Positions 1-64,000 of a stretch of DNA of 64,000 bases are shown here, piece by piece. The stretch is from Octopus vulgaris (Eukaryota), in NCBI GenBank assembly GCA_951406725.2, contig OX597830.1, positions 22,816,001 through 22,880,000 of the forward strand, given 5' to 3'. A program made the position numbers and the translations under genes. Every line of letters starts with the position of its first letter. Positions within the stretch are counted from its first letter, which is position 1. Under the pieces are notes generated by a model. That model did no database searches. It was not told where the DNA came from and was given only the letters and a program-made list of their open reading frames with translations.

Positions 1-9
1 GATCCCGAC

Positions 10-528
10 ATGGCGGGAAGGAAGGAGGGATCTACGGACAAGCCGGAGGGATCTACGGACAAGCCGGAGGAATCTCACCCTCCCGCCGTGAAAAAGGGGA
101 AAAAAGGAAAAAAAGAAAACTGGGCATCGTCGGCGGTGGCATATCCAGGAACCCCTTTGGTGGGATGTGTGCCACCGGAGGGAGAGAAGATGGAAACCTC
201 GTCGGTGCGATGTGTGCCACCGAGCGAGGGAGTTGAGGCCCCTCCCGATGTAAGTGTGAAAAAATATGTTATCTTCTATCGTAGGGGAGGGGCCATTGAT
301 AATTATGTGGAAAATGTCCTTGATAGTCGGGGACTAATGGAACCGACTTTTATTGGCAGACCACAGTGGCCTCCGAAGGTGGATGCTCTGGTACTGGAAA
401 GAAAGGACTTTTTTCACACATTGGGTTCCTTCCCAAGGGAGGATTATAGATTACTTTTTTGGGACCCCAACTTGTGGATCCAGGGATGCCTGCAGGCCGC
501 AAGAGAATTAATCGGGGACGTGAGTTAA
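10..528 (+). CDS. Orphan intronless ORF (172 aa) of unknown function, possibly mobile-element or viral in origin
   Basis: ATG-to-TAA ORF that is not microsatellite-derived and is more GC-rich than its flanks. It has a 21-bp tandem repeat (EGSTDKP x2) and a basic KKGKKGKK patch. No recognised domain. Confidence 0.3.
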   Translation: MAGRKEGSTDKPEGSTDKPEESHPPAVKKGKKGKKENWASSAVAYPGTPLVGCVPPEGEKMETSSVRCVPPSEGVEAPPDVSVKKYVIFYRRGGAIDNYVENVLDSRGLMEPTFIGRPQWPPKVDALVLERKDFFHTLGSFPREDYRLLFWDPNLWIQGCLQAARELIGDVS

Positions 529-634
529 GAGGTTTTCTTTTTTTCTCCTCTTTCTCCTTCTGCGCTCTGCAACTTTCCATTCTTCCTCTTTTCTCTCGTT
601 TCCTCCGTCTATTTTTTCTTCTTCTCTTTTCTCT

Positions 635-1047
635 TCTGTGTATTGCCTCTATGGCAAAATCATTGAAATAAAGTAGCTTGGCAGTGAGTCAAACGTTTTG
701 TTGAACGTTGGATCATTTTTCTGTTGGAATTGTTGAGTGATGGAGAAAAAGGAAAAGGATTGGACTAAAAGATTGGACTCAGTGTGGGGTGAGTAACACA
801 CTCTTCATAATATTATTTTCAGATATCATTCATATTATCATATTTTAATTTGTTCTTCATGTTCATTTTCATGTTCATTCATTATATCATATTTTATTTT
901 TATATTTTTAATTGTTATATGTCCCCACATATGTTGTAGTGTCCCTCTGTGTATTGCCTTTATGGCAAAATCATTGAAATAAAGTAGCTTGGGGGTGAGT
1001 CAAACGTTTTGTTGAACGTTGGATCATTTTTCTGTTGGAATTGTTGA
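635..1047. repeat. Pair of ~102-bp direct repeats (635-736 and 946-1047)
   Basis: TCTGTGTATTGCCT..ATGGCAAAATCATTGAAATAAAGTAGC...CTGTTGGAATTGTTGA occurs twice with few mismatches. Confidence 0.9.
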
Positions 1048-1200
1048 CTGTATATTGTTGAACATTTTCGAACTGTTGAACATTGTTGAACTTTTAAACT
1101 TTGAAAATTTTTGTGCTTTTTCCCGGTGACGGGAGAAAGTAATTGTTTGTGTAAAGTCATTTTTGCAGTTGCGAATTGTTGAAATATTGAACTTGTTAAA

Positions 1201-1605
1201 GCCGTTGTAGGCTTTATTGTCGTGCCCCACACCTCAGCGGGGGTGGGATTTGAACTTTTATCCTCATTAAGAGGGGGAAAAAATTATAGGTTTCCCGTTT
1301 TTTGGGATAATCAATTTATTATTGTATGAAAAATTTAATTTTAGCCGTTGTAGGCTCTATTGTGGCACTCCGTCCCTAGCTGTGGTGAGATATGAACTGT
1401 TGTCCTTCTTGTGAGAAAAAAACAACATATTATAGGTTTCCCGTTTTTTGGGATACCGTATTTTTATTATTGTCTGAAAAATTTAATTTCGACCGTTGTA
1501 GGTTTTGTTGTTACGTCTCGCCCTCCAGTAGGGGTGGGATTTGAACTGTTGTCCTCGTTGAGAGGGGGAAAAAAGTAAAAAATTATAGGTTTCCCGTTTT
1601 CTGGA
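1201..1605. repeat. Three diverged tandem units of ~145 bp
   Basis: CCGTTGTAGG...GGGATTTGAACT...TTATAGGTTTCCCGTTTT recurs at about 1201, 1344 and 1492. Confidence 0.85.
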
Positions 1606-2034
1606 ATTGTGTATAAACTTATTTCGAACGAATATGTCGGTCGAAATAATTTCAGAGAAAAATTCACTGGAAGAGCCAGTTAAGAAATTTTCTGCAGATA
1701 CCGCAGTGGCTTTTGAAAACGTCGAGCTACCAAAGGAAAAGCTCTCTATATAAATAAATAAATAAATAAATAAATATATATAGGTGCGGACGGCAATTTT
1801 CTTTGCTCCCTTCACCGTTCACAGATATAGCGTTCGTAATACTTTTTTTCGTTCGGCTTAACAAACCTTCTTATCTTGTTTTTCCTTGTCCTGTCTTTTA
1901 CTGCTTATATTTTGTACTGTCTTTACTGTCCTGTTTTTGCTACAATTTTTACCCCTCTGCAAAAAGATCTCAAATATTATTTGATTTGCTTTTCGCAGGA
2001 AGGAAAGTTTCTATCGAAGATACGTCTCGCCTTC

Positions 2035-2290
2035 ACCTTCGAAACATAGAGTAGATGAAACCATGGCGACTGAAGACGGGTTTTTTTGCCTTGTGTTATT
2101 TGTCCTGTACTCTACTTTTTTGTTGTTTAAGAAAAATGTCCAGTTCCTTGGGTTTGTGTTTATGTTTTCGCTTCTCATTGTTTTCGACGTTTTTTTGGTG
2201 TCCTGTACTCATATATGCGTGTATATATACATGTAGAGGTAGGTACGTACATATATGTATATATATATGCATATGTTTATTTATTAATAT
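2035..2290 (+). mobile_element. Interspersed repeat, probably a Penelope-type terminal segment; second copy at 50230-50474 (-)
   Basis: Close sequence match to the reverse complement of 50230-50474. Both copies abut (TA)n and contain CCTTCGAAAC and CTGAAGA. Confidence 0.55.
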
Positions 2291-2309
2291 ATATTAATAT
2301 ATATTTTAT

Positions 2310-2427
<118 letters not shown>

Positions 2428-2429
2428 TA

Positions 2430-2615
2430 TGTGACCGCGTGTGTATTGTTGGCGACTTTCTTTCTTCGATTTCTCTTCTTTGAACTTTTTATATATTCCT
2501 TGATGAACAGCTCCGCTCGAAACGTGAAATCCTCTTTCTTTCCTTCCTTTCCTGAGCGTCTAATAACACTGTACTTATTCCACGTCCTCGCGTTGTTTTT
2601 TCTTGCTTGTTCATG
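2430..2615 (+). mobile_element. Penelope-like terminal remnant with a degenerate minimal HHR (2495-2532); paralogous to 30465-30650
   Basis: TTGATGA-ACAGCTCCGCTC-GAAAC-GTG core. The downstream CCTGAGCGTC...TTCCACGTCCTCGCGTTG is shared with the 30.5 kb copy. Confidence 0.55.
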
Positions 2616-2693
2616 CAAAATTTAAATTTTTGTCTTAATAATTACTGCTCTATTCTTTAGAGTGTGCCGCTTTTCTGATATATGTTTTATTGA

Positions 2694-3165
<472 letters not shown>

Positions 3166-3722
3166 AAACAGACCAGCATTGTCATTGTAAGATGGCCTCG
3201 CAGAAAAGGGAAGAGCAGTGATGTCTGTAGACTGAGAGAGCTTTCAAGCGAGATGTATGACCAAGTCTTAGAACACAGCCGCAAGATCCACCCACCAGAC
3301 ACAGAGTCTGTGAGTCGCCAGAGGAGAATAACGCCTGATTGTAAGCCTGATCGCTGTGTTTATGTTTGCAGCGTATATATGTATGTGCATGCGCCTGTGT
3401 GTATGTTGTGTGTGTGTTTGTGTGTGTGCGTGTGGTTGTGTGTGAGTGTGTGTGTTTATATTGAAAGCAATTGCGAGAGAAAAGGGAGCTTTATTTTAAA
3501 AGCATCGGAAACGGAATTGGTAAACTGGGCTAGAGATGTATATATACGTGTGTGTGTGTGTGTGTGTGTGTATAAGTACGTAGTTGGTATATATGTGTGC
3601 ATGTGCATACATGAAGGTACGGTAGTATCGTATGCCATCGCAGAGACATACAGATAGTTAGACAGATAAAAAGGCAGACAGACATACAGATAGATTGATA
3701 CAGAGATAAATAGCTACACACA

Positions 3723-3789
<67 letters not shown>

Positions 3790-3954
3790 GTACTCTTTAA
3801 GCATTCACACAAGCATCTCTAGACGAACGTTTACGCCATATCTCGTACTGAAACTCACATTCACGCTTTAAGACAAGAAAAAGCATCCTACCATGGTTAC
3901 CGCGGCCATGATGGGACATGGTCTTCTGAGCTTTTAGTTGGACATAACAACCTT

Positions 3955-4056
<102 letters not shown>

Positions 4057-4069
4057 AATATATTTACTA

Positions 4070-4392
4070 TTTTACTCTTTTACTTGTTTCAGTCATTTGA
4101 CTGTGGTCATGCTGGAGCACCACCTTTAGTCGAGCAGATCGACCCCAGGACTTATTCTTTGTAAGCCTGGTACTTATTCTATCGGTCTCTTTTGCCGAGC
4201 TGCTAAGTTACGGGGACGTAAACATACCAGCATCGGCTGTCAAGCAATGCTGATGGGACAAACACAGACACACAAACACACACACACACATACATATATA
4301 TATATACATATATACGACGGGCTTCTTTCAGTTTCCGTCTACCAAATCCACTCACAAGGCTTTGGTCGGCCGAGGCTATAGTAGAAGACTCT
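4070..4392 (-). mobile_element. SINE family A (tRNA-like head, internal microsatellite), head-truncated
   Basis: Matches the full-length copies at 42734-43130 and 63098-63529. Confidence 0.85.
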
Positions 4393-4793
4393 GCACAAAA
4401 ATAGCTGCAAAAAATTCCTGGTTGTACTCCAAATTGTAAAATACTTCAAATGATAAAATTCTGGTTGTACTCCAATTGGTAAAATTTATGAAGTGCACAG
4501 TCACATAAAAGCATAAATTTTCGGAAGGACACGCCTCCCGAAAACACACAATTCTCACTAAAAAGTGAGTCTTTTAGTACGACCACTGGCAAACAAATGT
4601 CTGGAACCCAGTGGAGACCCTTGTTCGAAAAAATAAAAATCATACGGACAACAGACTTCACTAAGCTCCAAAAAACAAATGCCCTACCTGTGGTCGTACT
4701 TCAAATGTTCAATTTCAACGGCAAACAACGTTACTTTCTCAGCGTAGAAAAACGCGGCAACAACTTAGTAGTAAGCAAGCTACTTACCACACT

Positions 4794-4850
<57 letters not shown>

Positions 4851-4899
4851 TAAATAAAACATATGCATATATATAAACATATATATATATGGGAGGGGG

Positions 4900-5507
4900 A
4901 GTGTGTGTTTGTGTTTGTCCCCCCAGCATCGCCTGACAACCGATACTGGTGTGTTTACGTTCCCGTGACTTAACGGTTCGGCAAAAGAGACTGATAGGAT
5001 AAGTACTAGGCTTACAAAGAATAAGTCCTGGGATCGATTTACTCGACTAAAGGCGGTGCTCCAGTATGGCCGTAGACAAATGACTGAAACAAGTAAAAGA
5101 ATATATATATATCTTTTACTTGTTTCAGTCATTAGACTGCGGCTATGCAGGGGCACCGCCTTGAACTTTTAACCGAATGAATCGACACCAAACTTATGTT
5201 TTAGGCCCGGTACTTATTCTATCGGTCATTATCGCCGAACTTCTATGTTACGGGAATGCAAACACACCAACACCGGTTGTCGAACAGTGGTGGTGGGGAC
5301 CAAATACAGACAGAAAGACACACACACATATAGATTTACATACTACGAGTTTCTTTCAGTTTCTGTCTACCAAATCCACTCACAAGGCTTTGGTCAACCC
5401 AAGGTTATAGTAGAAGACATTTGCCCAAGGTGCCATGCAGTGGGACTGAACCCAGAACCATGTGGTTGGGAAGCAAGCTTCTTACCATGCAGCCCCGTCT
5501 GCGCCTG
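4900..5507. mobile_element. Two SINE-A copies tail-to-tail (4900-5100 +, 5112-5507 -)
   Basis: The shared GGCCG..CAAATGACTGAAACAAGTAAAAG tail appears in both orientations. Confidence 0.8.
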
Positions 5508-5539
<32 letters not shown>

Positions 5540-5799
5540 TGTATGTATGTATGTATGTATGTATGTATGTATGTATGTATGTATGTTTGTTTGTATGTAT
5601 GTATGTATGTGTGTGTGTGAGTATGGAGACATGTGACTTCGGATTAGTAGTTTGGAATCATGATCGGTAGATTGCAGCTTCGATCCTTGGACCGAGTGAC
5701 GCCTTGTATTAATAAAACTAAGTGATCAAGCAACAGACTAGTCTCCCGTTCAGAGAGGAGTATATGCGGCACAAAGTATAGAAAACTGGCCTATGAAAT

Positions 5800-6046
5800 C
5801 AGCGTGCAAGTGGCTGAGTACTCCACAGACATATGTACCCTTAACGTAATTTTCAGTGAGATTCAGCGTGACGCACTGTGACAAGGCTGGCTCTTTGAAA
5901 TACAGGTACTACTCATTTTTGCTAGCTGAGTAGACTGGAACAACATGAAATAAAGTGCCTTGCTCAAGGACAAAACGCGTCGCTGGGAATCGAACTCAAG
6001 TCCTTATGATCGTTAGCTGAACACCCTAACCACTAAGCCACGCGCT
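5800..6046 (-). mobile_element. SINE family C (tRNA head, CORE-like segment), diverged
   Basis: Reverse-complement match to 54350-54672. Confidence 0.75.
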
Positions 6047-6341
6047 TCAGAACAGTTTGATTCGGCCTGCCCCCGTGTATCTCAAAGTTTCGTAGTCTTC
6101 TAAAAGTAACTTGGCTCGTCAGGCCCATTTAGCTGAATGGAGAGATATGTATTAGGGTAACTGAGCTCAATGAGCTAGGTTTCTCTTAGAAGCGTACAAA
6201 ACTTTAAGTTGCATGGAATCAAATAAAAAAATATGTGTAACTCCTACTAAATGTGCTTCTTACATTTGTCAACTCGTATGTGCGTGTGCGTGCGTATGCG
6301 TGATTGTATGTGTGTCTGTCTGTCTGTAGTGGCTATGTGAT

Positions 6342-6805
6342 AAGGCACAGGAGTAGCTGTGGGGTAAGGCGCAGGAGCGGCTGTGTGGTAAGGCGCAGGA
6401 GTGGCTGTGTGGTTATGCGCAGGAGTGGCGGTATGGTAAGAAGCTTGCTCCCCAACCACATAGTTCCGGGTTCAGTCCCACTGCGTGGCACCTTGGGCAA
6501 ATGTCTTCTACTATAGCCTCGAACCGAATAAAGCATTGTGAGTGAATTTGGTAGACGGAAACCGAAAGAAACCTGTTGCATATATATATATATATATATA
6601 TACATACACACATACTTATATTTATATGTGTGTGTGTGTGTGTGTGTGTATGTATTTGTGTGCCTGTGTTTCTTCCCCCACGATCGCTTGACAACTGATG
6701 TTGGCGTGTTTACGACCCCGTAACTTGGCGATTCGGCAAGAGAGTCTGAAAGAATAAGTTCTAGGCTTACAAACAATAAGTCCTGGAGGTCGATTTGTTC
6801 GACTA
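6342..6805 (+). mobile_element. SINE-A with a tandemly reiterated 5' head
   Basis: AAGGCGCAGGAGTGGCTGTGTGGT is repeated about four times before the normal body. Confidence 0.85.
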
Positions 6806-7395
6806 AAAATAAAAACAATAAAAGAAATATATATAGGTATTTTTTTTTTAGTTTGTCGTCTTGTTGCAAAAATGTTAAGGTAGCTGCTGTGCTGATGACA
6901 TTCATTGAAGCAGAAACGTGTGTATAGTTATCCTTTTTGACTCCAGACAATCAATCTGTTTTTCTTTTCCTGAATATCATATCAATTTCTGTACGGTGGC
7001 GAACTGGCAGACTGGTTAGTACGCCGGACAAAATGCTGAATTCAAATGCTACCGGTGTCGACTTTGCCTTTCATCGTTTCGGAGCATGATAAACTAAGTA
7101 CCAGTAATTACACTGTATTCGATCTAATTGACGTATCGCACCTGCGAACTTGCTACCCTTGTGTCACAATTTGAAATCAATGCTGTATCAATTTTGGAGA
7201 AATATTGAATTTTGAGATTATCTCCCTTTTAATTTGGAGATGTCGCCAGCTGACACAAGCAGTGATTCTTCTGCTTTCTCTGGAAGCGGAGATACTTTCA
7301 ATAAATTGAGTATTTATTTTCTATGGAATTTAACATTCCATTATTCTATTTTGTTGCTCCAGTACATGCTATTGGCCATTCTGAGTTATTTCTTA

Positions 7396-7436
7396 GCTCT
7401 CTCTCTCTCTCTCTTTCTCTCCGTCTCCCTCTCTCT

Positions 7437-7468
<32 letters not shown>

Positions 7469-7511
7469 GGTTTTTTAAAAAATATTTGTGTAAGCAGAGG
7501 CATATATATAT

Positions 7512-7573
<62 letters not shown>

Positions 7574-7867
7574 AGAAAGTCACATACATACGTACATACA
7601 TGCATGCATACATACATACATACATGCATACATACATACATACATGCATACATACATACATACATACATACATACACACATACATACATACATACATACA
7701 TACATAATACATACATACATGCATACATACATACATACACACATACATACATACATACATACATACATACATACATACATAGGTACATAGACACAGACAG
7801 ACAGATAGACGCATTTTATATCTGTTTAACTCTCACTTTCTTCCGTAAGAAACCCAATCTCTCTCTC

Positions 7868-7943
<76 letters not shown>

Positions 7944-7983
7944 CGTATATTTATATAAATTGTTATTAAAAATGCGAATAATC

Positions 7984-8033
<50 letters not shown>

Positions 8034-8164
8034 TATATGTGTGTGTGTGTGTTTGTGTATAGACACATACACACACACGTTTATATGGTTGTATGTATAT
8101 TCGTATATACAAATATGCAGTCACATACGCGCGCACACACTGACATTTATACACGTATAAACAT

Positions 8165-8203
<39 letters not shown>

Positions 8204-8849
8204 AACACCTGACACAGTCTAACGCACACTTAACATACACACAGATACTCAAAGACTTTTAACACGACACTAAAGTTACACTTACCCGCAGTTACATGCA
8301 AACACCACCAAGCACTCACGCAGTCGCACACCGACACGCACACACATAAACACGCATACATACAGGAACGTACACGCATACATTAAACGCATAACATCAT
8401 TACACCCAACCCAGAATCTCTCTTACGACTCAGCCTCTGGTCTAAGCATGCTCTCCCCTCCACACACACGCACTATACTTATCCGTTATCAAAACAGTTG
8501 CTGTTCTCTTTTAATAGGGTCTTTGTTTCCAGCATGTTAACATGATATCGTGAGAGTTGTTATGCACTTCGCGATGGGTGGGTGTCTATGTATGTATGTA
8601 TGTATGTATGTATGTATGTATGTATGTATGTATGTATGTATGTATGTATGTATGTATGTATGTATGTATGTATGTATGTATGTATGTATGTATGTATGTA
8701 TAATGTGTATATGTGTCTGTATATATATATACACGCATACACACTGGTACACGCACATTTTGTACATATTTATGTATATATGAATGCATGAATATATTTA
8801 TACATAAGTATACATTTACAAGTTGACATATTCCTATGTGTATGTATGC

Positions 8850-8905
<56 letters not shown>

Positions 8906-9020
8906 CGTATGTATGTATGTACATACATACATTTATATACACACACATTAGCTACACATACACAAATACATACATACATATACATACACACACACACACA
9001 TACATACATACATACATACA

Positions 9021-9052
<32 letters not shown>

Positions 9053-9144
9053 CGTATATATCATCAAATCTGATGATTCATGTTGGTGCTCCTAGTTTCT
9101 TGTTTTGTGCGTTCGTTCAGGCGGAAAGTATTATTTTTGTTGTT

Positions 9145-9233
<89 letters not shown>

Positions 9234-9235
9234 AC
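7396..9235. repeat. Dense cluster of (CT)n, (TA)n, (CA)n, (TACA)n, (TATG)n and (TCTA)n microsatellites
   Basis: Direct inspection. Confidence 0.9.
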
Positions 9236-9618
9236 AATTATATAACGATAGAGGTCGTTTCAATGTTCGAATTTAATTAATTTTGATAACATTTACATTT
9301 CATAAATTTTTCTCACATTCGTATTTATTACCATAATTAAGCTATGTAAATGGATATTCCATTTATTACATTTCCTGTTACGGTTAATAAGTATTTATTA
9401 TACACTCCTGTTACCATCATCAGATATATATGACATGAGATTATTACAAGATCACTCTTAACACGTAGTTCTAGTCCACATAATCATTAAAAAAATCATG
9501 CATATCTTTAAAAAGTGAAACCAGTAGATTCCATAAACAGTACATTTCATTTATAAAGTTTTATCTTAAATATTTCTGTAAATTTTCTTCTCTGTTTTCA
9601 ACACAGACAGACAGACAG

Positions 9619-9715
<97 letters not shown>

Positions 9716-9796
9716 CACACGCACGCACGCACAGACACTCACAATCACACACACACACATACACTTACACACTCATTTGTGTATGTGTATTAGCAG

Positions 9797-11300
9797 TGTG
9801 GTCCGAAACACTCAATGTTATTCGTTGGTTAAAAAACTGGACAATAAAAATAGCAAGAAGTATATACAACTTGATACCTTAAATTTATTTTTCTGTGATT
9901 AATCTAATATTATTAAATAAGACCCTAATACTCACCAAGCTCAATTCTAATTTATCAAGATATGAAATAGTTATTATACTAGCTGCTCGTAATACAATAA
10001 TAGATTACGATAATAAATTCTGAACAAGATCGGATAAAATGGATTATTTCGACATAACGATGGGATCAAACGAGCCAGCACAAGCTACTGATCTCTTAAG
10101 AATTTTCATTCTTTTCCAGATTCACATTCTGATTTAAATAGTATAGTGAAAAGTGTGTCAAATAGAATTTCCAGGCTCTTTGTTAGTGAAACAATATTTA
10201 ATTCTCACGTACAATATTACAATGCAGCATTGACCAGTGCTGGATTACAATGAAAAAATTAAATATACACCTAACTATTGTATAGTTAAGAAATAATAAT
10301 AAGAAAAGAAGCTTACTTAAATTCTAGTCTGCATAATTCTATTAAGTGCGCTAACAATTACACTAAATCTTATAAGTCTAATAAAGATAGTATTTTATGG
10401 TCTAATCCGGTGTTTGGATTACATGCAGCATCTAAAATTATTAAAGAATTTTTCTCCGCATTAGAAAGACATTTCTCTAAATCCAGGAGATACTTTAAAT
10501 TTTTTTCACAGGCATATGGTGAAACCGTCCTATGCAACGTCAAATAACCGAATATCATATTCATAAACTTAACTATAGGAAGCTGAATCTAGCAATCACA
10601 AATTCTAAAAGTATCGTCCGAAGTAGCGTAGGTCCAGTTAAAAGGGGCGACCACGATAGCAGTGGGTATTATCATAGTAAGCCAAATGATTCTATTATAA
10701 GTGTAAATGTCAACTTTAACGTAAATAATGAGTAACGATGGGAATATAAGCATTGATAATGACACTGAGAATTAAAGTAATGAGAACAATGAATATAAAA
10801 AATACTAACAATGACAACAACAATGCCATTAAGAAGAAAGATATAAAAATGAAAACAACCGGTAACCTGGCTGCAAATAGCGTTGTAAGAGTGCAATTGT
10901 AGAGATAAGAAAGCATGTCTTTTGTCGAACAAGTGTTTACGTAGAAACATTGTATACAAATGAATAGATGCACATGTATATGCATACATAGGTGCAGCGA
11001 CAGCTTCATCGATCGCTGGAGGGATCATACAGCATCATTTAGAAATAGCAGCTAAAGACAATGCATATCTGTCGCTGACTCTGTATGGGATCTGAAATAG
11101 AATAAGATACGACACAATCTCGACTTGTTCAGTGATACGAAATGCATACTCATATAATACATATTCAAAAACGTGTAACTTTCGCCAGGAAGAAACACTG
11201 AACATATTATTATGCAATGATAGTATCATCAACAAGCATTCTGAAATTCATCTAACATGTAACCATAAACTTAAAATCTCGTTTCTTGAATTTGGAAAAA
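9797..11300 (+). mobile_element. Decayed Penelope-like retroelement (RT plus GIY-YIG endonuclease pseudo-ORF)
   Basis: Manual translation gives PLE motifs in the expected order: YFDITMGSNEPAQATDL; LNSIVKSVSNRISRLFVSETIFNSHVQYYNAALTSAG; ILWSNPVFG...FFSALERHFSK; ECNCRDKKACLLSNKCLRRNIVYK...AYIG; and VIRNAYSYNTYSKTCNF..EE...INKHSEIHLTCNH. There are multiple stops and frameshifts, and the YxDD region is deleted. Confidence 0.85.
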
Positions 11301-11315
11301 ACAGGGAATATTAAT

Positions 11316-11738
11316 CTTCTCTACTCTAGGCACCAGGCCCGAAATCTTGGGGGAGGTGGCCAGTATCGACTCCAGTACGTAACTGGTACTTAATTCATCG
11401 ACCCCGAAAGGATGAAAGGCAGAGTCGACCTCGGCGGAATTTGAACTCAGAACGTAAACACTAACGAAATACTGCTAAGTTTTTCGCCCAGCGTGTTAAC
11501 GTTTCTTATTTCTTTACTGCCCACATGGGGCTAAACATAGAGAGGACAAACAAGAACAAACAAAGGGATTAAGTCGATTACATCGACCCCAGTGCGTAAC
11601 TAGTACTTAATTTATCGACCCCGAAAGGATGAAAGGCAAAGTCGACCTCGGCGGAATTTGAACTCATAACGTAACGACAGACGAAATACGGCTACGCATT
11701 TCGCCCGGCGTGCTAACGTTTCTGCCAGCTCGCGGCCT
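11316..11738 (-). mobile_element. SINE family B (tRNA head plus MetaSINE-like GTCGACTTTGCCTTTCATCCTTTCGGGGTCGAT domain), dimeric
   Basis: Two body units, with a degenerate flanking duplication AAACA.G..ATATTAAT. Confidence 0.85.
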
Positions 11739-12520
11739 TAAACATGTGATATTAATATTATATCATTCCGTCACTAAAAAAAATGTAATTATAGGTTTTT
11801 TTATTATCTTTACTAGTATAATTGTATTGTTGTTTATCTAAATTATGTAATTTCACAATAATCTGTATGTGTAAATCTTAGTTTAATAGCATCTCTTAAT
11901 GACTGGTAAAGCAGCTGTGACGAGTCCCAGCGACAGCCAAAATTAAGTCTATAAGCAGAGAAATCTAAATATGCAGGGAAACAGGTTTGGCATCGCACCA
12001 TGACAAGAAACTGACCACGCGCTAATGATTTCCTTTGAAGTAGAACGCTAGCAGATGCAGGAAATTAGTAATTATATATTTATGACATTATAATCCGAAG
12101 TTGTTCATCTATCTTCATAAAAGACGAAACAAATCTGTGCTTAAGAATGGAGTGAAAAGGGGTTTGTTTATTTTATATTTTCGTTTTATTTATTTTTTTT
12201 CATTAATTGTTCTTTTTTGGGGGGATATTTTTTCTCATTTGCAATTCTTTGTTTTTTCGTGTTGCGCTTTGTCAACGGAATGCTAAAAATAGAATAAGGA
12301 CATAAAACGAAGGGAAACAAAAGTTGATCCAGCAGTCCTCTCGAATCTACTCACATGAAGACGTGCAAGCATATAGCTATTGTTGGATCGTATTAATGCA
12401 ATAATATGCATAATATATGCAGCATTCATACGTAGAAACAATTGTAGAAATTTGGAATAAAATGTGTTCCTTCCATTTTCCTGTATTAGAATTCTCGACT
12501 TATAAATTAGATAATTAGGA

Positions 12521-13722
<1,202 letters not shown>

Positions 13723-13829
13723 TGCATGTATGTTTTATTAATGATTTAAAGCCTTCCTCTGGAGAAGGAGCTGGTTTTCTAACAAAGATACAAATCTCCA
13801 TCTTTGAAATGTAGATAGCGAAAACAATG

Positions 13830-15085
13830 TCACATTCTAAACCTGAGAAAAGTCTTGCATAGTTTTACTGTTCCACTTACAAATTGTATTTGTAATGTGC
13901 GAATCAGTTGGTTGACTTCTTTTTCTGAAAATTCAAGCTTATCCAGACTGACAGTTAGGCATTTACTTACAATACCAAACGCTCCTACTATTATTGCTAC
14001 AAATGTAAATTTGTAGCCCGGATATAGAAGCTGGAGGTTTTGAAGCAGTTGTCCATAGTTATCTTCTTTCTCTTTGATTTTCAACGAGATATTCACATCA
14101 GCAGGACAGCTGTCCTCCATCACGGCACATACTTTTCTCATGTCCGTCCCAAACAACAATATCCAGCCTGTTATGCTTACACTTGACAGATGTTTTGATG
14201 GGAATATTCCATCTGCATTCCTTGTGTTGATATTTGTGTACGGATTCAATAACAGGGATATTCTCTATATTTATTCTAGGACAGTCTTTTATTCCGAAGT
14301 GCATTGTATATTGTTTTTGTGACAACGTCATGTCGCATAGGGAGGCGGCGAGATGGCAGAATCGTTAGTACGCCGGGCGAAATGCTGAGCGGTATTTCGT
14401 CTGCCGTTACGTTCTGAGTTCAAATTCCGCCGAGGTCGACTTTGCCTTTCATCCTTTGGGGGTCGATTAAATAAGTACCAGTTACGCACTGGGGTCGATA
14501 TAATCGACTTAATCCGTTTGTCTGTCCTTGTTTGTCCTCTCTGTGTTTAGCCCCCTGTGGGTAGTAAAGAAATAGGTATTTCGTCTGCCGTTACGTTCTG
14601 AGTTCAAATTCCGCCGAGGTCGACTTTGCCTTTCATCCTTTGGGGGTCAATAAATTAAGTATCAGTTACGTACTGGGGTCGATGTATTCGACTTAACCCC
14701 TTTTGTCTGTCCTTGTTTGTCCCCTCTACGTTTAGCCCCTTGTGGGCAATAAAGAAATAAGGGAGGTGGTACCTTGATGACATTTTTGGGCAGCTGCTAA
14801 TCACATGTGTGATGTCTTGCACATAAATATGACATAAACTACATTTACAGTTGCATCTTGGAACTTCAAGGGCTTCACTGTCTCTTTCGTTGATAAGGTA
14901 TTTAGTAGCAATATCCTGTTCTTGAATTGCAAATGCATAGCTTTCGAAGCGTGATGTAGCGGTCACGAATCCAAGAGAGACTTCGCTTCATGCCAGTGTT
15001 ACTATCGTCTTCTAGACCATGCATACCACGTATGGTCTTTTTTGATATGCTAATCGTTTCTCTTCCAGGTCTTCATTGAGATAGG
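13830..15085 (-). mobile_element. 3' fragment of an RLE-type non-LTR retrotransposon (R4/Dong/NeSL-like), interrupted by a SINE
   Basis: FAIQEQ..T..., CCHC knuckle (CSLC...HVISSC), RHD, HNRLDIVVWD...EDSCPADVN...KEKEDNY..L...IIVGAFG. Confidence 0.85.
14344..14759 (+). mobile_element. SINE-B dimer inserted into the RLE LINE
   Basis: GGCGGCGAG.TGGCAGAATCG head with two body units, flanked by an AGGGAG(G) duplication. Confidence 0.9.
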
Positions 15086-15552
15086 CTAGTCCGGCTAGTA
15101 CTAGGCTTACAAAGAATAAGTCCTGGGGTCGATTTGCTCGACTAAAGGCGATGCTCCAGCATGGTCGCAGTCAAATGACTGAAACAAGTAAAAGAATAAA
15201 AGAGTATAGTAATTTATAGCAGTGTATTTTTTTTCAGTACATGTTCTGTCACATGTGTCCATGTCTGTTGTGCATTACGACTGACATTGTGCATAGCAAA
15301 CAAACCGACATTCACAATTACCCATGCTTATAAATGAATATCCATTGATATTATACTATATTAATTTATTCATTAAGTCTGGCTTTGCCTACAGATCTAA
15401 TGAAATTCACATGAACACATGAAATATTTATACGAACAGCATGGATAAGACATGTATTTTTCGTGTTATTTTAGTTTATAAGGTTTCAAAAAAGAAAACC
15501 TTTACTGTGAGTCAGTGAATGATTAATCTGCTAATATCTGTAGGTGTTTGTT

Positions 15553-15602
<50 letters not shown>

Positions 15603-15871
15603 CGTGGTGGTGGTGGTGGTGGTGGTGGTGGTGGTGATGGTGGTGATGATGATGGTAGTGGTGATGGTGGTAGTGGTGGTGGTTTTGGTGATTGGGGTGG
15701 TAGCGATGGAGGTATTGACGGCGGTGGTCGTGATGGTAGTAGTAAGTAGTAGTAGTAGTAACAGTAGTGGTGGTGGTCGCGGTGATTATAGTAGAGGAAG
15801 TATTAATAACAGTAATGGTGATGGCGGTGGTATTGGTGGTGTGGTGGTGGTGGTAGTAGTGGCGGTGCTGC

Positions 15872-15903
<32 letters not shown>

Positions 15904-15905
15904 AT
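15553..15905. repeat. Compound (GTA)n/(GTG)n/(GCT)n trinucleotide repeats
   Basis: Direct inspection. Confidence 0.9.
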
Positions 15906-15919
15906 GTCCCCAGAAGCAA

Positions 15920-16510
15920 ATCAGCTTAGCGGTATTTCGTCTGCCTATGTTCTGAGTTCAAATTCCCCCGAGGTCGAGTTTGCCTTTCATACTTCTAGGG
16001 TCGATAGAATAAGTATCAGTTGAACACAGTAGACAACGTAATCGAATTATCTCATCCTCCAAAATAGCTGGCCTTGTGCTAAAATTTGAAACCAATATTA
16101 TTGCATTAGGAAGGTGGCGAGCTGGCAGAAACATTAGCACGCCGGGCGAAATGCTTAGCGGTATTTTTTCTGCCGCTACGTTCTGAGTTCAAATTCCGCC
16201 GAGGTCGACTTTGCCTTTCATCTTTTGGGGTTGATAAATTAAGTAACAGTTACGCACTGGGGTCGATATAATCGACTTAATTCGTTTGTCTGTCCTTGTT
16301 TGTCCCCTCTGTGTTTAGCCCCTTGTGGGTAGTAAAGAAGTAGGTATTTCGTTTGCCGCTACGTTCTGAGTTCAAGTTCTGTCGAGGTCGACTTTGCCTT
16401 TTCATCCTTTCGGGGTCGATTAATTAAGTACCAGTTGCGTACTGGGGTCTATATAGTCGACTGGCCCCTCCCCCAAAATTTAGGGCCCTGTTCCTAGAGT
16501 AAAAAAGAAT
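15920..16510 (+). mobile_element. SINE-B cluster (a partial copy plus a dimer)
   Basis: Repeated GTTCTGAGTTCAAATTCCGCCGAGGTCGACTTTGCC units. Confidence 0.85.
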
Positions 16511-16764
16511 ATTTATTTAGGTGTCGAGAAGGATTTATTTTATTTGTTTCAGTCACTGGTCTTACGGCCATGCTGGAGTACCGTCGTGAATGGGTTTCGT
16601 CGAGCAAATCGACCCAAGTACTTATTCTTGTAGCCCGGTACTTATTCTCTCGGTCTTTTACCGACCGCTAAGTTATGGACATGTAAACAAACCAGCAGCG
16701 GTTGTCAAGTGGTAGGCGACAATCACAAAGAAAGATACACACAGGTACACACAAATACACACAG

Positions 16765-16846
<82 letters not shown>

Positions 16847-17334
16847 CTTTTTGTTCTTATCTCATTCTGTCTTTCACATTCGCTCAGCAGCTTTTTGATG
16901 TTTACGGCGCCATATCGAACAATATAATCGATGAAGCGTCGAAATTGTGGTGATTTTTGGTCGATAACTGACGAGGGGTGATTGTGTTCACGTCCTTTCT
17001 AGTTTTTTGTTTTGCTTTCCTTATGTTCTTTCATCCTCTTCCAGTGCCACATTTTGCTACAATTACATACACACGCGCGCGTGCACACACACACACAATG
17101 TATCCATGTACGCATGTATGTGTATATATATATCTATGTATGTATGTATTTATACTGCAGACTTCGATACAGTTTCTATCTATCAAGGCATTTGTCGGCC
17201 AAGTAATAGTAGAAGACACTTGACCAAAGTGTTGTGCAAAGGGACTGAACCTGAAACCACATGGCAGCAATGTGTGCTTCTTACCCACACAGCCAAGCCT
17301 GCGCCTGTAGGTCGTTAAATAGATACATTATTTT

Positions 17335-17537
17335 ATTCTTTTATTTGTTTCAGTCAGTTGATGCGGCCATGCTGGAGCACCGCCTTTAGTCGAACAAATC
17401 GACACTAGAACTTATTCTTTGTAAGCCTAGTACTCATGCTATCGGTCTCTATTGCTGAACCGCTAAGTTACGGAGACGTAAACACACCAGCATCGGTTGT
17501 CAAACGATAGTGGGGGGGGGGCAAACACGGACACACA

Positions 17538-17599
<62 letters not shown>

Positions 17600-17748
17600 A
17601 CAGGCTTCTTTCAGTTTCCGTCTACCAAATCCACCCACAAGGCTTTGGTCGTCCCGAGGCTATAGTAGACGACACTTGCCCGAGGTGTCAAGCAGTGGGA
17701 CTGAACCCACAGCCATGTGGTTGGGAAGTAAACTTCTTACCATACAGC
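17335..17748 (-). mobile_element. SINE-A
   Basis: Match to the family consensus with a central (CA)n. Confidence 0.85.
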
Positions 17749-17779
17749 TACTATGTATGTATGTATGTATGTATGTACG

Positions 17780-17864
<85 letters not shown>

Positions 17865-17865
17865 G

Positions 17866-17934
<69 letters not shown>

Positions 17935-18259
17935 GTATGTATGTATGTATGTATGTATGTATGTATGTATGTATGTATGTATGTATGTATGTATGTATGT
18001 ATGTATGTGTCTAGAATTAAATATTATCTCTTCTAAATAGCTTAGCAGACTTTTGAACCATTCAAGCGCAATGAAGCCAAAACTAAAGCTTATGAAGAGT
18101 TGATGATTTTCGTACTTCAATAGATTGTTGATCTCGTTTGCTTCCCACACAACTTGTGTTATTGTTGGCAAATCCTTTTAAATTTGCAAAACTTATTTTA
18201 TATTTCATGATTGCTTTTTTGTCATCCAATCCTCCCCCGCCCTAAAGAACAAACAAACC

Positions 18260-18865
18260 GAGGCGTAGTCGTGTCTATGCGGCTAAGAAGATTGCTTCCT
18301 AACCTTCTGAGCTTGGGTTCGATACCAATTCGTCGCATCGTGGGTAGGTAACTTGTGTGCTATAGCCTTCGGCCAACCAGAGCGTTGTGAATAGATTTGG
18401 TAAACGGAAACAGAAAGAAACCATCCCTATTACATCGTTCCGGGTTCAGCCCCACTGAGTGGAACTCTGGGCAAGTGTCTCCTAATATAACTCCGGGCCG
18501 TACGAACCACATGGTTCCGGGTTCATTCCCACTGCGTGGCACCTTGGGCAAGTGTCTTCTATTATAGCCTCGGGAAGACCAAAGCCTTGTGAGTGGATTT
18601 GGTAGACGGAAACTGAAAGAAGCCCGTCGTATATAGGTATATATATATGTGTGTGTATATGTTTGTGTGTCTGTGTTTGTTCCCCAACATCGCTTGACAA
18701 CCGATGCTGGTGTGTTTACATCCCCGTAACTTAGCGGTTCGGTAAAAGAGACCAATACTTTATAAGTACTAGGCTTACAAAGAATAAGTCCTTGGGTCGA
18801 TTTGCACGACTAAAGGCTGTGCTCCAGCATGGTCACAGTCAAATGACTGAAACAAGTAAAAGAGT
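18260..18865 (+). mobile_element. Compound SINE-A (several partial heads plus a full body)
   Basis: Repeated GGGTTCAG.CCCACTG and GATTTGGTAGACGGAAAC segments. Confidence 0.8.
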
Positions 18866-18969
18866 ATATATATTTGAATAATGTGTGAAAACGAATTTCC
18901 AAATCAATCAGGTACAACCCTTTAGCATTACATACATCTGTATATCGTGCAGTGGGTGTCTTAGGATTT

Positions 18970-19090
18970 TATTCAATATATTCCCTTCTCAGAGTCACAC
19001 ACTTATTGCAGCGGTCCTTCATTTTTTTCTAAGCCCTGTAAAAAAACTGGGAATGTTGGAACCGCAGCAAGGCCTTTCGCGATACCCTTA
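18970..19090 (-). mobile_element. Mariner-like transposase C-terminal remnant
   Basis: The minus strand translates as ...FLQGLEKMKDRCNKCVTLRREYIE*, resembling the mariner C-terminus G..KL..RW.KC....G.Y.E. Confidence 0.45.
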
Positions 19091-19479
19091 AAGCCAGGAA
19101 CTTTTCAGCACCCTTCGTATGTCTGTATGTATGTATCTGTGTGTCTTTGTACCCGTGTTATTTTGCCACCACAACCGCTTGACAAACGGTAGTGGTTTGT
19201 TTATGTCCACGCAAACTAGCTGTTCGGTGAAGAGAGACCGATAGAATAAGTACCGGCTTAAAAATAAGTCCTGGGGTTGATTTCTACGACTAAACCCTTC
19301 AAGGCAGTATCCCAGCATGGCCGCAGTCCAATGATCGAAACAATAAAGGGATAAAACATAAAGGATGAAGACTATTATAAATTTGAGTGATATTTCTCTG
19401 TCCGTTACGTTTTTATGTTCGTTAATTCCTTCTAGACCGTTGGTGCAAGGACAACGAAACTCAAACCAGCAACTTCCCT

Positions 19480-19865
19480 AATCCCAGGGAATATCCTAAG
19501 GGGGTCTATTCTGTTAAGGGCCGCCTAATTGGGGCCCCACTGACCCCCTATTTTTACTGCATTTTAAACTAAATACATGTCATTGGCGACCAAATCAGAG
19601 CAATCATAATGAATTTCATACCTTAAACTCCCAAGGAGTTTTGTAAGAGGGTTCAATTTCTGAAGAGCCGCTTAAATGGGGCTCCACTAACCTCCCCCAT
19701 TTTTACTGCGTTTTAACTAAATACATGTCATTGGCGACAAAAATCGGAGCAATGACAATGAATTTTATACCATAAACTCACAGGGAGTATCATAAGAGGG
19801 TTGTTCAATTTCTGAAGGGCTGCTTAAATAGGGCCTCACTGATGCCCCTATTTTTACTGCATTTA
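19480..19865. repeat. About 2.6 tandem copies of a ~150-bp unit, possibly internal to a Helitron/Helentron-type element
   Basis: TTTTTACTGC recurs at about 19551, 19700 and 19851 with conserved AAATACATGTCATTGGCGAC and GGG.CC.CACT blocks. Confidence 0.8.
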
Positions 19866-20377
19866 CCACGCTCCTATGCTTTTTGATTAAACTGCGATCA
19901 GCATCAGTGCTTAGCACATTTGCAGAAATAGGTTTGGGCATTCTAAATACCTTCACGTACATTCAAATAAAGAGTTATAACAAGTACGTTTCAAGTGTTG
20001 TAGTGTTGATATTTATATTTTGTAGTTTGTGAAACTCATGTCTAGTAATTATAAATTCCAGGAGCGATTGTGTCTTCAAATGTATCTTTAATAAGTAAAT
20101 ATTTTAAATTTTTGTTTGACATAAAGAGTAGAAGTTTCAACAGGTTTTATCTGGTGATTTGTTTCGTAAAATTAGAATTGCTTAGGGCGTTGAACTCAGT
20201 CAATTTCATTGAACGAATGCCAAAATTAAGTACTCTGCCAATGACGAAATGTTCTAATCTAGATCATAATGAATATTACGAGCAAATTAATAAAGAATGG
20301 GGCGGGGGAGTTAATACTGCAAGATCAACCACTTGGTGCGAATTAATTAATGTTCTAGATTGATATGATTTTGAAGC

Positions 20378-20450
20378 GTCTCTGTGGTACAATCGGTTAG
20401 CACGTTCGGCTGTTAACCTAAAATTGGTGGTTCAAGCCTGACCAGGGATG
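20378..20450 (+). pseudogene. tRNA-Asn(GTT) pseudogene
   Basis: GTCTCTGTGGTACAATCGGTTAGCACGTTCGGCTGTTAACCTAAAATTGGTGGTTCAAGCCTGACCAGGGATG is colinear with the conserved metazoan tRNA-Asn. It shows CpG-type decay and broken T-stem and anticodon-stem pairs. Confidence 0.85.
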
Positions 20451-20464
20451 CACATGTTTACTTT

Positions 20465-20890
20465 AGGCGCAGGCGTGGTTGTCTAGTTAAGAAGCTTGTT
20501 TTCCAACCATCTGGTCTTGGGTTCAGTCCCACTGTAAGACACCTATGACAAGGGTCTTCTGCTATAGCGCTAAGCCTTGTGAATGGATTTGCTTGACGGA
20601 AACCGGAAAAGAACCGTCGTGTATATACATGTATACATACATACACACACAAACATACATACATATCTGTGTGTGTGCGTGTGTGTGTTTGTGTCTTTGT
20701 GTTTATTCCCTAGCACTGCTTAACAATCGATGCTGGTTTGTTCACATTTCATGTAACTTAGCGGTTCGGCAAAAGAGCCAACAGAATAAGTATCAGGCGT
20801 TGAAAAGGAAGTACTGGGGATTGATTCGTTCGACTAAACCCATTCAAGGTTGTACTCCAGCATGGCTGCAGTCCAATGGCTCAAACAAAT
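20465..20890 (+). mobile_element. SINE-A, diverged full-length copy
   Basis: Head GGCGCAGGCGTGGTTG through tail CAGCATGGCTGCAGTCCAATG. Confidence 0.8.
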
Positions 20891-21489
20891 AAACGATGAA
20901 GAGAAGATATATGCAAAACTTGTAAGAATATTTGTTGAATATATCTCATAAAGAATTTGATAGACAATAATGCTTCCCCACCTTTTTTTCCTTTTTTGGC
21001 AGAATTTAAAATAAATCTTTTTCCGTGCCTTTGTTCTTCGGTAGTTACCGGAAGATGTTTCTCCTAACTCAACAACATTAAATTTAAAACATGGCGCCTC
21101 TTTTAAAGCAACTACCTTGAGCACATTGATAAGATTTAAATCTTTACTCTAAGACATTAAATGCATGAAATGAAATTCACTACAGCAGTTTTGTGACAGA
21201 TTATGAGAATAAATTGGTGTGAAGAAATTCCCTGAATGTATAATAATGTATAGTAATATATAATATATATTATAATGCGTAATTATGTAAAATAAAGTAT
21301 ACGTTAGATCCATTTTTCTCACCGGTGTACACAATCGATGCAGTATTAAATTAAAGTTGTCAACTGTGTATCATACTTAATGTATATTCATCGTTGAAAG
21401 GCAAACTAACTGATGTTTTCGTCCGAGAGAAAAATCTATTATGGACGTGCTGAGTTTAAAAACACTGCACATATACATACATACATACA

Positions 21490-21590
<101 letters not shown>

Positions 21591-21665
21591 GAGGGAGACA
21601 GACGAAAACAGCAATAGCTTACCTGTCAGCGATATATATTCATGAAATACTAGCGAGATCCGTGA

Positions 21666-22153
21666 AATGCAACTCTCAAATCGAGGCTTTTAAAAATAGA
21701 ATTCAGCTGCAAATCGCATGATTTCATAATTAGTGCAGAAATGCACTTTTCAATCTTCAGTGCAAGCATAATTCAAGATTTATAACGAATGAACAAAAGG
21801 TTTTTCACGTTAACTACTTGATAAATTGTTATAAAGATTTTATCCTATTTCAAAATTGTAAATTTAACCGGAGTATATTCAGTGCTGAATTTTAATTCCG
21901 AATAAACACGTTGTACCGAGATGCAAATAGAAAAAGCCCGCCTTTTTCATAGATGTATAATGGTTGAAACAATTCTATATACTACGCTGGGTACATTGGA
22001 TGTTCGATTGGTATGTTGATTTTTGTTCATTCGTTATAAATCTTGAATTATGCCTGCACCGAAAATTAAAAAGTGCGTTTCTGCACTAATTATGAAATCA
22101 TGTGATTTGCAGCTGAATTCTGTTTTTAAAATGCTCGCTTTGAGAGTTGCATT
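21666..22153. repeat. ~133-bp inverted repeat (21666-21798 / 22021-22153); also a ~60-bp direct repeat (21798-21860 / 22296-22358)
   Basis: The arms are reverse complements with few mismatches. Confidence 0.9.
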
Positions 22154-22374
22154 CCATCGCATTCGGTACCATGTGTTTATTTATTTTGGTAGTTTTGATT
22201 TTAAGAGTCCCTCCTAGCGTGTGGCATTTATATATAGTAATGCCATGTATGAATAAATATATTTAAGAGAAAAATTGATGGATTTTTCTCTTATGAGGTT
22301 TTTCATGCTAACTACTTGATAAATTCTTATAAATATTTTATCCTATTTTTAAATTGTATATATATATACATATA

Positions 22375-23140
22375 CAGGGGTTGGATAAAATAATCGAAGC
22401 ACCTTAACATTTCAAACAAATTTTATTTTAATATGGGATAGGACCGCCTTTAGCAGTATTTACACCTTGAATTGTACGAGGTATGGACTCGTACAAAGTT
22501 TGAATTGTTTCCAAAGGAATTTTTCTCCATTCTTCAGCTAAAACAGTCTCCAGTTCTTGTAGTGATGATGGTGGATGAAATCGACTCTTTACTTGTTTTA
22601 CCAAAATGCACCATTAATGTTCAATGATATTGAGATCTGGCGACTGTGGTGGCCAGATTAGATGTTCAACTTCACTAGAATGTTCCTCGTGCCATTCAGT
22701 AACAACTTAAAATGTGTGAATTGGTGCATTTTCACCTTGAAAGATTGCGTTTCCCTCCGGAAACAGTCCTGTAACCATAGGATGAATTTGATCAGATAAA
22801 ATGCTTAAATAGTCATAACTATTAATTCTGCCATGAAGGGAAACCATTGGGCCGGCGGATTTCCAAGATATAGCCCCCCCGCCCCCCGCCTCCGATCATT
22901 ACAGATCCTCCTCAATGTTTAACAGTTAGAAGAAGGCGGACTGGGTCAAATGCTTATTTTGGCTGTTTTCACACGTATACTCGGCCGGTGGTCGGAAATA
23001 AGGTAAAGGATGACTCGTCCGAGAAAATAACATTCTTCTACTGCTCTAGGGACCAATTCTGTAGGTTTTTACTCCACTCTAAATGCTCTGCAACGTTTGT
23101 TTTTGAAAGTAGTGGTTTTCTGATTGCACTTCCATTCTGC
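22375..23140 (-). mobile_element. Tc1-family (DD34E) transposon, 3' half, pseudogenised
   Basis: The minus strand gives AIRKPLLSK...NVIFSDESSFTLF...TVKH*GGSVMI...FQGENAPIH...WPPQSPDLNIIEH...AKGGPIPY. A TIR-like TA|CAGGGGTTGGATAAAATAAT lies at 22375. Confidence 0.9.
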
Positions 23141-23402
23141 CGATGTATGTATCTGTCTACTCTCATAATACTGCTAAGCATTTAAACCTAACAAAAATAA
23201 CACGCGCACGCACACACACACACACACACACACACATATGATCATCCTCAGTGGTGGATATTCGTCTGCTAGACATAGCGGTAGTTTACCCCCAGCTCGC
23301 TTTCATCTCTAATTGAGATTTCCTTAACGAGCTAGTTTGCTAGTCGCAAAACCAGTGACTGTATGTCACTGTTTGTCTATATACTGCACGCTCGCACACA
23401 CA

Positions 23403-23466
<64 letters not shown>

Positions 23467-24602
23467 TGCACGCACGCATGCACTTATGTATATTTAAGTA
23501 CAGCATGTTCACAAGAGTTCTTATATCGGACGAAAGCCGCAGAAACTCGCCTGTCGAAGGCGCTTATATATTAAGTATGATATATAAATGGCTATTTCCT
23601 CTGTTGAAATGTATTTTTCTCTGAATGTCAGTACATTATCCCATAAAAGTTTTATATAAGGTATTTATATTGGCATTCAGAGATAGTTAGAAGGTATTTG
23701 AATTGGCATTTATGATTTGGTACGTTTCTGTGTTTGTTTACATGCAAAATTTGCTGGCATCACAGAGTATACTTCAGCAGCACATTGCATTCAAACGTTA
23801 ACCATCATGTCCTTTTTTTTAATTCTTTTTTTTTTTTTGTATATCATGGAGGCCACATTGTTTAATATGACCGTCCGTTATGGCGGCAAGCTGGCAGAAC
23901 CGTTAACGCGATGGGAAAAATGCTTAGCGGCATTTTATCCGTCTTAACGTTCGGCGGTCAAATTCCACCGAGGCCGACCTTGTCTTTTCATTCTCGCGGA
24001 CTCGATAAAAAAAAAGTACCAGTTGTGTACTGTGATCGACTAGCCCCCTCCTCCGAAATTGCTGGCCTTGTGCCAAAATTTGAAACCAGTATGTCCGTCC
24101 ATTATTTAACACGCAAAGGCGAATGGCCCGGTGGTAAGGGAGTTGCTCTCACGATCGTAAGATTATAGTTTCGATTCCAGAACCATGCGGTGTGTTGCGT
24201 TCTTGAGCAATACGCTTCTGTTCACGTTGTTTCAGTCTATTCGGCCTGTAAAGGAGTTCCAGCATTAGCTAAGAAGTTAAACCTGCAACGGACCGGCGTC
24301 AAGCTTAGCAGAAGGTGGGGAGTGTTGTAATCTCAGACATTTCTACGCCATGAGTAAGTTCCGGCTTTATGAGTCGAAGGGCGCATGAGATTATTTAAGA
24401 GTGTAATTCGAAGCTGATTTGACTTCTATTTCCTATAAGTCATTGCAATTACGCAGATGTTCCCTCGCCAACTCGGTTGATGATTGGATGAATTTTACAA
24501 AAACGACAAACTGAAAAAAACAACGAAGACAATTGAAGATGAACAGAGTAAAAGTGTTTTAAATATAGATTCGTACTTTGAAAAACAGCAGATGTGTGTG
24601 TG

Positions 24603-24740
<138 letters not shown>

Positions 24741-25224
24741 AAAGTCAATTGTTTATCAACAAAGACAACAACGACAGCACTGTTATAAAGTTTACAAGTA
24801 TTGCTAAGAAATAGGTCAGTGAAAGGGGCTCCGTGTGAGAAGGGGTAAGATTTTTACCGGAAAATTTGGTGATGTTTACGTAAAATACTATAAACTATCT
24901 CTTATCCGATACTCAAATAACCGGAATTCTCAAGCAACCAGCACCCAAAAGAGAGAAGAATGAAGAAAGGAAAATGTGCTGCTAATTAGAGACAAGAGAA
25001 AGGCGACGAGCTGGCAAAATAGTTTGCACGCCGGACAAAATGCTCAGCGGCATTTCGTCCGTCTTTACGTTCCGAGTTAAAATTCCGCCGAGATCGACTT
25101 TGCTTTCATCTTTTCGGGGTCGATAAAATAAATACCAGTTAAACATGCAGGCTTTGTGCCAAAATTTGAAATCAATTAGAGCCAAAAGAATTTGCGTTAA
25201 TTTGTATTAATTGATTAATTTACA

Positions 25225-25302
25225 TTATTTACATTTGACGGATATTTGTCCTCATCTCGTTTGTTGTTAACACAACGTTTCGGCTCCAGTCTTCATCATG
25301 TT
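25225..25302 (-). mobile_element. Penelope-type terminal remnant with a degenerate HHR
   Basis: Reverse complement reads AACA-TGATGA-AGACTGGAGCC-GAAAC-GTT-GTGTT. Confidence 0.5.
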
Positions 25303-25854
25303 TCAGTCCTCAAACTGCGGCCATGCTGGGGCACCGCCTTGAAGAATTTTAGGTCAATGAATCGACCTCAGTACTTATTTTTCTGTAAAGTCTGGTAATT
25401 ATTCTATCGGTGTCTTTTGCCGAACTGCTACGTCAGGGGGACGTAAACACACCAACACCGGTTGTCAAACAGGACAAAAAAATAATCTTTTTTTTTAATA
25501 AAAAATATTTTAATATTTCTTCCTTTGTCTCTCATTTCTATTATATTTAGAATATTAACGGTAAAGTAAAGGGATAAAAGTAAAGTGTCTTGCTCAAGAA
25601 CATAATGCACAGCCCAGTCCGGGAATCGATCTTACTACTTCATGATTGTGAGCCCGACGTTCTAAATATTATTGATTGTGATCCCCTTCGGTCATGACTG
25701 ACCATGGATTGCACCTAGAAAGTTAACCTCCGAAGCACAAGTCTGGGCAAGGTTGTTTATGGAAGACCAGCAAGGTTGTTTATGGAAGACCAGCAGTCGC
25801 TCACTCATACCAGCCTCTCCTCTTCACGCCACCGATGTTATCCAAGTGACGTCG

Positions 25855-26170
25855 CAGCTCATTTATTAACGTGCAAGTGGTCGAGCATTTCACAGACACG
25901 TGTACTCTTAACGTAGTTCTCGGGGAGATTCAGCTTGACACAGAGTGTGGCAAGGCTGGCCCTTTGAAATACAGGTACAACAGAAACAGGAAGAAAGAGT
26001 GGGAGAAAGTTGTGGTGAAAGAGTACAGCAGGGTTCACCACAACCCCCTGCAGGAGCCTCGTGGAGCTTTAGGTGTTTTTGCTCAATAAACACTCACAAT
26101 GCCCGGTCTGGGAATCGAAACCGCGATCCTACGACTGCGAGTCCGCTGCCCTAACCACTGGGTCATTGGT
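25855..26170 (-). mobile_element. SINE family D (tRNA-derived head)
   Basis: Reverse-complement match to 59605-59989. Confidence 0.85.
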
Positions 26171-26267
26171 AATACTGATGTATATCTTTTATGCTTTACT
26201 TGTTTCAGTCATTGTGTTTGTTTCCTGCCACTACTTGACGATCGAAGCCGGTTTATTTATGTCTCCA

Positions 26268-26331
<64 letters not shown>

Positions 26332-27240
26332 TAGGCTTCTTTCAGTTTCTGTCTACAAAATTCCGCTCACAAGGCTTTGATCTTAACGAGTTTTGTGAAG
26401 TGTTACGATAACTTAAAAAGTGATGATCATATATATATATATATATATATATACGGAAAAGCTCAGTTATCCGGCAACCTTCCAGTCTTAGGGAAGCTAG
26501 ATGTGAGGGCACGATCTGTATTTAGCAAGATGTTCTGGTGAATAGGACACAACAACTGGCAAATAAATAAATAAATGAATATGATAAAAATGATAAAAAT
26601 GAATGGTTAAGGGCAAACATAGGAACCTTATTTTGGTTTATAGCGTCGTGGCATAGAATCAATATGTCTGAGATACTGAAGCCATTGTTGAAAGAGGAGA
26701 TAAGAGAGAGGGAGGGAGAAAGAGAAAGAGGAAAAGAAAGAGAGTGTGTGATGTGATGTGATGTGATGTGATGTGTGTGTGTATGTGTGTGTAGGATCAT
26801 ATTTCGATAGAGCGACTATTTTATGTTTGGAAGTGTTGATTAAGTGTTGGTTAAGTGTTGGGCAGTTCGTTGTAGGGTCAGTGGAAACAACTCACACGAA
26901 AGTTATTTAAAGAAACTGAAGTCAGATAAAGCGACTACAAAACTGGTTTCTTTCCGGTGTTAACTGACGAAAATAACGCTCGCTACCATTGGTTGTTCGG
27001 CTGAAGGGCTACAGGAAGTAAAATGATATTCACTCGCACAGTTTTCTGCTCGCCGTTTCCTTTGTTTTAAGTGTCATCAAAAATTCCCTTCATGTGCGTA
27101 CGTCTAAAAACATTTCTGTACGTAGGTACGTAAGTAAGTAAGTATGCTTGTATGTATGTATGTATGTATGTATGTATGTATGTATGTATGTATGTATGTA
27201 TGTATGTATGTATGTATGTATGTATGTATGTATGTATGTA

Positions 27241-27276
<36 letters not shown>

Positions 27277-27530
27277 TGTATGTATGTATGTATGTATGTA
27301 TGTATGTACGTGTTTATGAGAAAAGCGTAAGCATTATGTGAGTACATATGATTTTGTAGATAAGTATGAGCGCATGAATGTTATGTATAAATAAACATAG
27401 GTCAGGCTGCATGCATCTTTGTAACCTACCTCCAAACACTTGCGACTGTGTAGATGTGTGTATGTTTGTGTCTGTCTGTGTACGTGTGAATATATGTGTG
27501 TATCAACGTAGATGTGCATACATACATACA

Positions 27531-27618
<88 letters not shown>

Positions 27619-27730
27619 TGTTTGATTTGCCTAATAGTGGTTTTATCTCTAATTTAAATTATATTTATACTGTAAAATTAGATTTAATCCTAAATCTAAT
27701 TTTTCCCCGTAAGTTTGGATTTACTCCCTA

Positions 27731-27947
<217 letters not shown>

Positions 27948-27971
27948 TGTATGTATGTATGTATGTATATA

Positions 27972-28140
27972 TTGGGTCATCCAATGAATGATACGGCTTT
28001 ATTTATTATTCTTTTAATTTTCAAAATTAAAAGAAACAAAGTTCTTTTTGAATCTAAAAATATACTCTCCTTCATTTTCTACAATCGTCTTCCATCTATC
28101 TGTTAGACTTGCTAAGTCCCTCTTCCAAAATTCGCGGTCA
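27972..28140 (-). mobile_element. 3' end of the mariner family seen at 52251-53175
   Basis: TIR TTGGGTCATCC and the reverse complement of ...DRWKTIVENEGEYI. Confidence 0.8.
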
Positions 28141-28500
28141 AAAATATCGTCTGGTGACCGAAAAACTCCGATCGCGAATATAAGCAGCCAAAACGGGGTT
28201 TCCGTCGAATGGTAGCTGGAGTAGCGTCACCCAAGCAGGGTGCGTATCTCGTCGCTCCAGGTCGAGCCACAATTTCTGCACAATTGAGAGGACGCAGCTC
28301 TTGGCTCTTGATTTTTCGTACATGTGGTTAAAATGGCCGTGAAAAGATTCACAAGATAGATTGGTCGGGCAAAATTAAGCGGTAGGAAACCAAGAAGAAG
28401 ATCACCACCAGATGGTGGGATGATATCCATAGCATCGGTTGGTCTCTTTGCAGATGGCTTCTTCCGATGTAACACTTCGGAGGACTCTGCAGCATCGACT
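28140..28500 (-). mobile_element. Degenerate non-LTR reverse transcriptase fragment
   Basis: DIIPPSGG...FARPIYLV (RPISL-like) is followed by LWLDLERRDTH...L...G...AYIRDRSFSV (DlskAFD..H...yL.dR.f.V-like). Confidence 0.45.
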
Positions 28501-28549
28501 CTCAGTTGGTGATGAATATACGATAGCTCATTAGCTCCTACACGCATTT

Positions 28550-28719
28550 TTTTCTCTCCTTGTTTCTCTCCTTGTTTTTTTTCTGTGTATCTTTCTGTCG
28601 AAGAGCGTAGGCTCGAAACATAAAAGACTTTTTCTATTTCTATTCCCGAGCGCTTTACTAATACATTTGTTTGTACTCCACCTGCCTTCGTCTTTTGTTT
28701 ATTTTCGTAAATCTTTCCG

Positions 28720-28786
<67 letters not shown>

Positions 28787-28965
28787 GGGAGAGTATATAC
28801 ATATATATACATATAGGGAGAGTTTACGAAAAAAATAAAAGACGAAAACAGGTGGTGTACACGACAAACAGATGTATTAGTATAACGCTCAGGAATAGAA
28901 AAAGTCTTTTACTTTTCGAGCCTACGCTCTTCTACGGAAAGGGACACAGAAAAATCAAGGAGAGA
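28550..28965. mobile_element. Two Penelope-type terminal remnants facing each other across (TA)n, each with a minimal HHR-like motif (28590-28627 +, 28905-28943 -)
   Basis: TCTTT-CTGTCGA-AGAGC-GTAG-GCTC-GAAAC-ATA-AAAGA and its diverged reverse-complement copy. Confidence 0.65.
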
Positions 28966-29049
28966 AAAAAAGGAGAGAAAAAAGGAGAGAGAAAAAAGGA
29001 GAAAGACAAGGAGAGAAAAAAAGGAGAGAAAATGTATAAATTTAAATAT

Positions 29050-29340
29050 ATATATAAATTAGGAAAGAACCACCTTTTATCAATTCAACAATGAAATAAC
29101 AATGATATAATTAAATTATATCTTATAGAAAAAGCTAAAAAATATATAATTGGTAAAAGGACTACACGTGTGGTACTTTTATCAATTATATACTTTTTAT
29201 TTATTATTTTATATTTTACTTAATTATTGGTATATGTTTTTATTGTATATCTAATTTTTTTCTATATGGTATAATTTAATTATATCATTGTTATTTCATT
29301 GTTGAATTGATAAAAGGTGGTTCTTTTCTAAATTATATAC
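29050..29340. repeat. AT-rich inverted repeat with ~85-bp arms
   Basis: AAAGAACCACCTTTTATCAATTCAACAATGAAATAACAATGATATAATTAAATTATA pairs with its reverse complement at about 29270-29330. Confidence 0.85.
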
Positions 29341-29416
29341 ATATACTATATAATGTGAAATTTGATTTAGTATTACTAAATTGAATTTTTCCCTGTAAGT
29401 TTGGAATAATATTCCC

Positions 29417-29480
<64 letters not shown>

Positions 29481-29529
29481 ATTATATTTGTGTGTTTGTA
29501 TTAGTGTTCTGCTTGCTTATAACCAGAAA

Positions 29530-29653
29530 TGACTCCGACGAAAGTTGCATTAATTCTCTAGATCTTTAAAATTTTCCCAGCCTATCAATGGGCCGACTGA
29601 GTAAACCAATCAATAACGAACCTATAAATATAACTGGAAACAGCCGTAAGTCA
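29530..29653 (+). ncRNA. Degenerate type I hammerhead-ribozyme-like motif with a long stem II loop
   Basis: TGACT-CCGACGA-AAGTT...AACTG-GAAAC-AGCC-GTA-AGTCA. Stems I and II are complementary and the core has a U4C change. Confidence 0.5.
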
Positions 29654-30400
29654 AGTTTACTACAATATGAAAAAGAAAAATATGTAATGATCTATATTTA
29701 TAGGATGTCTCTCAACAATTATTTGACCTTTTCAGTGATAGACATCAAGCGGCTGGAATTAGCAGTAACTGCTGCGCAAGCGATATATATATAGGAATAC
29801 AGAGACAAAGCAAAAGCTGATGTCGCTAAAAGCCAGTAGGCTGATTGAAAAAGTAAATTGAGCGACAGGAGTAGTTTTAATACCATACAAAACTGAATTC
29901 GCGTGATCTGGTAGTCCGAACGGCGGAAGTAGCGCTGATTGTCTGTCGCTGACAATAGCTATGATATACTTCTATGCACCAAATAAGCACATGAGAGTTT
30001 CTTCTCTTGGTTCATATTGCTCTATATGTGTGTTCTAATGCAACATCAACTTTTAAGTGGCGAATATACATACATACATGCACATACACACACATACATA
30101 CATGCATGCATACATACATACATACATACATACATACATACATACATACATACATACATACATACATACATACATGCATACATACATATATGCACACACA
30201 CACAAAAACACACACATACACACATATATGTATCTATATAGGGGCAAGTGCGGCTGTGTGATAAAAAGCTTGCTTCCGAAATACAAGGTTCCGGGTTCAG
30301 TCCCACTGCATGGCACTTTTGGCAAGTGTTTTCTACTATAGCCTCGGGCTGACCAAAGCCTTGTGAGTGGATTTGGTAGACGGAAACTGAAAGAAGCCCG

Positions 30401-30464
<64 letters not shown>

Positions 30465-30650
30465 ACCGTTGGCGATTTTTTTCCTCTGTCTTCCCTTCTC
30501 TGGATCTTTCCTTCTCCTATGTTTCCGACGAAGAGCTCCGCTCGAAACGTTATGGCCTCCTTCTTTCCTTCTTTCCTGAGCGTCCAATAATACTATATTT
30601 GTTCCACGTCCTCGCGTTGTTGTGTTTTTTTGTGCTTTCTTGTTTGGATT
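30465..30650 (+). mobile_element. Penelope-type terminal remnant with a minimal HHR-like motif (30521-30555), following the microsatellite of a SINE-A 5' half
   Basis: CCGACGA-AGAGC-TCC-GCTC-GAAAC-GTT, flanked by (TA)n. Confidence 0.55.
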
Positions 30651-30651
30651 A

Positions 30652-31250
<599 letters not shown>

Positions 31251-31714
31251 AGGGTAATATTCTCTGTGGACGCACAAAAGCATTTTTCAGAGTTATTTAC
31301 TTTGTATTGTTATTATCTCTTACCTGATTAGCCTCTTTTGAACGTTTAATAAATATGCTTTCTACTGAAACTGTCGGATAATTCTTCAGATTAATACAAA
31401 ATTAAAAACAAACATATATAAACATTTGTATAAACATAAAAACGAACGTATAGACAATATTTCTACTTCGTAGGTTTATGCATGTATGTATGTATGTATG
31501 TATGTATGTATGTATGTATGTATGTATGTATGTATGTATGTATGTATGTATGTATGTATGTTTGTATGTATCCCCCCCTCTCTCTCTCGATGCTAGATAG
31601 GTCGTGACAATTGTAGTGATCAATAAACATTCTCGTATCTTCCATCTTCCGTCTCTCTCATTAATGAAATATATATATATATATATATATATATAAACAC
31701 ACACGCACGCACAT

Positions 31715-31764
<50 letters not shown>

Positions 31765-32237
31765 AAAAGAATGCAAAAAATAGGACAAGAACGCGACAGG
31801 CGACAACAAGACATCCAGACACTTAGATGATACAAAAAGGGACAAGTAAAAACAAGGATGGGTCATTCGGAGTTTTCTTTCGTCAGTCGAGTTCAAGATT
31901 ATCATTGCAGTTTCGGCTAGTCATACTCAAGACTGCTCCAATGTGGCCAGCCCCAAGGAAAATCTAAACTATAATCACTAGATTCCTTGGAAGAGAGCAG
32001 CGAATGTATACGAAAACAAGGAGGAAAAAAATGGAGAAATGGTACTAGGTGTCTTTCGACTAAGGACGAATTAAATTAAGCTGGCGTGTGTGGAAGTGAA
32101 GCCTTACGGCAGGGACATAAGGGATGACAGGCATGGAAGAATATAGATGTTGCACGGATGGTAGTCGAACCAAGACAGGAAGGTCAGGCTTGGCTGAACA
32201 CTGATCACCTGGAAGGAGAGGAGATAGGTAGAGGCAG

Positions 32238-32279
<42 letters not shown>

Positions 32280-32725
32280 ACTATTATTAATCAAAGGACA
32301 TACTAAGTATGTCTACCTGCTGGAAATAACAGTCAAAACTCTTATTTAAATCGCCAAAAATACACTGATGATAACTACAGAAATCAACCGAAGGAAGATC
32401 AGGTTAAAATTATACATACATACATACATATATACATACACATAGAGGCGCGCGCACACACACACACACACGCGCCGGCACACAAACGCACACAGACATG
32501 CACACACACACATACACACGCACATGCACACGCGCGCGCGCACTCACAAACATACATCAAGCTACATACATATACATATATACGTAGAAAGTTGTCAAAA
32601 ATCTATTTCTCGTGACAACACACAGACACCTATTCCAATAACCGAACTTGAAATAATTATTTTAAAAAAACAAAACAAAAAGCCATCGAAATAACTAACA
32701 ATCACATAAAACAAGGCGCATACAC

Positions 32726-32797
<72 letters not shown>

Positions 32798-32937
32798 ACA
32801 CACAAGAAAAAACAAAAAAAAGAAACAAAAAGCTCTTGAATATTTCCTTCTCTCTCTCTCTCTTTCTCTCTTTCACCGAAGTGGTGAGATGACGTCAATA
32901 GATATACTGTGTCGAGTGTTATATTGTATAATTAAAA

Positions 32938-33528
32938 AAGGCGGTGAGCTGGCAAAACCGCTAGCACCCCGGATAAAATGCTTAGCGGCTTTTCGTCCGT
33001 CATTACGTTCTGAGTTCAAATTCCGCCGAGTCAACTCTGCCTTTCATTCCTTTCGGGGTCGATAAAATAAGTACCAGTTGAGCACCGGGGTCGATGTAAC
33101 CTATTTCTTTACTACCCACAAGGGGCTAAACATAGAGGGGACAAACAAGTACGGACAAACGGATTAAGTCAATTACATCGACCCCAGTGCGTCACTGGTA
33201 CTTAATTTATCGACCCCGAAAGGATGAAAGGCAAAGTCGACCTCGGTGGAATTTGAACTCAGAACGTAACGGCAGACGAAATACCTATTTCTTTACTACC
33301 CACAAGGGGCTAAACATAGAGGGGACAAACAAGGACGGACAAACGGATTAAGTCAATTACATCGACCCCAGTGCGTCACTGGTACTTAATTTATCGACCC
33401 CGAAAGGATGAAAGGCAAAGTCGACCTCGGCGGAATTTGAACTCAGAACGTAACGGCAGACGAAATACGGTTACGCATTTCGTTCGGCGTGCTAACTTTT
33501 CTGCCAGCTCGCCGCCATCGATGTAACC
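32938..33528. mobile_element. SINE-B (+) interrupted by an antisense SINE-B dimer (33102-33517)
   Basis: 11-bp TSD TCGATGTAACC at 33091-33101 and 33518-33528. Confidence 0.9.
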
Positions 33529-33588
33529 GGTTAACACTCTCTGTCCTTCCGTCCATCCGTTTGTCTTGTCTGTCTGTCAGTCACTATC

Positions 33589-33619
<31 letters not shown>

Positions 33620-34811
33620 AAGAAAATTACTGGCATTTGCCAAAATTTGAAGTCGTAATTAGAAGAAAGGCGGCGAGTCGGCAAAACCATTAGCACGTTG
33701 GCCAAGAGGCTTAGTTCCTTTACGTCAACCCGAAACCATGTGGTTGGGAAACAAACTTCCTACCACACAGCTACGCTTAACTCTCTCTCCCAATAACGTC
33801 TCCCTTAGATACGAGGTCCCAGAATTAAAAGAGCCTACTGAGGATTTTCCAACAGCATTTCTAAATTTAATGCCTATACAAGTTAGAATTATTTCTCAGT
33901 GGTGAATTTCAGATATCTAAATAACAGGAAATTTATTCTTCAGTGTAAGTATGGGTTGCCTGCAATTGTAGACCAGTCAGGATATACTGTATAAAATGCA
34001 TTGTTTCTCTAAGAAAAAAAACAACAACTCAAATAACCTCCTTGGATTCTATTTGTGAAGTTGAGCCTATATTACAGTTGGGCCTCTAGTTTTAGAGATG
34101 AGATTAAGTATATTTCCGACTCTAACCCCACAGAGAGGATACGCCACCGTAAAAATCATATGGTTTACACTTCCATTTTCCCTGATCGTAAAATTCTGTG
34201 TGAGCGAGACCTTTTCGTTTCATCGTTATACAATTTCCCAAAACGAATAGATATAGAAAAAATATTTAATAGATACGGTAGCCTCTTTTAGCTGTTCTCT
34301 TGGCATGAAGAAATTATCAGCAATAGACCCAAACCTGAAGCAAGGCAGACTGTTCATGCAGAACCACGCCACATGTCCACATAATGAATATTGCAGTACA
34401 GAAATGCTCTAAAAACATTTTTCTCTTGAATATGCACTGCTGAAATTTGGGTGTGTTTAATATGCTTGTGCGTGTTTTATGCTATCAAATACGATCAGTT
34501 CTTTGGCAACAAACTAAACGCTTGCTGGTGTAGGCCGCTAAGCTATTTGCAAAACCTTTCGAGATTTTGATAGATTTAACTGCTAAAAAAGAAAATAGTT
34601 GCTTTTTTAATAGTATAATTAATACAAATGTTGAATTGGAGTTAAGTAATTTAGTTAACTAAATTATTAAAAGTATTTCATTGCATTCCTCTGCGGTCTG
34701 AATACAGTTCTTGTTTTGCTCTTAATTGTAGTGGTGGTGGTAGTGGTAATGATGGCGTCAGTAAATTAAATAGCAGACATACTGTGGTTTTTGTAGTTAG
34801 AAAACCATGTA

Positions 34812-35722
34812 TAGGTGCAGGCATTGCTGTGGTTAAGAAGCTCGATTTACAGCTACGTAGTTTCAAGTTCAGTCCTGTTGTGTGGCATCTTGGGCAAGTG
34901 TCTTCTACAATAGCCCCAGATCTACCAATGCTACGTGGATGAATTTGATAGACGGAAACTGCGTGGAAGGCAGTCGTGTATATACGTGTGTGTGTGAGTC
35001 TTTGCGCTTGTGTTTAACTGTCCCACTTGACAATCGGTGTTGGTTTGTTTACTTCCACGTAACTTAACGGCTCGGCGAAAACGACCGATAGAGTAAGTAA
35101 CCAGACTACAAAAGCAAGCATTGGGTCGATATGTTCGAAAGACCGTTCAAGGCAGTGCTTCAGCATGACTGCATTCCAATAACTGCAACAAGTAAAGGTT
35201 AGCCGTCACTCGCAAGCGAGTATGATCTGTTTCGATAGTTGTCTTAGGTGCCTATGTAATCGCAAGCGGACGCCGACACTCTCTCAACCCTACTATGCCT
35301 TACTCAGTTGGAGGGAGTGACGGTTGCGCTACCAATCGGTTGAGTACACCGAAGCCACGTAAACTGAGTTGCCTTATTCGTGAACACAACACGCTGTCGC
35401 CCATTTCACTTATTCTTTGTCAGCCTAGTACTTTTTCTATCGGTCTCTTTTGCCGAACCGCTAAGTTACGGGGACGTAAACACATCAGCATCGGTTGTAA
35501 AGTGATGTTGGCAGACGAACACAGACACACAAACACACACACACACATATACATACATATACATGTATACGACGGGCTTCTTTCAGTTTCCGTCCACCAA
35601 ATCCACTCACAAGGCTTTGGTCGGCCCGAGGCTATAGTAGAAGCCACTTGCCCAAGGTGCCACGCAGTGGCAATGAACCCGGAACCATGTGATTGGTAAG
35701 CAAGCTACTTACCACACAGCCA
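34812..35722. mobile_element. Two SINE-A copies in inverted orientation (34812-35195 +, 35405-35722 -)
   Basis: Family consensus match. Confidence 0.8.
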
Positions 35723-35757
35723 TATACATACATACATACATACATACATACATACAT

Positions 35758-35824
<67 letters not shown>

Positions 35825-35950
35825 GGTCCCGGGTTGATTCGGGGTTAACCACAGTAAATAAGGTACTCAATACATAGCAGAGTAAAATTAATTTATTATA
35901 TAGAAGGAGCTTCTACAGGACTAGAACTGTTTCATTCAAGAGAAATCATC

Positions 35951-36007
35951 AGGAGCTTCCTGATGATTTCTCTTGCATGAAACAGTTCTAGTCCTGTAGA
36001 AGCTCCT
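35951..36007 (+). ncRNA. Type I hammerhead ribozyme candidate within a ~125-bp palindrome
   Basis: AGGAGCTTC-CTGATGA-TTTCTCTTGCAT-GAAACAG-TTCTAGTC-CT-GTA-GAAGCTCCT gives a 9-bp stem I, an intact CUGAUGA/GAAA core, a 4-bp stem III and a GUA cleavage triplet. Stem II is weak. Confidence 0.7.
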
Positions 36008-36009
36008 TC

Positions 36010-36093
<84 letters not shown>

Positions 36094-36529
36094 GTACGCA
36101 TGTCTCATACATATCTATTTGTCGAATCTTCAACAATCAAAGCTTAAGTCTGTCATATACTAATTTCTTGTCGTCTCAGTAAAAACAAATATCTTAATGT
36201 ACAACACACATGCTGTCTGTAATCTCTTAGTGACGTTAATCTTTTGAAATAAACCATAATCTTCGTTTTTTCTTTTTCTTGCACTCGCCTGTCTGTTTAC
36301 TTGACAATAGTAACCTTTTTACGTTTATGAGGAGAGCCAATAGTACAGGTGACTTGACAGACGCTTTGTCATTTCCTTGAGATTTCTAAGAGTGCGTAGA
36401 TCTCCACAGTGACTGCAACGTGTGTTTTTTTTTTTTTTTTTTGCTGACGAGGATAGTTACAGTAGTCGTAGTGGTGATAGTGGTGATAACGATGTTGCTG
36501 TTGCTAATATTTATATGGATGCTAATGCT

Positions 36530-37350
36530 ACAAGCTAGCGGAATCGTTAGCACGCCGGGCGAAATGTTTAGCGGTATTTCGTCTGCCGTTACGTTCTGAG
36601 TTCAAATTCCGCCGAGTTCGACTTTACCTTTCATCTTTTCGGGGTCGATAAATTAAGTACCAGTTACGCACTGGGTCGATGTAATCGACTTAATACCTAT
36701 GTCTGTCCTTGTTTGTCCCCTCTGTGTTTAGCCCCTTGTGGGTAATAAAGAAATAGGTATTTCGTCTGCCGCTACGCTCTGAGTTGAAATTCCGCCGAGG
36801 TTGAATTTATCTTTCATCCTTTCAGGGTCGATAAATTAAGTACCAGTTACGCACTGGGGTCGATGTAATCGACTTAATACCTTTGCTTGTTCTTGTTTGT
36901 CCTCTCTATGTTTAGCCCCATGTGGGCAATAAATAAATAAGAATCGTTAACACGCTGTGCGAAATGCTTAGTGGTATTTCGTCTGTCTTTATGTTCTGAG
37001 TTCAAATTCCTCCGAGGTCGACTTTGCCTTTCGGGGTCAATAAAATAAATGTCAGTTAAGCACTGGAGTCGATGTAATCGACTGACCTCATCCCCCAGAA
37101 TTGCTGGCTTTGTACCAAAATTTGAAACTGATATTTGTAAGGTTCCTAAGGTGACGAACTGGCAGAATCGTTAATACGTCTGGTTAAATGCTTAGCGGCA
37201 TTTCGTCTGTTTTTACGTTTTGAATTCAAATTCGGCCGAGGTCGACTTTGTCTTTCATCTTTTCAGGGTTGATGAAATATGTACCAGTTATGCTCTGAGG
37301 TCGATGTAATCGACTTACCCCCTCTGCCGAAACTGTTGGCCTTGTGCCAA
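36530..37350 (+). mobile_element. Tandem SINE-B cluster (about four body units)
   Basis: Repeated GAGTTCAAATTCCGCCGAGGTCGACTTT...GGGGTCGAT units. Confidence 0.85.
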
Positions 37351-38029
37351 AATTTGAATCCAAAATTTGTAGGGTCGCTGATGTTTGTGCTGGTTGTGCG
37401 TGTTTTGGGATGTCATTAGCGGTGTTCAATCTGTTGTAGGTATTCAAGCCAGTTCTCTGGTTTCGGAGACCCTGGGAAGAGGTGAAAAAGCCTGAAAAGG
37501 GCTGAAAAGATGTGCACTGTGACCCTATCTCCTCTAAACCACTAATGAAACAAAAGTAAGCAGGGTAATGCTGACGGTGATGGAGACGATGTGGGTGACG
37601 GTTATGGTGGCGGCTGTAATGGCGATGGTGTTATTGCGGATGTTGTCGCTTAGTTCTTGGTCAGCCCTGTTCCTGCAAGCCTATGATCATAAACTTACCA
37701 TTCATGACATCCCCATCTTCAGTTTTTCACAGATATGAAAGAAGCCACGTATCGAAGTGATCACAGAGCAACATGAGACCAAGAACACAACGCACCATCC
37801 GCTCCTAAAGTTGAAACCACGATCTTGCGATGCGATCGTGATTGTAACATCCTAACGACTAAGCCATCAGCAGTCACTCAGGCCATATTCTCTAAACGTG
37901 CCTTACTTCAAAAAGATCTTATGGTGTGAAATGAGGAACACTTGGTTGCTATTTCTAGCAGATCACGAGACTGCATAAAGGCTCCTTCGCTGACCTGTGG
38001 TGGTGGAGGTGTTGAAGGCGGTAATGATG

Positions 38030-39020
38030 AAGCCACTGATGATGATGATTCTGCTGCTGCTGCAGTTGCAGACGACGACAGCGCCGTCGATGGTGATGTT
38101 ATGATGACGATGGATGGTGATGAGATGACGATGATAATGGTGATGATGACAATGATGGTGAGGTTGATGACGACGACGAGGATGATGACGAGGATGATGA
38201 CGACGAGGATGATGACGACGACGATGACGATGACGACGAGGATGATGACGACGATGACGATGACGACGAGGATGATGACGACGATGACGATGACGACGAC
38301 GATGATGATGACGATAGCGCTCATGAAGATGATGATGGCGACGGGGAAAAACGATGATAATGGTGATGACGGCAATGAAAGTGATGCTGAGATGGAATGT
38401 TTCAGTTCCACGTGGTCCTCTCATCATTTTAAAAGCGTCTTCTGATGTTCAGCGCATTACTTTTTTTACCGACAGAGCCATTTGCGTTGTGGAGCGGTTT
38501 TAACTGGGAATCGAAACCACCACCACCACCACCAACAACATCATCAACAACAACACTAACAAAAACAACATTACCAACACTAACACCAACACCATTAACA
38601 CCACCACCACCACTACCACTACCATTAACACCTCCACACCACTATCACCAACACCACCTCACCACAACCACCACCCACCACATCACCACCACCACCACTA
38701 CCACCACCACCACCACTACCACCGCCACCACCACTACCACCACCAACAACACCACATCACCACCACCAACACTACCACCACCACCACCACCACTACCACT
38801 ACCACCACCACTACCACTACCATCACCACCACCACCACCAACAACAACAACAAAACAACAAAAACAACACCACCACTACCATCACCACCACCACCACTAC
38901 CACCACTACCACCACTACCACCACTACCACCACTACCACCACTACCACCACCACTACCATCACTACCACCATCACCACCACCACCACCACCACCGCCGCC
39001 ACTACTACTACTACTACTAC
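38030..39020. repeat. (GAT/GAC)n and (CAC/CAA/TAC)n trinucleotide low-complexity tracts
   Basis: Direct inspection. Confidence 0.9.
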
Positions 39021-39221
39021 GTAACAATAGAGTTTTAAATAGCAAGTTTTGAATTATTTTGATTAGAAAAAAGAAGGAAACAAAACATCTCCGTGAAAAA
39101 CAGCTCAGGCTGTTGAAAAATTAGGCCAGGATGCATGTGAGTGTATATATATATCTATATGTGAATGTACGTTTACGTCACAAAAAGTTCAACGTACTCT
39201 ATCTGGTGAGAGATAAATATT

Positions 39222-39618
39222 CTTTTCTACTAGCCACAAGGTCCGAAATTTTTTGAGAGGAGGCCAGTCGATTAGACTGACTCCAGTACGTAACTGGTAC
39301 TTAATTTATAGACTCCGAAAGTATAATGAAAGGCAAAGTCGACCTCAGTAGAATTTGTACTCTGAACGTAACGGCAGACGAAATACCTATTTCTTTACTA
39401 CCCACAAGGGGCTAAACACAGAGAGGACAAACAAGGACAGACAAACAGATTAAGTCGATTATATCGACCCCAGTGCGTAACTGGTACTTATTTAATCGAT
39501 CCCGAAAGGATGAAAGGCAAAGTCGACCTCGGCGGAATTTGAACTCACAACGTAACGCAGACGAAATACCGCTTAGCATTTCGTCCGGTGAGCTAACGAT
39601 TCTGCCAGCTCGCCGTCT
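39222..39618 (-). mobile_element. SINE-B dimer with a 20-bp TSD
   Basis: TCTGGTGAGAGATAAATATT at 39202-39221 and 39619-39638. Confidence 0.92.
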
Positions 39619-40485
39619 TCTGGTGAGAGATAAATATTATAACTGAGGAAGATTTTTCGTAAGAGATGAAATGTCCATTTTTATCTATTGCGCAATTATC
39701 TTAACCGCACGTATTAAATGCATTCAAAATGTCTTTACTGGTTTAACTTCAATTTTATACGATATATGACTCAATAACCCCTGCAAGCTAACAGTCCCAA
39801 ATCCATTCACAGGGTTACGATAATAAAAATTTGGAGTCGTTTGTTCTATTCGATTAGTGTTGGAAATTCTGGCGACAGGTATCGCTTCTATACCCGTTCA
39901 CAGGCCTCTGTTGATACTTAGTGTTAATACTTGATAAGTATTCAAATTAATAACTCCAATTCTTTGTAGCAACTGGAATTGTTGAGTATATAAACAGATT
40001 GGTTGCTTGTCTCTATGGAATTGGTCAAATGATGTGGACACCTCTGACGAGAATCCGATGGGGTTCGGAAATCGATTAAAGGGTTTTTCATCGTTTATTC
40101 GCCTAAAGTATATCATATACTGTATTTATTTATGTGTGTGTGTGTGTGTGTGTGTGGCTGTGTGGTAAGTAGCTTGCTTACCAACCACTGCGTGGCACCT
40201 TGGGCAAGTGTCTTCAACTATAGCCTCGGGCCGACCAAAGTGAATTTGGTAGACGGAAACTGAAAGAAGCCCGTCGTATATATGTGTATATATATATATA
40301 TATATATTATATACATATATATATATATATATATATACGGTTTAAGTAATTGAGATTCAAGTGAATTTTAATGAATTCACATGAATATGGTCCTTAACTA
40401 GGATGCACCGGAAATCTATATGGTGTTAACCATACAACAAGTGGGGTGATTCAAATAGGAAAAAAGCAACAAGAATGGATTAAAA

Positions 40486-40573
40486 TCTCGGTACAATTGT
40501 TTCGTACGAGGACATCTTTAATAAGCTACAAAAAATGCAGTAAATACAGATGGCTCGTACTCGTCAGCCGAAA
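40486..40573 (-). ncRNA. Type I hammerhead ribozyme candidate (left-arm copy)
   Basis: Reverse complement of 40882-40969. Confidence 0.8.
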
Positions 40574-40881
40574 AAACATCAGAGAATTCCCAAACATCAA
40601 AAGGGGTAGATACAAAAGAGGGTGTAAGATTAACTGCATTGAAGAAAGTTCGATTCCTGGAGATCCGATGAAAGGTCTTAAACTTACAAAAGAGGGTGTA
40701 AGATTAACTGCATTGAAGAAAGTTCGATTCCTGGAGATCCGATGAAAGGTCCTAAACTTACAAATTCTGTAAGTTTAAGACCTTTCATCGGATCTCCAGG
40801 AATCGAACTTTCTTCAATGCAGTTAATCTTACACCCTCTTTGTATCTACCTCTTTTGATGTTTGGGAATTCTCTGATGTTT

Positions 40882-40969
40882 TTTCGGCTGACGAGTACGA
40901 GCCATCTGTATTTACTGCATTTTTTGTAGCTTATTAAAGATGTCCTCGTACGAAACAATTGTACCGAGA
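40882..40969 (+). ncRNA. Type I hammerhead ribozyme candidate (Penelope-type, palindromic stem III)
   Basis: TTTCGG-CTGACGA-GTACGAG[...]CTCGTAC-GAAAC-AATT-GTA-CCGAGA. All core nucleotides are intact, stem II has 7 bp with G10.1-C11.1, ACAATTGT is palindromic, and the cleavage site is GUA. Confidence 0.8.
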
Positions 40970-40995
40970 TTTTAAGCCATTCTTGTTGCTTTTTT

Positions 40996-41037
<42 letters not shown>

Positions 41038-42169
41038 TGTGTGTCTGTGTTTGTCCTCCCAACATCACTTGACAACCGATGCTGGTGTGTTTACGTCGCC
41101 GTAACCTAGCGGTTCGGCAAAAGAGACCAATAAAATAAGTACTAAGCTTACAAAGAATAAGTCCTGGGGTCGATTTGCTCGACTAAAGGTGGTGCTCCAG
41201 TATGGCCACAGTCAAATGACTGAAACAACTAAAAGAGTAAGAGTAAAGAGTATACTTTATGTATTATGCTTGCTTACTTTCACTTACACACAATCAGTTA
41301 TACAGACATACACAGAGACGCACACACACATGCAAAACACGTATACACACACACACACATATATACACAAACGCGCTCGCGCACTTAAGCCTGCAAATGC
41401 TGCCACCATAGTTCTAGCAGAGAGAACAGGTCTCAGATGTCAAGTAATTTTAACCAAAAATAGCCGTAAAATAAAATTAAAAAAACACTTACCCCACCCC
41501 ACCTCAAGTACTTTCCAAGTAGAGCTTCTCATTTCATCACAATGCTTTCGAAAAAAAGGACATTCTTCTTCCTCTTCTTCTTCTTCTTTTTCTTCTTCTT
41601 CTCCTCCTCCTTTTTCAGTTTCTCCGCCTCATTTCCCTGTCTCCACTTCCTCTCTCTCTCCTGCTCCTCCTCTTCATCTTGTCTTCCTCCACTTCCCCTC
41701 TCCTACCTCCACTCATCTTCCCTTTTTCATCCCTCTCCTGTCCTCCCCGTACCCCTCATCTCCCTCCAACAACAATCGCTTTACCTCTTCTTCCTCTCGT
41801 CCATTGCCCCATTCTCCTCCTCCTCCTCCTCTTCTTCTTCTTCTTTTTCTTCTTCATTCACTAAGTTTTATGCTATTTTAAGTTATTTTATTTCCCTAGT
41901 ACCTCGAAAAAAAAAAGAAAAGAAAACTTTTGGGGTTCCTTTTCGATTGCAATAACGGATGCTATTTATTTATTTATTTATTTATTTACTTATTTATTTA
42001 TGTGTCTATTCAAGCTGAACCACTAAATTTCGGCTTGGAAGCTTTCTTGTGGGCGTCTTAATTTTTTTTCTCTCTTTCTTTGGTGCTCCAACATGGCCGC
42101 AGTCAAACGAGAGAAACAAGTAAAAGAATAAAAGAAGCGAAAGAACATCGAGGGCAGAGATCACAGTCA

Positions 42170-42720
42170 ATTTCTTTATTAACCATGAGGTTGAGAAAAA
42201 GAGGGGACGATACGAGGACATACAAAACAAACATTGGGGTCAGGGTATCGAAGAGACGAAACTAATGAATAAACAAACAATTAAAATATATACAATTAAA
42301 TGAGAAAGAGTGATTTACAAAAAAATGAAACGGAAGACGCGGTCGACCCCACAAACCAAGACTTTGCTAGGTCCTTTTTATATTCTCGTTCAGACAGGTT
42401 CTTTCACTCGCAACATTCTTGCTATAGACTTCCATCTTTTACGAAACACACTTTGCAACAGGCATTTCTTCTCCAGCCTTATTTTCCGTTTCATGTGGGA
42501 AACGAAAAAGTCGATTAGCTCGAGACTGGAGATAAACATGCTTGTTGCAATTCCTTTCACTCTCGTCTTCCATACTACCTCATTCGCCACAGCAACTACC
42601 GAGAGAAAACAGGCTCGCTCCTCTTTGTTCAGGGAGGTCGGTGGAACGATCTTAATTACAGATTCGCTCGACAGTTGTACTCTTCTTGAATGCGACAGAG
42701 GTGTCATCAACGACATATTC
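42170..42720 (-). mobile_element. 3' end of a Tx1/L1-like LINE (ORF2 C-terminus plus 3' UTR)
   Basis: ORF 42390-42716 reads VANEVVWKTRVKG...LIDFFVSHMKRKIRLEKKCLLQSVFRKRW, resembling the L1/Tx1 'W..R...F..RW' terminus. Confidence 0.6.
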
Positions 42721-42733
42721 AGGAATCGGAAAC

Positions 42734-43130
42734 AGGCGTAGGAGTGGCTGTGTGGTAAGTAGCTTGCTTACCAACCACATGGTTCCGGATTTAGTCTCAC
42801 TGCGTAGCATCTTGGGCAAGTATCTTCTACTATAGCCTCGAGCCGACCAAAGCCTTGTGAATGGATTTGGTAGACGGAAACTGAAAGAAGCCCGTCGTAT
42901 ATATGTGTATATATATGTGTATGTGTGTATGTCTGTGTTTGTCCCTCCAACATTGCTTGACGACCGATGCTGGTGTGTTTACGTCCCCGTAACTTAGTAG
43001 TTCGGCAAAAGAGACCGATAGAATAAGTACTAGGCTTACAAAGAATAAGTCTTGGGGTCGATTTGCTCGACTAAAGGCGGTGATACAGCATGGCCACAGT
43101 CAAATGACTGAAACAAGTAAAAGAGTAAAG
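42734..43130 (+). mobile_element. SINE-A, full length
   Basis: tRNA-like A/B boxes (TGGCTGTGTGG...GGTTCCGGA), internal TA/TG tract and an AAAAGAGT tail. Confidence 0.9.
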
Positions 43131-43157
43131 AAAGGAGATGCTGTTTCTACTACTGCT

Positions 43158-43526
43158 ATTGTTGTTGTTGCTGTTGCTGTTGAAGCTCGCAGTGGGAGAA
43201 GTCCGAATCGTGGTCCTTTGCTATTCGTAAGACCTGCAGAAGAGAAAGAAGGTCAAACCCCGACACCGAGAGCATCGACGGATGGATGAATGCGCATCCA
43301 GGCTCAGCGGTTGCGTAGGAAGTCGGGGACAAGAAACAGGAAGAAAGAGTGAGAGAAAGTTGGGGCGAAAGAGTACAACAGGGGTCGCCACCACCCCCTG
43401 CCGGGGCCTCGTGGAGCTTTAGTTGTTTTCGCTCAATAAACACACACAACGCCCGGTCTGGGACTCGAAACCGCGATCCTCCGACCGCGAGTCCGCTGCC
43501 CTAACCACTGGGCCATTGCGATTCCA
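43158..43526 (-). mobile_element. SINE with a family-D head but a different 3' tail ending in (CAA/CAG)n
   Basis: The head matches 59605-59790, while the tail is unrelated to the family C/D tail. Confidence 0.8.
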
Positions 43527-44394
43527 CTGTTGTTGCTGTTGTTGTTGTTGCTACTGCTGTTTAGCCTAATGTCAGCTCCGATCGAGCAGATCTCTGATCA
43601 TAAGCTATCCAGTTATCCTTTAAAAGACAGTTGTCCTTAATAATAATATCCTAACTTAATAATAATATGAGGGCTAGATTATCAACTATGTCCTTGTATT
43701 TTTCATGATGATACAATGTAGTTTGAGGGACACTTGGCTAACATTTCATGCAGGTTCAGAGATTATGTAGAGGTCATTTTGTTGGTTCGAGAATATAATG
43801 TGTTATAACAAAACTAATGTTGTACCTGTTAAAAATGACGGGGTTCATTAGAGCATTGAGTAGATTATGCATATCTAATTTTGTAAAATGCTTTATAGTT
43901 AAATACGTTTTACCTGACTGGCGTAGGACTTAAAAACGGGACGCGGTAATAGTGGGTGACAAAAGGTAGTGAAATACGTTGAAGCCCCAGTATTCTAAAG
44001 GTCCAGAAGAAATACCACAGAATATTTTTCTGGTGCTCTAACGATTCTGTGAGTTGCCTTTGATAATTTCTGATTTAGGCGCATGGCCAACAATTTTAAT
44101 GGGGCAGAGAGTACTTGAGTGGTACTTTTTTTTCACTGATTCCAGAAGGAAGAAAGGGCAAGTTGGCCTCAGCGAAATTTGAACTCAGAATGTAAAGAGC
44201 CGGGACAATTGTGTAAATCCCTTTTTACTGGTGTTCTAACGATTCTACCAAATCACCAGACTTTCATCCTTTGGGTTTCTTTCCGTTTGGACATTTTGTT
44301 TCCAAAACACTAGGGTTTAACTGAAAATTACTTACAGTTCACTCTTAACCTGAAGCAGTTAAACCAAAATTCATTGCATTCTATTGTTTAACTT

Positions 44395-45521
<1,127 letters not shown>

Positions 45522-46459
45522 GTAATTTGTTTTTACAATTAAAACTGATCCAGAAGCAGAAATTGCTTTTTTGCTAACGATCTCTAATGTACTCAAACAA
45601 AAATATTTGATGACATATAAAAAAGATGTTTTTTTCCCCCCGAAAAATGTCTCAAAAAATTACACCGGGTCCTGCATGCATCTTTGGGCTTCCATAAGCT
45701 ATTTTTGTCCCTGACGCTCATTTCCCCACTGAATATGCGTTGCTGAAATTAGGGTGCTTCTTAAATGCTGTGCATCTTTTATTCTGCCAAATTCAACAAG
45801 GCTTAGTAAATCTAAGATGGACGCCTGGTTAGTTTTTGCTGTAATGGTATAGTCAAAGCGATAAGTTCGTTCTTGGATCAGTAATACAACCAAAATCCAG
45901 TTTAGATATATTTTGCATAAGTAGAAAGAACTTTAGCCAAAGGAAGTTTAGTAAACACCAATTAACTGAGCGAAGACAGATTAAAAATTACAGCAATTGT
46001 AGATCATCCCATCGTTCTCCTAGATCCTGTCACGCATTTAGGAACGAATGCTTTTAATAATGGTAAATTAGTCCATTTTCATAAAATTCCGCCGATCAAA
46101 CCGCTATATGCTACTTAATGTGTTATTACTTTCACGTTCAGGCTATGAGTCCTAAATTTCACGATGAGGGAGTAACATTAAATGTTAATTGTGCAACAAA
46201 TGATAATTGCATCAGGTTATTTATAAATTAGATGGACACCCTGTTTAAATGCAATTGGATACTGGTGTGACATACTCCATCGTTCCAGTTTCTGTGACTT
46301 ACTGTATTGTTTCGGTTCTGCTCTTAAGACAGTCATCATTAATCATCAAACCGGTTGATTGACGCTTAATTTCTTATGACTGTTCAAAATTAGATGTAGC
46401 TGGCAACAAGAACAGCTTTGCTTGACTGTACAGATAAATAAATAAATAAAAATAACAAT

Positions 46460-46683
46460 TCTTTCTAATGTAGACACAAAGCCTGGAAATTTGGGTGGGT
46501 GGGAGGTCGAGGAATAATCGATTATATCGACCCCCAGCACTCGATAGGTACTTATTTCATCGACCTCGAATGGGATGAAAGGCAAAGTCAACCTCGGCGG
46601 AATTTGAATTCAGAACGTAAAGACGGACTAAATGCCGCCGGGCATTTTGACCGGCGTACTGACGATTCTGTCAGCTCACTGCT

Positions 46684-46739
<56 letters not shown>

Positions 46740-47105
46740 CATTATTATTTTTATCATTATTATTATTACTAATATTTTAAATTTTTGCCACAACGGCAGC
46801 TTGGGGGGAGGTGAGGATGAGTCGATTATATCGACCCCAGTGTCCAACTGGTACTTATTTTATCGACCCCGAAAGGATGAAAGGCAAAGTCGACCACGGC
46901 GGAATTTGAACTCAGAAGATAAAGACTGGCGAAATGCCGCTAAGCATTTTGTCCAGCGCCCTAACAATTCTGCCACCTCACCGCCATACTTAATAATAAT
47001 ATTCAAGGATGGAAGGCGAAGTCAACCTTGGCGGAATTTGAATTCAGACCGTAAAGACGAACAAAATGCTGCTATGCAATTTGTCCGGCGTCCTAACGAT
47101 ACTGT
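46460..47105 (-). mobile_element. SINE-B cluster (three units) with (AAT)n
   Basis: Repeated GGATGAAAGGCAAAGTCGACC.CGGCGGAATTTGAA. Confidence 0.8.
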
Positions 47106-47338
47106 CAGCAGTAGAAGCAACAGCAGCAACACCAGCAGTAGCAGCAGCCATTCAAGAATTTGGACCTGGAGATCCCCATTTCCAGCGACTTCGAGGGCCA
47201 CCTCCCAGTGGTGTCGGGCGTCAACGAAGAGCCTTCGACTACAACAAGACGACCAAAGTTTTTTTTTTCCAAGGTCTGGGGTCTCCCGCCCCTAAGCCCT
47301 AGGCCATCACCTAACCACCCTTACCCGTCTTGTTGCTT

Positions 47339-47371
<33 letters not shown>

Positions 47372-48849
47372 CAGTAACAGCAGCAACAACAACGACAACG
47401 ACAACGTCGACAATAACAATAAGTAGAACATGAGTTTTGTTGTGGCTAATAATCCTTATAACTTTGCACTAAATTGTTCTGACATTCTGCAACGTACCAC
47501 CAATAAAAGGCTATTATTGGTTACAATGAAAAATAATATTGTCCAGTGCACCGATACCCAGTAAACATAAAAAAGGAAGTTGAAAATAAACGTTACAATA
47601 CTGAGTTATTGAGAATCATAATTCCATGTCCGAATGAAGGAATAAAATATGCGCCACCAGTCGTTCGGCTGTGAAAGGAATATGGTAAATCAAAAATGTG
47701 TGCCGATTAGAAAATACATTTAAATAACAAGATTTAAACGATACTGCATCTATAATTATACAACATCGTCCCTCGCTCGTGTTAACAAGAGACGCGTTCG
47801 GATCTTATGTAGAGGGTTTTTTTTCGAAAAATATCTGAAAGTCTCCACTCAATGCCGGTAAAACCAGCAATAAACCTGCAGCTTGTTCTGGGAGTTGTGA
47901 GGCGGGAGCACAAAGGATACGTGTCTCGAAACCCCAGGAGGTGGGGCCAGGAGGGAACGACCATTAATGCTTGAGTGATAAGGTGGTTGGATAACATAGT
48001 CTCAATTATTCACGCTTGGGAAAGTCTAATGACGGTTGCTTCTTGATAAGACCCTAAGGAGGGGGTGCCTAAGGACTTTACCCTTATGACCCTTCCAGGA
48101 ATAGTGGATGCAGAAGATGGATGGGTAGATAGATGAACTTGAAACAATGTTCACTTGTCTGCAAGGGGCAAAGTCTTTTTTCTCTATTGAGTGTATATCG
48201 TCAGACTGGGTTTTGGTGTGGGTTTCTTCGAGATTGTATGGAATAAATAAAAGTATTAGTCGTTATTTGGACAATAGATTTCAGATGAGACCCAAAAATA
48301 GCTCCATTTTTTCAGCTCCATTTTTCAGCACCTACATTGAACGAAATTATAAAGCAGCTCCAATTTCCAGAATTATACGGAATCTACAATGAAGGAAATA
48401 ATGATATAGTAAATCCGGTCTCTCGAACTTATACTTTGCCACTTCTTACATTGAATTGGTAATTATTTAGAATATCATAAATATACATTAACTCCAATTG
48501 CAAAAGATAAATCATTCTTATCGTTTTTATGTACGAGCAGAAGTGAAAACAAATGACTGGAAATATCTATTTTTAATCTCTAGATTTGGCGTTCCAATGA
48601 CAACGGCATCATACAGTGGTCTTATTCATCTAAAGGACTGCTTAACCTAACTCGGATTCAAGAGAATTGAAAATCCTAACTAAAGTATAAGGAGCAGTAC
48701 AATGAAGTCTGACTTTAAATGTTAAAATCCATCTATTGGAAAATTTGATGAGTATTTACTAAAGGTTCTTCCCAACTATCGTAATGCTTACAATTCCATA
48801 GAAATTATCTCAGAGGTTATAACGTAGAAGTTATCTCCAGTTGAAATAT

Positions 48850-49065
48850 TGGTTTCAAATTTTGACACAAGGCTAGCAGTTTCGGGGGGTGGGGGTAAGT
48901 CGATTTCATCGATCCCCAGTGCTCAACTGGAATTAATTTTATCGACCCCGAAAGGATGAAAGGCAAAGACGACATCAGCGGAATTTGAACTCAGAACGTA
49001 AAGACTGATGAAATGCCGCTGAGTATTTTGCTCGGCATGCTAACGATTTTTGCCTGCTCGCCACC
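48850..49065 (-). mobile_element. SINE-B monomer
   Basis: Family consensus match. Confidence 0.85.
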
Positions 49066-49691
49066 TTTTCTCGGAAAACAAGAATAGCAACATTGAGCTC
49101 TTCTTATGAAAATGGACACAAATGGTTTATTACACGGATACGACAATGAAATTTACAACCGATGCGTGTTTGTCTGAGTTTGCTGGTTGAAACACAGCTT
49201 GGAATAAACGTGAAGATGAATAAGGTTCAGTTAGCACCAACTGAAGAAATAACTCTTCTTAAGTATTCTTCTTCAAACACATCTAATCAAAACAATGCTA
49301 TCAACGGCTAGCTGTCACCGGCTTCAGTCTTCTCCTGCTGAGCTGTCGCTTGATTATGTAATCCCCTCGACATCAACAATTTCTCCAACTACGACGGCAC
49401 AATATTTCCTCTAATTTATTGGCTGTGGCCGAGTGCGGAGATTAATTTCTGTGCAAGTTTTGGCCTTCTTGGCAATAGCAAAAGAAAAAACAAATATCTT
49501 AAGTCTTTTTACCTTTCACTTGTTTCGGTCACTGAACTGTGGCCATGCTGGGGTACCAACCCGAGAACTGTTTTTAAGTCTGGTACTTTTTCTGTCGTCT
49601 TGGTCTCTTTTGCCGAACAGATATATTATGAAGAGGCAAACAAACCAGCACCGGTTGTCAAGCGGTGGTAGGGATCAAACAAAAAAAAGAC

Positions 49692-49730
<39 letters not shown>

Positions 49731-50166
49731 CGAGCTTCTTTTCAGTTTTCCGTGTGCCAAATTTACTTACAAGGCATTGGTCGGTACGGAGGCTATAAGA
49801 AAAGACACTTGCCCAAGATGCCACAGCGTGGGACCGAACCCAAGACCATACGGTTAGGAAGTAAGCTTCTTAATGCCGCAGTCATGTCCACGTCTATATG
49901 CACACTTTTTTTTCCTTTGTGCGCATTCTTAAACACAAGAGCGTCGCTTAGAGCGAACATTGCAGTTGATATTCAATTTCCAACACGTCTAAAACCACTA
50001 ACGCTTGTCTTCATGTCAACTTAACATTAAAACGTGGGAGGTGCACAAACTCAAAAGGAATTCGGAAGCCACAAAGATATAATGATAAGTATGATTTATC
50101 TTTCGCAGTTGGAGTTAACGTATATTTATAATATTCTAAATAGTTGCCTATTCTATTATATATGTT

Positions 50167-50197
<31 letters not shown>

Positions 50198-50229
50198 CCG
50201 TACATATGTATAAATAACAAATTAATAAA

Positions 50230-50474
50230 TAAAACATATGCATATATACATACATATATGTACGTACTTACATCTACATGTATATATACATGCATGTATG
50301 AGTACAGGACACCAAAAAAACGTCGAACACAGTGAGAAACGAAAACATAAACACAAAACCAAAGAAATGGACATTTTTCTTAAACAACGAAAAAATAGAG
50401 TACAGGACATACAAAACAAGGAAAATTCCCCTTCTTCAGTCGCCTCTGTTTCATCTACTCCGTGTTTCGAAGGT
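50230..50474 (-). mobile_element. Second copy of the 2035-2290 repeat
   Basis: Reverse-complement match. Confidence 0.6.
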
Positions 50475-50495
50475 ATATATATATATATATATATA

Positions 50496-50850
50496 TTGGG
50501 TCGTACCATAAATAAGGTGGTTGTTTTTATACTTCTCTTATTTTTCAAAATGAAGATAAACAAAGTTCTTTTTTAATCTAAAATATTCCCTCCTTCATTT
50601 TCTGCAATACTCTTCTATCTATCTGGTAGACTTGCAAGGCCCCTCTTTCAAACTTCACTTGTCCGTGACGAAAAATATTCCTCCAGTACTGTTCTGACCC
50701 CGTCTACAGAATTCATATTTTTTCCGTCCTAATGATTTTCGATTCTGCGGAATAAATGATAATCAGATGGGGCAATGTCCGGCGAATATGGTGGGTAGGG
50801 CATCGTTTCTCATTCAAATGGCTCCAGCCTTTTGAATGATGTCAACCTCG
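50496..50850 (-). mobile_element. 3' portion of the mariner family (as 52251-53175)
   Basis: TIR TTGGGTCGTACCATAAATAA. The minus strand gives ETMPYPPYSPDIAPSDYHLFR...GLASLPDR*KSIAENEGG. Confidence 0.85.
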
Positions 50851-51253
50851 CTGTATTGGTGTCTAGTTTGAGACCTCAATGTTGCTATTTAGTTTGGGAG
50901 GTTCTGTGGCCTTTATATACACTGGAAGTAGAATGGGGCGATTGTTGTTATCGCTAGGCCTAACTCATCGTAAGCAAATACCATCATGAGTGATATCCAG
51001 ACTACAGTGGACAAGGAAAGCTACTGAATTTGGTTAAAAAGATGACGATGAGAAATGGCAGGAAGAATATTGAGTGAAACCCCAAAACCTATTGATCTAG
51101 CAAGCGGGTCTTCATCTCAGTGAGAGCGGCCGGTGCGCAATAATCCTTTCTACTATAGGTACAAGGCCTGAAATTTGGGGGAGGGGGAAGAACTAGTCGA
51201 TTACATCGACCTCAGTGTTTCACTGGTACTAAATTTATCGATTACAGACACAG

Positions 51254-51378
<125 letters not shown>

Positions 51379-51534
51379 CGACGGGCTTCTTTCAGTTTCC
51401 GTCTACCAAATTCACTTTGGTCGGCCCGAGGTCGGCCCGAGGCTATAGTAGAAGACACATGACCAAGGTGTCACACAGTGGGACTGAACCCGGAACCGTG
51501 AGGCTGTAAGCAAGCTACTTACCACACAGCCACT

Positions 51535-51587
<53 letters not shown>

Positions 51588-51600
51588 ATGTACGTACACG

Positions 51601-51641
<41 letters not shown>

Positions 51642-52250
51642 GTCTTGTTTTTCTCATTTTATGTTATTTTCTGTTTGGAGAACTTTGCTGAATCACGATA
51701 CAAAAGTAACGGTTTGAACCATACTTATACCGCTGTTGCAAACTTATATAATTATCGTAAACACGACACTCCTTCCACTTAAAAAAGGTTAAGAGTTGTT
51801 CTCGTGTTTTTTTTTTTCAGTTTACCCTGAGAAAAGCAAGCTTTGTTGAATACAAAGTTTCCATTGCTATCTTGGAAATATTTCACTGTTCGAGCGTGTG
51901 TGATAAAGATCTACTTGGTCCTCAACACCATCGTCATCATCGAGCTGCCAAGCCTCGGTCGGCTTTGATCGAATAGACCACTGATCAAAAACGTTTCACC
52001 TATAACCATCCTTTTTTTCTTTCTGATTCAGTCACTGGACTGCGGCGATGCTGGGGCACCGCCTTCAGAGGTTTTTAGTCAAACAAATCGACCACGTTAC
52101 GTTTCATTTTTTTGTATTTCTTTTAAAGTTTGGTACTTATCCTATCGGTCTTTTTTGTTAAACTGCTAGGTTACGAGGATGTATACAAAGCAGCACCGGT
52201 TGTCAAGTGGCGTGGTTGGGGAAACAAACACACACACACACACACATATA

Positions 52251-53175
52251 TTAGGTCATCTCATAAATAATGCTGTGTTTTCACTTGCATGAACTAAAAG
52301 TTGGAAGGGGACAGGATAAACTACCTGCATCAACTTGCTATAAAAGTAGGTCGTAATTTTACCTTGTCCTTATTCTTAGTGCAAGCTTTGAAGAGTGCAG
52401 TTCGATTTTAACAGTTACTTTTCTTCAAAGCTATAATGGAAGTGACAAATAAGTATATTCTGTATATTTTGCTTTATGAGTTAAATTAAGGCAACAATGC
52501 AACGGAAAGTGCGAGGAATATTAATGCAGTACTTGGGGATCAGATAATAAGAGTAAACCAGTGTCAACGGTAGTTCCAGAAATTCCAAAACCGGAAACTA
52601 CAGCCTTGAAGACGAGCCTCATCCTAGAAGATCTGTAGAGCTCTACTAGGACGTCCTGCAAACCCCGGTGGAACAAAATCCCATTGTAACTGTTGAGGGA
52701 CTAGTAGAGAAGCCTGGTTTTGGTCATTCAATCATTCATCGACACCTGCGCTAGAAGAAAAGCGACCGTCTTTGGTTTCAAGAGGAAAGGTGTTCTTCCA
52801 TCAGGATAATGCTCGGTCACACAGCGAAGATGATATTCCAGAAGCTGGAGCCATTTGAATGGGAAACGATGCCCCACCCATCATATTCGTTGGATATTGC
52901 CCCATCTGATTATCATTTATTCCGCAATCTTCAAAATCATTAGGATGGAAAAAAATATGAATTCAGTAGACGAGGTCGGAGCAGTAGTGGAGAAGTATTT
53001 TTCGACATGGACAAGTGAATTTTGGAAGAGAGGCCTTGCAAGTCTACCAGATAGATGGAAGAGCATTGTAGAAAATGAAGGAGAGTATATTTTAGATTAA
53101 AAGAAACTTTGGTTATCTTTACTTTGAAAATTAAAAGAAGTATAAAAAGACTGCATTATTTATGGAATGACCCAA
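52251..53175 (+). mobile_element. Internally deleted mariner (DD34D family) with both TIRs and a TA TSD
   Basis: TA|TTAGGTCATC.CATAAATAATGC ... GCATTATTTATGGAATGACCCAA|TA. The HTH region (MEVT...LEDEP) is joined to FHQDNARSH...HPSYSLDIAPSDYHLFR...RWKSIVENEGEYILD. Confidence 0.92.
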
Positions 53176-53400
53176 TACATGTCTGAGCAACTGATATTCT
53201 TTGACAACGATGTGATGTGACCCGCCATGGCCAATAGCAGTCTATCTTCCAGTAGCCATCTTGGACTTCCAGTATCTCTCCATTCTGTAAACTGAAGCCT
53301 GAAAGAAACGGGCTTCTATTAGATGCCTGCGAAACTTTAAGCCACAAGAAGCCGAAATAAACTGTTTTAAATAATGTGTGTGTGTCTGTGTGTCTGTGTA

Positions 53401-53489
<89 letters not shown>

Positions 53490-53935
53490 ACGACTGGCTT
53501 CCTCACAGTTTTTGTCAGCCTGGGGCATTAGTAGAAGACACTTGCCCAAGATGCTGTGCAGTGAGATTGAACCCGAAATTATGGGGCTGCAACGTAAGCT
53601 TATAAACCACACAACCAAAGACTACATTGTCGAATTGTTTATTTTTGTTGTTCGTCATTCTGAGGTCAATGAAATATTTACCAGTTGATATAATTAGAGC
53701 TGTAACTGCTGGGTTCCAGCAAGGCCCACAGTCCAGCGACCAAAACTAAAGGCAAAAAAAAAAACAAAAAAAAAACAAAGATAATTTTAGAAAATAAATA
53801 AATAAAGGAATAGAAAAAAAAAGTCAGAAGAGAGTCAATTCACATCACTTAAGATACTAAAGCTCTTGAGATAGACACAAATGCTATACAGGTCTCCTCC
53901 CAAGTCCTTCACGCGCGCGCGCATACACACACTCA

Positions 53936-54197
53936 AACACACACACACACACACAATGACATATATATATACATATATATACATATATATATATATGTAT
54001 ATATAGATATACATATATATATATATGTATATATATACATATATATATATGTATGTATATGTATATATATATACATATATATATATATATACATATACAT
54101 ACATATATATATATATACATATATATATGCATATACATACATATATATATATATATACATATATATGTATATACATATACATACATATATATATGTA

Positions 54198-54237
<40 letters not shown>

Positions 54238-54260
54238 TACATATATATATATATACACAC

Positions 54261-54292
<32 letters not shown>

Positions 54293-54315
54293 GTGTGTGT
54301 ATGTGTGTGTGTGTG
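53936..54315. repeat. Imperfect (TA)/(CATA) microsatellite
   Basis: Direct inspection. Confidence 0.9.
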
Positions 54316-54349
54316 CGCACATGTATGTATAGGTGTATATAATATATAG

Positions 54350-54672
54350 GTGAGGGCGCGAGGCTTAGTGGTTAGGGCATTCGGCTCATGATCGTAAGGT
54401 TGTGAGTTCGATTCCCGGCGACGCGTTGTGTCCTTGAGCAAGACACTTTATTTCACGTTGCTCCAGTCCACTCAGCTGGCAAAAATGAGTTGTACTTGTA
54501 TTTCAAAGGGTCAGCCTTGTCACTCTCTGTGTCACGCTGATTATCCCCGAGAACTACGTTAAGGGTACACGTGTCTGTGGAATGCTCAGCCATTTGCACG
54601 TTAATTTCACGAGCAAGCTGTTCCGTTGATCGTATCAGCTGGGACCCTCGTCGTCGTAACCGGCGGAGTCTT
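54350..54672 (+). mobile_element. SINE family C, full length with a 12-bp TSD
   Basis: tRNA head GGCTTAGTGGTTAGG...GAGTTCGATTCC, CORE-like GTTGTGTCCTTGAGCAAGACAC, and TSD TATAATATATAG at 54338-54349 and 54673-54684. Confidence 0.9.
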
Positions 54673-55518
54673 TATAATATATAGATACAGTGGTGGGCAA
54701 AAATAGGTATGCAGTTGCTTAATATGAGTGGAATGTTCTTCACCTTTCTCTGTTTCATTTTTGGGGGTGGGGGTGGGGGATAAGAACTCTATGATTCTAT
54801 GTTCTTTTAAACTAAATTCTTGTATAATAAGCAAAAAAAGCTAGTTCTAAAATCTCTCTATGAGATGAACGCAGTAACTGTACTAGCAAGTAATGTTCTT
54901 AACCACTTCAATATGGCTGTTCTGTTGGAACGTATTTTACTGCGATTTCTTAAACCCAATAGGACATCTCTAACTGGTTAACGACGCACAGCTGCATCCG
55001 ATATACAGCGAGCAGGGGAGCAAACTCTTACCATCTTCTAGCGACGGGATCAGCAGACCAGCCTGGTTTCGAGCTATTTCTGTCTCTCTTCGGTACTGGA
55101 CACCTCGTCTGGTAGAAATGGAAGTAGCCCGCTTCTGCTCAAATTCAAGCAACACACTGTCGCTGATCTTGCAACAAACGAAAAGGCTAGTACTAAAAAC
55201 TCTCTAAGAGATGAACGCATTATTGACATATTATAATCATGCTATTTAGCTCTCTTTAATTTTAGCCCTCTGCAGGAGCTAGCTTAAAAGACTGCACAGA
55301 GCGCGGCTTTGAAGCTAGTTCTATAATAAAAGAATTATTCTTTATTTCAATTATTTGTCAATGTGGCTGGAAATTTGACCAACGATGAACGAAAGCAACA
55401 GGATGTCTACTTTCCCCCACCACTATGTACAATGATTTCTCAATAAACACGGGACTATCTATGTATGTCTGCATGTATGGACGTATGTATGTATTTATAT
55501 ATATGTATATGTATATAA

Positions 55519-55582
<64 letters not shown>

Positions 55583-56799
55583 CAATTATAGATAAAGGCA
55601 AAAGTAAAAGTTTTCTATGCCAATTTGCTGAAAAATAGACTTTAAATCGTCTAACCACATACAATACTATTCACTATAAATTCTTATCGTGTTCCACCCT
55701 GATGAAGGAAGAATCCTTTTGAAGATGACGGAATTTAAAGATTTTCTGTTAGCTTGCTTTCCTCGTTTCAACACGCTTCGTATGTACAGTGAACAATATT
55801 GTATGTGGTTAGACGATCTAAAGTCTATTTTTCATCATATTGGTATAGAACATTTTTTTCTTTTGCCCTTATTTATAATTGTTTATAATTTTCACCTTAA
55901 GAGGTATTTTAATATGTTGGCCACTGACGTGTTGCAGGATTTTTGGTGTGAATGAAACAGATATTTTGTATTTCGGGATTCTTTTATTTTTTATTCTTTT
56001 ACTTGTTTCAGTCATTTGACTGCGGCCATGTTGGAGCACCGCCTTTAGTCGAACAAATCGATCTCACCGGGACTTATTCTTTGTAAACCTAGTACTTATT
56101 CTATCGTTCTCTTTTGCCAAACCGCTAGGTTACGGGGGATGTAAACACACTACCATCGGTTGTCAAGCGATGGTCTGTGGCTTACGATTGGCTATAATTA
56201 TCAAAATTTGCAAACTTTAATGACTAATAACTCTTTATTTATTGATTTATAGCGAAAATTACTTTCACGTCATTAATTAGCTTATAAAAGTGTATCATTA
56301 CACTGAATATGAAATCAATTCGAACAGAAAATTGACGCTGGCAGCCGCTGGCAACCAAACAGACAAGATCCGAACCGGCTGCCATTTCTCCCTAGATATT
56401 CCGCAGTCTTACTCTAAGAGATCGTTTATTGTTTTTTTCTTTTGCTGTCTTTTGCTTCTTCTAGTTGTTTCAGTTATCAAATAGCGGCCATGCTAGGGCA
56501 TCGCTTTCATCGATCCTTATACTTAAATGTTTAAAGTTTGGTACTTATTCTATCGCGTTTTTTTTTTGCCGAACAGGTTAGCTTAAGAGAACGTAAGTAA
56601 ACCAACACCAGTTGTCAAACTACGGCTGACAGACAGACAGACACACGTCTTAAGTGCCATATTGTAGAACTGAACCTGAAACCATGTGGGTCAGATGCAA
56701 ATTTCTTACCACACAGACATGTAAAAAAATATATGAGGTCGTTTAATTTAAATTCACAACGACCACTAAAATGAATTTTAGCACGCTACTTCACCCAAC

Positions 56800-57830
56800 A
56801 AACCACTTCAAGCCACATCCCTACCCGTTTCTTCTACCTATGAACACCACCCAAACACATTACCAACTTCTACCCACATCCCTACCCGTTTCTACCCACT
56901 TCTCTATCCACTTCTACCTGTGAACACTACCCACTTCTACCCAAACACCCTACCCACTTCTTCTACCGCATCCCTACCCACATCTACCTATGAACGCTAC
57001 CCATTTCCACTCAAACACGCTACCCACTTCTTCTACCCGCATACCTACCCAATTCTACCCAAACGCGCTACCCCCCTCATCTACCTGCATCCCTACCCAT
57101 ATCTACCTATGAACGCTACCCACTTCTACCGCATCCCTATCCACATCTACCTATGAATGCTACCAATTCCACCCAAACACGCTACCCACTTCTTCTACCC
57201 GCATCCCTACCCACATCTATCTATGAACTACCCACTTCTTCTACTCGCATACCTACCCACATCTACCTATGAACGCTACCCACTTCTACCCAAACACGCT
57301 ACCTATTTCTCCTACCCTCATACCTGCCAACATCTACCTATGAACGCTACCCACTTCCACCCAAACATGCTACCCACAACTACCGCATCGCTACCCACAT
57401 CTACCTATGAACGCTACCCAATTCTACCCAAACGCGCTACCCCCTTCTTCTACCTGCATCCCTACCCACATCTATCTATGAACGCTACCCACTTCCACCC
57501 AAACACGCTACCCACTTCTACCCAAACGCACGCGTTACCTACTTCTCCTACCCGCATACCCACCATATCTACCTATGAACGCTACCCACTTCCACCTAAA
57601 AACGCTACCCACTTCTTCTACCCGCATACCTATCCACATCTACCTATGAACGCTACCCAATTCTACCCAAACGCGCTACCCCCTTCTTCTACCTGCATCC
57701 CTACCCACATCTACCTATGAATGCTACCCACTTCTACCCAACCATGCAACCCATTTCTATCCACACACGCTCCCACATTTACTCACAAACACTACCAACT
57801 TCTTCCACTCAGAAGCACTACCCACATCTA
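56800..57830. repeat. ~71-bp minisatellite built from CTACCC subunits (roughly a dozen diverged copies)
   Basis: Unit TGAACGCTACCCACTTCTACCCAAACACGCTACCCACTTCTTCTACCCGCATCCCTACCCACATCTACCTA. Confidence 0.9.
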
Positions 57831-58159
57831 CCCTCAAACTTTTTCTACCCCCAATTTTTTTTTTACCCGTGGATATTGCCACATCCCGCTAAGAGCCGTT
57901 ACAGGAGTCGATCGACCTGCTAGAAATTGCAGTCAAATCTTCATTTAGCTATTCTCTACCGTCTCAGACTCTTAAACTAACTGGATTCTCTTTGGTCTTT
58001 TGTATGTGTACGTCTCCTTCTCTTTCCTCCTTCTCTCCTTTTTTCTCCCCCCCTCTCTCTCTCCTTTTCTCTTTCTCTCTGTATGAGTGTGTTGTGTATA
58101 TAATGTTGAGTATATATATGGGTTGTGTTTCCTGCGTTTAAGAGTGTGTGTGCGTTAGT

Positions 58160-58206
<47 letters not shown>

Positions 58207-59604
58207 TGTGTGTGTGTGAGTTGATTTGTGAGAACATTCTAAAGAACACGACTCATACATACAACACATGTATGTAGGTATGTATGTATGTTTGCATGTA
58301 TGTGTGTATACATATATATATTACATTACATAACTGTATAGGTATATATGTGTGTTTGAGTATACACACATACATACACACATGCACACACACACACTCA
58401 CACACACATAATACACATACACGCACACATACATACACATACACAGCGACACATTGGATGATACAGTTTCACTGCTTGAAAAGAAAAATCAAATCAAATC
58501 AAATGACAGGTTGATCACGACCGGAACGCCTTTAACCAAGTGTCTTACTCGCTCAGGACCGACCATGGGCTAAACAACAACATCCTGCCACTACTCGACC
58601 AAAAGGACAGTGAAGCCTTTATAATTACGTCTACTTACTTCAACATCCTGTTTGAAAACAATGTTGTTATTGTTGTTGCTGAAGTGTAGCCTCAGACCAG
58701 CTCTGTTAGAAAGCAAGAATATGATTAATGGCGTTCCAACTGTGGCCATTCCGTAATTTATTTGTCATTTTTTGTTCCGACCTTGAAGTATACTATGGAC
58801 TAATTCGTTCCATGTGTCTCTTGTTTCTAAGATAGTTAGTTGTGTGGCATTTGAGAGAGATTTGGTTACTATTTCTAGCAGGCTTACGGCTATGTAGAGA
58901 CTCTCTCTGTTGTTACCGTTGTTGGCTAAACACATTCCAGTCGTGACCATTCCGTCTTTTTTCGGACAATGTATATCTTAGACTATTCGATGTGCCTGTT
59001 CTTTCGAAGGAAACAACTGCCTGAGATTTGAGGGAGATTTGGTTGCTATTTTTAGCAGGTCGAGCGACCATGAAGATCCTCTTCTATTAATGTTGTTACT
59101 GTTGATCAAAAACGTACCGACCGTGATCAGTCCGCCTTTATTCTGGCAGAGTGCATCTATGTGAGATTTGAGGTAGATTTGTCTCTTATTTCTAGCAGGT
59201 CGATCAGCCACACAGGCAGCTTCAGTTGTTGCTGTTATGGATTAAACACGTTGTTCCAACCATGACCTTTCTGTACTTTTTCGGCCGTAATGTGGATTAC
59301 TACTTTATTCAATATGTTCGTTCTTTCTAATGTAACTGTGTGGGATGTAGCTGTTATTTCTTGCATGTCGAGTAGTCATGTAGAGGCATCCCGGCTGATG
59401 TCGATGTTGTTGTTTGCCGTTGCAGCTGCTGCTGCTGCTGCTATTTTTTTTTGTTTTTTGCTTCTGTTTCCCCTTCAGCTGAGACCTGATGAGAGAGCAA
59501 AGCAATGAGATAAGTTTCAGGACTTATCAATCACCATCACTATCATCATAACGAAATCTTCTGGAATTTAAGATGGGACTCCTTGTTCATATATATAGAA
59601 AAGT

Positions 59605-59989
59605 GGAGGCGCAATGGCCCAGTGGTTAGGGCAGCGGACTCGCGGTCGTAGGATCGCGGTTTCGATTCCCAGACCGGGCGTTGTGAGTGTTTATTGAGCG
59701 AAAACACCTAAAAGCTCCACGAGGCTCCGGCAGGGGATGGTGGTGATCCCTGCTGTACTCTTTCACCACAACTTTCTCTCACTCTTACTTCCTGTTTCTG
59801 TTGTACCTGTATTTCAAGGGGCCGGCCTTGTCACTCTCTGTGTCACGCTGAATATCCCCGAGAACTACGTTAAGGGTACACGTGTCTGTGGAGTGCTCAG
59901 CCACTTACACGTTAATTTCACGAGCAGGCTGTTCCGTTGATTCGGATCAACCGGAACCCTCATCGTCGTAACCGACGGAGTGCTTCCTA
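59605..59989 (+). mobile_element. SINE family D, full length with a 12-bp TSD
   Basis: tRNA head TGGCCCAGTGGTTAGG...GGTTTCGATTCC, and TSD ATATAGAAAAGT at 59593-59604 and 59990-60001. Confidence 0.92.
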
Positions 59990-60144
59990 ATATAGAAAAG
60001 TATGCATTCTTTCCTTATTATTCTGTACACTGTATGCCCCCTTTCTTTTACTTGTTTCAGTCATTTAACTGTGGCCATGCTGGAGCATCGCCTTTAGTCG
60101 AGTTTATGAAAATTTAAGTAATAAAGGTGTATAAATATATACTC

Positions 60145-60515
60145 TTTACTCTTTACTCTTTTACTTGTTTCAGTCATTTGACTGCGGCCATGCTGGAGCA
60201 CCGCCTTTAGTCGAGCAACTCGACTCCGGGACTTATTCTTTGTAAGCCCAGTACTTATTCTATCGGTCTCTTTTTGCCGAACCGCTAAGTGACGGGGACG
60301 TAAACACACCAGCATCGGTTGTCAAGCAATGCTAGGGGGACAAACACAGACACGCAAACACACACACATATACATATATACATATATACGACAGGCTTCT
60401 TTCAGTTTCCGTCTACCAAATCCACTCACAAGGCATTGGTCGGCCCGGGGCTATAGCAGAAGACACTTGCCCAAGATGCCATGCAGTGGGCCTGAACCCG
60501 GAACCATGTGGTTGG
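60145..60515 (-). mobile_element. SINE-A
   Basis: Family consensus match. Confidence 0.85.
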
Positions 60516-60859
60516 TTATACAAAATAAATATGGAAAGGGTAATATAATAGGTAAAAGTATATATATTTTTGAATGTATGTATAATATAACTACGATACA
60601 GCATTCATATATATAGAGATATAACAAAAATACATCAAAAATATATAGTAAAATAATAGAGAATAGAAAAATAAATGGGCATATTAGAAATCCCCTAAGG
60701 CAAGAATCACATATATTTGCACGCTGATATCTGTGGATATTCAACTTTATGTTTGAATTATTCTAATTAATTTTTAAAGTTTGAATCGAAACAGCTGTCA
60801 GAGATTATGTCTATTTTTGTAATTAAAAAATACTTATTAATTGATTTATCTCGATTTTC

Positions 60860-60959
<100 letters not shown>

Positions 60960-61143
60960 ACATTTAAAAATTTAAAAATTTAAAAATATAAAAATTAAAA
61001 AATTTTAAATCATAATAATTAAAATTTTTAATTTTATATTTTATATATATTATATATTATATTAATTATATTTATTTTTTATGTTTTGGTTTATGTCTAT
61101 GACTGTTTGAGTTGCCTAATAGTGGTTTTGTCTCTAATTTAAT

Positions 61144-61227
<84 letters not shown>

Positions 61228-61399
61228 AAACAAGTTAAAAGTGTGGTTTGTTAGCAATTAGAAACTAAATCAAAATTAATAGAGGTCACCAAAGTGACAG
61301 AGGGTACTGGCTAGCACCGCTTTTGCTAAATAGTTAAAGAGTTAGAATAACTCAAAAGCCCAAAATGCACTGTCTTAATATATATATATGGTTCAAAAT

Positions 61400-61575
61400 T
61401 GTGCGAAAAATAAAAAAAAGACAGAGACAGGTGAGTAACAACAAACAAGATGTATTAGTTTCACGCTCAGGGAAAATGGAAGAATCTTTTTGACGTTTCG
61501 AACCTATATCATCAACAGAAAGGAATGAAGAAAGAAAACAGATGAGGAGAAGAGAAAAAACGGAGAAAGAAAATA
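61400..61575 (-). mobile_element. Penelope-type terminal remnant related to 28550-28965, with an HHR-like motif at 61486-61523
   Basis: Reverse complement reads CTTT-CTGTTGA-TGATATAGGTTC-GAAAC-GTC-AAAA. Flanked by (TA)n. Confidence 0.55.
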
Positions 61576-61609
61576 AACGTGGCTGTATTAAAGCTTGAGC
61601 ATGTTGAAT

Positions 61610-61743
<134 letters not shown>

Positions 61744-61873
61744 GAGAGACTACATTTTGATCTTATAGATATGAACTTCTATATACACATATATATTTAT
61801 GTATATACATATGTATAGTATATATGTGTGTATATATATATATATATGTATGTAAATATATATATATATATAA

Positions 61874-62258
61874 CTAGCAGTATCGCCCGGCGTTGCTCAG
61901 GTTTGTAAGGGAAATAACTATAAAGCATTTTTAGAGAGTTATAGCCAAAAAATAGCAAAAAAATGGAAAAAAATGATGGTAAATTTTTTTTTGAGATTTA
62001 AAAAAGGTAGAGTTGCGTCCCCTACACAGTTTGTGGTTCGTATTCCTGATTCTCGACCCCATGTCGAATTTATCGATTTTTTTCAGAACTGGGGGAACTT
62101 TTCAAAATTTTCGCTGCGTTAGTTTTGAATTATGACATTGGGCTATGTGTGTGTCAAGTTTCATCAGAATCGGTTGAAAGCCGTGGTCAGGGTGAGGGTA
62201 CAAGCAAACAGACACACAGAAACACGCACAGACAAACTGCCGTTTATATAGAGAGAGA
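61874..62258 (-). mobile_element. Non-autonomous Helitron
   Basis: The minus strand starts A|TC and ends with the GC hairpin CCTGAGCAACGCCGGG followed by CTAG|T. It is inserted in an AT dinucleotide with no TSD. Confidence 0.8.
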
Positions 62259-62335
62259 TTCACGCAAACCAAGGTCATACTGATAAATAAATAATATACG
62301 TATATACATTCATACATGAATACATACATAGACAC

Positions 62336-62442
<107 letters not shown>

Positions 62443-62691
62443 CACACACTCCTGTCTAGTACTTTTTCACTTGTATACCTATGCATGCATGGTTTTGTAT
62501 GTATGTGTGTGTATGTTTGTATGTATGTGTATGTATGTTTGTATCATGTATGTATGTATGTATGTATGCATGTATGTACGTACGTACGTATGTATGTATG
62601 CATGTATCTGTGTATATCATTTATTAGTGTGACCTTGGTTAGCTGAATTTGAGATGGAAGTGTTGTTTACTGTTGGTTTCAACCTTACTAT

Positions 62692-62759
<68 letters not shown>

Positions 62760-63097
62760 GTTGTAGTTGTTGTTGTTGTTGTTGTTGTTTGCTTACTACG
62801 GGAAGAGGAAATTCTTGTCGAATCTGTTTTTGCTGAGCAACAAATAAAATTCTACACTTTCAACTGATAAGGAGCTGTTCTTTTGTTTTCCTTTTCTTGC
62901 AGAGTGAGCTGGTTTGCGTGTGTACGTTGATGCCTATGCTTAGTTCGTTGCTTGTGGCGTGGCCTTATCATAAACAAGAATGCTGTATGTTGTTGATGTT
63001 GCTGTTTGTTGTTTAGTCCCAGGCCATAAGTGCAGGAACGAAATTTGTTTAGAGGGTGCGGACCCAGGGCCAATTTAAAAAATCTTTTTTTACAAAT

Positions 63098-63263
63098 AGG
63101 CGCAGGAGTGGCTGTGTGGTAAGTAACCTGCTTACCAACCACACTGTTCCGGGTTCAGTCCCACTGTGTGGCACCTTGGGGAAGTGTCTACTGCTATAGC
63201 CTCGGGCCGACCAAAGCCTTGTGAGTGGATTTGGTAGACAGAAACTGAAAGAAGCCTGTCGTA

Positions 63264-63302
<39 letters not shown>

Positions 63303-63529
63303 CTGTGTGTTTGTGTGTCTGTGTTTGTCCTCCCAACATCGCTTGACAACCGTTGCTGGTATGTTTACGTCCCCGTTACTTAGCGGTTCGGCAAAAAAGA
63401 CCGATAGAATAAGTACTAGGCTTACAAAGAATAAGACCTGGGGTTGATTTGCTCGACTAAAAGGCGGTGCTCCAGCATGGCCGCAGTCAAATGACTGAAA
63501 CAAGTGAAAGAGAGTAAAAGAGAGTAAAG
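63098..63529 (+). mobile_element. SINE-A, full length
   Basis: Family consensus match. Confidence 0.9.
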
Positions 63530-63565
63530 CCGAATTTTTCAATCTCAATATCAAATGAAATAAAG

Positions 63566-63777
63566 AGCGGCGAACTGGTGGAATCGTTTGCACGCCGGGC
63601 AAAATGCTTAGCGGCATTTCGTCCGGCTTTATGTTCGGATTTCAAATGCCGCCGTAGTCGAGTTTGCCTTTTATCCTTTCGGGGTCAATAGAATAAGTAC
63701 AAGTGGAGCACTGCGGTCCATCTAATCGACTCACCACACCCACTAAAATTTCAGGCCTTGTGCCTATAGTAGAAAGG

Positions 63778-63780
<3 letters not shown>
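63566..63780 (+). mobile_element. SINE-B monomer followed by an (ATT)n tail
   Basis: Family consensus match. Confidence 0.8.
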
Positions 63781-63837
<57 letters not shown>

Positions 63838-64000
63838 GAGTGAGAGAGCAGTGCATGCCATCAAAGTGACACTGGGGTAAAATATACGAAGCCCAGCATA
63901 CCCATCATGACTACCCGTCTGATAAGGGTACACCAGGCACTTGCATCACAACCATATGTGCGCGACATGGTGATTTCATATCAAGATAAACAGCACATGA

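Follow-up and report, generated by a model that had tools for sequence, protein, structure and literature searches.

A hammerhead-bearing palindromic insert in a (TA)n tract of Octopus vulgaris: a probable Penelope-type stub and the possible origin of its junction at stem I

The window of 64,000 nucleotides of Octopus vulgaris DNA that was analysed contains, between two (TA)n tracts without assigned strand (35789-35821 and 36016-36092), an insert of 194 bases that forms a hairpin with one hammerhead motif per strand. The left tract belongs to the microsatellite that was the target. It is followed by a unique 3' extension of 75 nt, the tail (35822-35896, minus strand), which is present on one arm only and at whose end, position 35822, the first reverse transcription would have started. 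Next come the tail-bearing arm (35897-35954), with the minus strand as the sense strand and a letter at 35936 that agrees with the family described below, and the inverted tail-less arm (35958-36015, plus strand), whose TATATA end merges into the target and is the putative start of the second reverse transcription. The arms, each 58 bp long, differ by a single mismatch (35936/35976) and are separated by a 3-nt spacer (35955-35957). They meet head-to-head, with outward-pointing hammerhead cores. The strict palindrome measures 119 bp and the gapped alignment 125 bp (61+3+61), in agreement with the palindrome of about 125 bp with inverted arms inside (TA)n of the original prediction. The junction (35951-35961, no strand assigned) reads AGGA-GCT-TCCT, AGGAGCTTCCT, which is an AGCT-centred perfect palindrome minus one base. 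No target-site duplication is readable because (TA)n lies on both sides. Open reading frames of at least 100 aa are absent from the stub, and the 64-kb window holds no second copy of the element.

Chimeric reads are known to arise at perfect palindromes, a point in favour of a fold-back artefact of library preparation or assembly. Such an origin is nevertheless extremely improbable for this palindrome, given that its arms differ at one site, that its flanks differ and that its junction has sequencing depth in four of four runs. Four older palindromes of similar layout, with arms 85-99% alike, also occur in the window.

The conserved core bases and stems I and III of a type I hammerhead in the layout of the Hydra clade are present on the plus strand at 35951-36007, with a predicted cut after 35998. 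Stem I has 9 bp (35951-35959 paired with 35999-36007), i.e., six family pairs and three outer pairs. The core consists of CUGAUGA at 35960-35966 followed by U, of U-GAA with the GAA at 35979-35981, and of GUA at the cut site; stem III (ACAG/CUGU) has 4 bp and is closed by an 8-nt loop III. The middle pair of the 3-bp stem II is lost through the sole arm mismatch, at 35976. On the minus strand (35905-35961, predicted cut after 35914) the core and the 3-bp stem II are intact, and stem I consists of two pairs followed by a bulge. Since stem II is broken on the one strand and stem I bulged on the other, neither strand of this copy carries an intact hammerhead. The plus strand had been read as a complete hammerhead, which holds for the 9-bp stem I, the core, stem III and GUA but not for stem II; the minus strand had been described correctly as having the same core with a bulged stem I. 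The motif sits 83 nt from the 3' end. A motif with a stem I of at least 9 bp and a stem III of at least 4 bp was found in none of 200 Markov-resampled windows, and one with at least 6 and at least 3 bp in 4 of the 200. A hammerhead match is absent in Rfam, both at the gathering score and at E<=10, and the sub-threshold Rfam miRNA matches at the insert are a reflection of the hairpin only.

In the transcript of either strand the antisense arm precedes the hammerhead motif. The predicted fold of the full insert RNA is a hairpin of -111.7 kcal/mol, as compared with -37.4 kcal/mol when the plus-strand hammerhead is forced; read-through RNA is thus predicted to be a long hairpin rather than a ribozyme, with the motif sequestered. 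Dimer formation through the CUAG of loop III, calculated at -14.8 kcal/mol, would be possible in theory. The stem II of the family is AU-rich and contributes -0.1 kcal/mol. The computed probabilities of the isolated hammerhead fold (0.003 and 0.001) were set aside as evidence because models of this kind ignore the tertiary contacts of the core.

The element is not confined to this locus. At least half of its words are contained in 20 of the 24 listed sequencing runs (10 studies, five organism labels). In the four runs whose contigs were aligned to 35822-35964, designated X1, X10, X5 and X13 (three organism labels), 1653, 1584, 951 and 75 contigs were obtained, and from these 75 to 1653 contigs per run it follows that the 35.9-kb element is an abundant dispersed multi-copy family with variants. 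Many contigs reach (TA)n at the inner border of the 75-nt tail, and the loose (TA)n ends at 35887-35893 in all four runs constitute a second preferred end. At position 35936 no variant was listed in the contig alignments of the four runs; the break of stem II is therefore private to the 35.9-kb copy. The U·U next to stem II likewise had no listed variant of at least 2% in the four runs, with a sensitivity that is lower near contig ends. A single core variant was found in more than one run, and it falls on position 7, the free one: X5 and X13 contain a subfamily with CUGAAGA, in which A occupies this sole free position of the hammerhead core. This subfamily is a weak hint of selection on the ribozyme of the parent element. 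Pattern scans with a 24-mer yielded no match in metagenome contigs, and scans with a 21-mer none in genome contigs and none in viral contigs. A 19-mer matched nine metagenome loci, all of which were rejected as chance since none extends past 25 nt. Neither these scans nor the four runs yielded a parent element.

The features of the family resemble those of the Hydra clade of Penelope-like elements (PLEs) as listed in the supplement of Craig 2021 (PMC8557442). Likenesses are the (TA)n target, given in 26 of the 27 Hydra rows, a type I hammerhead no more than about 100 nt from the 3' end, a short stem II flanked by U·U (3-4 bp in the table) and a 4-bp stem III, by-eye comparison with the table being the basis for the stems. 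In File S2 of that supplement we counted U·U flanking stem II, in the arrangement CUGANGA-U / U-GAA, in 14 of 25 Hydra-clade families, so that U·U is normal for a hammerhead of this type, and the fear that the pair would prove non-conserved was unfounded. In the same table, stem III is ACAG/CUGU in 4 of the 25 families, stem I measures 3-7 bp with a single exception, and Penelope-13_HM is entered with an inverted 5'-truncated copy. The family differs from the tabulated Hydra elements in loop III (8 nt as opposed to 1-3 nt) and in stem II, which is AU-rich here and mostly GC-rich there. The preference for (TA)n is not specific to Hydra but common to Naiad and Neptune. Six probe words, five from the window and one deduced, had no match in the consensuses of the PMC8557442 supplement, in whose text a line break might mask one, and the hammerhead of Hydra-1_Obim listed there differs in sequence from that of the 35.9-kb family. 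The HHR_core of Naiad was considered on account of its fitting 12-nt spacer and rejected, as the probe words are unmatched and the Hydra table fits better. The 35.9-kb family is accordingly filed as Hydra-type on the basis of its RNA motif, layout and target, and not as a proven member; "Hydra-type" is a label only because no ORF for a reverse transcriptase or a GIY-YIG endonuclease, with the DKT motif and the lack of CCHH that mark the clade, ties the family to it.

The layout of the insert is also known from PLEs. Their insertions have an inverted 5'-truncated copy beside the 5' end and a tail at one end (Craig 2021, PMC8557442), and palindromes were described at head-to-head junctions of Penelope elements (Arkhipova 2013, PMC3846280). 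The concept of the tail is found in PMC3846280 and PMC11167929; the tails given in the published accounts consulted are 30-40 bp, in contrast to 75 nt here. The pLTR insertions of the Penelope elements of Adineta vaga (PMC3846280) are similar in being inverted, in having a tail on one arm only and in their junction palindromes, for which self-priming was proposed. The A. vaga units differ in that an ORF lies between the pLTRs, the tail has 31 bp and the target duplications have 8-10 bp, whereas here only a stub with a 75-nt tail is present. In the in vitro system of Poseidon from Anolis carolinensis (PAc; Frangieh et al. 2024, PMC11167929), both strands of the target are cut and extended, and two starts of reverse transcription bound the tail. 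PAc shares with the present family an AT-rich target and a hammerhead close to the 3' end; that of PAc is dispensable for insertion in vitro. PAc belongs to another clade, and the sections of PMC11167929 consulted contain no analysis of inverted products. Cervera and de la Pena 2014 (PMC4209133) reported motif pairs on opposite strands, 100-700 bp apart, among metazoan PLE hammerheads, and their min-HHRs resemble the present motif in that a type I core occurs in short repeats from PLE ends. Assignment to the min-HHRs was rejected: they need G10.1-C11.1 and a long helix II, together with a helix III that is minimal or missing (PMC4209133), as opposed to U·U and a 4-bp helix III here. Likewise rejected was a non-LTR retrozyme (bioRxiv 10.64898/2026.07.22.740005), whose units according to the portion consulted are direct tandem repeats that each carry a hammerhead, while the copies here are inverted.

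Other palindromes of the window allow a comparison of the sites at which such elements turn. An element of an unrelated family at 40338-41000 (no strand assigned) consists of a tail (40338-40454), arms at 40455-40688 (extended to 40762 by a 74-bp tandem duplication) and 40768-41000, a turn at 40763-40767, and hammerheads at 40486-40573 (minus strand) and 40882-40969 (plus strand). As had been stated from the outset, it has the same layout of tail, inverted arms and (TA)n as the 35.9-kb insert, to which blastn revealed no sequence similarity. Its centre is an AATT-centred perfect palindrome minus one base, and the AGCT and AATT centres have both lost one base on the tail-bearing side, in two young elements and hence in two cases only. 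The tandem duplication in the tail-bearing arm immediately precedes the turn, and a short word is shared at the jump (40611-40767). The hammerheads of the 40.5-kb element are well formed: stem II has 7 bp, loop II is long and structured, stem III is palindromic and the fold z-score is -3.7. Judged from their sequence, they would suit a cleavage assay better than the 35.9-kb motif does. A third element with a tail and inverted arms adjoins (TA)n at 21588-22168. Its arms (21651-21798 and 22021-22168) are alike in 134 of 147 positions, enclose a 222-nt spacer and end 33 nt upstream of stem I of a U·U-type hammerhead at 21707-21765 (minus strand). Two older palindromes, located in or beside TA-rich flanks at 29046-29344 and 55577-55887, have arms of 88 and 117 bp and spacers of 123 and 76 nt, respectively; no hammerhead match was found in them in our scans. 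Only one of the three hammerhead-bearing palindromes of the window, that at 35.9 kb, turns at stem I. With only 83 nt between the motif and the 3' end, any short stub would be expected to turn "near" the ribozyme. The original prediction had deduced from the two young elements an inversion mechanism at or near the ribozyme shared by two families. This small sample does not support it, as the turn of the 40.5-kb element is 114 nt upstream of the stem I of that element and the common layout is the published default of PLEs.

The recurrence of the turn within the 35.9-kb family was studied in the contigs of the four runs. The contigs are short, the loose ends are those among the matches listed, and the query ends at the junction, which renders turns farther upstream invisible; the alignment of the four runs to 35822-35964 listed no joints. 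Loose ends at 35954 were found in 24 (X1), 72 (X10), 6 (X5) and 9 (X13) contigs, and all four consensuses start with AGCT. Six of the nine stem I pairs are therefore family sequence, and the junction contributes at most three. The idea that the fold-back junction itself supplies stem I has thus to be abandoned for these six pairs, and a stem I of 3-7 bp is usual in the Hydra clade. Beyond AGCT, X1 and X10 continue with AGCTAGCT, X5 reads directly back into the core and X13 is mixed, all according to a column consensus at 35954 with a low agreement of 0.59-0.70. Reading back into the core was observed at 35954 (6 contigs) and 35963 (4) in X5, and at 35954 (9) and 35947 (2) in X13. There are at least three forms of the centre within about 12 nt: the form of the 35.9-kb insert, the perfect AGCT palindrome, in 6 contigs of X5, and a centre that turns within the core, in 2 contigs of X13. 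The 35.9-kb form has a depth of 1212, 533, 720 and 5 at 35962-35964 in the four runs, figures in which gapped near-matches may be included, and one X13 record spans it ungapped with three other letters. Within the family the turn recurs, in several forms, no more than about 12 nt from the self-complementary AGCT of stem I, which suggests the clustering of breakpoints at stem I that had been envisaged. At the other self-complementary words of the arm, at 35924 and 35911, no junction was seen among the matches listed. The three outer pairs of stem I probably derive from the mirrored arm in the junction form of the 35.9-kb insert, and their perfect pairing could be due to chance (by our estimate about 1 in 20 to 1 in 64) or could mean that these pairs are native.

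It might be argued from these data that the inversion point in unrelated families is dictated by the ribozyme, folded or cleaving, and that the junction makes a working stem I. In favour of this view, the junction coincides with the outer edge of stem I, nine pairs are perfect on the plus strand and the junction forms recur in other runs. We regard it as very improbable. The predicted cut site is at least 41 nt away from the turn, six of the stem I pairs are family sequence and two other palindromes of the window turn elsewhere. Moreover, stem II is broken on the plus strand, and the predicted fold traps the motif in the hairpin. Insertion by PAc in vitro was unchanged by hammerhead mutants (PMC11167929), and Naiads make inverted copies without canonical hammerheads, according to the sections of PMC8557442 that deal with them.

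In a more plausible model, to which we lean with some confidence, the insert is a dead 5'-truncated Hydra-type Penelope stub whose arms were twin-primed in one insertion and joined at the AGCT of stem I. The endonuclease would cut the (TA)n target, as suggested by the flanks and by the preference of the Hydra clade. One end of the target would then prime at the tail end (35822) and the other at the internal TATATA, the mirror of 36015, by analogy with PAc; the TATATA arm end lies close to 35887-35893, where the contigs of all four runs meet (TA)n. Because both cDNAs would be antisense copies of the same stretch, they could anneal only at a self-complementary word. The likely choice is AGCT, which lies in the 5' strand of stem I and is the first word of this kind to be met upstream of the core. 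Fill-in with the loss of one or a few tip bases would result in a set of slightly different centres. The hammerhead would be a passenger in this process, and up to three outer pairs of stem I a by-product of the join. We infer every step of the insertion reaction, while the anatomy, the abundance, the six family pairs and the several centre forms are observed. Annealing at a word alone leaves the missing junctions at 35924 and 35911 without explanation, and the perfect outer three pairs remain unexplained by this model if they are non-native.

A single cDNA could lead to nearly the same products as twin priming. It would fold back on a native palindrome of stem I, prime itself as far as TATATA, be joined through TA microhomology and be trimmed at the tip. 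Arkhipova 2013 (PMC3846280) proposed self-priming for such junctions. The continuation AGCTAGCT in X1 and X10 (24 and 72 contigs) fits a native 10-bp palindrome or a longer perfect centre, and the centre of the 35.9-kb insert may be read as the AGCTAGCT form minus 5 nt. Arguing against self-priming are the preferred end site of the short arm, which snap-back alone does not explain, and the finding that PAc extends both target strands in vitro (PMC11167929). We consider this pathway unlikely, though a serious alternative.

It is also conceivable that the palindrome is a non-autonomous unit that was inverted once or a few times and has since been re-inserted entire. The depth of the arm is about twice that of the tail in X10 and X5, a weak hint in this direction as summed contig depth does not equal copy number, and the 35.9-kb junction has depth in all four runs. 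Copying of one unit hardly agrees with at least three centre forms. In addition, core variants, read from consensus letters, occur on both arms together in X13 at 35947 (2 contigs) and in X10 at 35951 (4 contigs), which fits a mirror rebuilt at each insertion, and an RNA hairpin of 58 bp would presumably be a poor template. Propagation of the whole unit is improbable for these reasons.

Neither the layout nor the junction palindromes nor the hammerhead type is new to the literature. No paper was found, in the literature outside subscription journals, on inversion breakpoints at hammerhead stem I or on the 35.9-kb family. The formation of head-to-head repeats in PLEs was named an open question (PMC8557442, PMC3846280). 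As a lone locus, probably the dead remnant of a transposon of a familiar kind, the insert is of little importance; what it offers is material for tests. With its 58-bp arms and varied centres, a family as young and abundant as this one could allow twin priming, snap-back and the copying of whole units to be distinguished on the basis of a genome assembly alone. The Hydra-type U·U hammerhead is extended to a family that is unmatched in the published set of consensuses. There is a further, rather doubtful interpretation, in which the family has been reduced to a minimal hairpin retro-element with stem I as its fixed 5' boundary. Reverse transcription would turn there in most copies because the helix of the ribozyme presents the self-complementary word, and in some of the joins a stem I longer than that of the parent would be rebuilt. 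If this were true, the junction variants would represent a natural footprinting experiment on the formation of PLE inverted repeats.

The window as a whole is rich in microsatellites and SINE-like repeats. Penelope-like end pieces with min-HHR-like cores (a pattern match at 28587-28630, the others by eye) adjoin (TA)n at 28380-29030 and 30450-30655, and two of these pieces face each other over one (TA)n tract. A relaxed match to a hammerhead-like core is located at 55048-55101 (minus strand). The stretches 12515-13507, 13830-14987 and 50491-53180 contain what we take to be decayed Tc1/mariner-like transposase frames, a C-terminal fragment of a non-LTR retrotransposon and two inverted mariner-like pieces. 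A weak tRNA match of 36.1 bits at 20378-20450 is possibly a pseudogene or the head of a SINE.

Follow-up and report, generated by a model that had tools for sequence, protein, structure and literature searches.

Endonuclease-bearing (EN+) Penelope-like elements (PLEs) leave insertions made of inverted 5'-truncated copies, with a one-sided tail of 30-40 bp and a bias toward (TA)n targets, as set out in the portions of PMC8557442 and PMC8969392 drawn on here. Head-to-head palindromic junctions of PLEs have been read as products of self-priming (Arkhipova et al. 2013, PMC3846280, in the part used). For the element PAc, both target strands were reported to be cut and extended, with the tail corresponding to the sequence between two reverse transcriptase (RT) start sites, and its hammerhead ribozyme required protein for cutting and was dispensable for insertion in vitro (Frangieh et al. 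2024, PMC11167929, same limitation). Penelope-13_HM has an inverted 5'-truncated copy and the same hammerhead on both strands (PMC8557442, portion of the supplement), and paired minimal hammerheads on opposite strands, 100-700 bp apart, have been tied to truncated PLEs (Cervera and De la Pena 2014, PMC4209133, in part). By definition, retrozymes are repeats of 150-450 bp in head-to-tail arrangement, every unit of which carries a hammerhead (passages of PMC7229834 and 10.64898/2026.07.22.740005), and the RNA expressed from non-LTR retrozymes is small and circular (Cervera and De la Pena 2020, PMC7229834). According to the part of the supplement of Bonar et al. used here, PLEs make up 6.83% of the Octopus vulgaris genome in 190 families; the same authors report 31 recently active PLE families, and the words ribozyme and hammerhead are absent from their main text. 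The octopus elements in the relevant sections of Craig et al. (PMC8557442), Naiad and Hydra-1_Obim, are different ones. In the octopus and cephalopod literature on PLE hammerheads, the family reported below was not found described; it may be present in Repbase, Dfam or the Bonar library. The literature on 'extended stem II' retrotransposons likewise gave no description of this family, and its long loop may be on record in Lunse et al.

The window, by which we mean the whole 64,000-nt stretch of DNA analysed, consists of repeat-rich animal DNA and contains one SINE family in many copies. It looks like an octopus SINE, and the octopus literature serves here as context only. One copy is split by an insert of 660 bp (40338-40997, first and last non-TA bases) lying between two (TA)n runs. 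The SINE head (40154..40276, plus strand), which has two small deletions relative to other copies, aligned with four of four other window copies tested. The 3' part (41036..41243, plus strand) also aligned with four of four other window copies, faces the same way as the head and is collinear with it across the insert. The insertion target, recognised from the sequence, is the central (TA)n/(TG)n microsatellite, whose left part lies at 40277..40337 and whose right (TA)n part lies at 40998..41035; in the window alignments this microsatellite is uninterrupted in other SINE copies. Any target-site duplication would be hidden inside the microsatellite. The collinear SINE parts and the (TA)n on both sides bear out the location within the (TA)n of a SINE that the sequence-only reading had proposed. 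A tRNA-like Rfam match of 36 bits at 20378-20450 (plus strand) is probably a tRNA-derived SINE head or a pseudogene. Two further stop-free frames lie elsewhere in the window. The one at 12515-12964 (plus strand) has helix-turn-helix matches in Pfam and is presumably a Tc1/mariner transposase remnant; the one at 13830-14264 (minus strand) has no Pfam match, and we assume from its resemblance that it is the C-terminal end of a non-LTR retrotransposon ORF.

The insert begins with a 117-bp left extension (40338..40454, minus strand), followed by the left arm (40455..40762, minus strand), a 5-nt loop (40763-40767) and the right arm (40768..41000, plus strand; last non-TA base 40997). The palindrome spans 546 bp, with 231 of the 233 aligned positions complementary and one 1-nt indel. 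The near-perfect hairpin of about 545 bp described at first was therefore real, but an extra 74-bp tandem unit in the left arm had been missed. This internal tandem duplication (40611..40758) is present in the left arm only. Its two units, 40611-40684 and 40685-40758, are 99% alike with 1 difference, neither contains a hammerhead, and the extra unit gives the hairpin a 74-nt bulge. Because two letters of the loop belong to the 6-nt microhomology at the borders of the duplication, slippage following tip formation is its probable origin. The tip itself (40760..40770) consists of a 3-bp ACA/TGT stem and the 5-nt loop, and the arms end within 8 nt of each other. The 99% likeness of the arms agrees with the recent age first proposed. 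At the octopus rate of 0.0036 per site per My (PMC13282606), the 2 substitutions correspond to about 1.2 My (0.14-4.3), a soft estimate that depends on host identity, sequencing error and gene conversion.

Each arm contains an identical 88-nt type I hammerhead motif, at 40882-40969 on the plus strand and at 40573-40486 on the minus strand. The motif is composed of a 6-bp stem I, the CUGACGA core, a 7-bp helix II closed by G10.1-C11.1, a 43-nt loop II, GAAAC, the palindromic 8-mer ACAAUUGU and a GUA site. In the right copy (40882..40969), the core occupies 40888-94, helix II 40895-901/40945-51, loop II 40902-44 and the stem III palindrome 40955-62, with the predicted cut after 40963. The corresponding parts of the left copy (40486..40573) are 40567-40561, 40560-54/40510-04, 40553-11 and 40500-40493, with the predicted cut after 40492. 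The 43-nt loop II is predicted to fold into two further helices. A descriptor scan of the 64 kb gave 2 matches only, both in the arms, and 100 dinucleotide shuffles yielded 0.01 (relaxed) and 0.00 (strict) matches per window. The two intact cores, one per strand, were thus confirmed as identical folds expected at most 0.01 times per window by chance. Comparison with the Rfam hammerhead models, the check suggested along with that claim, lent it no support: no hammerhead family reached the gathering threshold in the window, and none was among the 47 matches listed at E<=10 for 40200-41200. The microRNA matches of Rfam in this interval were below the gathering score and were set aside as reflecting the hairpin. 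An exact 22-nt motif had 0 loci in JGI metagenome contigs.

Parts of the insert were found in 20 of the 24 listed runs (12 studies, six organism labels), and no run among those containing them is on record as RNA; X11 might be an RNA run, and it was given no weight as evidence of expression. The run with the best match to the insert may be the source sample. Contigs of four runs (X1, X4, X11 and X7) were aligned on 40340-40690, which comprises the tail and the left arm up to the first repeat unit. On these 351 bp, 654, 475, 46 and 6 contigs aligned per run, with identities from below 90 to 99+%; in X1, the classes 99+, 95-99, 90-95 and <90% held 158, 220, 216 and 60 contigs. The counts of listed contigs given below are based on 19 of 79 rows for loose ends and 30 of 1193 for pieces. 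Contigs of this kind cannot show absence, copy number or transcription, rare forms are dropped from them, and summed depth is not copy number. Judged from these sequences, the family is highly repeated and fairly young.

The contigs also defined the ends of the family. The extension lies on the left side only and is single-copy within the window, so its one-sidedness stood as first described (about 120 bp, here 117 bp), but its supposed uniqueness did not, since it is repeated family sequence in public contigs. It represents family sequence 3' of the hammerhead-bearing end and was covered in four of four runs. In X4 and X7, listed contigs bridged the tail-to-arm junction and reached at least 31 letters into either side. 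At least 7 contigs of X4 left the alignment at 40455 into (TA)n, and the right arm ends at this same family position; at least 5 contigs of X1 ended near the tail tip (near 40340) with (TA)n. Among the listed contigs, the family therefore has two 3' end positions, 40455 and near 40340, each adjoining (TA)n. A divergent tail variant was seen at 40434 in X4. Also in X4, loose ends at 40646 showed a divergent subfamily with shared sequence upstream of this position and different sequence downstream. The family has at least two 3'-end types.

At the opposite end, shared upstream sequence continued past 40688 in at least 3, 5, 4 and 3 contigs of X1, X4, X11 and X7, respectively. Loose ends at 40688, present in four of four runs, started with the minus-strand tip letters (the loop and the next three bases) in X11 and X7, and differed from the tip by one letter in X1 and X4. 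The tip loop and ACA are thus parent sequence, and the right copy is collinear with the family from 40760. The running on of copies beyond the tip in all four runs indicated that the arms are 5'-truncated ends of a longer element: the left arm is an inverted copy of the element's 3' end, reading outward, and the right arm is a copy of this end without the tail. At each of the family's listed variant sites within the arm, the two arms have the identical letter, implying that they derive from one template. Among the joints listed in the four runs, there was none for this hairpin tip, none for the 74-bp duplication and no tandem 'go back' joint.

Variation among the family contigs was also informative about the ribozyme. 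Positions 40495 and 40498 changed together in other copies, with the stem III palindrome kept. The linked change was found in the same single contig in X7 and X11, at equal depth in 11 contigs of X4, and in 21 and 22 contigs of X1. This compensatory pair is one inherited event. Covariation across copies, the evidence that the sequence-only reading had looked to, was accordingly found in part, as a palindrome-keeping double change of a single origin. A change at 40487 turned a stem I G-U pair into A-U, and loop II had four variant sites and one small insertion. The core and helix II had no variant among 29 positions, against 23 variant sites in the 351 bp, a difference that was not significant (P=0.13).

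Folding of the monomer placed the predicted active fold 2.3 kcal/mol above the lowest one, in which the core was partly mispaired. For two copies, the unconstrained lowest-energy fold was a double hammerhead with both cores open (-55.2 versus 2 x -24.3 kcal/mol), and this dimer was predicted to be favoured by 6.6 kcal/mol. In a control, copies with a random 4-nt loop III gave the double hammerhead in 7 of 60 draws. From the fold of two copies and the linked double change, the hammerhead looks genuine, and it is predicted to be built to cut as a dimer through the palindromic stem III, in line with the dimer-type design suggested at the outset.

The situation in RNA from this locus would be different. 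Each strand has only one sense hammerhead, so no dimer can form in cis. Whichever strand is read through, the antisense arm is transcribed ahead of the sense arm, and helix II had a predicted probability of 0.00 in such RNA. The modelling thus spoke against the competition between hammerhead and hairpin that had been envisaged. When transcription was started past the antisense hammerhead, helix II was predicted with a probability of 0.98-0.99, while stem I remained at 0.00-0.14. Stem I was likewise rarely formed at equilibrium (P 0.00-0.14) in predictions for single-arm transcripts with natural flanks. The ribozymes at this locus are probably inactive, because read-through RNA would bury their cores in the long dsRNA hairpin. 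Such hairpins are potential sources of dsRNA in host transcripts.

No recognisable coding sequence was found in the insert, as had been expected of it. The three frames tested with Pfam gave no match at the curated cut-off, and a word search of one sense frame against longer proteins returned 3 candidates, none of which scored. For the other sense frame, phmmer gave 1 match (E 8e-5) to an unnamed, repeat-encoded 306-aa singleton of three repeats. This protein has no RT or endonuclease domain, its tblastn comparison with the window gave E>=0.12, and we rejected the match as chance. The open antisense frame at 40398-40742 gave nothing in a Pfam scan, and frames across the tip joined to the loose-end consensus, read by eye, contained no PLE protein motif. 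No RT or GIY-YIG ORF was tied to the family, of which the insert contains the 3' end only. PLE 3' untranslated regions can reach several hundred bases, to judge from the Naiad consensus ends in the part of PMC8557442 used, so a missing ORF in 240 nt says little. Comparison of 3 + 6 short insert motifs with the supplement of PMC8557442 (Naiad, Chlamys and Hydra consensus) gave 0 or single unrelated matches, in a text whose line breaks can hide a match. A bacterial promoter scan, which is unsuited to this host, found nothing above chance.

Taken together, these results make it highly likely that a single retrotransposition event of an abundant and rather young PLE family targeting (TA)n gave rise to the insert, and that the insert consists of two head-to-head 5'-truncated 3' ends. 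Its layout, the two family ends, the (TA)n target and the hammerhead suggest that it is very probably derived from a PLE 3' end, an assignment that stops short of a named family. The Penelope-like origin and TA targeting put forward from sequence alone were borne out in this way, by truncated head-to-head copies, two 3' ends and (TA)n flanks as in published PLEs. The accompanying idea of a self-contained derivative or retrozyme-like unit was not: copies extend past the tip in all four runs, the hammerheads are inverted, and the tandem unit has none.

The insertion might have proceeded as follows. A GIY-YIG endonuclease would have nicked the TA run of the SINE, and target-primed reverse transcription would have ended after about 240 nt of the 3' end of the element, a stretch that includes the hammerhead; the truncation itself is observed. 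A 3-bp mini-hairpin native to the parent, at which the microhomology is observed, may have halted the copy. Head-to-head joining to an inverted second copy could have occurred by fold-back self-priming or by annealing of two cDNAs. In the fold-back variant, priming would take place at the mini-hairpin and the tail would later be trimmed from one arm. In the other variant, a single 5'-broken RNA would be the template for two cDNAs, primed by opposite target strands and begun at different start sites, and a 3-nt overlap would join them. The close approach of the arm ends, within 8 nt, fits fold-back priming and also fits the joining of two cDNAs. The two copies end at the two family 3' positions, which leaves the tail on one arm only, and the 74-bp slippage duplication in the left arm may have been generated during or after joining. 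On this reading, the hammerhead belongs to the terminal repeat of the parent element.

The family might instead be non-autonomous, a short non-coding element formed from a PLE terminal repeat and mobilised in trans by a PLE protein; tandem or circular, retrozyme-like forms of it might then exist at other places in the genome. Even so, this locus would still be a truncated, inverted insertion. The lack of a coding signal in the approximately 240 nt upstream of the 3' end and the very many short divergent contigs are in keeping with such an element, and animal retrozymes are indeed derived from PLE terminal repeats, according to the part of 10.64898/2026.07.22.740005 drawn on here. However, given the length of PLE 3' untranslated regions, the first of these points says little. 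The listed loose ends at the tail tip and at the arm end enter (TA)n rather than the next monomer, no 'go back' joint was among those listed, and the hammerheads are inverted rather than tandem, with none in the tandem unit. We therefore consider a non-autonomous family improbable.

We also considered whether the palindrome arose artificially from one truncated copy, through folding back in the assembly or in a long read. The 99% likeness of the arms would be expected of such an artefact, and the hairpin tip was confirmed by no listed contig joint. However, a fold-back read would mirror the flank, whereas the two SINE parts that flank the insert are collinear. Moreover, the arms differ by the tail, the 74-bp duplication, 2 substitutions and one indel, the tip lies at microhomology encoded by the parent, and both outer ends match family ends. 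A second family in the window has the same layout. On this evidence an artefact is very unlikely. An even fainter chance attaches to a MITE or fold-back DNA transposon inserted at TA with an incidental hammerhead match, which the long inverted arms and TA flanks might suggest, since the arms are not terminal (the 117-bp tail lies on one side), the upstream continuation of linear, longer copies in four of four runs contradicts it, the hammerhead descriptor has a chance rate of at most 0.01 per window, and the motif shows structure-keeping variants.

The second family with this layout is represented 4.5 kb away by an unrelated palindromic insert in (TA)n (35822-36015), which has no BLAST match to the 40338-40997 insert. 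The arms of this insert measure about 58 bp and its loop, on a short native stem, 3 nt; a tail of about 75 bp is present on one side. A type I hammerhead with its core at 35960 lies in the right arm; stem I has 8 bp, stem III has 4 bp, helix II is weak, and the truncation of the arm falls exactly at the 5' strand of stem I. A third hammerhead-like family adjoining (TA)n is found at 28548-28722 (plus strand), 28823-28983 (minus strand) and 61407-61573 (minus strand), with copies 72-82% alike, two of them in opposite orientation around one TA run. Its motif is minimal, with a 4-bp helix II capped by a tetraloop, an extra A after the core and a degenerate core. The presence of these second and third hammerhead families implied that the layout is common in this genome. 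In addition, the segment 21588-22160 contains an inverted pair (21663-21798 and 22021-22156, 92%) directly after a (TA)n run. A loose hammerhead-like core at 21760-21712 (minus strand) passed the very relaxed scan only, for which the chance rate is 0.06 per window.

The insert illustrates a known insertion pattern cleanly and at a young age. Its tip, both of its 3' ends and its tail are resolved to single bases, and these details bear on how head-to-head copies of PLEs come about. Its long-loop hammerhead is of a kind that Rfam and short-loop descriptors miss among PLE ribozyme candidates. A more far-reaching reading, which we offer only tentatively and consider rather doubtful as a whole, is that the family carries an active hammerhead subtype with a 43-nt structured insert in loop II, that cutting depends on the dimer, and that the tail marks the RT start sites. 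If this were true, the protein of the element itself could use the loop II insert as a handle, in line with the protein-assisted cleavage of PAc. The ribozymes would possibly be present in very many genome copies and be undercounted in PLEs, being missed by Rfam and short-loop descriptors, and the two RT start sites, 117 bp of tail apart, would be about three times further apart than reported.

A separate observation concerns Naiad 3' ends outside the window. Of the 8 ends in File S5 of PMC8557442 that we examined by eye, 5 contained the complete set of hammerhead elements, arranged as core, then cut site, then GAAA. These were Naiad-1, -2 and -3_Nbra, Naiad_Parc and the record before Naiad_Parc, while three octopus ends were without it. 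The arrangement is CUGANGA and a helix II strand, then a stem III strand, a GUC site and a stem I strand, and finally a helix II strand, GAAAC and a stem III strand. The helices of this CSG order, which is not a circular permutation, measured 4-6 bp for stem I, 4-5 bp for helix II and 6-12 bp for stem III, and by eye they stayed paired despite sequence change between families. Craig et al. marked some Naiad ends as HHR_core or half_core and stated that Naiads are without canonical hammerheads (PMC8557442, in the sections used). The CSG permutation was described from two sequences, none from genomes of known organisms, and neither Naiads nor nematodes are named in the corresponding passages of the main text (Eckert et al. 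2023, PMC10085705). Among the matches listed, no literature joined CSG hammerheads with Naiads. These nematode Naiad motifs are possibly more interesting than the 40338-40997 insert itself. A rearranged hammerhead of CSG order with its site in loop II of the present motif was rejected, as none of the 16 candidate sites paired on both sides; the best candidate had 2 in stem I with 3 in stem III.

Compared with retrozymes, the insert resembles the non-LTR class in being non-coding, low in GC and PLE-related, with a type I hammerhead (PMC7229834; Li et al. 2026, as far as the portions used extend). In contrast, its copies are inverted and 5'-truncated, and its only tandem unit (74 bp) is without a hammerhead. 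Naiad PLEs are characterised in the sections of PMC8557442 used by an N-terminal endonuclease and no canonical type I hammerhead; in the insert the order is canonical, the rearranged order of some Naiad ends is absent, and there was no short-motif match to the published octopus Naiads. With the minimal metazoan PLE hammerheads (PMC4209133, in the part used), the motif shares the type I fold, G10.1-C11.1, a palindrome formed by 15.2-16.2 and loop III, a predicted dimer and the pairing of motifs on opposite strands at 100-700 bp, and its 7-bp helix II is within their range of 7-8 bp. However, their extra nucleotide between A9 and G10.1 is absent, with helix II following directly after the core, and relative to the same class (PMC4209133; review PMC6765202, likewise in part) the 6-bp stem I, the long structured insert in loop II and the negative Rfam result are distinctive.

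The closest agreement was with EN+ PLE insertions. These, too, consist of 5'-truncated copies placed head to head, with a short overlap at the palindromic junction; they carry a tail on one side only and a sense hammerhead near the 3' end, and they lie in AT-rich or (TA)n DNA in which no duplication is readable. The internal 74-bp duplication is a difference from these, as is the tail of 117 bp, against 30-40 bp in the parts of PMC8557442, PMC3846280 and PMC11167929 used. Unlike in PAc, no ORF start was seen at or after the hammerhead. Within the PLEs, the Hydra clade (Penelope-13_HM, Hydra-1_Obim) shares with the insert the (TA)n target, the sense type I hammerhead near the 3' end, a stem III that is self-complementary (4+4) and, directly downstream, a T-rich stretch (PMC8557442, sections used). 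Loop II is longer here, at 43 nt, than in the Hydra rows of File S2 (3-10 nt) and in two plant PLE-X rows of that file (about 29-35 nt; PMC8557442, rows used). In style, then, the hammerhead appears nearest to the Hydra clade, although Neptune and Naiad elements target (TA)n as well.
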